In this document: positions 1 through 64,000 of the stretch, piece by piece
How the letters are laid out: every line of letters starts with the position of its first letter
Position numbering within the stretch: the stretch's first letter is position 1
Notes under the pieces: model-generated
Databases searched by the model: none
What the model saw: the letters and a program-made list of their open reading frames with translations, nothing else
What the model was told of the DNA's origin: nothing
Position numbers and translations under genes: made by a program
Origin: Monocercomonoides exilis PA203
Lineage: Eukaryota > Protista > Preaxostyla
Length of the DNA: 64,000 nucleotides
NCBI GenBank assembly: GCA_001643675.2
Contig: LSRY02000024.1
Location: forward strand, 1,240,001 to 1,304,000
Direction: 5' to 3'

Positions 1-3000
1 TTATATATTAATATTTTCAAGGAAAGTTACTTTGTTCCCGTTTAGCTAATGATAGTGTTCAACTTCTTTGTGAAGATCACCAATAACAACTTAAATAATG
101 AAATTTTATGTCTTCTACTTCTCCATCTGATCTAACTTTTGTTGTATTCTCAAATAATCTGGTTTCTTCTTCTCCTCCTCCTTCTCCTTCCTCCTCTCCT
201 CCTCCTCCTCTCCTCCTCCTTTTATTTTCCTCCTTTTATTTATTCCAAAGAAGAAAATAATCTTATGTTACAGCATCAGCGATACGATAACGGTGCAGGC
301 GTCAATCCTTTTTCGTCAAGATTTTCAAATTTTCTCTGTCAGATTGTTTGGAAAGACATTCACAGAGAAAAACAACGTGAGATGAGTGCAATACGCGTTG
401 AGAAATTGCTCAGGAGAAATAATGAATGAGAAAGGAAGAAAAAGAGAAAAGAAGAAGAACTCAGAAATCGCTACAACACCACGAGGCAGCGAATGAGATG
501 ATGGCACTGCAATCGGTACAAAGCGAATGGAAAGATGGCAGAAGGAGAGAAGACGACAAGGCAATCGAAGTGGCTTCGTGGAAGCAAACATAACAAGAAG
601 TGGAAAAAAAGAAACTTGTTTTCTAACTGTGGCTGTAGGGGGATGATGGAGAGGAGAAGCTGAAGACCGAAAAGCATCAGATGCATGAGAAGAAGGAGAT
701 TGATACGAACCTGAAGCATTATATGTACAAACCTATGTTAATGCACAATATTTTTACGCTGACCAAGGCGAAACTTACGTTGCATTTGACTCACTTGTTG
801 TCAATGTTGTCGCTAACGATGATATTCTGGAAGGAATAGCGTTGTGAGAAGCATATGAAAAAGCTGGCATGGAACAACAAAGAAAAGAGAAGAATGATGA
901 TTGAGGAGCACAAACGAGAGATTATGCAGAGAGAGGAGAAGGAGAAAGCAAAGAACGCAGAAAAGCCAAACACTTCAAAAATTATTATCACAGCTCATCC
1001 TTTTGCAGATGTGTCTCAGAAGTCACAAACGGTGAAAGCAGCCCACAAGACATATAAATGAACCCTGTTTCTTATCCAACCTCGCTTCCATCCACTTTTT
1101 CAATTTGCAATGTCATACATGAGCAGCCAAGGCAACCTCTTTCCTTCCAAGTGAAAAAAACCAGTTTGGTCAACAAAATTCAACTTGTCAACTTTCAAGA
1201 GATAATCTCCCACGTGGACGAGCTTGTGTCCGTTATGAAGCAGTACCTGATTCTATTCTACAAAATTTGTGGAACAGGAGATGGTGAAGTGGACTGGAGA
1301 GTTATTAAAAGTGACAAGGAAGTTGAAGAGGTTCAGGAAAGAGCAGACAGAACAGGAAAAGGAAAAACTTCATGCGGAGCTGAGGAAGCTGAATGAAGGA
1401 GAAAAGACAGGCGAAAAGATGACTGCGAAGTTGAATTAGAAATCGGAGTTAAGGAGACGCATAGAAGAGAAAAAGAGGATTTTGAAGAAGGAGAACGAGT
1501 AGAGCAAAGGGTTTGTTCAGAACGATAAGCTGCCACAGTTTGTGAGCTCCCCGAACAGTAAAACTTCTCAGGCATTTCCAATATCTTCTTCTTCTCCTTT
1601 TTCTTCTGTTGATGCTTCAAATTTGAGGTCATCAAAAACAAACATCTTCAAAAGTTTTCTGTTAATTTGATTGACTTTACAGTTGTTACGTATTTCTCAT
1701 TATGACTGGATTTAAGAGGAGAAGTGGCAAAGACAGATGAACAGAAATGTGAAATATGTATGGCTGGTTATATGAGCATTTTTTCGGAGTTGTTTTGTAT
1801 GATTTTCGTAATTTTTTTTTATATATTTGTACTGAAGGGTCAGAATATATTTTTTTTCTAATTAGTAATTTTGTGCTTTCATGAAACAACTTAAATATTT
1901 GTTGTTTTCACTTTTCTTCTCCCTCTTCTTCTTTCTCATCCATGAATTTTTTTGACTCATTTCAGAATTCACAATTTCACTATCTCATCTTCTGAGTGAC
2001 ATCTCAGCTATTCAAGCCGCTCTCATCGCGCAAATTCGCTTCCTCTGCCCTACCAGCGAAGATACAATTTCACTTCCTTCTTTTCTCCAAAAATAAAAAA
2101 CAATAAAATTTTCAACAAACACTTCTTGGCCTTCTGCCACCAAAACTATTCATTTTCCAGGTGCAGATGAGCACACCACATGCATCACTTCCTTCTGTGA
2201 TGATTCATGGAAACCATTGAAGAAGGGATGAAATAGAGGCAGGGAGAGAAAGCGAGGAAGAAGAAAGGAGGCTTGAACAACCGATTTGGCAGGATCTGCA
2301 CTCAATATCATCGTTATTGATGCTTCTGGAGGTGCATCAAGGAAATTTTGTGGAGCGGCTGGAAAAGAGAGAGAGAAAGAGAAAACAGAAAAATAAAAGG
2401 AAGAGATGAGGAAGAGAGATGAGAGAAGAGCAAAAAGATAAGAAATTTTAGGAATTAGCCCAAATGATGGAAAAGAAAAAGATAAGCAAGGAAAGCCAGA
2501 AGAGGAACATGAGAAAGAAGCGAAAGACTGAAAAGAAGAGAAGGCCAAAGAAGGCACTGAAGAAAAGAAGGAGAAGAAAAAAAGAGGGAGTGAGAGATAA
2601 AAGAAAAGAAAAAGAAATGCAATCCGAAGGAGGACTTTTTTTCTGTTTATGGAGAAAAATTATCTCAAAATGCCTCGCTTTGAAAAGAACAGTTTGCAAT
2701 TAATTTATTAGATAAAATGAGTCTCAAATTCAATATTGTTTCATTTTTTTTTTTTTGGACTTAGAAACACAGACAGATAATATTTTTAAAAAACATTATT
2801 AACATTTTTAAACTGCGAATCGATAATTACTGTGAAGAATAAAATGCCAGTTTTGAAGAAAAGAAAAAAATGAAAACGAGAAATATATGGAATTCAATGA
2901 AACTTTTTAAACAACAATAATATTCGGTTTAATAAGAAAATGATTAGATTTTTAACAACTTACACTCAATTTATTGCAAAGTTTGATACAATATTGGATA

Positions 3001-3370
3001 GTGTTGTTGCATATTTGAAACAAACAATAAAGTGATTTAGTTTTTCATTTTTGTTCACGATTGTGCGAAACAGTAACATTTGACAAAATTTTTCTAAATC
3101 GAAATGATTGCATTTCTATTGGATAGCGCAAAATTATCATAATAGATCATAAACATTCATGCAATATGTGCGAACCGTAAAAGTTGTTATTCATCAAAAA
3201 AGACAAATATCAAACAAGTTACGTTTTTAATAATGGTCATCCAACAATAATCATTAAAAATACTATTTTTTTTTATAATTGTTGACTTGAAAGTTGATGA
3301 CTGATATTATTCATGATGCCTGAAAGCATTTTTGATGTTTGAAAACTGTTTTTTCATAATCTTAAACTTA

Positions 3371-4770
3371 CCCCGAAAAAAAGTATGATCCCAAAAATAA
3401 TTACCCAAATGTGTCCGGAAAAAAAGGTAAATTTGAGAATGATAAAAGCATTAATGCAAAAAAAGAAATAATACACAAACAAAACAAAATGGCAAGAATT
3501 GCAAAGGGCTCGATTCAAAAGAAAATTCATATGCTGCGCGATCTAGGAAAGGGAAGAAACGAAATTGCTCGTTTATTGAAAATTTCAGTCAAGACTGTAA
3601 AAAAACACAAAAAAACATACCATATATAATCAAATCGGTCTGTTAAAGGCAAACTCGGAAGGCCATTTTTTATTTCGCATGCTTTGCTGAAGAAAGCTTA
3701 AAAAGAATCAAAATGCATGCAAATTCGAAGAATCAGAGATCCAACCGATTATCTTGCTATGAATTGCAACAATTCCATCGCTTTTCGACGATTGCGCGTA
3801 ATTAGTGGAAAATATACAAAGAGAAAAGTCAAACCTTTCCTATCAAAGAATGCTTGTAAGATGAGAAACGAATTTGCTGAAAAACATTTAAGGGATGATG
3901 AATTATGGAAGCTGACGATCTTCGCTGATGAAAAAAAAACAATTCATTTGGACCAGATAATACAAGAATGGAATAGAATGAAAATGATAATGAAGAGATA
4001 TTCGATCATCAAAGTCAGAATAAACATGAAAAATTTTAATTATGGGATGCAGTGGGTTATAATTTCGAATCACCAATCATTTTTGTTTGCGAAACAATAA
4101 ATAAAGAGGAATTATGTCGAATTAGAACGTTATCTATAAATCCTAATTCACGAAAGCAATACAAAAATAATTGGATATTTATCCACAATAATTCGCCTAT
4201 TCGTCGATCTTTTAATGAGCAAAATGTGATCAGAGATTTTTCATTAACCAGTTTGGAATGGTCCCCTTATTCTCCAGATTTTAATAGCATCGAAAATGTG
4301 TGGATCATTTTATCTGGGAAAGTTTTCAATGATTGTGAACCAAAGAAAGATGCGAATGAGCTGAAAAAGTCAATTTTTGCTGCCTGGAATTAAATTGAAA
4401 TGGATATAATTAATAAACTTGTTCATTCGATGTGCAAACGACTCAAAACGGTTATATTGAATGAAGGAGGATCAATAAACAAGTCATATATTATGATTAT
4501 GTTGTTGGTATTAATTCTTGAAATTTTCCTTTTTTTTTTTTTTTTTTTTTTTTGAAAATTCAGATCACATATTTTTGATAAATAATTTTTTCTATTAACA
4601 TGATAATTGTTCTTTTTTTATTGTTTTTTATAAAAGAAAAAAAAATATCTCAATTTTAAAGCATTAACTTGTTTGATAATAAAAATTATAATTGAATGCG
4701 ATTTTTCTCTTTCTCAACTGTTAATTCAAATTATCAATATGGGTGATTATTTTTGAAACCATATTTTTTC
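3371..4770 (+). mobile_element. Degenerate Tc1/mariner (DD34E) DNA transposon
   Basis: Broken transposase bracketed by imperfect inverted repeats. Left copy is 3371-3410 (ccccgaaaaaaagtatgatcccaaaaataattacccaaat, preceded by TA). Right copy is 4737-4770, whose reverse complement reads gaaaaaatatggtttcaaaaataatcacccatat. The outer end of the right TIR appears lost. Confidence 0.8.
3488..4480 (+). pseudogene. Tc1-like transposase pseudogene
   Basis: HTH (GRNEIARLLKISVKTVKK), KVKPFLS, W..IFADEKK (first D), WIFIHNNSPIR (second D changed to N) and LEWSPYSPDFNSIENVW (E). Exactly 34 residues lie between the mutated D and the E. Several stops and frameshifts split it over ORFs 3411, 3717 and 4052. 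Confidence 0.9.
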
Positions 4771-4956
4771 ATTCAAATTTTTCTGTTCAAAAATATCCTT
4801 GAATAAAAATTTATGAACACAAAAGAGTGAAAAGGCTCAATAAAGAAATATTAATCTATATTTAAACAGATTCACTTATTCTTAAAACAGTTGTGATAAA
4901 TAAAGCACTTGAATTCAAAAGCTCTATTCAATGAAAAGCAAAATTCGAAAAACAAA

Positions 4957-4998
4957 CACCCCGAAAAAAGTTATGATTTCAACAATAATCACACATAT
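4957..4998 (+). repeat. Third (solo) copy of the Tc1 TIR motif
   Basis: caccccgaaaaaagttatgatttcaacaataatcacacatat aligns with 3371-3410 and with the reverse complement of 4737-4770. Confidence 0.7.
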
Positions 4999-5640
4999 AA
5001 AAAATTTTATCAGTTATTTTTGACGGTCTGTATGAATAGCTCTTTAATTATGTGCGATAATAAATGAATGAAAAATTGGACAAAAATGTTCGTTCACAGA
5101 AAAATGTGATTGCAAACGGTATTGATTATATTTGATGTGATTCTATCCAGTTTAGACAGTATTCGAATTAATCATTTTGGATGATCGTGAAAATTGTTTT
5201 TTTATTAAATATCTGTTTTATGAATCTGAAAACCACTTCACAACAAAAATAATTTTTTCATAATTTCCTTTTTTAACTTTTTTTAAAATCGTTTCATTAT
5301 AAAAATACGTGAAGTTATCAATTCAATTGTTGAAATTCTCTTGTTGATTTATTTTTGATGCATAATGAAGTTTTTGCATTTTCTTTTTCAAATAAATAAA
5401 AAGAATAAAAAAGAATATTATAAAAATAAAAATCAATTATATTTAATTAAATCCAAAATTTACAAAAGACAATACAATTGATAAAATGATCGTTTTGCTC
5501 TTGATGATAATAAATATTTGCATATTGAATGGTAATTTTTTCTTTGTGTCTCACTTGATCACTTGCTGGATACAAACATAAAAAATCTTTGGCTTAAAAA
5601 ATGTTTTTGTATGAAAGATGAAACTCTAATTGTTATGCTT

Positions 5641-6252
5641 CTAACTTTTTGAACTTTCTTTTAATTGTTCAAAAAACGTGTCTCTAACAGCCATAATCGC
5701 GAAACCGAGAACATTTTCACCTTTCCATTCATGAGGATTTGTTGCCTTTGGATTTGAAGCATCCATTTTTATCCCCCATATTGCATCTAGCGGAGAAGCT
5801 TCCACTATAATTGAGGATTTTGTTTCCATTAATAATGCTTTTAATTCAGGATGCTGACTGAATTTGTGCAAATTCCCTTGGTACACTATGTCAAATTTTT
5901 TTTGTTCCCACACTGTTCCATTGAAATTTTTAACACCTCTCCCCAATTCCTTAGCTTTTCGTGGGGTAGATGCTTTCAAAATATTTTGTAAAGAAACATC
6001 ATCATTGAATAATCGAGCCTTTTCAGCCATCATCCAATGCTCTGCAGTGTTATATCTAATGGAATCAACGACGAATGGTGATGTGAACCATTGGGCAAAA
6101 ATGCCATAAGGATCTTCGCTTTCTTTCCAAAAGAAAATATATGAAAATTCTTGACCTTTCTCGCATCTTTCAATGAGTTCATGAACATTTCTTGGAGAAA
6201 GAGTTGAAGATATAGATGAACTTGTTGAAGGAACAGAACTTGGTGTTGCCAT
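5641..6252 (-). CDS. NADAR family protein (YbiA-like N-glycosidase / ADP-ribosyl hydrolase)
   Basis: Intronless 203 aa with the family motifs IFFW, FAQWF.SPF, YNTAEHWMMAEKARLF, KELGRGVKNF, KFSQHPELK, VEASPLDAIWG and WKGENVLGFAIMAVR. Confidence 0.93.
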   Translation of the reverse strand: MATPSSVPSTSSSISSTLSPRNVHELIERCEKGQEFSYIFFWKESEDPYGIFAQWFTSPFVVDSIRYNTAEHWMMAEKARLFNDDVSLQNILKASTPRKAKELGRGVKNFNGTVWEQKKFDIVYQGNLHKFSQHPELKALLMETKSSIIVEASPLDAIWGIKMDASNPKATNPHEWKGENVLGFAIMAVRDTFFEQLKESSKS

Positions 6253-6430
6253 TTCACAAAAGAATTATAAATAAATAATTTTATTTTTCTATTACAAAAG
6301 ATTTCAAAAATTTTATAAAACTATTAAAATATGTTTATATCTCAAATGGGATAGAATTCTTGATTATTTGAGTTTTCTTGAAATTGAACATTTTATGATG
6401 GGCATGATTATTGGTGTTTTTGATTTATGA

Positions 6431-9400
6431 ATGCAATGCTGGATTTTTTTTGTGATTATTTCGTTGAGTGAGTGCCAGTACAATCGCCAAATTTTTGTTG
6501 ATTCTATAAAAGGAAAAGATGAAGACGATTGCTGGGAAGGAAAAGAATCAAATCCTTGTAAAACACTAAACAAGGCTGTTGATGGATTAGATAGCGATAC
6601 AAGCATAAACATTATTGAGTCAATAGATAATCTCGAACTTGTTAATATTGAAACAGAAAAATGGACAAATTTCATGATTTGTTCAAAATCAAACAAAACG
6701 ATAATTTCCACAAAGCAAGCAAATATTGAAATTTTACTCGCATTTACCAACATAAATACGTTTGTTTTTTCTAATTTCGATAATTTACTTTTAAAACTTC
6801 AATTTGACTCTTTATTTCAATTATAAAGGTTTTCTTTGGAAAATTTAACTTTTGAATGCATTGCACACAGTATCCTTAAGATTTCAAATTGCAAGGATGT
6901 ATCTTTGATTTCTATTACAATCAAGAATCCTTTGAACACATGTTTGCTTTGTTATCTGCGTTATCAATTCACATAATTTTCATATTCTTTACATGTTTTC
7001 CAGCTGAATTGGCACCGATCAGAATCGATACCTCAACAATAATAAAGGCATCATTATCTTTTGAAAACGAACAAGCGGATAAAAATTATCAAAAAAAGTA
7101 TTATCTGTCAGTTGTGAATAGCGCAATAAGAGAGTTGTCGCAGGCAACGAGAAACATGTATAATTCAATTTCATTCCCACTAATGCATACCTCATCAATC
7201 AGTGATGTAACAATTAAAGATATGTGGATAGATGCAACAGGAATACAACGTTCTCCTTTAGAATTTTTATCTTCTGATTTAAAACTTCATCAAGTGAAAA
7301 TCAAAAAATTCGATGGGCAAATCATTGCCATGCAGAACGGTTCACTTGAATGTATCGGATGCATCATAAACGAGGACCTAAATGGGAACATATGCGAAGA
7401 AGAAAGCCAACGGAGAATCAACGAAGCGACACTTTTCTCTTCAGATGCTCCGGACTATACTCTGTCTGAAACTACACTCTCTGAATCGTACTTGATATTC
7501 ATCGAAGGAGTTAGTAATCTTCTTGTCGCAGACTCTTCATTTTCTGTCCTGACTGAGTTTATTTCCAGAGAAGGAGAAATACACATACCAAAAGTCTTTA
7601 ATCTGAACACAAGAAATGAAAGGTGCAACGGACTGGAAGAGAGAACAAATAAACCAATCAGCTTCGAGCGATGCACATTTAAGCATGTGAAGACGAACTC
7701 AGTTACAGATGCAGCACCCACAAACAAACAGCTTGTTTCAGAATTAGCCGGACTTTTTATTCACATTGTGGATATCAATGAATATTCTGATGTGACAATT
7801 GCAGGATGCACTTTTGAAGGAATTTTAAACACGACTTTTCCTTCCTTTTCTGAAAATAAGGAAGAAGAAGATGAAAAAGAGGAAGAAGAAGAAGAAGAAG
7901 AAGAAGAAATTTATAATCATCGAAGAGATGCTGATTCGAGAAATGCAATTGAAGAGGAAGTGTCAACAACTCAAACATTTGATTGCACAATATCTTCTTC
8001 TTCTTCTTCCCTGCCATCGATTAAACAACATAAAATGGCTTCATCTGAATGCAACACCGATTTTCTTCTTTCGACCAACTTGGAAAACAGCAGAAATTCT
8101 CGATGCTACAATCCTTTCATTTTTATTCACCATGCAAGAAGTATCACAATCAAAGAATCTGTGAAGCAAAATGAAAATACAACGAAGAAGGAAGCTTTCA
8201 ATAATGCGTCGTCATTATCTCAGCAATCAACTGCACCCTGTTCTGATTCTGATCTGCATGAGCACTGCAAATCAAAGAATTCCACTGAACGCAACGAGAA
8301 AAACGCAAAAAGAACAGAAGAAGATGAACTGGGAGACAGGAACAAGGTTGTTTGCAAGAGTGTATTCAAAAACCATATGTGCTTTCCTGTTGGGAAGATG
8401 AACGACAACACGCAGTGTTCTTCTTCTGCATTGTACATAATAAACTTGCTGAATGTCTCGATATGCAATGCAACATTCACCAACATTGTTTCTGTTGATG
8501 GAAGCTGTCTTGCATTCCTTCTCAATCAAAGCGGCAACGTTACACTGAGTGAAGTGGAGTTCAGCTCATGCGCATCGATCACTGAAGAAGAAGCATCAGA
8601 AATGGAGAGCATTGCGGCTGCGAAATTAAGAGATGCCTATTTTAAAGGCCATTTTGATGCGCAAACAGAGAAAGTCATCGAAAGAAAACTTCAACGCAAC
8701 AAGAAACTGCAAAAGGAGGCAAAGCGCCAAACAGCCAGTGCTAAATCGAAGCGCAATAGAACCTCAAATCCGCTCACACGAGTTGGAGGGGCTGTGTCCT
8801 TTGTGAACGACACGCGCGATAACACTTACGTCTCAGCGACCAGCGCCATGATGAAGAGCTGCGTGTTCTGCAACTGCCACAGCTCGACTGCGGGTGGTGC
8901 GTTGTACGTGGAGAGGAAGCTGACAGCAACGGATTGCTTGTTTTATGGCTGTTCTGTTTCCAAAAATGGACATGGGTCATCCATGTTCATATACTCTGTG
9001 AGTGAAGCAGTGGTATTTGCTGGAGGAATATTTGACGGTTTGAGCAGACAGGACGACTTGTACAAAATGAACGGAATGCAAAACGAGAATGAAGTTGGAT
9101 TTTTGAGGAGACATTTCGCAAACAGAAAGAATCAAAGGGAAACAGAAATAACTTCCCTTGACATTTTGAGAGAAGTGATTTTTAAGAGTATTTCACCTGG
9201 CAACACGCATGCTTTGATGCATGGTGATTCATCAGTCAAGAAATCTGCTTCATCGTCTGTTCGTCCATTGCATCCTTCTGAGCCTGTTATTTCTCAATCG
9301 CCTGCTGTTTGGATTACTGGCTCGCTCAGAGTCCAGCTTTTGGGAAGAATAAGAGGAGCTCTTTCATCGAAGCAGTATTCCTCTCCTTCTGCTTCTTCAC

Positions 9401-12171
9401 AACATTCTTCTGCTCTTCTGGCTGAAACTATTCCTCTTTTATTCCGCAACATTTTCACAAACTCAAACGAAGGCGGTGCAATGCACGTGGAAAGCTCCAA
9501 TGTAGCCATTTCAAACGTGGATTTTTCGCGAACATCGTCTCTTTGCGGAGGAGCTGTTTATGTCGATGCGAGCGCTGGAACATTCAGCACGCTTGATGTT
9601 GCATTCAAAGACTGCAGTGCTTCATTTCGGGGAGGTGCGCTGTTCATTGAGAGAAAAGTGAAACATTCAGACGAGACAGGAGAAACAGAAGGGAAGTTAG
9701 GGCAGATCAGAGCAAATGCGAATGAAAACTATCACATTTTATTGAATGCAACGACAATCACCCAATGTGATGCAGTTGAAGGAGGAGGCATTTTCCTGCT
9801 GTTCAGTGAAGACGAAAAGATGAATAGGAATGAAGAATGCAACCGAAAGAAAAGTGATGAAAATTCAAAATCTTCTCTCATTCCCAGAAATGAGCGCTTT
9901 TCTTCTTCTTCCTTGTTATCTTCTGCAGGGGACGAGGTTGAAAGTTTTGTCACATTTCAGGATCTTTTGGTGAAGAGCTGCAAGTCCCTTTTCGGTGGAG
10001 GAGCATTTGTGGCGATCACCCACCAAATAACAGACTATTTGCCACAGGGCAGTCTGCTTCTGAAGATTATCAGGAGTTCGATTGAATTCAACATTGCAAA
10101 CAGATACGGTGGTGGGATGGTTGTGGAAGTGGCTGACTCGTGGTTTGTGGGAGCGAGAAGTGGAAGCGAAGGAGAAAGAGAAGGAGGCAGTAGAAGGGAA
10201 AGGGAAATGATTAAGGCTGATGCATTTTCAGATTCGAAAAGTGAAGACATTAGTTGGATGGTCAAGAAGAAAATGTCAAGCAACAACAAGGAAATGCCGA
10301 TTGACGGAATTTCTTCATTGGCAACACAATCAACAAATGCTTCTCAATCTTCTATTTCTTCGTCATTGAGCACTTCATTTCAAAACTCCTTTTTGTGTTA
10401 TTTAGCTTTACCTTTTCAGGCGCTTAGACATGCACTTCAATTGTCTCGTATTATTTCTTTGATGCCCCACTCACGTTTACTTCTGTCTGCTGACTCTTCT
10501 TCATCACTCAGATCTCGCACTCTTCAAAGTGGTTCCAATCCACCAATTAAACACTTAAAAGAAGCCCCAGCAGAAGATAGCATTGATTCACTGATATTCA
10601 TACTCAACACAAATTTTGATTCGAATCGCTGTCCTGTTCGTTCCTCCTCTTCATCATCATCTTCCTCTTCTTCCTCTTCAGTTGGAGTTGATTCTGCATC
10701 GAACTCTCATTCTCTCTCTTCTTTTTCATACGTTGTCAATCCACTTATCTATGAAAACGCGTCTTGTGGAGGTGCTCTTGTTCTTATCGGCATGGAGAAC
10801 ATCACAAAAAGATCCGATTCTGCTGGCAAGCTGCATATTTATGTGAAGAATGGCTCCTTCCTGGCAAACAACAACGGAGCCTTTCGTGTGGAAAAGGGAG
10901 GGAAAATACTGTTCAACGACTCGATATTCGAAAATGACACGCACATTTTCACGACGATACGAACGCCGCTGACTGGAGCTTGTTCGAAGAGTCTGGTGAA
11001 AGTGTGGTTGTCATCTGCAAACAATTACGACAAGCAAATCAATAGAAAGAACGAAAGAGTTGATTTGAGTGGGAGTCATAGCGATGACTCCTTTGCTGAA
11101 AATGAAGCAGACAAATATTCGTCTTTTCATTCGCAGCATCTTTCTGAAGCGCATTCAGACCAGTTTCTGATGTGCGACACTTTTTGCTTGTCTGACATTA
11201 ACGCAGATGCAGATTTATATAACTCTTATTCAAATTCATTGAATCCTGCCATTTTACCAAGAAGGCCAATTCAATTCGCTTCTTCTTCTTTTTCTTCTTC
11301 TCATTCATCACGCCCAAATCCTGCCATTTCACAGTCAAACTCCAAACTTCTCAGATGTGGTGCTCCTCCGCCATTCAATCTTAGCTGCAACATTTCATCA
11401 ATTGAGCTCTCTTCATTTCCCAATCTACCGCCTCTTTCTGTGCGCGGCAGCAATTTGTCTCCGATTGCGCCTGTGTTGGCGTTGTCCTCGGTCGATGTCC
11501 ATCCTCCTTCATATCTGATTAACTTCAACGAAATAGATGAAAGGCACAGCGGCAAAAGTTATTCAAATGGAAAAACAGAGCATGACTCTTCTATCTCATT
11601 CTCCAAAACTTCAGCTACGAGAAAGGGGCTGAGGCAGGTTACGAAACATGGAAGAATTGCTTCAAACTCGATGTTTCAGTTCACTTCTGCTTTTTCAAAT
11701 GCAACACAAAATGAAACTTCAGTCAATTTTGTGTTTAGTGAGGTTTACTTTGACGTAGATCCGAGTGACACACGAGAGATATATCTATTTACAGATTCGT
11801 CTTTTTCTTTCACTGATGTCGATGAGAAGCTGTTTCCCACATTGTATCTGCATGTGTCGTGTGATCAAGGGATGACCTGGTCAGAGGAAGTGATGGAGAT
11901 ACACATCGTGGGAATTCTGGGGGAAGACGGGAAGAAGGCAGTTGCTGCTGTTGCAGTCTCAGTGTCTGTGTTGTTTTTGTGTGTGATATCAGGTGCAGTG
12001 GTGGTGATTGTGTGCAGAAACAAGCAGTTTGTGTGGAAGCAGAAAGGGAAAAAGCAGAGAGAGCCAAAATCGAAGGAGACGAACAAGAATAAAGGAGAAT
12101 ACCATCAGCTGATCACTGGCATCGGAAAGGACGATGTTGGAATTATGTTGGGTGACATGTACGTGGAGTGA
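6431..12171 (+). CDS. Large type-I membrane surface protein with beta-helix (pectin lyase/PMP-like) repeats
   Basis: Predicted exons 6431-6759, 6829-6941, 7004-12171 (GT-AG, phases compatible). It has a signal peptide, an IFVDS..G.D...C......PCKTL motif, repeated F..C.....GGA(L/V)(Y/F) motifs, and a C-terminal TM (AVAAVAVSVSVLFLCVISGAVVVIVC) followed by a basic tail. Confidence 0.8.
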
Positions 12172-13100
12172 TTGAACTGATACGTTGCAATGAAGGAAAA
12201 TGTGAACTGTCAATATAAAAGTTGGAAAAATATTTGAGTGCTTATTTTTAATTATATTTAACTTTTTATATGCAAAATTGAAGTTTTGTTGTTTACGTTG
12301 AAAAGTCTTTTTTAATCCAATTTTTCTTTCTTTCTTATATTTTTACGAATTTTTATAACACTTCTTTGCTTAGGATATGTAATTTATTTGTTTTTCGATG
12401 ATGCTTTTTCGCTTTGCTTTTTACAAAACTTTGAATAAATCATCGAAAATTCTTGCATATATTTTTATTTATCAGCACTTGACATTTTAAAATAGCGCTA
12501 TTACAAATCGTGTAATAGATAAATTTCGATATGACAGTTCTTTTTTTCAAAATTTCACTTTGTTTATTCTTCAATATCTTGAAAAAATCATCAAGATAAA
12601 TAATGCCAACTTAATAGAAATGTTATTTTTGTTACAATCGATATACAAAAATCGTTAATATGAGAAACGTTAAACGAAAAAGTTTTCTCCAAAATGCTTT
12701 GAAGTTGTACTATTTCTTAATCCTTATTCTTGTAGTATTTCATAAAAAATTAAAAACAAAAAACATCCTCCTTCTTTCACTAATATTACATGCGAAAATG
12801 ATGCTTTCTGAAATAAGTCTCAAAGCATTAAATGTATATAAACTGATGTGCACAATGCAATAATTTAATCTGCCCAATTTGGAAAAAAAGATAAAATAAT
12901 AAAAATATTTAAACTGGAATATTTTTCTAAAAATTGCTTGATAATTTCAAAAATTGTACAACAAAATTTTCGAGAGAAACTTAATAAACAGCGCCGAAAG
13001 CAAGAAATAAAACAGTTTACATATAATTATCAAATAATAATGACTCTTCAATAACTCATTAACTATTGCACAACATTTTCAAATTAAACACTCAAATTAT

Positions 13101-13757
13101 TTAGTGTTGCGCCATCATTACTACAAATTCACTATAATCAATTTGTCCATCTCCGTTGGTGTCTTAAAAAATAAAAGAATTAAAATTTGTCAGGAAATAA
13201 TATTAAATTATTGGAAAAGATAAAATCGCACCAGCTTCTTTAATCATTTCATCTATATCAGCTGCAGATAATTTCTCACCTTCTGCTTCAAGAACTGATT
13301 TAAGTTCTTCACGAGAAATAAACCCGTTTCCATCCTTATCAAAAGCTTTGAATGCGGCTTTCAGTTTCAATTCTTCCTCGCAATGTCCTTCTGCCATCGC
13401 CATCATAACCACAAATTCGTCGAAGTCAAGTACCCCATTTCCATCAGTATCCAAAAAGTCCATCATTTCCTGAAGTTCTTCGTCTGTTGGATGTTGATCA
13501 GCAGATTCCAAAACTTGATAGAAATTTGTGTTAACAAAAAAATACTGTTTGAAAAATCATACCATGGCGCAATTCTTTCACACAGATTGTATTACTGTGA
13601 TCAGTGTCAAACACACGGAAAGCAGTTCTAAAATTTTCAATTTGTTCTTCAGTGAAATATTTTGCCTTTAATTAAACGTTTCATAAAATAACAAGAATCA
13701 ATAAATTAATGATAAATGCATTTTTCAAATTTTATTGCTCAAAAAACACCAAACCAT
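13101..13757 (-). CDS. Calmodulin-like 4-EF-hand protein (~149 aa)
   Basis: Exons 13755-13757 (ATG only), 13563-13665, 13232-13513, 13101-13162. The spliced product begins [22 protein letters not shown] loops are [36 protein letters not shown] and [12 protein letters not shown]. Confidence 0.92.
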
Positions 13758-14012
13758 CAATTCTTTAAAAGAAAAATCCTATTTTGCCTTTTTATAGAAA
13801 TATTAAGGGCAAGTGAATGGTTATTATAATGGCTGTTGATTATTCACTTCTTAATAACTTACAAATGATAACTCTTTTGAAGTTCTGTCAGTTTTTTGTT
13901 AAAAAAACAGAAAAAAAAATGAAAAATAAGCTTCTTTTTTTAAAAAATTGATAATAGAAAACATAAAAATGCAAAAGACAAGTTCAATGAATCAATAATG
14001 CGATCTTTTGTT

Positions 14013-16227
14013 TCATTTCATTTTTTCTACTCTATATCTCTCCTTCTTTTTTGACATGCGCTTTGAAGAGAAAATAAAAGGAATCACAAGCACAGAATTG
14101 TTATGCACTTCGTTCAGCATCTTATACATTTTTCCACGCCGAATATTCCTCCGCTTTGAATTGAAAATCTTATCTTCATATCGAAGCCTCCTCTCATTCA
14201 CATCAACAACTCCTGCACGAACCTGTGCTGCATCCACTTTTGCTCGATCTTCCGTCCGAAGAACACGAAAAGGTAGATGCTCATCTTCATTGGCTGCTGA
14301 TAAATCAGAAAATGAGAAGAAATTGTGCTTTTGACACTCTTTCAGTTGAAAAGTGGTCAAATGATTGTCAGAAGGGCCTGTCTCAGAATTGCGAATAGAA
14401 AAATCTTCTTTTCGATTTAAAAAAGGATAAACAGAAAAATCATGAAATGAATGCAACAAAGAATTGCTTGTATATTTTTTGTGTTGTTTTCCATCAGAAT
14501 TTGTGTTCCTTTCCCCTAAACAATTGAACAGCCCATAAGCATCATTTGAAAAAGGCAATCTGAAAGAGGTGAAATTCTCACTGCATCCAAATGAAATATT
14601 TGGATCATCCGAAAATGACTTTGTGTCATCAATCATTTCTTCATCAAAACATGATTCACTTTCATCCAGCTCAAATTCTGCTGTTTTTGGAACGTGCAAA
14701 TCTTCAACGAAAGAATCACTGTGTCTGCTTGAAATATTCGTGCCTTTCTCAAATGGAATGTCTATTTCATTCAATTGCTGCCCCAAGGATTTGATGTCAG
14801 ATTCTTCTGATTTTCGAGATTCTTCGTGTTTCTCTCTGGATTTGCAGCTCAACTGCTTGAATCGCTCCAAATCGCTCATCTCTTTCATCTTCAGCTGTTT
14901 ATTCAATTTTTTCTCTTCCATTTCAATCTTCACTCGAATTTTGTCCAGTTCTTGTTCTTCCAGCCCCTTCTCAACAGCATTTAAGAATGCATCTTTCATC
15001 TCTTCCAAAGTGCTTTCCAATTGCTCTGAATTTTCATTTTGGTCAATCTTATCTTTTGACTCGGAATGGGACATGCATTCAACTTTAGCCCGTTCCCACA
15101 TTTTGCGTTCAATTTCGTTTGTGATCCAATCTTTCTCTATCCATTCTCCGAACATCTTGTAATACTGCTTTGCTTCATGTATTTGAAATTCAATAACATA
15201 TCTTTGCTTTTTATTCAGTTTTTTCTCAAATATGTCCTTAGCATTGTTATAATCATTTTCAAAATCTTCATTTTTATGGCAATCCGTTTTGCATGTTTCA
15301 TTCAATTCCTCATCTTCAACTTCTGAAGTTTGTTGATTCATCTGAGAGGCAAGTCTATCAGAGCCAAAATTCATAAGCTCTTTCTGAATTGTCATGTCCA
15401 TTTTTCTCCACCGTTTCAGCATGAACAATCGTTGAGCGTATGCGGTCATCGAAGACTTTCTGTTGCCTTCATCAAAATCAACGTCAACCGCAGAGCTTAG
15501 CATTTCTGTGGCATAAGATTTCCACCTCCATCTTCCTCCTCGTGCACTGTTCGGATTATCATTATCATCTTGCAAAAAGATGCTCAAGTGCTTTCTTTGT
15601 TCATCTCCATTGATAAAATCTTTTTCTGCGTGATATTCTTGGGTAGATTGTTGATTGATTCCCCCAGTCCCTTTTATTGGATCACAATATTCAGAAAGTT
15701 TGCTCAAATTCGAAGGGGGTTGCTCGTGTAAATTTTCTTTGGGAGAAAAATCGATCAACCCATTCAATTCACTCTTGCCATCAGACTGAAAGTCTATTGA
15801 AGAGCTTTTGAAATTCTTACAAAATTTTGTAGATAACGAAGTTGAATTGTATGGAGCTTCAGAATGATATTTCGAAGAAGAAGAATCAAAAAATTGTTTA
15901 CCGTTGTAACATTCTTTTTCGTTGCAACGAGTGTCATGCAAGGAAAATGGAATTGAAGATTTCTCGCTTTTCTCGAATGAAGAAACATTCTTCTTCACAT
16001 GAAAACTACTGTTTTGGTATTCAGGACGAATTTTATTTGTTGTGTAAAAAGAATTTTGTGAAGAAAACGATGCTTGTTGAATATATTGATTGCATAAACA
16101 GCTTTCAGCATTGAGACAACCAATCTTTTTCTAAGTTCAAGATAAAATGAGAAAATCACATAACAAAAATTGCAAATCAATAAACAAAAAAACTATATAC
16201 CAATTGTTCATTTAGATTTGAATCCAT
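14013..16227 (-). CDS. Hypothetical protein with charged coiled-coil core
   Basis: The 661-aa ORF stays open upstream to an AG acceptor at 16131. A plausible first exon is 16201-16227 (MDSNLNEQL|gt). No family recognised. Confidence 0.7.
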
Positions 16228-16857
16228 TTTGTTTTAAAATCAAATTATTATCCTCAAGTCAAACATTTGATTCTTTAAATATTAAGGGTCTTTAATGGAA
16301 AATGATGGATAATAAACTTTCGAAGAGTGAAATAGATATTCTTGATACGTTGTCTGAAAATTTCTTTTCCATTTTTTTTTTTTTTTTACAGATATTCTCA
16401 TCCTTCAACATTTTTTTTCCTATTTCATGTTTTTCAATAAAATAACAAGTTTCATTTAGAAAAAGATTGTCTTATCATTGAAACTTTCTCAGACGTTTTT
16501 TTCAAAAAAATTCAGATAAAGAATTTATGAGTTGTTAAACGTTAGAATTAATAAAAATTGGAAGATATTTTAATTTGTGAATTTGACCATTAACATACCA
16601 ATGGAACGAATAAATAGTTAAACAGGCATCGAATAACATTGAATTCTCAATAACATTTTCTATTTGTGAAATATCATCAACAACTTTTGATTGTAATTGT
16701 GATCAATAAATAACAAATATGTTATATACTAATTTATTTAAAATCAAATATTTGGCTCTGTTTTTTCAATAGAAAGTAAAATACTTGTTTGCTTGCATCA
16801 ATATATTTATGTGTGATATTTTTATTTTGTAGTGTTTGATTTAATGCTTTTTAAGAA

Positions 16858-19800
16858 ATGGAAAGAAAAGTTGATGAAAAGATGAAAAAAATGATTATAC
16901 AGGAACTTATAACAACAGAAAGAAGTTATGTTGACCAGCTTGAAACGTTAATTGAAGTATTCGAAAAACCTATGCAACAGAATATGAAAGATTTAAAGTT
17001 AACACAAAGAGACATTAGATTGTTGTTTTCTGATCTTGATATAATTTTTCAGACAAATAAAATTATCCTCAACGCATTTGAAAAATGCTTAAGGCACGAT
17101 GCAAAGGGCATTGGAAATGTTTTTCTATCACTAGGCAGTTATCTTCGAGTATATTCCCCGTTCATTAACAATTTGTCCAAAAGTCAAGAACTTACAAATT
17201 ATCTGATGGAACGAAATAAGAAATTTCGCACATTTATCACGGAACAAAAGCAAAATGCGAGATGCAAAGGTCTTCCATTTCACACTATGATTGCGTTGCC
17301 CGTCCAACGAATACCAAGATATGAGCTCCTTCTAAAGACTATTTTAGAAAATACGAGCAAACTTGATCCAGAACGAAAAAATCTTGAAAGTGCATTTGAT
17401 AAAATTAAAGGAATTACAGTGGGTGTGGAAGGTTCAAAGAAGTTGCGCGATCAGGAAGATCTCCTTATCAAAATATTTGGTTTTTCAGGAGGGAGAAAAT
17501 ATCCTCGTTCGCTTTCTGCAAAATCAGCAGACTACGAGCCAGTTCTTGGAGTCCCTGACCCAGAAAGGATTATCATTCCTTCAAGGAGGTTTTTATATCA
17601 GTGCAAAGCCCTTTATGCTCAGAAGAAGCTGAGCAGAGCAAACGGCTCTGGAGCTGGTGGTGCTGGTGCACCTGCTGTTCTGGCATTAGACAGCAGCTGT
17701 GCAATGTTTGCGCAGATTTATGTGCTTTCAGATGCGTTTGTGGTGGCCCAGCAGACAGGAAAGGGAAGGATCTTCAGAGAGCTTGTACCACTTCACTTCT
17801 TTGTCTCTGCATCTGTCTCGTCTTCTCCTTCGGTACCATCAGCACAGGCATACTCATCTGCTTCCTCACTTCTGATGCTGTCATCTCCTATTCCATCATC
17901 TTCTTCAGCATCGGCATCATCATCTTCCTCAGCCTCCTCATCAGGAGTGCAAATGTCTTCTTCTTCTAATCGTGATGTGAATGAAATCAGTGTTGTTCTG
18001 CTCCTTCCAGCCTCGTTCTCCACACGAAGGCCAGGCGGCTCGCATCAAATGAGCAAGTTTTTGCACACAACAGACGAAGATGTGGAAGAAGCGTGGATGA
18101 CCAGCCAGACGCTGCAGATGGAAGATTATGCCGCTCAGTTGAGAGAAGAGGAGGGAAAAGGAGGAAAGAAGAAGAATCGAAAGGAAAGGAAGAGGAGAAA
18201 TGAAAGAGGAAGAAGATCTTCGGAACAAATAAGCGATGATGAAAATGAGTCTGAATCGGAAGAAGAAGAAGATGATGAAGAAAGTTATTATTCAAATTCC
18301 TACATGGATTATGATGATGATGATTCTTTTGAATCAGATGAAGATGAGCAAATTGCAAAGAGAAGAAGCAGAAGATCACCACTTCCAAGAGCGTGGCAAA
18401 AAAGTCCACAAAACAGAAGAGGGAAGAGCAGAAGAAGAAGTAGAAGTGCTTCAGATGGAGCGTCTTCTGAAGGAGTGGAGCCTTTCATTCGATACACTTA
18501 CACATTCCACATTGACAGCAACGAAGATGCTTTTGAGTTGAAACAGCAGATCGACAGTGTTGGTGCTGATCTGCGCGAAAAAAGAGCACAAATAGCACTT
18601 TTCTCTCAATCAACACAGCAGCCGAAAGAAAAGACAGAAGACGCTGCTGCAAGTCGTCTGCAAGGATTCACTTCTTCTTCTTCTTCCTCTTCTTCTCAAA
18701 TTCCACTTTCACAGCAGCCAGTAGCATCAGAAGAAGCACAGCGTGCTTTGGGTGATCTGATCCGCTCTTTAAAAGCGAACGAGTCGCGTTTTGTGAAAGC
18801 GATGGACATTTTGATCAAATGCTTCGTTGAACCATCGAAGAGACTGGTCGAAAGAAGGCAAAAAGAAGCAGAGAAGCGAAAAGCTGCTGAAATGAAAAAG
18901 GCAAAGCAAAAATCCAAAGTACAAGGAAAGTCCAAAGCGAATGCTGCTTCAGGCGCATTCTCTTCATCAGGCTCAGCATCCGGTGGAGGAGGTGCATTTG
19001 ATACAGAAGACATCTCCTTTTCAGGCAGCACACCAGACGGACACACAAACAGCATCACCAGCGCTGGCTATCCGACGGAACTGGACGCATCTGCAGTTGC
19101 GCTGCTGTTCAGAGAGATTCCAGACATCCACAGGAATCACACGCAGCTTCTGCAGCTGATCGAAGACGAAGAAAAAGCACGCAAAGCGAAAATGATGAAT
19201 GAGCCCAGCGCGATGAAAAGAAAGAGCTCTTCAAAACTTTTCAGTTTCCACAAATCTTCTCATTCTTCTGCATCTCCATTATCATCATCATCTTCTTCTT
19301 CTTCTTCCCACAATCGTGTTGGGATAGGTGGAGTATTTCTTCAGTTTGTGCCGTTTCTGAAGATGCTGAGCAGCTATCTTGCGCGTCGGCCAGAGCGGCA
19401 GGAGCTGCTGGAGAGCATCACAGCGACAGACGTGGAGTTCAGACAGATTGTGGCAGGCGCCGAGGCGAAAGGGGCAGCCCACGACGAAGGCGTGACGCTG
19501 GAGCAGCTGTTGGAGATGCCTCTCTTCCGACTGGCGATCTACTCAGCACACATTGCAGCGATGTATCAGTGTGCAGAGAGGAGGAGAGAGGCGCGACAGA
19601 CAGAAACAAGAAGAGACTCGCTTGAGTCGATTGCAACAGTCAGCTCTGTCTCTGCTGCTGCTCAAGGGTTTGGGGGAGAAGAGCCAGAAGACGAGAAAAG
19701 CGAGAGAGAGTGTTTGGCACTTGCATCACAGCAGCTGAGTCAGGTGGCCTTCGACATCGACGAGAAGGTCAGGCGGAGTGAGGCGCAGCAGACGCTCCAT

Positions 19801-21063
19801 TCAATCTGCCTGTGGGCTCAATGCACTTCAGCAGAGAAAGAGCGCATTTTGCAGCCTTCGCGGTATTTCGTGTGTGAAGTGGCTGCGACAGAAATTGGAG
19901 TGTCGCGGACGATGGCTGAGCCGTTTGAGATTCGCCTGGCTGAGGAAAGGAGCAGAGGGAGGATTGTGACAGTGGGCGTGGGAGAAAGCAGAGATGTGGA
20001 TGGAGATGAAGGTTGGGGTGAGAATTATGAACAGGAATGTAGATCTTCTTCATCATCAATGCAGGCTTCTCTTCTTCTGTCTGCCAAATCGACTGTGATG
20101 TCCTTGGAACAAGCACTGAAACTGCGCCAAGAGAAGATCGGAAAGCGAAGGCTCATGGAAGTGACTGATGATGATGCATCCAATGAACAAAGTGGAGAAT
20201 TGGTGATCGATCCGACATCTTCTGCATTCACTTCATCCTCTTCTTCTCATTCTTCTTCTTCTTCTTCTTCTTCTCGCAACACCGCCACATCACAAACCAC
20301 ATCACAATCCATGACACCTTCTCTTCGCAAAGAAGCACTTCATTCATTGAGCACCCAATTTCCATATCCTCTCTCGCACTTTGCACTCACCCCACACCAA
20401 CTGGCATGGAAGCGCTGGAGCGACAAAAGAAGGAGGCAGCGCTGCCGGCGGATTGAGAAAGACACCATCCTCACCAAGCAAGGCGTGCCTGTCTGGCTGA
20501 TTGTGGCGAATGACTGTCTACTTGTGTTTGAGATGCAGAGCAGAGGGGAAAGGATGGGCATCAGACACGCAGTGGATCTGAGGAAGGTGGAGAGTGTGGA
20601 GGCAGAGGCAGTTGCAATCAATTTGGGTGAAGAGAGAGAAAGGCTGTTTGAGGCAGAGGAAAGTGAGGGAGGTTCTTGTGCTGATGAAGACAGCATGGCA
20701 GGCAGTGCTGTTGTTGGGAGAGAGCAGCCAAATTCACACAGACACCGACATACACACAGTAGAAGCAATTCAAAACTCCGTTTCCGACATTTGAGAAGCA
20801 AAAGAAGGGAATTAATTAAAGAAAAAGTTGTTGCGCTTGTTCTGAGAATAGCACTATTCCAAAAGAGAGATTCACAAACAAAGGAAAGTGCAGTCAATTC
20901 ATTGCCTCCTCCAACTTCCCCAACTTCATCTTCTTCTTCAAAGGCATTTCCTCCATTTGTTGAAGATTCTCTTTGGCTGTCCTTTGCCTTTGACTCAGCA
21001 GAAGCACTGTCTCAATTTCGTTCGCAGTTTCTTCGAACAATCGATGAGTGCATTCATCGATGA
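16858..21063 (+). CDS. RhoGEF with tandem DH(-PH) modules
   Basis: DH1: ELITTERSYVDQL, LFSDLDII, IGNVF, LPVQRIPRYELLLK. DH2: LKANESRFVKAM, LFREIPDIHRNH, IGGVFLQFVPFLK, LLEMPLFRL. PH-like strands YVLSDAFVV and LIVANDCLLV. Single 1401-aa ORF. Confidence 0.9.
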   Translation: MERKVDEKMKKMIIQELITTERSYVDQLETLIEVFEKPMQQNMKDLKLTQRDIRLLFSDLDIIFQTNKIILNAFEKCLRHDAKGIGNVFLSLGSYLRVYSPFINNLSKSQELTNYLMERNKKFRTFITEQKQNARCKGLPFHTMIALPVQRIPRYELLLKTILENTSKLDPERKNLESAFDKIKGITVGVEGSKKLRDQEDLLIKIFGFSGGRKYPRSLSAKSADYEPVLGVPDPERIIIPSRRFLYQCKALYAQKKLSRANGSGAGGAGAPAVLALDSSCAMFAQIYVLSDAFVVAQQTGKGRIFRELVPLHFFVSASVSSSPSVPSAQAYSSASSLLMLSSPIPSSSSASASSSSSASSSGVQMSSSSNRDVNEISVVLLLPASFSTRRPGGSHQMSKFLHTTDEDVEEAWMTSQTLQMEDYAAQLREEEGKGGKKKNRKERKRRNERGRRSSEQISDDENESESEEEEDDEESYYSNSYMDYDDDDSFESDEDEQIAKRRSRRSPLPRAWQKSPQNRRGKSRRRSRSASDGASSEGVEPFIRYTYTFHIDSNEDAFELKQQIDSVGADLREKRAQIALFSQSTQQPKEKTEDAAASRLQGFTSSSSSSSSQIPLSQQPVASEEAQRALGDLIRSLKANESRFVKAMDILIKCFVEPSKRLVERRQKEAEKRKAAEMKKAKQKSKVQGKSKANAASGAFSSSGSASGGGGAFDTEDISFSGSTPDGHTNSITSAGYPTELDASAVALLFREIPDIHRNHTQLLQLIEDEEKARKAKMMNEPSAMKRKSSSKLFSFHKSSHSSASPLSSSSSSSSSHNRVGIGGVFLQFVPFLKMLSSYLARRPERQELLESITATDVEFRQIVAGAEAKGAAHDEGVTLEQLLEMPLFRLAIYSAHIAAMYQCAERRREARQTETRRDSLESIATVSSVSAAAQGFGGEEPEDEKSERECLALASQQLSQVAFDIDEKVRRSEAQQTLHSICLWAQCTSAEKERILQPSRYFVCEVAATEIGVSRTMAEPFEIRLAEERSRGRIVTVGVGESRDVDGDEGWGENYEQECRSSSSSMQASLLLSAKSTVMSLEQALKLRQEKIGKRRLMEVTDDDASNEQSGELVIDPTSSAFTSSSSSHSSSSSSSSRNTATSQTTSQSMTPSLRKEALHSLSTQFPYPLSHFALTPHQLAWKRWSDKRRRQRCRRIEKDTILTKQGVPVWLIVANDCLLVFEMQSRGERMGIRHAVDLRKVESVEAEAVAINLGEERERLFEAEESEGGSCADEDSMAGSAVVGREQPNSHRHRHTHSRSNSKLRFRHLRSKRRELIKEKVVALVLRIALFQKRDSQTKESAVNSLPPPTSPTSSSSSKAFPPFVEDSLWLSFAFDSAEALSQFRSQFLRTIDECIHR

Positions 21064-21400
21064 ACATCAATTATTTATCTCTTTTTTAACGTTTTTTGTT
21101 CTTTGTTTCAAGTCAAAATGTAAACTTTTTTAGTCATATTTTATTGTTTTCTTATCAGTTTGCGTTCTTGTTTTTTTCTGTTCACTTTTGCGATTTTTAT
21201 AAAAAAAATAAAAAATGATATTTTCGTGAAATGCATTCTTTTAAAGAGTATCTCATTGAATTGAAAATACAATCTATTCTAATCATCATGTCAAATAACA
21301 GCGTTCCAGAATTATATGAACGATCTTTCATATTCAAAGCTTCAAAGATGCAATTGTCTATTGTCATAAATATTTGATCATAAAAAAGAAACTTTAAACT

Positions 21401-24400
21401 TCATTTAGCACTTTCTTCGTTTCCTGTGGTTGAGTTCGGTTGAGAATGTGCTTGCTTCACTTTGTTGAGTGAAATCTTCAGAATTAATGATTTTCTCTTT
21501 GGCTGGGGTTCTTTCTGAACTTCATTCTCTTCTTTTGGATGTGTGTCATTTTGTTGCATGATTTGTGTTTGTTTTGTTGGAGTTGAATGAGATGTCATTG
21601 ATAGCTGTTCAGGTGTCAGTGTTTGTGTTGGCTGTAATTGTGATATGTGAGAGTCATGTTGAATGGGAGTAAGTTCAGGTGTATCTGATTTGATGAATGT
21701 GGTTTTACCAAATGAAGAAGAAGAGGATGAAGCAGATGAAATAGATGCATTTGAAATGATTGAAGTGGAAGAAGTAGCAGAAGATGGACTTGATGATGCA
21801 TATGAGAATGAAGGTGAAGAAGAGGAAGAAGGCGAAGATGCAACTGGTGAAGAAGAAGAAGAAGAAGGCGATGATGATGGAGATAATGATGATGGAGAAG
21901 AATACATTGAAGAAGTTGTGAAAGGAGATGCAGAAGATGAAGAAGAAGGCATGCTCGATGAATCAGAAAGAGGAAGTGGAATTGTTTCTTGTTTTGTTTC
22001 CTGTGAAGTGTTTTGTCTGTTTGAAACGAACTGAGAAAATCGAATAATCGAATCTTGTGAAAGTGCCTGCTCATCTGCTTTAAAGTGAATGGGAGAGAAG
22101 GCAAATGAATTCACATTTTCAGTTTTATTTGCATGTTTTTCAGAAAGTTTATCGTTCGCCATCTCATTTTCTGCTTTTACCTGATTCTTTTCTTGCTTCT
22201 CTGAATCGTCTTTCTCCATCTGTCTTTCCTGATTCTCCATCTCCTGCTGCCTTAACCCATCCATGAACTTTCTGTGCTCTTCTGGGTGGAAGTAAATCAG
22301 AGGCACGCCAGCTGATGCCAAATGAGAATACAACTCTTCTCGATACAAGTTGACAGCTCGATCAATTTCGTTTTCTTCTTCCTTATCTTCTTCCTTTTCA
22401 TCATCATCATCTTCTTCTTCTTCTTCTTCCATTTTTGCTTCTGCTTTTGTCAAAGTTGTTGTTTTTGTTGATAATTCTTTTTTTGTAGGATCTTCTTTGA
22501 AAGAAGGAGAAAATGCTGTTTTGTGAACAACATCGTTGAATTCATCCAGCTGAGTGATGTATGAAGAGTGCATCTGACGCTTCTGCTTCCGATTCGAGTG
22601 CTCTTGTTTTTGTGAAGAAGAAGAAGATGATGATGATGTTGAAGATGATGATGAAGATTGTGATGACTCATCTGCTATCTTGGTATTTTCTGTGTTTTGT
22701 GTTGATTCATCAGAATCGGAGGATGAAAAGATTGTTGAAGAAAAACTGTTTTCGTCAAATGAGTTGAGCAAATCTTGATTCAACAAAAACTTTGGAACGG
22801 TTCCAAAAACAGAGTGAGTGATATTTTTGCTCATTTCATTGTTCGACTGAGCCGAAGAAGAAGACAAAGAAGACAGTAAATATTGTTTCTGATGCTTTTT
22901 ATATTTGTTGTGTGCTGAAATCATCGAAGAGAACACATCCATCGGCTCAACAGGAATTGTGCTTCTGAAACGTTTTAATCTTTCGAGTCGTTTAAGTCGA
23001 ATGGAAATCTATTCAAAAAATAATAGTAAAAGAAATGGATATTATTGAAACAATAAATGATCAGAAAAGGAATTGAATTCAAACATATATATACATACAT
23101 ATACATATACATACATATATATATTTAAGAAAAATATTATTTCGAAAATGCAGGGGAAAAAACAATTTAATTTGTAATTTATTTTTTCGAGAAAATTAAA
23201 AGAAAGGTCAATTAGGAACATACGCTTTTGTTCAGCTTGTTTATCTCTTCATGAATTTCCTTGTCTGTCAATGAACTCATCTTTCTCATTCTCAGAAACA
23301 CAGAAACATCATCTCTATAATTAACTTCTGCTTTCTTATTCTTTTCGTCTTTATGAGCATCATTTTGATTTTGCGCATTATTTTCATCTTCTCGGCTTGT
23401 ATTTTGTGGTGATTGATTCAAATGATCATTGCTGACTTTTGTGTGTAGAGAAGGATCTAACGAAGGAATGAAATAGGAATCTTCAAGTGGAACAGGCGAA
23501 GAGATATGAGAGAAAGGAATCTCAAAAGAAGAAGAAGAGGAGGAGGAGGAAGATGATGATGATAGAGAAGTTTTATTGGCCGATTGTAAAATTGAATTAG
23601 GATGTGGAGTGAATGGGAAAAGTGTTGTGACAAAAGAAGAAAGCATATGCTCTCCTCTTTCCATCGTCCATTTGGGCAAATAGTTCCTCAACTGCTCAGA
23701 ATCCTTTGACTTTTGCTTCAAAGCATCATCAGCTGCACTTTCAGACAAAGGATCTTCAAACGATGATGAAATTGAAGATTCTCTATTTGTTGGATCGCTT
23801 CCAATGAGTTCTCCACTTCTGTTCATTTTTGAGGGGAGGAAGTATTTACCCAAAGACAAATCATCCAGCAGAAGATAAGCAGAATCATCTCTATTTTCAT
23901 TGCTTCCTTCTTCTTCCTCTTTCTTCTTCTTCTTCCTTTTTTCTTCCTTTTCTCCTTCCTTCACTTCCTTTATCTCACTTCCTCCTTCGTTCCTTTTCCC
24001 ATCTTCTGCTTTCTTTTCATTCTCTTCGCATGTTTTTGTGTTGAATGCTTCCACATTTGTCTCTCCATTCTGTCCGTCTTTCCTTCTCATGCTCAAATTC
24101 TGTTGTTTATCTTCTCTTTTGTACATCAGAAGCAGATCATCTGGCATATGAGACGGAATCGGTGCTGTGATGGTTGTTTTGAATAATTGAACTATTTTTA
24201 TTCCCTTCTGCTGTTGAGGTGGAGGCGAAGAAGCTGGTAACGCTTGCTGATGGTGTTGTGCTTGTGGAGAAGACTGAGGTATCTGAATTGGCATTTGAGT
24301 CTGCATTTGTTGCTGCATTGGAGACTGAATTTGGCTCTGGAATTGTGGAAGAGCCTGTGGAAGTGTCGAAAGTTGTGGCTGAGGCTGCATTTGAGCGATT

Positions 24401-25506
24401 TGCTGCTGTTGCTGCTGATGAAGACTCGACTGGCGGGCAAACGTGGGAGACACCGCTGGATTAGTCGGAAATTGGATGCCTGCTGCTGCCTGTGCTGGCT
24501 GCAATTGCATTCTGTTCAGCTGGAACTGACTCGACAGATGCGCCGGGTGCGGAGGAGGAGAGGGAGAGAGTGTGCTTGCTGGATAAGTGGAAGCGGGTGA
24601 AAACATGTGCGGAGCTGGCATTCGATGAAAATTTGGGGAAAATGATCTTGCAAAGCATAGCGGAGAGTATGGAAGAAGATGGATTTTCAATCTGTTCAAG
24701 ATGCTATCAAATGGAATAACACAAGCATCGAACAGCTAATTTGACAAGAGGGAGTTACAAATTATAAAGAATGGCAGAAATATGATTTAAATTATTTGTT
24801 TTTTAATTTATTCAAGGAAAAAATGCTTTTAAACAAATTCAAATAATTATATTATTTTGCACACTTTTTGACTTTCTTTTCCAAGCCTTATCAGCCCAGT
24901 TCCTTGAATAAATTCTGATTCGCCGAGTAATTTCGTTGTTACACTTTCATAAATATCAGTTTCTGTACAGATTTTTATCCCCCCCAAATAATCTGACAGT
25001 TCTGGTGAAAGTAATTTTTGGCCTTTAGGTGTTTCGAAGTCCATCTGAACATCCAATCGAACTTTATCCATTCCAATTCGACCAACTGCAAATTCAATTG
25101 GAAGTGAACTATAGTTGATCTTTTCATGACCATTCAGAAGTGGATTGGACCAAATATGCAGTTCGTGTCCGGTGGAAATGCTGTAAGTTAAAAATTTTAA
25201 GGATTTAAAGAATAAGGTTATTGGAATCTCTGAATAACTTCCATCCTAAAAAATTGAATTGAAATGTTTCGATTTGTAAATTTTCAAAAAGCATACACAA
25301 GATGAAACTGTTCCAGAAATTTTGAGCAACCAATTTTGCGGAATATTGCTCGGAGCGCCTGAAAACTTGTTTATAGAATCAATAAATGTCTTGATAATAA
25401 AGAAATAATCAACATGTTAATAAAAGCATTCAATTAACATTAATAGCAAACGCGTAATGATACAATGTTTTGCAAATAAAACGTCATTTGAACATCGACA
25501 TTCCAT
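21401..25506 (-). CDS. SWIB-domain SWI/SNF subunit, SMARCD/BAF60/Swp73-like, with large low-complexity insertions
   Basis: Exons 25297-25389, 24865-25245, 23224-24735, 21401-23008; the first exon near 25439-25506 is unresolved. Blocks are colinear with BAF60: WLLKISG, FFKSL, VRLDVQMDF..LLSPELSDYLG, LFDACVIPFDSILNRLKIHLLP, EEINKLNKSI..EPMDVFSSMISAH, AVNLY. Confidence 0.7.
23084..23123. repeat. (ATAC)n/(AT)n microsatellite within an intron
   Basis: atatatatacatacatatacatatacatacatatatatat, inside intron 23009-23223. Confidence 0.85.
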
Positions 25507-26644
25507 TTTAATGATTTTTGTTTTTCTTTTCTGGAATTAAATGATGATTCCGCAGCATCAATAAATTTATTCATCTTCAAATCAAATTTTAATAACTTTG
25601 ATAAAATGTCATCCATTAAATCGTGATAAAGGATGCTTAATAAAAAAATAAAAAATATTTATCTTGAAAATTATTAATTATGTCTTACTCAAAAAGTTGA
25701 GCAAAATTCGAATTAATCTATTCTCGTATGTCAGATGAAATATGCAATGCTTATTCAATATTGAAATTGATTCACACAATACTTATTGTGATTAATTTGA
25801 AAGAAATTTTTTTTTTCAATAAATAATTTTTGAAGAAAAGGAGTGGGTTTTATGAAAAGTTGAAACACTTCAATTGCTTCAGTATCAGTTAAAAAGAAAG
25901 AAAGAAAAAAAAATTTTTTTTTTTCAAATGTTACTGAAAGACAATTGAAAACCGCAAAGCATAATTGTTCGATTTTTGTCTTCAAGTCCATTCACACTGA
26001 ACAACATAGTTCATAAAACGAGAAAATGAAAGACCTGTGCTTTGAAAATACTTTTGTTCATTGGTTGTGCAGAAATATGGTTGAGGAAAAGAAGGATTCA
26101 AAATTGACATGTTTTGAGTTTCAAAAGAAAAGTGAATTTGTTGTTTGTGCAAATGTTGTTGAAACTACAAATCAAGAAATTGCCTTTTTGTTAATAAATA
26201 AAAACAAATGAAGAAGAATTGAAGCAAATGACATCAACAACACAAATTGAAGCATCTCAAAAATTAACTTTTGTGATATTATCTGCAAGTATGTTCAACC
26301 AAAAAATCTATCAACAAATATTGTAAATTAGAGATAAAATGATAACATTCAACGCCATTTAGATTTAAAAAGCCATTGAATAATTTTTCAAACAATACAT
26401 ACACAAATATCAAAGAGCAAGCTTCATCAGTCAACAAAAATTTTTGGTATAAACAGGTTAAACTTTAGAAAATTCAAACAACGAACAAAAACAAAAATCA
26501 AAGGCTCAAAAAAGAAAAAAGAAAAAGAAAGAAAGAAGAATAAAATGGAACAAAAACATTTCTGCAAATGTGCAACTTTCCAAATAAAGCCGAAATAAAT
26601 GCGGCAATATCATCAAAAAAATACAGTTTCCTCACAAAAATCAA

Positions 26645-29600
26645 TCATCTGCTTTTTAGTGATTCTTCAGTGATTTCACTTCCTGCCACTGTCAAACCAT
26701 CAACACTTGCCCTTTCATCACTCATTTCTGTTGTTTCTTCCTGATCAATTGCATCTGATATTGTCACCATCACTGCTTCTCGAGGAAAGCGCTGGATGAA
26801 CTCTCGCTTCAGCTCTGTCAATTCCAGTCTGTCTTCTGGCTGAGCTGACAGGCAAGCCCGAATAATCTCAAAGAATTGCGATTCCTTCACGCCACATATG
26901 TCTGGTCTTTCGTGATTCGCCATCTTCTGTCCCGCCACCTCTGCCGCATACTCCCCAAACGGAATCTCTACCTTCAAGCACTCCCACAGCATCATCCCAA
27001 TCGAAAATGCCACTGACTTCTTTGTTGCTCTCATCTTCTTGTTCATCAGCAATTCTGGCGCCTTCCACATCAGGCATTCTTTTCTGAAGTTGTCCTCATC
27101 CTCAAACGCTGATGAAGGAAGAGAGTCACAATCATCATCGTCATCATCGCTTGCTGATGCTACAACTGTTGACGAAGAGATTGAAGAAGAGTCTGAATCA
27201 TCATCTGACAATAAATCAGAATGCATCACAATGCAAATGACCATGTGTTCCGAGAACAGCACAATATGAGGACTCAGATTGGCAAGTGATTGAAGATCAT
27301 CTTCCTCATCTTCAAACGAGTGAAGTGCTCCATTCGCTACCCAGAACAAAACCTGTGCAGCTGTTTGTTATCTTTCTTGCAAACTCCCAATTGCCATCTC
27401 CTTTTTCTCATTTCTTCCATGAAGCAGCATGAACAATGAATCCCTCAAATCCACAATCAATTTCTCATGAGGAGACGAACAGGCCATCACATCCACCAGA
27501 TTCGACATCGATGAGGTGGTTGGACACAGACTCTCTGATCGAACAAATGTTGAATCTGAATCAGTTGTTGAAGTGGATGAAATGGAAGGTGAAGGAGTTC
27601 TCTTTCTCGTTTCCTCCTCTTCTTCTTTTTCATCCACATTTTCCAATGCCCATTCAGGGATCTTGTCTGAGTCTTTTCCAAGAATATATTCAGTGGAGCC
27701 ACTCTCACTCAGCAAATGCTCTGATGACTCCGAATGTCCCAAGCTTTTCTTATACACCCTCTTCTTGATCCTTTCTTCATTCTTCTTCTCTGCCTCCCTT
27801 TCTGCTCTTCTCCACTGCTCCTCTGGTGATGGCTCCATTGTTGTCATTTCAATCAGCTTTGGATCCTTCCTCACAGTATCATTCACAATCTCTCTCAGAT
27901 CCTTCGCTTCATTCTTTGCCTTTCTCCATCTGAGTGCAAGAATAACAGAAACAATAAGAACAATTAAAAATGAAACAACAAATATAACTGCAATTGTCAA
28001 GACCCATGATTTCCCCATTTTTTCTCCTTCAGCCAATTTATCATTCGCTGTCTTTGGTTCTGTTTTGTTTTTTGAATCTGACATGAAGTTGATGACAATT
28101 GCTTTCCAAACGAAATCACCACTGACACCTCCGTCTCATCCCCAACGGTTGTTATCTTGTCTGAAGGAATCGTGCCTATCACTTCTGTTTCTAACACAAA
28201 ACTGTTTTCCTCAAATTCAAATGTTTCAACAAACTCCACATCCCCTGTTTTATACACAAGCCTGAACGACAAATTGCAAGGCAGCAGCTTCCCTTTGAAT
28301 ATAACCTCCATTTCTTCTCCTTTCTCCCTTGTTTCAACACTCTCCAACACTGGAATGAAGAATGGAGATGCTCTTTCTTCTGCTATCCCTCCTAAACTGC
28401 ATCCATCATTCAAAATCCAAAGCGAAAAATTGGGCATCACCCTGTCTCCTCCTTTCAAGCTCGAAATTGTCAGTGAAGCAGAATCTGAACAAATAATATT
28501 CCTCCGAAGAGAAGGATATTTTTCAATGAAAGGATTGTTATTTGCCAGCATTCCCATCTCGATTACAGTCTTTCCTCCTTTTATCGATATTCCTCCTTTC
28601 GATGAATTCTCTATTTTTATTTCAACCATCTGTAAATCGGAGTTTTCGGAATGGACGAGTGATCCATTCCATTCACAAATTTCTTCAAATGCGTTATCAT
28701 TCTCGGCTTCGCTTTCTTTGGCAACCATTCCTTCAAATTCACACATTTGCATCGAAACATCCTTTGCATTGTTCATCTCCATAATGCTTCCTTTGCTTGA
28801 CAGAGAATTGCAGCTTTCACAAGAACAATTTAAAAGAACGATTTCAGCAGAAGATGAAGAAGCAGAGAGAACAGAAGTTCCTTCCGAATTCCTCGAGCAG
28901 TTCTTGAATGAGGTGCTTCCAATAAAAATTGTTCCTGAGGTCGAACTGCTAATCTCAAGGATACAGCCTTCTGACAGCTTCACTCCATTTGCACATGCTC
29001 TATCAAACACAACACTTCCACATTGTCCAAGCTCAAAAACATTTGCTATTGATTCAATCTGTTCCAGTTTCATATTTGTCAACGATATCTCTTCCCCATT
29101 GAACACAAATGAAGGCTTCTTGAATGAAAGGAGAGATAGTGAGCAGTTGTCAATGTGAAGAATACCATTTTCGACGCTTAACAAAGTTGAATTGAGAATT
29201 ATTGCTTCAATATTTTCTGACTCTCCAACTGAAGAGAAATCAACAAATGATAAAGAAAGTTCCCCACTTGCTTCATGAATGATAGAACTTCCAGAATAAG
29301 AAAACGACTGACCAAAGTTGAATTTCAATCTCTCAATCCGAACTTTCTCTAAGGTTGTGAGAAGACTGCCCTCATTGAAATTAATTGTTGAGTTCAGATG
29401 CGCCAAAGCTCCTGAAGGAGATTGCAATGAGCTGATGGTTAAATCACGAGCATCACATTCTCTTTTGATAATTGATTCCTCTGAGATCAGGAGCTGTGAA
29501 TAAAATGAAGGAATAATATGTGTCACTCCCTCACTCATTGATTGGCATGGCGTGTTAAACTCTCCACATTGCTTGCTGTCTGTGTGATTGTCTGCAACTG

Positions 29601-32577
29601 AAGACACAAATATCGCCTCGCTCTGATATATCACAATCCTTAGCAGAAGATCTTCTTCATCCACAAACGAGTCTGTTGTGCAGCCCCACATCGCCAGCTC
29701 CTTCACAAACGGTGTTCTGAAATCCAGCAGGAATTGCTCTTCAACTATTTGTGCATCAATTGAGCGGCATCGAACATACACATCTCTCCCTCTCAATGCA
29801 GAGTTGTCTCTGAATGTGATATTCAACAGCACAAAATTCAGTGGCTGCTCAACCACCGTGGTGCATTCCAGAAACAGCCATCCGCCTCTTCCTGTGCTCG
29901 AGCAAAAGCACTCAGAAATCGTGCAAAATGAGCAATCAAAGTTTCCTCCCTCATTCAACACACAAAACATCCCTCCTCCCTTTCCGCACCTCGTTCCACC
30001 ACACTTCTTCATCGTTGTGTTTCGTATCACCATTTTCAAAGGCTCATCATTATCATTCCGAATGATGGGAATATCATTGGTTGTGTTCTGGGTTACTTCT
30101 TCGAATGAACTCCACTCAATTACAACATCTTGTTCAATTTCATTTTTTTCTCTCCTTGAACTCTTTGCTATGTTCAATCCGCTTGCCCCATCCAGCTCAA
30201 CATTCTTCATCGTCAGGTTTTTGATGTTCAATGTTGTTGTTGGCAACACAGAAATAACATCCTGTGAAAAGCTCAACAATTGTATTGTCACAAAGTCCAA
30301 CACAACTGAACCTCCTTCTGCCTTGATAAGCCCATAATGTATCACTTCTTCTCTGTCATCTCCTTTCTTGGTGAATGAGCAGTCTTTCACAGTCAATAAT
30401 CCTTCGCTTGATCCAACATGCATTAAATAATTGACTCCAATTGTGAAAGATGATGGAATCGCAAAGCGAATCAGTTCGAACTGCGTGATACTCTGAATCT
30501 TCATTACCATTCCTTCTGTTCCTTCAAGCGATGAAACACATTCAAATGAACACATTTCTGAATTATTTGAGCTTATTGAAAATCCGCTAACATCAACACT
30601 TTTCCGAAGATATCCTTTTACAATGATGATCATATTCTTTTTATTTCATTCTGACAATCTCATTAACGAATAGTCAATTGACAAGCAAGGATAATCTGAG
30701 AATCCACAGGCACCCATATATCTTCCTTCGCTGCCAATAAAAATCTCTGAGACGAGTGAGAGCCAGAAATAAATCAGCGGAATGACATTCGTTGTATCAT
30801 TTCCATCAAAGCCTCTCAGGGAATTCAATGAAATATCTGCCAGGTGTTCGAGCACAAATGGAAGAGAAATGTTTGTGATGCTCTTCGTCAAATTCGATGA
30901 TTCAACAAACACATCATTTCCATATTTCGCAACATTTGGCTTGTCTTTATCGAAAGTGGGGGATGATATCACAAATGAAGAATCGTCATCAATCACTTTC
31001 AGTGCAATCCCTCCCCCAAACCCAATTTTCCGTTCTTCTGCTGGTGCTGTGCATCCTGTGAATGTGCATGAAATAACATTCAATTGAGTATTCCCTTTCA
31101 ATTGAGCATTGATAGCCCCTCCTCTGCTTCCATCAGCAAAAACAGAGCATCCATCAAATTCACATTCTTCAATATTAATTTCTACATTTGAATTTTCATC
31201 ATGGCTGTTGTCAATGCTCACACAGCTTCCACTTCCGGCTGCTCTTTCTATTTCTGTGAAATTGCTGTTCGTCATGTTCAACCACAGAGTGTTCATCAAC
31301 TCGATATTTGTTCCACTTCCAGACAATGAGATCAATGGATTTCCGCTCAATATGATTGAAGAAACCGAAAATGAATCAATAACCAAGGTTCCAGATTCAA
31401 CAGATAAAATCAGAAATGACAATTCTAATGATGGATCTTGAAGAGAAAGAGAACAGTGAGATATCGTCAGTATCGATGAAGAAGAAGAAATGAAAGTTGA
31501 ATGTGAATGAGACGGAGGAAGAGAGAAGATAAGTATCGATAATTCTGTTTCAAAACTTGTTATCATCGCTGGGTTTAATGATGAAGTTGAATCGGAGACT
31601 GTCCAGCCACTTTCATCATCATTTCCTTGGATTTCATGTTTCTGTCCAGCAAAATCCAATTCATCACTCATCGAAATCATTCCACTCACAATAATTTTCT
31701 TTTCTCCTGTTTGTCTTATGAGAGAATGCTTCAAGGTCAAACAAGGAAACTGGATAATCCCACAGTGAGAATGGTCAGATGCCTCGGAATTGCTCACATA
31801 TATTGCTGTTGGATTGGGAAGGAGATAAATACACAGTGGGATGGCCACACTCGTATTTCCATTGTCATATCCTCGCACTTTGTCAACAGAATCTGATGAT
31901 GAGGTTACACATGCAATTTTTCTTGAAGTTGCAGTTTCTTCCAGATTGGGCGATAAGACGAAGATGTCTCTTCCCCATTTGGCCGTGTTTGTGCCAAAGG
32001 AAGAAGAAATCAAGAAATCTGGATTTTCATTCAATAATCGAAGAAGGATTCCTCCCCCTAGTCTGTACGATGCAGAGCAATAGCACCCATCAAAAGATCC
32101 GCTTTTCACTTTCACTTCATTCTCATTCCCTGCACACAGCATCATTGATCCTCCATCAACTGATATTGTGCTTCCACATCCTTCAAAGGTGCAAGAATTC
32201 AGATCAATGTTTGCTTTGTCATTCGAAAACGATATCACAGCTGCTCCGCTCGTTGTTCTTTCAATTTCATCAAAGGCACAGAATGAAAGTATCAAGAAAA
32301 TATCATTTGTCGAAGAAAGCGAAAACAACGAAACAGTGGATAAAGTTTTTGCCCAGTTCACATTTTCCATCTGAAACATGCCATTCTGAACATAAATCAG
32401 TTCTATCAAAAATGCTGTTTCTGTTGATTGTTCGCTCCCAAAAGATATATTCAATCTCCTTATTGATATTTCCCTTGGTCCTGTAATCTCAAATAGCCTT
32501 GAGGCTCGATTATTTGCAAATGTCGAGTCATGCACGATGGTGAGGTCACTGATGGATAAAATGCTTGCCAAAAACAA
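26645..32577 (-). pseudogene. Pseudogene of a large surface protein / receptor-like pseudokinase
   Basis: Beta-helix/Cys-motif ectodomain, TM (WVLTIAVIFVVSFLIVLIVSVILALRW) and kinase-like C-lobe (WKAPE, VAFSIGMMLWECL, IPFGE, CL...PEDR). Lesions: in-frame TGA 30646-30648, frameshift near 28080, in-frame TAA 27368-27370, and a 5' end cut at an A-rich microsatellite. Confidence 0.85.
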
Positions 32578-32624
32578 AAAAAGAAAAGAAAGAAAAGAAA
32601 AGAAAAGAAAAAGAAAAAGAAGAA
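32570..32624. repeat. (GAAAA)n imperfect microsatellite
   Basis: aagaaaagaaagaaaagaaaagaaaagaaaaagaaaaagaag, at the breakpoint of the pseudogene. Confidence 0.9.
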
Positions 32625-33254
32625 TCGGAGTTTACAAATTCTATTTGCTCCGTTCTACTTTTGTCATTTTGATGCAAACAAAATAAAAAAGTATGCCCCA
32701 GGTCGTATGAAAAGGCACTTTCCGAAAAAAAAACAATTAAGATTGCATGCCCGTAGGTGTAATTCCGTCTTCTCCAAAAAATATTCTATTTGCATGAACA
32801 TGAGTGCAATTCAAATTATCTAGTGCAGAAACTGAAAAAAATACATCCAAAAACAAATTTTGAAATACAATTTTCTTGAATTATTAAGCATGTTTGCATT
32901 GAACAGAGTAATAACAGTTCCCGGTATTTTTGTGGGAAATATGACAAAGGAGCATTTGGTTATCAAACAAATCTTGTTCGCTGTTTTTCAAAACTTTTAT
33001 TTTTCTCATAAACAACGTATTTCCTCATTTCAGCCGATGGATTCCAGCAAATATATTCTATTGCCAAAATGCTGTTCACAAAAAACAGCAAAACGAAATA
33101 AAAAGATAATCATCAAACGAATGAAGGTTGAATTTTGATCGATCTGATCCGAAAGCCATATTAGCGAATCTGATCTTCCGGATTTTTACGAATCGACTGC
33201 AAACGCTGTTTTTGAATCCGCCTGACGGATCAGAACTGCAGGGATATAGAGATA

Positions 33255-35300
33255 ATGAGTTTTCAAAGAGAAATACAAAAAGAAGGATTTGAAAAAACGA
33301 AATGCGATCCAACAACCAAAGATAAGGAAGGAAGGACCGAGGCAATGAATTGGATCATAAAAAACAGAACAGATCCTCCAGCACATATGATGCACGATAT
33401 AACACTTGGAGATAAAGATGGATCAACAATGGCAATGCTCTGGATTCAAGAAGTTAAAGCAGAGCCACCATTGTGGATGAGGCATGGAATAACGCTTGGG
33501 AATAAAAATAAATGGACGATGGCAATGTTCTGGATTGGGAGCGTGAAAAAAGAGCCGCCGGAGTGGATGAGACATGACACCGCTCTGTGTGATGCTATGG
33601 GATGGACGATGGCCATGGTGTGGATTTGCTTTGTGCAAACAGAGCCACCAGAATGGATGAGACATAAAGAAACACTTAAAGATAAAGACAGATGGACGAT
33701 GGCCATGCACTGGATAAGATATGTTAAATCAGAGCCACCACTGTGGATGAGGCACGATAAAACCGTTTGCGACACAAATGGGTGGACGATGCTCATGCTG
33801 TGGAAAATATTTATTGAAGCAGAGCCCCCAAAGTGGATGACTTATGATAATGCACTTGGTGATGAAGATGGAAGAACAAAGGCGATGAACTGGATCATCG
33901 ATAAGAAAGCAGAACCACCGCTGTGGATGAGACATGACATCACACTTGGCAATAAAGACGGATGGACGATGACGATGTATTGGATTGCTGTTGCGAAGAC
34001 AGAACCACCAGAATGGATGAGACATGACATCACACTTGGCAATAAAGACGGATTCACAATGGCCATGTTGTGGATTATATTTACCCATGCGGAACCGCCA
34101 GAGTGGATGAGACATGGCGTTTCACTTGCAAATAATAAAAAAGAAACAATGGCAATGCTGTGGATTCGTGATGTTAAAACGGAACCACCTGCATGGATGA
34201 GACACGAAAGCGCATTTGCAGATGATGACGGATATACAATGCCTATGTGGTGGATTCAGTTTGTTCAAACAGAACCTCCAGAATGGATGAGACATGATAT
34301 TTCGCAAAAGAATAATTGGGGGAAAACAGTGGCTATGATGTGGATAGAGAATACGAAAACAGATCCACCAGAATGGATGAGACACGATATTACGCTTCGT
34401 AACAATTTCAAATCAACGATGGCTATGTTGTGGATTCAGTTTGTTCAAACAGAACCGCCAGTCTGGATGAGGCACGAAATTACACTTACCAATAAGAATG
34501 GGTGCACAATGGCCATGCACTGGATTCGATATGTCAATTCAGAACCACCAGAGTGGATGAGACATGAGAAAACACTTGCTGATAGCAAAGGAAGAACAAT
34601 GGCTATGGTTTGGATTGAATATGTCAAGACAAACCCACCAGAATGGATGAGACACTACAATGAGCTTGCAGATAAAAACGGAAAACCAATGGCCATGAAA
34701 TGGATTGCATATGCGAAGACTGAACCACCAGAATGGATGAGGCATGGTTATTCGTTGAAGGATACGAATGGGAGGACGATGGCGGATCATTGGAAAAGTA
34801 ATGTCAAGAGTTCACTACCAGAATGGGTGAGACATGATATAAAACTAAGTCAAAAGGATGGCTGGACAATGGTAGATTGTTGGGAAAATAGTGTCAAGAG
34901 TGAACCATCAGAATGGATGACACATGACAAAACGCTTGATGATAAAAATGGAAGAACAGAAGCAATGCGATGGATCGTTGAGAAAAAGGAAGAACCACCT
35001 GAAAAAATAAGGCATGACATTAAGCTTTCAGATAATAACGGGCAAACCATGGCCATGCTATGGATTTTTTGGTTGAAATCAGAACCGCCAGAATGGATGA
35101 GACACAGCATCACCCTTTCTGACAAGAATGGAAGAACAATGGCCATGCACTGGATCAAGCAAGTTAAAACAGATCCTCCTACATGGATGAGACACGACAA
35201 AATGCTTTGCAATAAGAGTGGATGGACAATGGCTAAACTCTGGGAATTCTTTGTTCAGACCGATCTACCAAAATGGATGGAGACTGATAAATCCGCATGA
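33255..35300 (+). CDS. Tandem-repeat protein: 22 x 30-aa Trp/Met-rich ankyrin-like units
   Basis: Intact intronless 681-aa ORF = 26-aa leader + 21 x 30 + 25. Consensus xTMAMxWIxxVKTEPPEWMRHDxTLx(D/N)KxG. The motif tggatga recurs every 90 nt. Confidence 0.9.
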   Translation: MSFQREIQKEGFEKTKCDPTTKDKEGRTEAMNWIIKNRTDPPAHMMHDITLGDKDGSTMAMLWIQEVKAEPPLWMRHGITLGNKNKWTMAMFWIGSVKKEPPEWMRHDTALCDAMGWTMAMVWICFVQTEPPEWMRHKETLKDKDRWTMAMHWIRYVKSEPPLWMRHDKTVCDTNGWTMLMLWKIFIEAEPPKWMTYDNALGDEDGRTKAMNWIIDKKAEPPLWMRHDITLGNKDGWTMTMYWIAVAKTEPPEWMRHDITLGNKDGFTMAMLWIIFTHAEPPEWMRHGVSLANNKKETMAMLWIRDVKTEPPAWMRHESAFADDDGYTMPMWWIQFVQTEPPEWMRHDISQKNNWGKTVAMMWIENTKTDPPEWMRHDITLRNNFKSTMAMLWIQFVQTEPPVWMRHEITLTNKNGCTMAMHWIRYVNSEPPEWMRHEKTLADSKGRTMAMVWIEYVKTNPPEWMRHYNELADKNGKPMAMKWIAYAKTEPPEWMRHGYSLKDTNGRTMADHWKSNVKSSLPEWVRHDIKLSQKDGWTMVDCWENSVKSEPSEWMTHDKTLDDKNGRTEAMRWIVEKKEEPPEKIRHDIKLSDNNGQTMAMLWIFWLKSEPPEWMRHSITLSDKNGRTMAMHWIKQVKTDPPTWMRHDKMLCNKSGWTMAKLWEFFVQTDLPKWMETDKSA

Positions 35301-35573
35301 GTGTTTGCTTATTTGTGTTGGATGTGTCGTTTTCGATGCTTTCAATGAATCAGCTGATTAACATGTTTCTCAATAAAGGCAATTCCACAGCCTATCGAAA
35401 TGCATGATTATTCTTTCTTTTGAAGTGACTTTCTATCTTTCTGCAAACACTCGGATATTCTTCAAGCAAATATCAGTTTGATAGCCTATCTATTCTTTAT
35501 CAATTATTTTTTTTTTCCTCCTCATTTTATCTCAGCAATTTAAGCGTTTCATTTCATTTCTTCTTCTTCTCTT

Positions 35574-35723
35574 TTTATTTTATGTTATGTTATGTTATGT
35601 CATATTATATTATATTATATAATTTTATTTTATTTTATTTTGCTTAGTTTAATTTTGTTTTGTTTTGTTTTGTTTGGTTTGGTTTGATTTTGTTTGGTTT
35701 TGTTTGGTTTTGTTTGGTTTTAA
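35574..35723. repeat. Compound pentanucleotide microsatellite
   Basis: In-phase 5-mers tatgt > tatat > tattt > tgttt > ggttt, about 30 units. Confidence 0.92.
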
Positions 35724-36054
35724 TTTTTTACAAAATAATTTAAATAATTTTTATTTGATTCAGTTTACAATCATAGAAAAGCTCAATATGAATCTCTTTC
35801 TCTCTTTTTCTTTTCTTATTTTCTTTTTCAATTTGTCAATGTGGCAAATGGATACAATACCGGTACATCAGAATTGACTTTATTTTATGATAAAAGTATT
35901 TATCATAGTGTAATATCTATTCATACAAAATATCAGAGTGAGGAAATGATTCTATGTTGAAACAAATATTTTTCAAAGAAAATAAAAAATTGGATTGGGA
36001 CATATATTTATTAAAATTTCAAAATAAATAAAACTGTCGATTATATTGGAAAAA

Positions 36055-37113
36055 TTATACTGAAGGGCTGCATTCAGTCGAACTTTCTTCGTCTCCTGAT
36101 CCAAGTGGATCAAAATCATCATCATTTTCGATTTCAGGAAGAGTGTCACCTGCATCTGGGATTTCCTCTTCATCCATTTCTTCTATTATTTCATTTTCAT
36201 CTTCAATCAATTCATCAAGTTCATAATGAATCAAATCTTTCATCATATCTTTAAACTGAAGCTTCAATGAACTTTTAACCAAAAACAATGTAATCTGATC
36301 GGCGAGATTTTTAATTCTCATTCCTGACTGAGGAAAGGATGACCATAAATGCTTCCATAACCCTTCAATTGTGTTTGTGCAAGCCTTATTCTCTTTATTG
36401 AAGAATTTCCGCTTGTGGCAGACTGTTTCATGTAAATAACCAAACGTACTCAAACATTGGAAAGCTTTCCATTTGTCAGAATATATCTTTGTTCCGAATT
36501 TAAGGTGATCCAGAATTATTGGAATCAGTGTTTCTTTGGTTCTGTCAGGAACAATCATCATAAATCTGTCGCCATCTCCTCCACCTTCCAACCTTACGAC
36601 TCCTCCAATAATCCAAATCAATTTCTTCTTTTTTCCTTTATGGTATTTCCTTCTTCTCCAGACTGCTTCGTCTATCTCCACAATCTTCCCCTCTCCTCCG
36701 ATTTTGGCTGGTTTCTGTTCCAAATCCGCATGCAACAGCACCTCATTACACTAGCCCAATATGATTAAGTTTTTCTATTCACGGACAATTAAATTGAAAC
36801 AGTTTTGATTAGGATTTTCAACCATAGATATAGTAAAACAAGAAAAGCAACTCAAAGGGGCTTTTTCAAATTTTCGAATACTGTTCCTTCATGAATTGAA
36901 CTCTTGAATTTTCTGTAACTTGTGCAAATACAATATCTGTATCATTCTTCCTTTCTGCACATTTTATTTTTTTTTTTTGCGAATTTGCCATATTGTTGAA
37001 ATAACATCTTGTTGAATAGTGAAATTTTAATTCCACGATTTCTTTTCATCATGAAATGTGAGACTCATCAATGATATTGTTCTATCTTTAAAGATCAAAT
37101 TTGGTTCAGCCAT
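36055..37113 (-). mobile_element. Merlin / IS1595 (ISXO2-like) transposase, N-terminal part decayed
   Basis: The catalytic ORF 36055-36741 has IGGEGKIVEIDE, RRKYHKG, WIIGGV, GTKIYSDKWKAF, HETVCH and CTNTIEGLW, followed by an acidic tail. The upstream region is broken by stops and shifts but keeps SIHEGTVFE..KPL..LYLW. Candidate ATG at 37111-37113. Confidence 0.9.
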
Positions 37114-37758
37114 GAAAAAGGATTAATCATTCGGTTGGAGTGGACTCAACCGACACCCAAAAATTAACACACATTATCATTTTCCCAACATATTAAATGA
37201 TAAATATTTTATTAATTCTTATTTTATTAAGAAAAATAACTTTATTCAAATATTTAAAATCATCTTCTATCTTGTCATTAAAATACAAAAATAATTGGAT
37301 TTTCCAGGAAAACCCTGACTTTTTGACCTTTTCTTAACCCTAGCAATTAGGAATAGAAAACAAAAAGTTTTCAACACTCAAAAAAATTTTCAATTTAGAG
37401 CTTGTTCATGAAAAGAAATAACATAAACATAAATACAATGGGTGTCATCAAAATCTGTGTTGATTGATTCCACTTTTCCCAATCATTCCCTAAAATTGTG
37501 AAAAATTCAATGAAGAAGAAATTAAGTATAAATTTTGAACATGTTTCCACATAAAGTTAACAACTGAAAATATCATAATTATTTATCATTAATAAAGATA
37601 AATAGGTTGAAAGTGTTTTAGAATGTTCCGGAATAATACCGTTTTGCCTAGGTGCACCACATAAGCATTTTTCTCTTTGAAAAACAGACAAACACATTAA
37701 ACAAAAAATTTTCGTTGTACCATATTAAAATTCAGATGCAGTATCATGAAAGAAAATC

Positions 37759-40700
37759 ATGAGTTTTTGCATTTCTCTTCAAATATTTTTATGTCTTGCA
37801 CAGATGGAATGCATGCAAGTGAAACAAAAAGTCAAATTCACTTCTGCACTTCAACAACTTGCGACATTTGGATTTGAACAAGGTTTACCTAATAATATTG
37901 TGTTTATTCTTCATAGCACATAATGTCCACAATTTTACATTCTTCTTCGTTCAATAAATTACTAAAGGAGGTTACGCTAAATTTAATATTAAAATGAGGT
38001 GAGTTGCTTTTCTTTTTGATTTTTAAAGTCGAATTTATATTTTTATTTAGCGATCCTAATCCGATATATATTTTTATGCTTCCAACAAGAGATTTTGAAA
38101 AATTGTTTAAATATCTTTTTTCATCATCAGAAACATGTGAAAATTATTTTTCCAACATTATTGTTTGTTTTTTTTTTCACCATCGATTTTCTTTCTTAAA
38201 AAAATGATAATTTTATCAGAATTTTGAAACAGGATATATCGAACAAATCAAGGATAATGAAACTTGCGAGTTTACTGAAGTATCTTACAAGCGCTATGGG
38301 ATTGGTGTTGCTTCTTGTACTAACATTTCTCATTCTCTAAATATTGATTTCACGTTACTTAATCCAGGCCAACAACATCTGTCAGCTGGAGGTATTTCTT
38401 TCTTTGTATCTTTTTAACGCAGTAAATTCATTTTTGTAATTATTTTTTACTCCCAACATTTTCGCAAATAGATATTGCAATAACATATTATTCATTCGTA
38501 TCGTTGGGGATTTGGATTTGCTTGGGGATTTTGATATCATCTGCTTTTATGCTCGTTCGTTCAAGTGGGCAGCGTTCTGTTTTGATGGCGCTTTTATTCT
38601 CTACGACAATTTTGAAAATTATAATTTCATGTTTGATAACAATATCTTTGCGCCTTCACTTTTACAAGATGAGCAGGCCGCATATATTTCGATTATTTTT
38701 ATTCGGATTGTCCACAGCGGTTGGAAGTGGCCTTTGCTTTTATGTGTTTATGTTGCTTTCTTTAGGATTGGACATCATCCATCGCAGAATTGGATTCATT
38801 ACAAACATACTTTTGCTTTTCACGTGCATCTGCTTGGTTGCTATACGTGTGCTTACTCAATTTTTCAATGGCTTGTTTTTCATTCTCATGCTCGCCCTCT
38901 TTTGTTGCGCTGGTCTGCTTCTCAATTGGCGTGTTGCGCGGAACATTCACGTGCTGGAGCGTCAGCTGCTGGCAACACCTTCGCATCCAATTGTGCTTTC
39001 GATTCCAACACGAGCAAAATTGAAGTTTTTTGAGAAGCTGCGACCGTTTGTGATGGTGGTGGTTGTGCTGCGGTGTGTGCACGTGGTGCTCGTGGTGAGT
39101 GTGGAGGAGGAGTCGTCTGCTGCAGCGTTTCTGTTTGATGATCTAACTGACTTTCTGTTGGTGGCGCTGATGATTGGCCTGATACTGACATGCTCATTCA
39201 GAAAGGCAGGGGAGCTGGAGCTGAACTTCTTGGCATTCACAAATCTGCGGCAGATCAGAGAGAGAAGAGAAGAGAGGAGAATGCGCGCTCAGCTGGCAAG
39301 TGTCTTTGAAGAAAACCAGAGGAGAATGGAGTTTGAAAGAGAACTCGGCAGAAATGCAGAATTGGATGTGCTGACGCTTCTTCCTCGCAGTCACTCAGCG
39401 CCTGCTTCTTTTCATTCTGTTCCATCTCTTTCACTTCTTCACTCTTCTCAGCAGAACATCTCTTCATCATCTTCTTCAACAGATGCTCAATCATTTCAGT
39501 CAGATTCATTCAATTCTCATCTATTTGACTCAGAACATCATTCTCGCTTTTCAAACACATCTCTTTCACAACATCCACATTCACAGTCAATTCATCTGTC
39601 AACATCTGACGCTTCAACCAGACATCTTTCTGCTTCCCAAAGTTTAATCACATCATCACCACCATCATCATCTGCTTTTAACACAAGAGCATCAACAAAC
39701 ATTGAAGCTCATTCGTATTTTACAGATGTTCAGAGTGAAGCTGCAAACCATTCAGAAGACACTCAATTTGCACAACATGAACAATCAACAGCTGAACAAA
39801 ATGTCCAATCACCTCAAAGTCAAAGGAACAGGAACAGGAACAGCAACAGAACAAGAAACTATGAAGAAGAAGAGGAGTTGAATGAAGAAACATTTGAAGA
39901 AATAGAAAATGTTTTGCTCGGCTTGGGAGTGATAGACGATGACTATGAGCAACATTCAAGTGAAGAAAGATCTTCAGAAAGAGTTAGAAATAACAACGAG
40001 GCAGGAGAAGGAGAAGGAGAAGAGGAAGACGATGACGATAATGAAGAAGATTCTGTTGCATCAGCGCATAATTGGAGAGGTGCAACACATGAAGTTAATC
40101 ACACAGACACTCCACAAATTGCTGAGTGGGAGACAGAAGATGATGCTATCACAGAAGACAGCAGCGATTTCGAAGAAGAGAACAGCGAGTTTACAAACAT
40201 TCGACATTTGAACATCTTTCGGCGCTGCTCATTTCGACTGCAAAAGAACCGGCTCTTTTTGATGGAGAATGACCCTGGATTGTCTCCTCCAGCACGACTG
40301 TTTGCTTTTGCACGCCCGTTTTTGAGTCATTCTTTGCAAACACACAGTCAGCAGCAGCCACAAGAGCAAGGGAATGTAGAGGAGGAGATGGAATATGACA
40401 GGACAAGAGATCAAAACGAGAGAATTGAACAGCATCAGCAAGAAAGTGCACATAATAGAAATGCCATTGAAATGATTGAAATGAGTGAGATTCCTTATGA
40501 TGCATCTGCATCATCATCCTCATCTTCGTCCTCATCATCTTCATCCTCCTCCTCATCATCTATTGCTATTCCAGAGCACAATTCTCCAGAATCCCTTATC
40601 AATCTACTCGGAGCATCTGAATCAGTCCATACGCTTCCTCAGGACGATTTCATTGAGATGACATTCAACAATCTCTTAGCCAATTGGAATTCCTCTTTTC

Positions 40701-41725
40701 GTCCAAAGACAAGAAGAGAGAAAGAAGCACAAAAGGATTCCATCGACATTGACGAGGATGCCTATGAAGGAGAAGCCTTTACAATGCTAATTTCAGGCGG
40801 TGGGGATTTATTTCAATCATTTGAACAGTATTTGGATGTGGAGGCGCTGATGGAAGGAGACGAAGAGAGAGACGAGAGAGAACTGATGAGGGCGATGGCC
40901 GAACGGAGCAGACTGCAACAGAATGAAGGCGATGCAATGAGAGGGAACTGGAGGGATACAATGAGAGAAGGAAGAAGAGGAAGAAGAGGAAGAAGATGGA
41001 GGAGGAGAAGGAGAATGCATCACACACATCACAGTCAAGGCACATCATCTGAACAGCATTCATTGGAATTGGCACATTTGGAGGATTTACTCGACACATC
41101 TCAACACGAACAACTTCAACAGACAGACAGACAAGAGCAGAATGAGACAGAAAGGCAACATGAATCGAATGAGGATGAAGAGAATGAAGAATACTCGGAA
41201 ACAGACTCAACTTCATCAAGCGATTCTGCTGATGTGACAGATGCGACACATCAAAATGCAACTTCTTCTGATGAAGAAAGCGAAGATAGTACCTTAGATG
41301 AAGACGATGATGAAGACGATGCGGACGACACGGATGATTCGGAAGAAGAAGAAGAAGAAGAAGAAGAAGACATCACAACATTTGAAGCGAATGGAGTTGA
41401 GTCATTTCTGCGCTTTTTGCTTGGCTTAGATGAAGAGGAGCCATTGGAAGGAGAGTTTGATGAGAGCATTGCAATGCATGAAGGAGGAGATGTTGGGGAT
41501 GGAGTGAATGCACAAAATGGAGATGCAAACGAAGAAGGAACAGATCAAAACGATGTTTTGAATCAAAATGACAATTCTTTCAGAAGTCATCTTCGTTCTG
41601 TTATCCAATCTCATTCGAAAAAATCAGAGGTGATAAACATGGATGCTGTAGCAAGCGACAAACAACCCTTGCATGTTTTGGAGCAGCCTGATGGAACATA
41701 TTCTGTAGGGGTTTTATTGTGGTAA
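37759..41725 (+). CDS. GOST family (GPR107/108, Lung_7-TM_R-like) multi-pass membrane protein with long acidic tail
   Basis: Exons 37759-37882, 37968-37998, 38051-38162, 38220-38391, 38472-41725 (phases compatible). Signal peptide, LATFGFEQGG and FTLLNPGQQHLSAGD motifs, then ~6-7 hydrophobic segments and ~800 aa of low-complexity tail. Confidence 0.72.
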
Positions 41726-41936
41726 TTCCTTCATTTTCTGTTTCATAAGATATTGAGTCTTTTTGCGTATATTTTTTAAATTTATCCAAATTTTACAATA
41801 TGTTAATTTGTATTTTTATGATTTTTTGTTGACTTTCATTGAAAATATTATTTGTACATTATGGCATACATTTCACAATGTTTTTAAACGTTTTATTTAA
41901 ACTTTAAATAAAAGATCAAAACCATACTACAACAAT

Positions 41937-44900
41937 ATGTTGGTTGAACACGCAAGACAAATTGTTGAGTTTACCATCAGGAGATGGAATCTCAAAGAAA
42001 TGTTTGCAGTCACTCCATATAATTCTTCAGAAAATGTGCACACATTCATAGTCACATTCAGTTTACCTACACAGGTTTCAAACAAATTTTTGAAATATTT
42101 CTTTTTTATTTTTATGAAACAAAAATTAAAATATTTTCAAACAAATCTGTTGACGATTAATTATCATTAGGAAACTCCTATTCCTGAAACGATTGTGAGG
42201 CTTTTTTTCACCGTGGAGTATGTTCCTGAAACAGAAGAAACAAAAAGATATTTTCATTTCGAACACCAGAAATTCACACACGATGTTGACGATAACTTTA
42301 TGCTTCCTGAAGCATGGATTCAAAGATTTATTAAAAATAAAGCAACGGTTTGACAAAAATTAATCGAATTTGAAAAAAATTTATTTCTTAATCCGAATAT
42401 TCATTTTATTTTTGCTTCAAAATTATTGTTATGAACAGGTACAATCACAATTCACATCATTATCAACGCAACGTTCTCTTGAAGTTCAAAAGAAGACGAC
42501 CATTACAAGACTAAGATGTACTCTCTCAACTCAGTCAAATGGAATGTCAGCAAATCCAAATCACATTCATATTTTTGATGGAAAAATAGCAGTGTACAAT
42601 CCTTCAAAAAATCAAATTAATGTTTATTCAAGAACAGCTACAAATGCAACATTAGATCATGGTGCATTGAAGCTCACTTCAACAGCAACACATCCAATTT
42701 ACGGGAACATTGTCAGGTGTTGCGTATACAACAAACTTCTTTTTGTTCAGATTCCATCACCACCACCAACAAATCCTGATCTTCCTCCGCAATATCTGCT
42801 TTTCCATGTATTTGACACAGCTTCAATGAAAAAGCACAAGCTCTTCAGAATTCCTCTCCCAGCAGCCCTCCACACACATTCACTCGTTTTAACTGCTGCC
42901 ACCATTTTAGACAACACCGCATTTGTTCTTCTAACTGTATCACCTTCATTGTTTGACTCATCTTCTGCATCTTCTTCGCAGAGTTCCGACGCCCAGCCCA
43001 ACAACGGGTCTGTCATTCCACCTTATCTCATCTGCTTCCACCTGCCAGCGATGGAAGAGAGCTGCCTGGTTGAGACAGCAGAGGCTATTCAGGGCGTCGA
43101 TGTGCTGATGAGCGACGTGTCTGTGATGGTCGTGCCGTTTCCGTCGCACTCGCTGTTCAAGTCACTCGAAGCACAAAAGCAGTCTCAGTCTGATGAAAGC
43201 GACGACAGAGGAGAGAAAGGCCGAGACGGAAGCAGCAGAGGAATGGGTTCTGACGACAAAAACGGAGAAATGGACGAGGAAGAGAACGAGGAAGAAGAAG
43301 ATGAGTTCGCTTTTTATGGGAAAGACGGGAAGCCGAAGCTGGTTGTGACGGATGTGACAGCGTTTTCTGGGCCGTCGAGGCAAATTGAAGAGAACGACAT
43401 TGTGTTGGTGTTCACATACAACGCCAGAGAAAGCATTACAGACTGCCAAAACGCGCAGCCGCCTCGCAAAAACTCTGCTTCTGCTCTGTCATCGTCGTCT
43501 AACTCGAAGCAAGTGTTGTATCCACACACTCTTCTCTTCTACTCATTTGCACTCCGCCGCCCAACATGCATTTTGCGGCTGTGCACCAATGAAAATCCAG
43601 ATGTTGATCGCTTGCTGCATCCACCGCCACCGAAAGACGAGAAATTGTCGTTTGAATTTGGGAAATATGCATCCACAACGAGTTGGTGGGATGGAGGAGA
43701 AGATGGAAAGGGAGGAGTAAGACCAGACACGATTGCAACGACAGCAGCGTCGATGAGGAACAAGCACGAACACAACATTGGAAGAGGAGGAAGCTTTGGA
43801 AACCAGCAGGACTTGGAAGGGAGTGGTAGAGAGGGATATCAGGAGGGAGGAGATGAACGCAGGGATTCGAGTCATTATGCAGGGAGTGATGAACGAGAAA
43901 GCAACAAAGAAAACAAAGACGAATACAGCGAAGAGCAGCAAGCATCAGAATTGTCTTCGATGGAACAGGAAGCAAATGAAAACAACGATAAGATTGACTT
44001 CCAGAGGCGGTTGGGAACAACCAACTCGGCAGCCATCTTCACCTACCCAGCAACACATTATGCGTATCAGAAGGCGACGTCACTGAAAGGCGAAGAAAGT
44101 AGCGCTGTTCTGTCAGCTGCGATGACTGCTGCCACAAGTGACGATGCGCTGGCTGGGATGGAAGCAGCAGAAGGCGAAGAGAGAAATAGAGAAAAGGGGA
44201 ATGGAGCGAATGGCAATAAGCATCTGAACTCTTCCTCTCTGCAGGGGCTGTCTCATCCACAGTGTGTGTGTGTGGATGAGCACCACATCGTCGCATCTTA
44301 TTTGAGGACACTTGTTGTGTGGCCGATGAAAGGAGGGAAGCCAGCAGAGGGCATTCCACCTTATCAGATGACAGGGCACAGTGACAGAGGATATGTCACA
44401 TCGATTGTGCTGCACACGCCATTCTGTGTGACTGGCTGCTCTTCATCGAGGGCTGCAAGGTGTTTGTGCGCATATGAAGGGAAGATGGACAGCGAGAAGG
44501 ACGAGAAGGAGAAATTGTATGTTGAAAATGAAGAAAGCAATGAGGGAAATGAGAGATATTTGATATGATTTTTCAACGAACGCTCAGAATATTTTTTTAT
44601 TTGATTATTTTTCATGTTTATTTATGAAACTTTGATATTCATTTTAATTCGTATTATATTGATATTTAATCCCCCCCCCCCCCCCCCCATCTTTTAGACT
44701 GCATGAATTGGTTGTGTGGAATCTGAACACACATCTTTCAGTGCGCAAAGTGAATCCTTTGAGAGCATTCAGCTCAAATCCATCATTTCCTCTGGCTCTT
44801 TTGGGACTGGCATTCCCAACAAGACTCATCCCATCTGCCAATCTGCACTCTGTCAGCTTGTCTTCTTCTTCCTCTCAATCATCCTCTGATGCTTCTAACA

Positions 44901-46968
44901 TGGCTGATTCAAATGGTTTGTGTAGAAAATAATATTTAATTTTCTTTTGATTCTATGCGATCCTTTTTTTTTTTAAATAAATTTTTATTCAATAAAATAC
45001 TTTTTCAATTGAAACACTCCAAAACACTTTGACTTTTTAAATCATTCTTCTTCTCTTTCCATTTTTCATCCAATTCAGCCAAAGAAGGTGCCATCAACAC
45101 GCCCATTCCAGTTGCATCTGCCACACCAGCCAATGCCGCTACACCTGCAGCCTCACCCACTTCATCCTTTGCCTCTTCTCCAATGGGAGCATCTCCAAAC
45201 ACATCTTCCTCTTCATCGTCATCATCTTCTTTGTCTGCTTCCTCCTCTTCCTCTTCAGATGCACCAACAACCCAGCCATCCAGCAAATCATCATCATCTG
45301 CTGGTTCTGGCTCTTCATCATCTTCTCTTGTTCCATCGTCTGCCTCTTCTTCTTCTTCCTCTTCTTCTTCAGGCTCTGCCCGCTCTCTTTCCACGAAGCA
45401 GCTCTCCATCATCCACACAGCCTTCATCAAAGACACCCTCAGCATTGCTGCATTGACCACTCTTTCTGTTCCCTCTTTCCTCCAGTCAGCACGTGCGAGG
45501 GTTGACACCTCCTCAACCACTCCGTCGACCGCTGCTGTTGCCAACGCCATCCACGACGCCTCGCTCGCTCGGATGGGCAGCGGCGGATTCGCCACGTCGC
45601 CCACGTCTCCGTTGAATGTGGTGCCTCTGCTGCATCGGCTGGCTCTGTCGATTGGGCTGATCACGAAAGGAAAGAGGAAGACAGGACATTCTTCGGCTGC
45701 ATCGCCTGCTATGCCTTCTTCACCAGCATCTTCATCTTCATCTTCATCAGCATCAGCATCTTCTTCGTTGAGTGGAGGAATCAAAAAAGCAGGAGAAGAG
45801 GAAGGAAGAGACGAGAATGAAGATCCGGGGACAGCCATCCAGATACTTGTTGGGTTTGAAGATCACACACTTGTGATGTGGGATGTGGTGGAAGAAGTGC
45901 ACACAGCAGGAGATGACAGCTCGATGGACTACGATGATGATGATGATGATGATGGAGAAGGAGGAGGCAACAGCAGCAATGAAAACAGACGCTTCTATCA
46001 ATCAGCAGCCGAGCCTCCTTCGTCTGCACTGACCTCGTCGCGTGCAGTGAAGCTGCCTCCTCTTCCTCCTCTGCCTCATCCAGTCACTCGAATGACGCGT
46101 CAGTTCTTTTCTCCTCTTTCTGTGTGTGGCGGTGTGTGGGTGGGTTCATCAAAAGGAGGGGCATCAGATGTGGAAGGCACACAGCTGTTTAAGACACTCG
46201 CAGCAGACGAGCTGAAGATATCGTGTGACACACTCCAATTCAACAGCAACGGAATGTTCTCAATCACTTTGCCTCCCATCACTTCTGCTGCTTCATCTAG
46301 TTCTGGTTTGTCACATTTCTTTCTTTCTTTTTTTTTATATTTTGATGTTTTTTTTGATTGACTTTCTTTCTTCTTCTATTTCTTCTTCTTTTTTTATTAA
46401 TAAAGCCAAACAATCAACAATATCTGGTCTGAAAATCGAAGGCCAATGGCGTGAGATTGTCCCCACAGCGCAGTCGAGCACGCAGCTGGCTGTGCAAAAC
46501 AGTGCTGCCCAAAGAACACTCCGACAGCTTTCACCTTCTCATCTGCAGCTGTCTCTGGTGGCAACTGTCAGAACACCCCTCTTCCCTGTCTCCCGCTCTG
46601 AATCATCACAGCGCAGAGACAGCGATCCTTCTGGTTCATCTTCATCATCCTCTTCTTCTTCTTCTTCTTCTTCCTCATCTGACATGGCTGCTCCTTCATT
46701 CACTGAAAGCGAAGATAAGAGAGAACAGGTCAAAGAACTTATTCTGCTGACTCTAATTGAAGGAGGATTGGGATTCCCTTGGAAGGCAACAACAGAAATA
46801 AGGGTATCGAAGCAGATGGCAGAGCATTTTGCACATACTCCTTATTCATCACTTTCTGGATATAAACATTCTTCTTCTTCATCTGAATCAATTTCAACTT
46901 CTTCTGATGATAGCGATGAGTTTTATCTTTTGAAAGAATTTGTCGGACCTATTTTTTCTGAACGATAA
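41937..46968 (+). CDS. AKAP28(AKAP14)-like domain fused to degenerate WD40/beta-propeller region
   Basis: Exons 41937-42074, 42171-42347, 42439-44459 (alternative donor at 44517), 44698-44915, 45079-46305, 46406-46968. The N-terminus reads FIVTFSLPTQETPIPETIVRLFFTVE...FEHQKFTH...PEAWIQRFIKNK. WD-like segments include TGHSD..VTSIVL..CVTG..LVVWNL and ILVGFEDHTLVMWDV. Confidence 0.62.
44671..44688. repeat. C18 homopolymer just upstream of a splice acceptor
   Basis: 18 consecutive C, followed by atcttttag (acceptor 44696-44697). Confidence 0.9.
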
Positions 46969-47162
46969 TTAATGCTTGCATTTTGAATTCATGGCACATT
47001 TCACGTTTTCATGGATAGAACCTTTTTTGTTGAATTTTTTAAAAATATTGATCAAGACCCATTGTTTACTTATTGAATAATTAAAAGAAGTATAAAAGCA
47101 AGGCTGATCAGAAAGTGATCATTTTGCCCTCTCCTCGGCCAATTTTTTTGCGGCTGTGAGCC

Positions 47163-50100
47163 ATGACAGGAATATATGTGGGCCATGAAACTCTCCAGCT
47201 GCTCATAGATCTACCACGAAAATCTCTGGAGGTTTTTAAAGAAAATTTGAAACATTCTTTTTCAGCTTTAATTTTCTGTACTGATGTTGTTGCATTTTGA
47301 AATCGGTAAATTTTTATGTGAAAACATAAATGCTATTGTAATTGATGCCTAATTTTGTCAGGGGGTTGCAACTCTAGACATTTATTTTCTTGGACATATT
47401 CCATCTCGTTTTCGATTAAATGCGCGACAAATCAGTATGATCAAGAGAGTTTTATGATCATTAATGATTTGTCATTTTCATTTTTGTATTTTTTGCGAAA
47501 TACAGAAATAACAGGGATAACGGTTGATGGAATACAAGCCCAATTTAAGCATGAAGATCCGTTGATTGATTTCATGCCCAAAGAAGACTTGATTCGAGAT
47601 CTGACATCTTTTGATGCTTTTCATGCGAAGGCTTTAGAAGATGCAGATCGAGGCGAATTATTGATCTATACTCCCCAAGCTGTACTTCAAAAAATAAACA
47701 ATCCATCTGATTATCCTTGGCATTATTCCACAACACCATTTTTAACTGTTAAAATATATTACACGCTTGTTAACCCGACATCTGCGTTGTATTTTATGGG
47801 AGATGATACATCTTCCTCGACTCATAGTTCTTCTTCACAGAAAATTCCACAACACGCTTTTGTTAGTGTCGATTCTTGCGTTGTTCCTGCTCGACTGTGG
47901 ATGCCATGCCTGGATAAAATGCGATCTAAATGCACATGGAGGATTGAAGTGACTGTTGCAGCGCCAAATCTTGTTTGTTGCAGTGGTGAGTGCTTGCCCA
48001 GAGTTCCTTGCAAAACATGCCCTCAATTCTCTTTTCCGGAGCATTCAATGATGAATCAACATTCTTCATTTCTGCCCCCTACCATCACGCCAGGTCCTGT
48101 TCTGTCGCCATCAATTTCTCCTGCCCCTTCTTCAAGTTCCTCATCTTCGTCGTCGTCTAACCTCACCTTCAACACATGGATACATGAGATCCCCTTTCCA
48201 GTGTGCCCATCTGCCATCGCAATGGCCATCGGTCCATTTGAAGCAACAGTCTCAGCTGATCTCCCCTTTCTTGTGAATCAATTGTCACTCCCAATCTCCT
48301 CTGCGTCTGCTGCGACTGCAACATCTCGTTCCACAAATGAGACGCTGATTGAGAAAGGAGCGTTGGCTGCACTAGCTGTTCAGGTCAGACGCACTCTGCA
48401 TTTCTTGAGCGAATATTTCAACACAACATCACTCAATTTCGACAGCAGCCAGTCAAAAAGAATGAACCAGAATGCAAATGCAAACTCTGCCATTCAATCA
48501 TCCAATAGCTCATCCTCATCTTCTTCTTCATCTTCATTTTCCATCACATCCCCTCCCACTTCATCTTCCACACCGTTCACATTCCACACTTCATCCCCAA
48601 CAAAATCCTCAATCTCTTCTTCTTCTGCACTTCGCTCCACTTCACCGTTACCTACCTCTTCCTCATCTTCCTCCTCCTCTTCTTCCTTCAGGCGTTCTGT
48701 GAGTCCATCAATCAATCCAAATGACTCCTTTCGGATGCCCATGCGTTCCCACTCCATCCGCCGCTCTCTCTCCCCTTCGTCTTCACTCCCTTCCACTTCA
48801 TCCCTGCCAGCCACATCATCCTCCCTCTCTTCTCCTTCTGCCACTTCAAAGACCAGCACAAACACACCCCCTTCCTTCGACCAGCAGATGGCCCATGCGC
48901 TTTCTCTCTTCACTCTCTCCTCTCTCCAGCTGAACTCGGCTGCTGCCTCTTCTCCAACAGACGAGCCATTCAACTCGCTCATCCGGACAGGCCTCAAGAT
49001 GAAGAAGCAGTCGTATTACCCCTTCTTCCTCCCAGCCACCCATGCTGCACACACAGACCACCCCACTCTCCCCAACATTCCTCCAGTCATCTCATTCAAA
49101 ACAGTCATCGTCCACAACCCACCCCGTCCACTCACATCAGGCGTGGGTATCATCATCCTCCCTTCAACAACTTCTTCTTACCCTTCCAGCTCTGCCTTCT
49201 CCTCTCTCTACACCTCCTGCTGTGCCCCTTCCACACCCAGTGCCACCACTTCCATGTCATCTGCCATCTCCCCCTTTTCAGTCACTCCCACTCACTCCTT
49301 CTCTCCTGTCCTCGTTGACCAGGCAACAGTGGCTGACAAAGATGTCCTGTGGGATTCGCGTATGCAGCAGACGTATGCTGTCATTGATGCCATCATCGGC
49401 GCTGTCCTCACTCCAAACAGCTGGGACGACATGTGGATAGCAAAAGGGATTGTTGGCTACCTCTCGCACTTGGCAATGACATGGATGGAGCTGTGTGACC
49501 AGCTGGAGAAGGAAGAGAAGGGAAGAGAGAGAGAAAGAGAGAGAGAGTATTATGCAGGAGAGGTGAATGACAGAGAAAGAGAAAGAGATCGTTCAGACAG
49601 ACTTCGAATGAGAAGCCCATCTCCTTCTCCTTCTCCTTCAATGTCTTCGTCTTCTTCTGCATCTTCCTCATCTTCCACTGCTTTCCCTTTTCCTTCCTCT
49701 TTGTCCACTTCCTCGTCCTCTTCTTCTTTGTCTTCCTCTTCATCTGTCATGCCATCTCCTTCTCCCACTCAATCACTTCCCTCTCATTCCTCCTCTTCCT
49801 CCTTCTCTTCCTCTTCTTCCTCAGCCTCTCTTCGCTCTCTCCTTCTCAACCATCTCCTCTGCTACAATCCTCAGTCTGTCCTGACCACCTCCACATCTCG
49901 TTCAGCCCCTGGTTCAGAGGCCACTCCCATCCTCTCTGCCATCACACGCCCATTAGACCCCACACGCAATCTCTCTCTGCTGGCCACTGAAAGCAGACTG
50001 CGCCTGCACCAAATGATGGACGGCACAATCGCCTTCACTCAGCAACAGAAGAGAGACAGCTACTCATCTGCACCTGTGCTGTTGGAGCTCTGCCCACACA

Positions 50101-53100
50101 AACCACACACAAAGAGAGAGCTGATGGCACACCCTTTCTTCACGACAAAGGCGACAGTGGTGATTGGGATGCTGGCCAGGCGTATTGGAGAGAGTGCAAT
50201 GCAGAAGTATCTGAAGAAGCTGCTCAAACAGGCACAAGAACTCATCCTGGCTGACAGGAATGCTCTCATCCAGCTGTTTCTGGCAGCGCAGGGGACAGTC
50301 GACTTTCTGAAAGGGTTCAGAGGAGGAAAGGGAGGGAATGGAGGGAATGCGGGGAATAGTGACAAGACAGATAAAGGCGAAGGAAGAGCAGCTAAATCGA
50401 CTGTTCATCCTGCGCCTTCTCCAATGCCGATGCCATCTCCTTCTCCTCTTCCAGCACCTTCACCCACACTCGGATCAAAAGGAACATTTTATTCAATGCA
50501 GCAGAACAATCCAACATCCTCATCTTCTTCTGCCTCTTCCTCCTCCTCCTCCTCTTCATCATCTGCCCAATTGGCTACATCTTCCTCTGCCCCAGTCATC
50601 ACCATTGCCTCCCACACACTCACAGCAGAGTCTGTCAGCTATCTCCAAAGAGCAGATCCTGTTCTCCTGCGCTGTGCTGTTGCTGGGCTGCATCTGACGC
50701 TGCTGATGAAAGACTTCTTCTCTCACATTGACTCCCTCTTGAAGCACCATGGCTTCTCCATCGACCACTTTGCACAGCAATATGTCTTCTCTTCATACAT
50801 TCCTCACTTCCACTGCGGTATTTTCTACTCATCCAGGCGAAATCTGACAGAATTTCGTATTCTGCAGGATGTGAAGAGGAGCAGAACGACATTCCATGGG
50901 AACTTGATTGTGGCGATGACTGAGATAGACTCGGTTTTGATGATCAATCTGAAAGTTGATAAGAATGCTGATCAATACGATCTGCCCAATCGAATGAGGA
51001 TGAGAAAGGAGAGGAAAGCCAAAGGAGCAGCTGGAATGCGCGGTGTGGCTGCATCCATTTTGAATGGCACCTCTCCTTCGTCTGCACCTTCGTCTGGCAG
51101 CACACTCTCTGGTGGAGGATCTGATGGATTGGGTGGGAGCTCTCTGAAAGACGGCATGGCTGGGCGAGAGAGCGACGAGTGGACAGAACTGTCTCACAAA
51201 AGTGCCGATGAAGAGCTGAAGAACCCAACACCCATTCTTTCATTCAGAATAGACCCGAACTTGGAGCAGCTGGCGCACTACCAGATATGGCTGATCTCAG
51301 ACATGATGCTGTTCCAGATGAACCACGACCCTGATCCCGTGGGGAGGGTGATTGCGATCAGAGGACTGGCACATTTTGAGCACTCACGAACAGCAGTGGA
51401 GATTCTGAAGATGTGTCTGGACGACAACACACAGCACCCGCTCATCAGAAGAGAGGCAGCAAGAGCACTGATGTCGCCTTGCTTCCGCACAGGAGCCATT
51501 CCACGTGGTGTGTCTTCAGACAGAGAAGGCGATGGAGGCAGTGGAGATGGCAGTGCATCATCTGGATTGAAGTCTTCGTTTGCCTCGTCTTCTCAGCTGA
51601 ACTCGCATCAGCAGTCACTTGTGATGCAGTCACAGGCACAGCTCTCTCACTTCAACCAGAGAATAAGGGCACAACAGAAGAAACCACTCATATCGCATCC
51701 AGGCTTAGCTGCTCTCTTATCGTTCTTCTATTCCCATTATCTGTCACCTGATGGAACGGAAATCAAACCCAACAATTTTTCCAACTCAGATGACTATTAT
51801 GTTCAGAAGTCTGTGATTGAAGCAATTGGTGCAACTGTTGTGGCAACCACACCACTCAGGGCGATTCCAGACAACATTCTCCATCCACGAAAAGAACAGC
51901 CAATAACACCAGCACACCCAGTTCAACTATCACCCTCTGAGGCATCTGCAGTAGTCACCCTCATTCTGCAATGTCTTCACCACAACGACAACCAGCAGAA
52001 TCCATTCACAGACACATTCTATCTCTCTCTTCTGCTCCACTCCCTCGGCCAGCTCCCTCTGAGAGAGGCACACCAAGTGAAGCAGGTGAGAGATGCCCTC
52101 ACACGCTACATCGAATTAGAGAAGGTGCGTCAGTCACTCCACAGGACAATCACCACCACTGCACTACAGACACTGGGTAGACTGGCTGTGGCTGGTGTGA
52201 CATCGGTGCATCCAATGGACATTGCTCGCTTTCTGTCGGCGTCTCAGCCGCTGGCTGTGCGATCAACAGCATTTCAGTGTCTGGTGCTGATGCTGGAGAT
52301 GATGCCTGGCTTCTATCGGGCGAATCCTGTTGTGAAGAGGAGGTATTGGGACGATGATAGGAAGAGAATCGTGAATGAAGAGGATGTGGAACTGGAAGAC
52401 GAAAAAGAGGGGCAAATGGAGAAGAATCTGAATGCAACATCCAATCAATCAAATGATGCATTATTGCCATTTGAGAAAGAGAAGGCAGATCCTTCTTTAC
52501 TCAACGTGACAAACACTCCATCAGACACACTCTCATCATCATCTTCTGATTCATCTGGATTCAACGTACTCCAAGGCATCACATCGCCTTCCAACATGAC
52601 GACTTCTGATGCATCTGTCTCGCTCATTCCACATCCAGCTGCTCAGTTCATGCAAAACAGACTGTCAAAATCTCAACCTTCTTTTGCTGCCAATCAAAGC
52701 TCAATCACAGCTCCATTCACTTTGGGTGTCTCTACCCCTCAGCAGAGCATTCTCTCTCCGATGTCTACTTTGTCTTCTCCTTCCTCTCCTTCTTCTCCGT
52801 CTGGCACTTCTTTGTCTGCTTCCTCTTCTCCTTCTTCCTCTTCCACTTCTGCTCTTGTCCATTCTCCTCTCTCAACAGTCACATCTGCCCCATCTTCATC
52901 GCAAAACAACTCTAATTCTTCGTCTAATACTGCCACTGGAACACAACAGCAGCAACAATCATCATCAACATCTTCATCAACAACTTCGCAATATTCATCT
53001 GCCTCAATAGAGCTGATGAAGCATGAGCTGTCAATTGTGCCTCCTCTGTTTCCTCTCTTCGAACATGCCATCCAATTAGCCAATTCTGACCCTCTTTCTT

Positions 53101-56100
53101 TGCTCGGCTGCTCAATGCTGACTGCTTTGTCTGCCTTTGTTGCGAGGCTGAGACAGGCAGCAGCAGAATACGAGTGTTTGGTGCAAGGAGAGGCACTGCA
53201 GAAGGAGAGGGAGATAATTGCAAGAAAAGAAGGAGAGAAACTAAGGCCAATCATCGGACACGCAGCATCTTCACTTGCATTGGGTTCAGTTGCCACAACA
53301 ACAGCCATGCAGGCAGAGAAGATGAAGAGAGAGTTGGAAGCAGAAAGACTGGCTAAGAAAGAAGGCACTGAAGAAAAGGCATCTCAGTTCAAAATGCCAC
53401 AGTTTGCTTCAAATGATGCTGATAAAAAGGAAACTTCTTCTGTTTCTGTTAGCTCTCCTGCTGCTTCTCCTTCTGATGCTTCACCTTTTCAGGGCATTCG
53501 CATTGCATCTCCTATCACCTCTCCTAATTCCCCTAATTCTCCCAATTCTTCTTCTAATAATAATCCTGCAGCTTCAAATGCTGCCTCTTCTGCTTCTGCA
53601 ACAAATGCAACCACAAATGCCACTACCAATCTGAAAACATCTTCAACAGCTTCTGCTCCACCTGATCCTCCTTCTCTGTCTATCTCTCCTGTCACCTTCC
53701 CTTCTCCTCAGAACAGACAGCTCGCACTCAACACAAACAATGCAAATGGCCAGTTTATGTCTCGTTTTGTCCCTCCGATGCAGATGCCTCTGAATCGCTC
53801 TCTGTCCAACACAGACAGCAATGGCATGCCCACAGGCAATCCAGGCATCCTCATGATGAATGGTACTAATGGCATCAGCAACATCACTGGAATGCTTGCG
53901 AGTCCTCTGAGAGCAATGCCACAATATTCACTCATGGGCAGTTTTGCACCCGGGATGAAGAGCCAAGGGATGGGGCAGATGCAGCTGCAGCAGCAGATGC
54001 TGTTTCAGAGACAGCAGCAGCAGCTCCAACTGCAACTGCACCAACAACAGCAGAGATTGTACCAGCAGCGTCTGCAGCAGCAACAGAGACAGCTCCAACA
54101 ACAGCTCTTGCAGAAGCAGAAGAGCCAACAAGACGCAAATCGAACTGGCTCTTCTTCGTACATGTCATCATCATCAGCATCTTCCTCTTCTTCCTCTCAT
54201 TCGTCTCTTCCCATGTCGACTGATGTGATTGGAGAAGCGAGTGAGAAGCGGAGACAAGCATTCTGTGGTGTGCTTCCATTGCTTGGAGTTGCCAGCCCCA
54301 CTCCTTTCTCACCCATCCCTTCATCTGCCTTCATCAAAGTGGTCACAGCTGCCATTCCTCTTCCTGCTGGTGCCAGCACCCCCTCTGCTGCGTCGTCTCC
54401 TCTCGATGGCGATGAGAAAGAAAACTTTCTGTCGCCTCCGATGATTTCACTCTCGACAACAGCTGAGCAGAGGCAGGATGATGTGCCTCCTCTGTTTTTC
54501 CCGCCACATGGCTCACTCATTCTGGACACGAGAGAGAAGCACAGATTCGGAGTGGCTGTAAGAGAGAAGATGGATGCACTCACAGAAAACGAAGGGAAAG
54601 ACACCGAAACGCGCAAAGCAAGCGAAAAGGTACTTCCGAAGAAGGAGAATGATATGGATTCATCACTTTTGGTCAAAACATCAGCATTTGCACCTCTCAC
54701 TACAACAGCAAAGAACAGCGATTCATTCTGGAGACAGGTTAAGTCAAGGTCATCTCTTTCACCGCAGCCACAGACACAAACACTTCCTGCCCCCTCTTTG
54801 ACAACTGCACGCACACCATCAGCAGCAGCATCAGCATCATCGTCATCTTTGACTTCTCTTTCATATTCACCGAAAAGTACAGAGAAGGGCCAGGATCCAT
54901 CAGAGCAGTCAAGAGAGGTGCTGGCAGCTGAAGCAGAGAAAGGCGATGTATTGGGGCAAGTGAAGGAGGATCCAGACATCCCCAGACCTCTCTCTTTGGC
55001 TGTCATCGACTCAAAAGATGATTTGTTGGTGCAGACATCTCAGAACAGAGCACGAAGCCGCTCTCCTGCTGCGTATGATGGACCTTCTGCCATCACATCT
55101 CCAGTCCATTTGGCAAACATTGCTCCATCGCCATCTCCTGCTCCACTCCCATCTCCTTCTCCTTCTCTCACACCTTCCGTTTTCCCTTCATCTACATCTT
55201 CTTCATTGGCCAATCGTCCATACACAGCTGCTGTTGCTGTGAGGCGTCTGGTGAATCTGCTTTGGAGGTTCATTGTGAGCAGCGAGCGTGCTGCATACGA
55301 TGGTTCCATTCGACAGGCTGGGATTTCTCTCTTCCGTGCGCTGTTTGGAAAGAATGTACCTCCGTGCTTCAAAGACGATCCATCAATTGTGGCAGCTGTG
55401 CTCCCGTCGCTGTATGCTCCTTCGTCATTCCCATCTTCTGCAATGTCTCCGTCGTCTTCATCGTCGCTTCATTCATTCACCAGTCGAGGTGTATCTGTTG
55501 TGTCTCTTTCCCCATCTTCTTCTTCGCTCTCTTCGTTCACTGTGCGAAGAGTGGGTTCTGTTGGAAGGAGCAGCAGTGTGGCTTCTTTGAAGAGAGAAAG
55601 AGAGTTTCTGAGAAGAGGCAGCAGCGTCGGCACTGCAAATGAAGATGCACGAGAAAAGAAGGAGGAGGCAATCATGAACGAAGAAAGCGAATTCAAGAAT
55701 ATAAATGATGATGTTAGAAAGGGAGCTCAACTAAAGAATGAAGGTCAAGATGATAATTTCTTAAAGTCCGATGATTCTTTGGTAAAGCAAACAAGCTCAA
55801 TTGAAAAAGAAGCTGAAAATGGAAGAGAACAAAAAAATGGCAATGCAACAAACAACACTTCTGATGAAACTGCTGAAATTAGAACTGCACAATTTGATTG
55901 TTCCAGTGATCCTACAAATAAAGATGCAAATGCTCCAGATGCTCTTTTCTCTGGAGTCCAATCGATTCCAGACGAAACACCAGAGTCATCGGTAAGTCCA
56001 TCAAAAACAGATTCATCGTTATCGCCCCAAACAGAAACTAAAATTCATTTGCCAAAAATAACTGTAGTATCAAAAGGTACCAAAATTGTATTCAAGAAAT

Positions 56101-56171
56101 GCATTTCACAACGGCCCAATCCATCTGAAGGGGTTAACACTGCTGGCAGTCCACTTCGATTATCTCAATAG
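47163..56171 (+). CDS. TAF2: Transcription initiation factor TFIID subunit 2 (M1-aminopeptidase-like fold), greatly expanded
   Basis: Exons 47163-47231, 47362-47434, 47506-56171. Motifs RLNARQI, ARLWMPCLD..CTWRIEVTV, AIGPF, WDDMWIAKGIVGYL, FRIDPNLE, DPVGRVIAIRGL, PNNFS..DYYVQKSV and HNDNQQNPFTDTFYL. No HEXXH. Confidence 0.88.
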
Positions 56172-57076
56172 ATCATTCACACAAACCATTTCACGTTAAC
56201 TTTGTTTTTATTCATTATGTTTCGATGCTTTAAAATGATGATTGCACATTTCACCTGCTTTAAATGATTATAGAAAGAAATAAATCTTTTTCAAATATGC
56301 ACCAGAAATAATTCAAAATAATAATTTTTACAGTCGAACAAATAATTCATTTTCGAACGATTTAAATATGCTTTCAATCACAGAAAATATTCATGAAACA
56401 ATTATTTCATTTCACTTTTTATTTGAATATTTGATTTGAAAAAAAAATGCTTCTTTATCAAATAAATGATATTTCATTTATTCTTTTTCCCTCTAAAAGT
56501 CATGCGAAATGAAATAAATTCAATTTCATAATTATTATAAGAAAGAATATAAGTTTTTGGACATTAAGTCTAGAGACCAGTCAAATGTTGTTCTCTTTTT
56601 CCTTTTTTCTTGAAATGCCGATCGAAAGAATTTTAAACAAATTTTCAAATCTAATTTTTGAAAAATAGAAAATGTATAACATCAAAAAGAATTGCACACA
56701 TACACATATATTGATTCTTTTTTCTTAAAAAATATAATTCTATTGTCTCACATAATTGTAAATTAGAAAAAAGAAAAAAAATGTGTTTTCAACGTCGATT
56801 CACAAAACAAAATTTTCAACGCAATTTAAATGAATTCCAACTTACAAATTTGAACACAAACAAAATTCTTAAATAATTCACATCCAATACTCCGAATAAT
56901 GAATTGAATTATTCTTGAATATTCAATCTTTACAAAAAAATAAAAAAAAATTACGTCACTTCAAATTTGGTATTGAAATCATATGAATATAATAGTCTTC
57001 ATAGATTTCATTGAAGTTGTCAATTACGAAAACACAATGAATAGCTTATACATTTTACGTACGTAATTCTGAAGCA

Positions 57077-60000
57077 TTACTCAATCGAATAACTGTCTGA
57101 ATGCACTCCCATTGCAATTGACTGAAGTTGACGAAGATGCGCCTCTCCGGCTGAAAGAGCCATCGCTTGCAGTCGAGTGCCTTCGTTGAACAACAATTCC
57201 TGTTTGTTTGCATTTCATTCATTTACATCAAATTTTGAAAAAGAAAAGATAAGAAAAAATATATAAAAAAAAAACAATTCACATTTTCATTCTAAATTAG
57301 CAAACCTTTGGACTTCCAACTTCGGCCAAATTGCCATCCTCCATAACAAAAACAAGATCTGCATCAGCAACTGTGGACAGTCTGTGAGCAATCGTTATTA
57401 CGGTGCAGTTCTTAAAGCATCTTCTTGTCACTTCTTGTATCTTTGCATCTGTTTCAAAATCAACACTTGCTGTTGCTTCATCCATCAAAATGATTTTGGA
57501 GCCATGAAGCAGCCCTCTCGCCAGGCACAACAATTGGCGCTGCCCAACAGACAAGTTGCCTCCATCTTCCACGACATTCGAATCTAACCCTTTTCCCATC
57601 TCTTGTACTGTTTCTTTCAGGCCAACTTCTTTCAGTGCATTCCACATCTCTTCTTCGTTATGTTCGCCCAGAAGATCGAGATTGTACTTCACTGTCCCTT
57701 CAAACAGAGTGGCCTCCTGTGGAACAGTGGAGATCATTGACCTCACATCGTGTATTCCCACCTTCTCTTTGATATCCAGCCCATCAATCAATATTCTCCC
57801 AGCTTCTGCTTCCACCAATCGAAGGAGCGCAAGAATGACAGTGGATTTACCAGAACCTGTCCGCCCAACAATACCAACTTTGGAGCCACCCGGAATTGTG
57901 AACGACACATCCTTCAAAACAAGTGGCAGATGAGGACGATATCTGAGTGATACACGATCAAACACAATTTCTCCTGAAGAAGGCCATTCTGTTGGGTGTG
58001 CAATGGAAGCGACAGAAGAGTCAACTTTCGATGGATGCTGCAAAGTTGGACAAGGAAGTGGCTTTGGCAGTTCCTTGTGCCACTCTGGTTCCTGGTCAAT
58101 GTCCATCATCTCCTTCAGCTTCTCCACAGATCCCATTTCAGTTTCCAATTGAGAGATTTGTCTCGCCAGCCCCGTAGCAGTTGAGACTGTTTTCTGCGAG
58201 AATGAAATTGTCAGCGCAAAGAGTGCCAGGCTCCTTCCTAAGCCTCTCATGGCACAGCCGATCAGACCGATCAGCAGCATGAGGAGCGAATTGATGGTGC
58301 CAAGTTGGACCATCACATACCGAGAGACACTTGTTGTGTAGAAAGACGCATCCAATGACTCTTGAATGATTTCATCGTAAGTGTCGATAAAATAACTCTG
58401 TTTGTCAAATGCACGGATCGTTTGAGATCCATTCATGCACTGCTGCAGATAATGCATCATTCTTGAGCGCGATGTGGAAGAAAACCGCCTCAGGCGGAGG
58501 TTGGCCAATGTGACTCGGATCTGAGCCATCACTCCCAATATCATCATCGGAATGAGGCACAAGACAAGCCATGGCATCGAAAAGCAGGCGCTGATGAAGG
58601 AGACGCCAACGGTGAACACAGAAACAAACAGGTTTGTGAACATCTGAGGAACGCTGATGTCGAGCGAGGTGATGTCTTTTGATGCTCTGTTGACGAGCCT
58701 TCCAGTTGGAGTGACGTCAAAATAGCTCATCGGAGCATGGAAGAGGCGGGTGTTAATTGCATTGTTGATCTTTTTTGAGGCGCGTAGCCCAACAGCCAGC
58801 ATAGAAAGCATACGAGGAATCACAAACAAAACAGTAGCTGCGCCAATGGCAACATAAAGAACGAAATACAAAACAGGACCAGCGGAAAGTGTTGTTGTTG
58901 AAGATAGAAACTTATCGTTAAAAGACGAAAATGAAGAAGTTGTTTGCGTTTTATTGGCAGACAAATACGAAAGCAAATAGGAACCAACTTTCTTTATGTT
59001 TCCTCCATCAGCTTTATCATCACTTGATGGCTCTTCAGTCTTTGTCCAGAATCCAAGCACGTATTGCTGTGCAGAGCGGAGAAGATTGTCGATCAAATAT
59101 GTTGCAGCAACAAGGATAAGAAGAATAAGTGAAGCCTGTTTGAAATACCACATATAAACAGAAAAGGCAACTTTTCCTTCGACTGTGTCTTCAGCCGAAG
59201 TTAGCTTTGCAATTGAAGGTATTGCATCCGATGAAGAAGTTGAAGAAGAAGAAGAAGAAGATGTTGTTGTTGTTGATGACGATGACGATGACGATGATGA
59301 GGAGGAGGAAGAAGAGGAAGAGGAAGAGGAAGAGGAGGAAGAAGAAGAGTCTAAAGAACTCTGCAATCTTTGTGACTGTGATGCAGATGAAGGAGAAAAG
59401 ACTGGTGAAGGTGAGAGTGGAGAGGACATAACAGAAGAGGAAGGAGAAGGGGTTTCTGGTGGATACAAGACAAGTGGCGGAGTGGTGATGTTGCTGTGCT
59501 GCTGTTGGTATTCGTGTAGAAGCTGCTGTTCAATGCGAAGACGCTGGCTGCCAAGCATGTCTTGGTCAGATGGCGAAGAATGGACGATTGGGGGAGGAGT
59601 GGAGCCAAGAGACACATTCAGAGCAGAAGAAGACGGAACCGACGAGAGAGAAGGAGGAATCTTTGGGCGTTTTGGAGTGACAGTAGACATATTTGTCGGA
59701 GAGGGTGAAGATAGAGATGAAAAAGAGAAGACATTTTGTGCATTCATTTGGTCGGAGCCATTTCGAATAGGAGGAGATAGAGAATTATCCAATTCAGTTG
59801 AAGAAGCAGAAGAAGAGGTTGAGGCAGATTGCATGCCATCCTGATTTTGCATAACATCTGCATTTGAATGCTGAGTGGATGGTTTGAAAAGAGAGAAAGC
59901 AGAAGAAGGAGAATTTGATCCAATGCGAAGCTCTTCAATACTTGCTGATGAATCTGTGTTCTTTTTGCCATCAAAGTCGCTTCCAGTTAAACTTGCACTT

Positions 60001-63000
60001 TCGACAGCTGTTGTTATTTTTTCTCCTGCCATCGCTTTCTTATCACTGCTGACATGTAAATTTGATGCATCGCCCACTTCGCTCAGAATACCCACAAACT
60101 CTGCAGCACTCCCCACCTTTTCTATCACCCCGTTTTTGCTCATTGAAATGACACAGTCAAACTTCGGCAGGAACTTCGTGTGGTGTGTTGCCATCAGCAC
60201 AGTCTTTCCCTTCAGATAGTCTGCAATGCACTCATCCACAATGTGCTGTCCAACATGTGCATCGACACTCGCCAGCACATCGTCAAACAGAAATACCTCA
60301 GACGACGAGTATATCGCCCGTGCCAGCGCCACCCGCATCTTCTGCCCGCCAGACAGATTTATCCCTCTCTCTCCTATTTCTGTCTCATCGCCGCCAGGAA
60401 GAATAGCCAAGTCTGGTTCCAAACAGCTCACAGACACAACACGACGGTAGCGCTGGGCATCAAATGGCTCTCCAAAGAGAATGTTGTCTTTGACTGTTGT
60501 ATTCAAAATCCATGGGATCTGAACAGAAAAACAGAATAAAAAAAGAAAACAAAAAAATAATTATTTTGTTTAAAAACGAATTTATTCCTTGCTTAATAAA
60601 GGGGAAAAAAAATATATCGAAAGAAACAAACCTGAGGAATGTAAGCGACTTTTCCTTTGACGAATCCTCTTCCCTTGACACATACCATCTCTCCCAGCAG
60701 CGCCTGCAGCACAGCTGACTTCCCACAGCCAACAGGGCCGACGAGGAGTGTGTGTGTCTGTCTTTTGAGTGAGAAAGTGAGCGAGTGAATGGAAGGCACA
60801 GGATTTTCCAATGGAACAAGCATTGTCGTGCTGTTCTGGACAAATTCCTTCGCAAGCAGCACATTCAAAAAGCGACGAAACAGCGACGTACATTTGGATG
60901 ATGAGGATGAAGTAGAATTTGGAGAGGAAGAAGAAGAGGAAGAAGACGAGATCGAATGCTGTTTCTCTTCTCTTCTTCTTTCTTTTTCATTTGACTTTTC
61001 TTCATTCTCTTTATCCTCAGGTGTTTTCATTTCATTTCCTTCTTTTTCATTCTTTTTCCCTCTTCCTTTTCCGCCCCCGCTTCCTCTTTTCTTTTGCTGT
61101 TCGTATCTCGACCAGGCAAATGAGGCATTCTTCAGGCAAATCACAACATTGCTATCTTCATTCGGCAATTCTTCGTCTTCTGCCTCTTTTTCATCTGAAT
61201 TGCCCAATCCTGATAGATTGTCCATCTCAATCATTATTTTCTCCTCGCTCGCAACAATTGCTCCAACCTTCGTCAGATCTGCTTTATTAACATTGTTTTT
61301 ATTCTTGCTCTCTTCTTCCACAAATTTCATTTTATCTCCTGCTATCGTATCATCATCATCATCATCAACATCAACATCAATTTCTTCTTCTTTTTCTCTC
61401 TGTTCTTCGAATCTTCCTCTTCCCTCTCTTTTGGTTCTCCCAATTTTCTTTCTTCTTTTCTCTTCTTGTTCGTACAAAGGAGGTTCCGTCACACCTTCCT
61501 CAATATCATTTTTCAAAGGCTTCAAATCCTCTTCATCTCCTTCGTCATCTCCTCCCTTAAGCGCCTTCGATGTTCCATGTCTCGAATTCTGTTTATATTC
61601 TTTCCTTTTCTTTTTCATCATCTTTGCTTTGCTCTTTCTCTCTCTCTCTTTCTGAAGCTCTGCCCTTTTCTGTTGCATCCTTTTCTTCCTGGCCCACTCT
61701 TCGTCACTTCTCTTGCTCTCTTCCACAATCTGCTCTCTCGCCGCTTTTCCTCCGCCTCCAACCAAAGTATCTGTGCACAAAAATGAACCGATCCGCTCCA
61801 GCACGATTTTTGTATCGAGGAACGAAGAGATAAAGCTGGGGATGCGGGAGATCAGCGGGCGGAGGCCGTCCACAAGTGTGATGGTTGGGAAGATGTCAGA
61901 CGCCACCAGCGGAAGATGCCTTGCAAAACGGATGCTGACAATGACCACAATCGCAATGACACTCGCCGAGTTTCCGATGACAGATGCAACTGTCTGGCGC
62001 ATTTGCTGTGAAGCAGGAGATGTTCAACAATCATTCAAGCGCATTCATATTTTGTCACAGATTGAAAGGGAGGGTTTAAAAAGTTTTACGAAAAGTTTTG
62101 CAATTTTTCCAAAAATGAAACATTCAGAAAAATTCGAGTAAGTTGAGAAAAAGAAACTAAAAACAGAGAATCATCAAACAATTTTCTTCAACAATTTTTG
62201 CTCATTGTTTCTGTGATGATTAATGCGTTCTTTCATTGGCTCTTCCCATGCATTCATCTTTATAATCTGCACAAAAAATAGTTACATTTGAGTGTTAAAA
62301 AAATGAAATGAAAAAAAAGAAAAAAGATGAATTTTTTCAAACTTTCATTCCATGAATCGCTTCTGTAATCTTCTTTACTTTTGCATCGCCTTCTCTCATC
62401 AAAGCGCGTCTGACATTTCGTGTTCCTCGTGCAATTAGAGATGAAAGAGGCGTCAAGATTGATAGAATGACAACACCCCACAAGGAGCTCCAATCCAAAA
62501 AATTCACGAGGAAAATGCATGAAAGCATGAATCTCAACGGAATATCAGCAAGCATTGTCACAAAATCTATCAACATCATAATCCTATGGATATCGCTTGT
62601 TGAAATGTTTAATAACTGGCCAGTTCCAATTTGCATCTTCGCATCTTCGCTAAGTGTAATTGTGCGCTTAAAAATAAGTCCAGAAAGTCCAATTTTAAGT
62701 TTATTTTGCATCAAAGAAGTAAGTTGATAGGACCAAGTGTCAACGATATTGCATATTAATCTACTTCCAAAAATCAGAACAGAAACAACAATTCCATGAA
62801 GTATTGTTCCATGAGGATCAGATGCCCACTGAAGCAAATGTCTAAGTATGTACGTTTCAGTATAATTGAATGCTTATGAAAATATTTAGTTAAATAAATG
62901 TTCTTCAGTAAGAATGGATATAAAGAATAAACCTGTAGAAATTAATTGAAGAATCAAAGCCAAAATAAACATTGCCCTAACATATTTAAGAGAAACTAGA

Positions 63001-63367
63001 AACAAAGATGGCCTAAAAATACACAGATAGTTAAGTTTTCAAAAGATTTTTCAACACTGAATATCGCAAACTTTTCTTTTTCTGTTTCTTTTTCCCAGAT
63101 TAATTCAAGTTCGCGCACATTTGGACGACATTCATTTGCAAAGTATGTAAAGGGGAAAAAATTTTCATCGAATGGCTTTTCGGAACAACAATTAACGAAG
63201 AAATACATTAAACAAATTAACCTTTTCATTTGCACGAGCAATTGCAGGCTTTGTAAAATAAAATGTTAATTTTGATAAAAAGCCTGCATTCTTATATCTA
63301 TTTAAACATATGAATAAATGCGATAACAATAAACACTTACAAACAAATCTGTTTTTAATTTTACCAT
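57077..63367 (-). CDS. ABC transporter subfamily C (MRP-like, no TMD0)
   Basis: Exons include 63072-63176, 62933-63012, 62343-62872, 62180-62266, 60632-62005, 57306-60518 and 57077-57199, plus two short 5' exons. Motifs NAGFLSKLTF, KPSLF, GMKIIKMNAWE. NBD1: GPVGCGKS / LSGGQ / FLFDD. TMD2: YFDVTPTGRLVNR. NBD2: GRTGSGKS / LSVGQRQ / ILMDEATA. Confidence 0.95.
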
Positions 63368-64000
63368 TTCGAAAAAATTATTTAATGGTTAACAAAAAGA
63401 ACAAAATTTGTTCTTTTTGTTTTTGAGAAAAAACTGAGATTTGTATCAAACTTTTTCAGCAAACATATCATTATAAATCAATTGAAACAATGCAAAAAAT
63501 TACAGGAAAACTTTTTTAAATTGAGAAAATGTTTAAAAAATCTCGAATGGAACAAAATTCATAAGGGAAAATATTTTGTCCCAAATATTTTCCCATTTCA
63601 AATAATATTTATTTCATCAGACAGTTTGAAAATAACATGCTCAATGAATATTTGAAAAGAATTGGAATGTTTCAAACATTTATGAATCTTTTTCTTTCAC
63701 ACTTTGATGCAAAAAATAATTATTTGTGAAAAAAAATTCAACGAAATTGTTGAATAATTTCCGTCCAAGAATAATGCTTATGAAATAAATAGAAAAAAAT
63801 AAAAAGAAATTTTTGAGTTATAAAACTCGAAATAATACCTCAAACGATTACAAAATAATCCGAAATGAGCCACGATAAACGATCAAGATGTTTTTTATCG
63901 AAAAATTCATATCATTCATTAAAGCTGATGTGATATCTTCGCATCCTTCTTCTTCCATCTTTTCAAGCATTTTCCTTTTGGTTGCCTTTCTTTTCTCTTC

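Follow-up and report, generated by a model that had tools for sequence, protein, structure and literature searches.

What kind of protein is specified by an array of 22 short units that share one rigid framework and differ from each other at the same few positions, and from what did such an array arise? The question is raised by a gene on the forward strand of contig LSRY02000024.1 of the mitochondrion-less protist Monocercomonoides exilis PA203. The whole stretch of DNA that was analysed (64,000 nucleotides, positions 1,240,001 to 1,304,000 of the contig) is referred to as the window, and coordinates are given within it.

The reading frame and its transcripts

The features of the gene, all on the forward strand, are as follows.

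33170..33254 (+): 5' leader of 85 nt, beginning where the RNA contigs start and containing no ATG
33255..35300 (+): coding sequence for 681 amino acids, stop codon included; a single intact open reading frame with an ATG start
33255..33320 (+): N-terminal 22 residues, which by sequence lie outside the repeat register
33321..33860 (+): putative module 1, units 1-6 (residues 23-202), with one N-cap-type, four internal and one C-cap-type unit, as judged from cap substitutions
33831..33860 (+): predicted hinge linking module 1 to module 2 (residues 193-202), placed at a drop in AlphaFold2 confidence
33861..34940 (+): putative module 2, units 7-18 (residues 203-562), with one N-cap-type, nine internal and two C-cap-type units, as judged from cap substitutions
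34941..35297 (+): putative module 3, units 19-22 (residues 563-681), short, capped and common to other paralogues, as judged from cap substitutions and paralogue identity
35301..35546 (+): 3' untranslated region of at least this length, from RNA contigs

The encoded protein (81 kDa, pI 7.0) begins with M-S-F and contains 9.1% Met and 7.6% Trp. When it was cut every 30 residues from residue 23 onwards, 22 in-register units were obtained with no indels, the final unit having 29 residues, and the exact 90-nt units claimed in a preliminary description of this DNA were in this way recovered. Given that the 90-nt period is just 67-81% identical between units in DNA (Tandem Repeats Finder), the regularity is maintained in the protein. 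No hydrophobic N-terminus, signal peptide or membrane-like segment was found in the 681-residue protein, and an Rfam scan of the whole window gave no match. A fragment of an IS1595-type transposase lies 750 nt 3' of the gene, and no defence-type genes were seen near the repeat gene.

The RNA evidence consisted of assembled contigs from four RNA-library runs of one study. These contigs tile positions 33170-35546 with no mismatches and start at 33168-33171 in all four runs. Positions 32828-33169 are almost without cover and most of 35564-36000 is uncovered, and these silent flanks argue against DNA carry-over in the RNA contigs. The tiling stops at a simple repeat at 35546, beyond which several contigs extend by 225-317 nt. 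Expression had been put forward earlier as a check on the reading of this gene, and the restriction of RNA cover to the gene argues that it is expressed, strand and level being beyond what contigs can prove. Some RNA contigs contain joints that link repeat units with each other; these were taken to reflect cross-assembly of paralogues rather than splicing.

The repeat family and the positions of its unit

The M. exilis PA203 assembly comprises 82.3 Mbp in 101 contigs, of which 46% are repeats, mostly unclassified (PMC8767320). All 101 contigs (82,301,135 bases) were searched for paralogues, and more than 200 matching stretches were found, which gave at least 60 open frames of 500-1661 amino acids; about one third of these frames lie along approximately 1 Mb of contig C80. 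In the best 30 loci the repeats run end to end (15-54 units), and no other domain (RING, effector, signalling or death) was found in these 30 best paralogues. A few paralogues carry in-frame stops, and paralogues are just 55-60% identical to each other. The encoded motif E-P-P-x-W-M-R-H was counted 1260 times in the whole genome and not once for the reversed control, which excludes chance. Since the exact motif is present in about 70% of anchored units, the family, an expansion in M. exilis, can be estimated at 1,800-2,000 units in roughly 70-90 genes, which have no introns and consist of repeats throughout. At least eight paralogues start with M-G-N, and this subfamily may be myristoylated.

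The preliminary description had not recognised the repeat as a named family, and neither did we: there was no Pfam match, a literature search for the repeat motif found no paper carrying it, and the repeat family is absent from the abundant M. exilis families given in the genome papers, namely kinases, GTPases, cysteine proteases and thioredoxins (PMC8767320, PMC6759080).

For a description of the unit, the D of DxxG was numbered as position 1 and 560 distinct units from 30 paralogues were pooled. Residues T6, M9, W11, I12, P19, P20, W22, M23, R24 and H25 were conserved in 92-100% of the units. The hairpin residues (D or N at position 1 in 87%, G4 in 87% and T6 in 97%) are in the register of ankyrin repeats, while the P-L-H of the ankyrin signature G-x-TPLH-x-A is replaced by M-A-M. 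Spacings between anchors in the 30 paralogues were multiples of 30 in 594 of 613 cases (97%). The entropy maxima were at positions 3, 5, 10, 13, 14 and 30 (3.1-3.5 bits), followed by position 2 (2.6 bits). Positions 5, 10 and 13-14 had been listed as variable before, and this part of the list stood; the list was incomplete, since positions 2, 3 and 30 vary too. The composition of these slots is non-random, with 22% Arg and 21% Trp at position 5 and 19% Tyr and 18% Phe at position 14.

Ratios of pN/pS were computed on nearest-neighbour unit pairs. At the core positions T6, A8, M9, W11, I12, M23, R24 and H25 they were 0.02-0.13 and for the scaffold overall about 0.25, and at the slots they were 0.46-0.87 (pooled 0.68). 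When neighbours were chosen on scaffold codons only, the slots gave 0.65-0.73 relative to their own synonymous rate, and the amino acid change at the slots was 1.0-1.35 when set against the synonymous rate of all sites. Low-divergence collinear pairs of paralogues were represented by one independent pair among the 30 loci. As judged from these ratios, the scaffold is under strong purifying selection and the variable slots are close to neutral, with positive selection not demonstrated. A per-position dN/dS comparison had been proposed as a check on a selected recognition surface; across units it gave values of about 0.7 at the slots and no excess of amino acid change.

Predicted fold, relatives and modular build

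AlphaFold2 was used to model units 7-16, the input alignment comprising 48 in-register paralogue fragments. The ten-unit model had a mean pLDDT of 95 and a pTM of 0.87. Each modelled unit opens with a loop that leads into a helix at positions 7-15; a second loop, with the two prolines, connects this helix to a single helical turn at 21-23, which a last loop follows (DSSP). The inner helix thus has nine residues, and what is left of a second helix is a single turn, assigned HHH by DSSP at E-W-M directly after the two prolines. The preliminary description had suggested that EPPEWMRH takes the place of helix 2, and the model agrees with this.

Searches with the model pointed to ankyrin throughout. 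The top Foldseek matches in the PDB were all ankyrin-repeat proteins (E 4e-8), and VIA-align matched 290 residues of the ten units to the ten repeats at residues 467-793 of ankyrin-1, with Z 17.9 and an rmsd of 4.2 A. An exhaustive search of 48,161 PDB chains that was independent of Foldseek gave ankyrin for 50 of the top 50 chains (Z 17.5-10.8), and superposition on solved ankyrin domains gave rmsd values of 3.9-4.2 over 290-291 residues (Z 17.5-17.9). A shape search of the ESM Atlas, covering all 300 residues, returned ankyrin clusters only (TM scores of 0.72-0.82), and ankyrin is also indicated by the model and the language-model features of the Atlas itself. An ankyrin-type solenoid is therefore predicted, and the three residues by which each unit is short fall in the outer-helix segment. 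The shortened ankyrin-type solenoid that had been proposed from the letters was in this respect supported unit for unit by the AlphaFold2 model and the Foldseek comparison.

Within the helix at 7-15, positions 10, 13 and 14 (i, i+3, i+4) face opposite the conserved positions 7, 8, 11, 12 and 15. From this helix periodicity and the equivalence with ankyrin we infer that the variable slots are exposed on the concave face. The slots match the binding-face positions of ankyrin, as was expected from the earlier suggestion that the variable residues correspond to the contact positions in the ankyrin hairpin and helix 1.

Direct comparisons of sequence did not reveal this relationship. A Pfam search of the reading frame with E up to 10 gave no ankyrin match, only spurious low-complexity matches to YycE-like_C and UBA_7, and sequence searches of the PDB with the protein and with the family profile gave chance matches to Ig domains and no ankyrin chain. 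When the family was aligned with hhalign against seven two-repeat canonical ankyrin fragments of the same genome, the probability was 1%, with the hairpins placed on each other; the ankyrin profile was very thin, so that this result weighs little in either direction. Given the failure of these comparisons, the homology to ankyrin rests on the predicted structure and on intermediates.

The intermediates are metagenomic proteins. A word-index search found one relative, and an exhaustive search of 1.84 billion representative proteins with the family profile (HMM) found 261 at E<=1e-3, of which 156 were at E<=1e-10. The searches of the host genome and of metagenomes that had been suggested before yielded paralogues in the former and 261 relatives in the latter. 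The ten relatives that were looked up were metagenome or Logan records, and one contig was clearly eukaryotic. In a Pfam scan of 114 of the 261 relatives, the only families found were RING (12 relatives) and Ank_2 (9 relatives). The Ank_2 gathering score was exceeded by two relatives, with scores that are sums of weak repeats and barely over the cut-off, and the Ank_2 matches fall on the very repeats that are matched by the family profile. The relatives have repeat periods of 28 to 33 residues, a continuum that connects the canonical length with the 30 residues of M. exilis. Given these periods and the relatives that score with Ank_2, we regard it as likely that the family descends from ankyrin repeats via such intermediates. 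In four relatives (P0001-P0004, profile E 1e-88 to 1e-64) the repeat array is followed by a C-terminal RING finger. The RING tail of P0001 has matches in the M. exilis genome, none of which adjoins repeats, and canonical ankyrin matches in this genome number at least 34. The M. exilis family is probably an undescribed offshoot of the ankyrin fold, one that is invisible to Pfam, and not a new class of system.

The array departs from its scaffold in a regular manner. In units 1, 7 and 19 both M7 and V15 are replaced by polar residues (M7 by E and V15 by N in unit 1), and in units 6, 17, 18 and 22 M9 and/or I12 are replaced by polar or charged residues (in unit 6, I12 by K, with R24-H25 changed to T-Y). 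Across the paralogues, units of the former type (N-cap) open nearly every array and units of the latter type (C-cap) close arrays. The scaffold breaks in the 681-residue frame are systematic capping units and not noise. A nearly invariant scaffold had been claimed for the array, and at 92-100% conservation this stood for T6, M9, W11, I12, the two prolines and W-M-R-H in the pooled units; it did not stand in the capping units, where M9 and/or I12, or M7 together with V15, are broken. From the placement of the cap types the frame reads as 6+12+4 units, the last four being one N-cap, two internal units and one C-cap. At least eight further paralogues contain such junctions from C-cap to N-cap, and two of these have a degenerate 30-residue linker inside the junction.

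A second AlphaFold2 model, made across the junction of modules 1 and 2, had a mean pLDDT of 91.6, which fell to 57 at residues 193-202 and to 71-79 over the 30 residues before these, and its pTM was 0.58 compared with 0.87 for the ten uninterrupted units. This is expected of two confident domains with an uncertain mutual orientation. The sequence and the second model together indicate three capped solenoid modules, the first and second joined by a predicted hinge, in place of the one continuous 22-unit array of the preliminary description.

The modules differ in their nearest relatives. Module 3 shares 89% identity with the terminal module of paralogue L005 (contig C37) and 79% with that of L009 (C80), and for modules 1 and 2 the best identity to any paralogue is at most 65%. 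On the 5' side the flank resembles that of L023 only, with 86% identity over 641 nt, and on the 3' side that of L015 only, with 81% over 269 nt. Given that flanks and modules match different paralogues, the gene is a mosaic. For 79% of the units, the closest relative belongs to another gene, which indicates that arrays are not homogenised internally. Flanks shared as parts of a mobile element were considered and rejected, each flank matching one paralogue only.

Proposed function and comparison with known systems

Ankyrin repeats in general bind proteins through their concave face. Taken as a whole, the results are best explained, with a probability of roughly 0.7, by a soluble cytosolic protein of divergent, shortened ankyrin-type repeats with a variable binding face that acts as an adaptor or scaffold; a cytosolic protein-binding adaptor or scaffold is, by analogy with ankyrin, the likeliest role. 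Each unit would keep the ankyrin hairpin DxxGxT and the inner helix TMAMxWIxx, while a Pro-Pro turn followed by a single helical turn (EPPEWM) would stand in for the outer helix, with a core packed with Trp, Met and Ile, and the units would stack into a curved ankyrin-like solenoid. Seven positions per unit are free to vary: some belong to the hairpin, others to the predicted exposed face of the inner helix, and one is the final residue. Since these slots line the concave binding face by homology, each paralogue would present a different protein-binding surface. The three separately capped modules (6+12+4) would be joined by flexible links, and modules have been exchanged between paralogues. 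The RING-fused relatives fit a role in substrate recognition during ubiquitination, and the M. exilis members, among which none of those examined has a RING, might act as stand-alone adaptors or scaffolds or in trans, possibly feeding ubiquitin ligases.

If the slots were simply unconstrained surface, the proteins could instead be structural or cytoskeletal scaffolds, spacers or springs on the axostyle, the flagellar apparatus or membranes, comparable to the all-ankyrin 'protein 21.1' family of the metamonad Giardia. All-repeat proteins of 15-54 units with slots near neutrality would suit such a role, as would the few canonical ankyrin matches in the genome (at least 34) and the M-G-N start, with its possible myristoylation, of at least eight paralogues. 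The slot preferences, such as 21% Trp at position 5 and 37% Tyr plus Phe at position 14, speak against pure neutrality, and short capped modules resemble discrete binding domains more than springs, so that we consider this explanation unlikely, while keeping it in view. The opposite reading of the slots, that they are selected in the manner of an innate-immunity-like or ligand-reading repertoire to recognise viruses, mobile elements, bacteria or host molecules, can draw on dozens of paralogues with a common scaffold and different surface slots, on the abundance of Trp, Tyr, Phe, Arg and Lys at the slots, as in binding sites, on the value of 1.0-1.35 for amino acid change relative to all-site synonymous change and on the shuffling of modules between genes. 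By their own synonymous rate, however, the slots have pN/pS of 0.65-0.73, about 0.7 per position and not above 1; effector, signalling or death domains were not found in the 30 best paralogues and no defence-type neighbours were seen; and paralogues that are 55-60% identical, with nearest units mostly in other genes, point to an old expansion without rapid turnover. We therefore regard a selected repertoire as distinctly improbable. The diversifiable defence or ligand-reading protein of the preliminary description did not find support either, given the near-neutral slots and the lack of an effector domain, signal peptide, membrane segment or defence context at this locus. Slightly less probable again is a natural counterpart of a DARPin library, in which intracellular modular binders with shuffled capped cassettes would for example mark foreign or aberrant proteins for RING ligases in trans; if this were true, protists would have a germline-encoded recognition system of a type not described in them.

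Two further explanations concern the origin of the array. A solenoid of independent origin could have converged on the ankyrin shape, and the rigid 30-residue period, the Trp/Met core, the lack of TPLH and of a second helix and the lack of a direct profile link to ankyrin would agree with this. It is very unlikely given that the DxxGxT hairpin is in the ankyrin register (also the choice of hhalign, not significantly), that periods of 28-33 form a continuum in which some relatives reach the Ank_2 cut-off on the same repeats, and that other repeat families were absent from every search. The array might also be a non-functional, degenerating or selfish reading frame in repetitive DNA, considering the IS1595-type transposase fragment 750 nt downstream, the in-frame stops in a few paralogues and an assembly of which 46% is repeats, mostly unclassified (PMC8767320). 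With an intact 2-kb frame, more than 60 open paralogous frames of 500-1661 amino acids, strong purifying selection on the scaffold, RNA cover confined to the gene and flanks that are not shared among paralogues, as they would be in a mobile unit, this can scarcely be credited.

The preferred reading, an ankyrin-type adaptor or scaffold, can be compared with several known systems. Ankyrin repeats (Pfam clan Ank: PF00023, PF12796; the 24-repeat membrane-binding domain of ankyrin-B/R) have the same DxxGxT hairpin leading into an inner helix, and in both ankyrin and the M. exilis family it is the hairpin and the last part of helix 1 that vary most. Stacking and curvature are predicted to be the same, with ten units on ten repeats over 290 of 300 residues, and in the N- and C-terminal capping units of both, polar residues replace core ones. 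They differ in that the M. exilis period is rigidly 30 and that of ankyrin about 33, that of the two antiparallel helices of ankyrin the second is predicted to have shrunk in M. exilis to a Pro-Pro turn with a single helical turn, that TMAM stands for TPLH with two Trp and three Met per unit forming the core, and that the M. exilis protein escapes every Pfam ankyrin model. If the model is correct, the ankyrin fold tolerates the loss of most of its outer helix and the change to a Trp/Met core while its stacking is kept, which is of interest for the design of repeat proteins and, since Pfam misses the whole family, for annotation. A predicted fold can now be assigned to about 70-90 'hypothetical' M. 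exilis genes. With approximately 0.2 Mb of coding DNA, the family accounts for some of the genome's 'unclassified repeat' fraction.

Large ankyrin expansions are known in other metamonads, namely 'protein 21.1' of Giardia and those of Trichomonas, and these have canonical 33-residue repeats that Pfam recognises. They can be likened to the M. exilis family in that each is a large, lineage-specific family of nearly all-repeat proteins.

The module of the designed ankyrin repeat proteins of Binz et al. 2003 (DARPins) was reportedly randomised at positions 2, 3, 5, 13, 14 and 33. The randomised positions of DARPins form a concave paratope (PMC8229355, PMC8683736). Like the M. exilis family, DARPins have a fixed, self-compatible framework, variable positions 2, 3, 5, 13 and 14 together with the last residue of the unit, and caps that seal the core. 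The M. exilis family differs in being natural, far longer and multi-module, in having an extra slot at position 10 and in that its binding face is predicted only. The closest relatives outside the genome, the metagenomic proteins P0001-P0004, share the EPP-x-W-M motif and the TMA-x-WI helix with M. exilis and differ from it by a period of 29, shorter arrays (about 10 units) and the RING domain. These RING-fused relatives suggest a testable function for the repeats, the capture of substrates for ubiquitination.

Distribution and N-terminal start of the family genes

At least 23 family genes were found scattered between ~44 kb and 1.05 Mb on contig C80 of the M. exilis genome (G000), with a spacing of tens of kilobases, and this contig alone holds about one third of all family members listed. 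Near-duplicate family loci, each on a small contig, were present on C53 (L016) and C94 (L019), and part of the matches at these two loci contained in-frame TAA stops. The two loci may be haplotigs or decaying copies.

An M-G-N start was observed in at least eight paralogues (L006, L008, L010, L017, L025, L026, L028 and L029) and is absent from the window's gene. The PROSITE myristoylation pattern was matched by two of the M-G-N-starting paralogues, and a membrane-tethered subfamily may exist.

Metagenomic relatives with a non-repeat N-terminal region

In the metagenomic relatives P0006 and P0058 the 31-aa repeats are preceded by a non-repeat N-terminal region of ~240-390 aa, for which no match was obtained in a Pfam scan. 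The contig carrying P0006 (L052), a compact eukaryotic sequence on which NifU_N is encoded, was read as derived from an organism other than M. exilis.

Surroundings of the repeat gene in the window

The following features were identified around the repeat gene:

16858-21063 (+), 1401-aa ORF with N-terminal RhoGEF (DH) domain (E 3e-55)
27997-30633 (-), 878-aa ORF with recurring Cys/Gly-rich segments
30646-32577 (-), 643-aa ORF adjoining the 878-aa ORF, with recurring Cys/Gly-rich segments
35573-35721, simple repeat (TTTTA)n/(TTTTG)n in the 3' flank of the repeat gene
36055-36741 (-), 228-aa ORF with a DDE transposase domain of the ISXO2-like/IS1595 type (Pfam E 1.4e-13)

The 3' transcript end of the repeat gene could not be placed because the RNA alignment ends at the simple repeat. 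The 228-aa ORF lies ~750 nt downstream of the repeat gene and looks like a DNA transposon fragment. The RhoGEF ORF, a signalling gene of an ordinary eukaryotic kind, is a useful marker of the eukaryotic nature of the window. Neither the 878-aa nor the 643-aa ORF had a Pfam match, and their Cys/Gly-rich segments resemble the beta-helix repeats of the 'polymorphic membrane protein'-like type.
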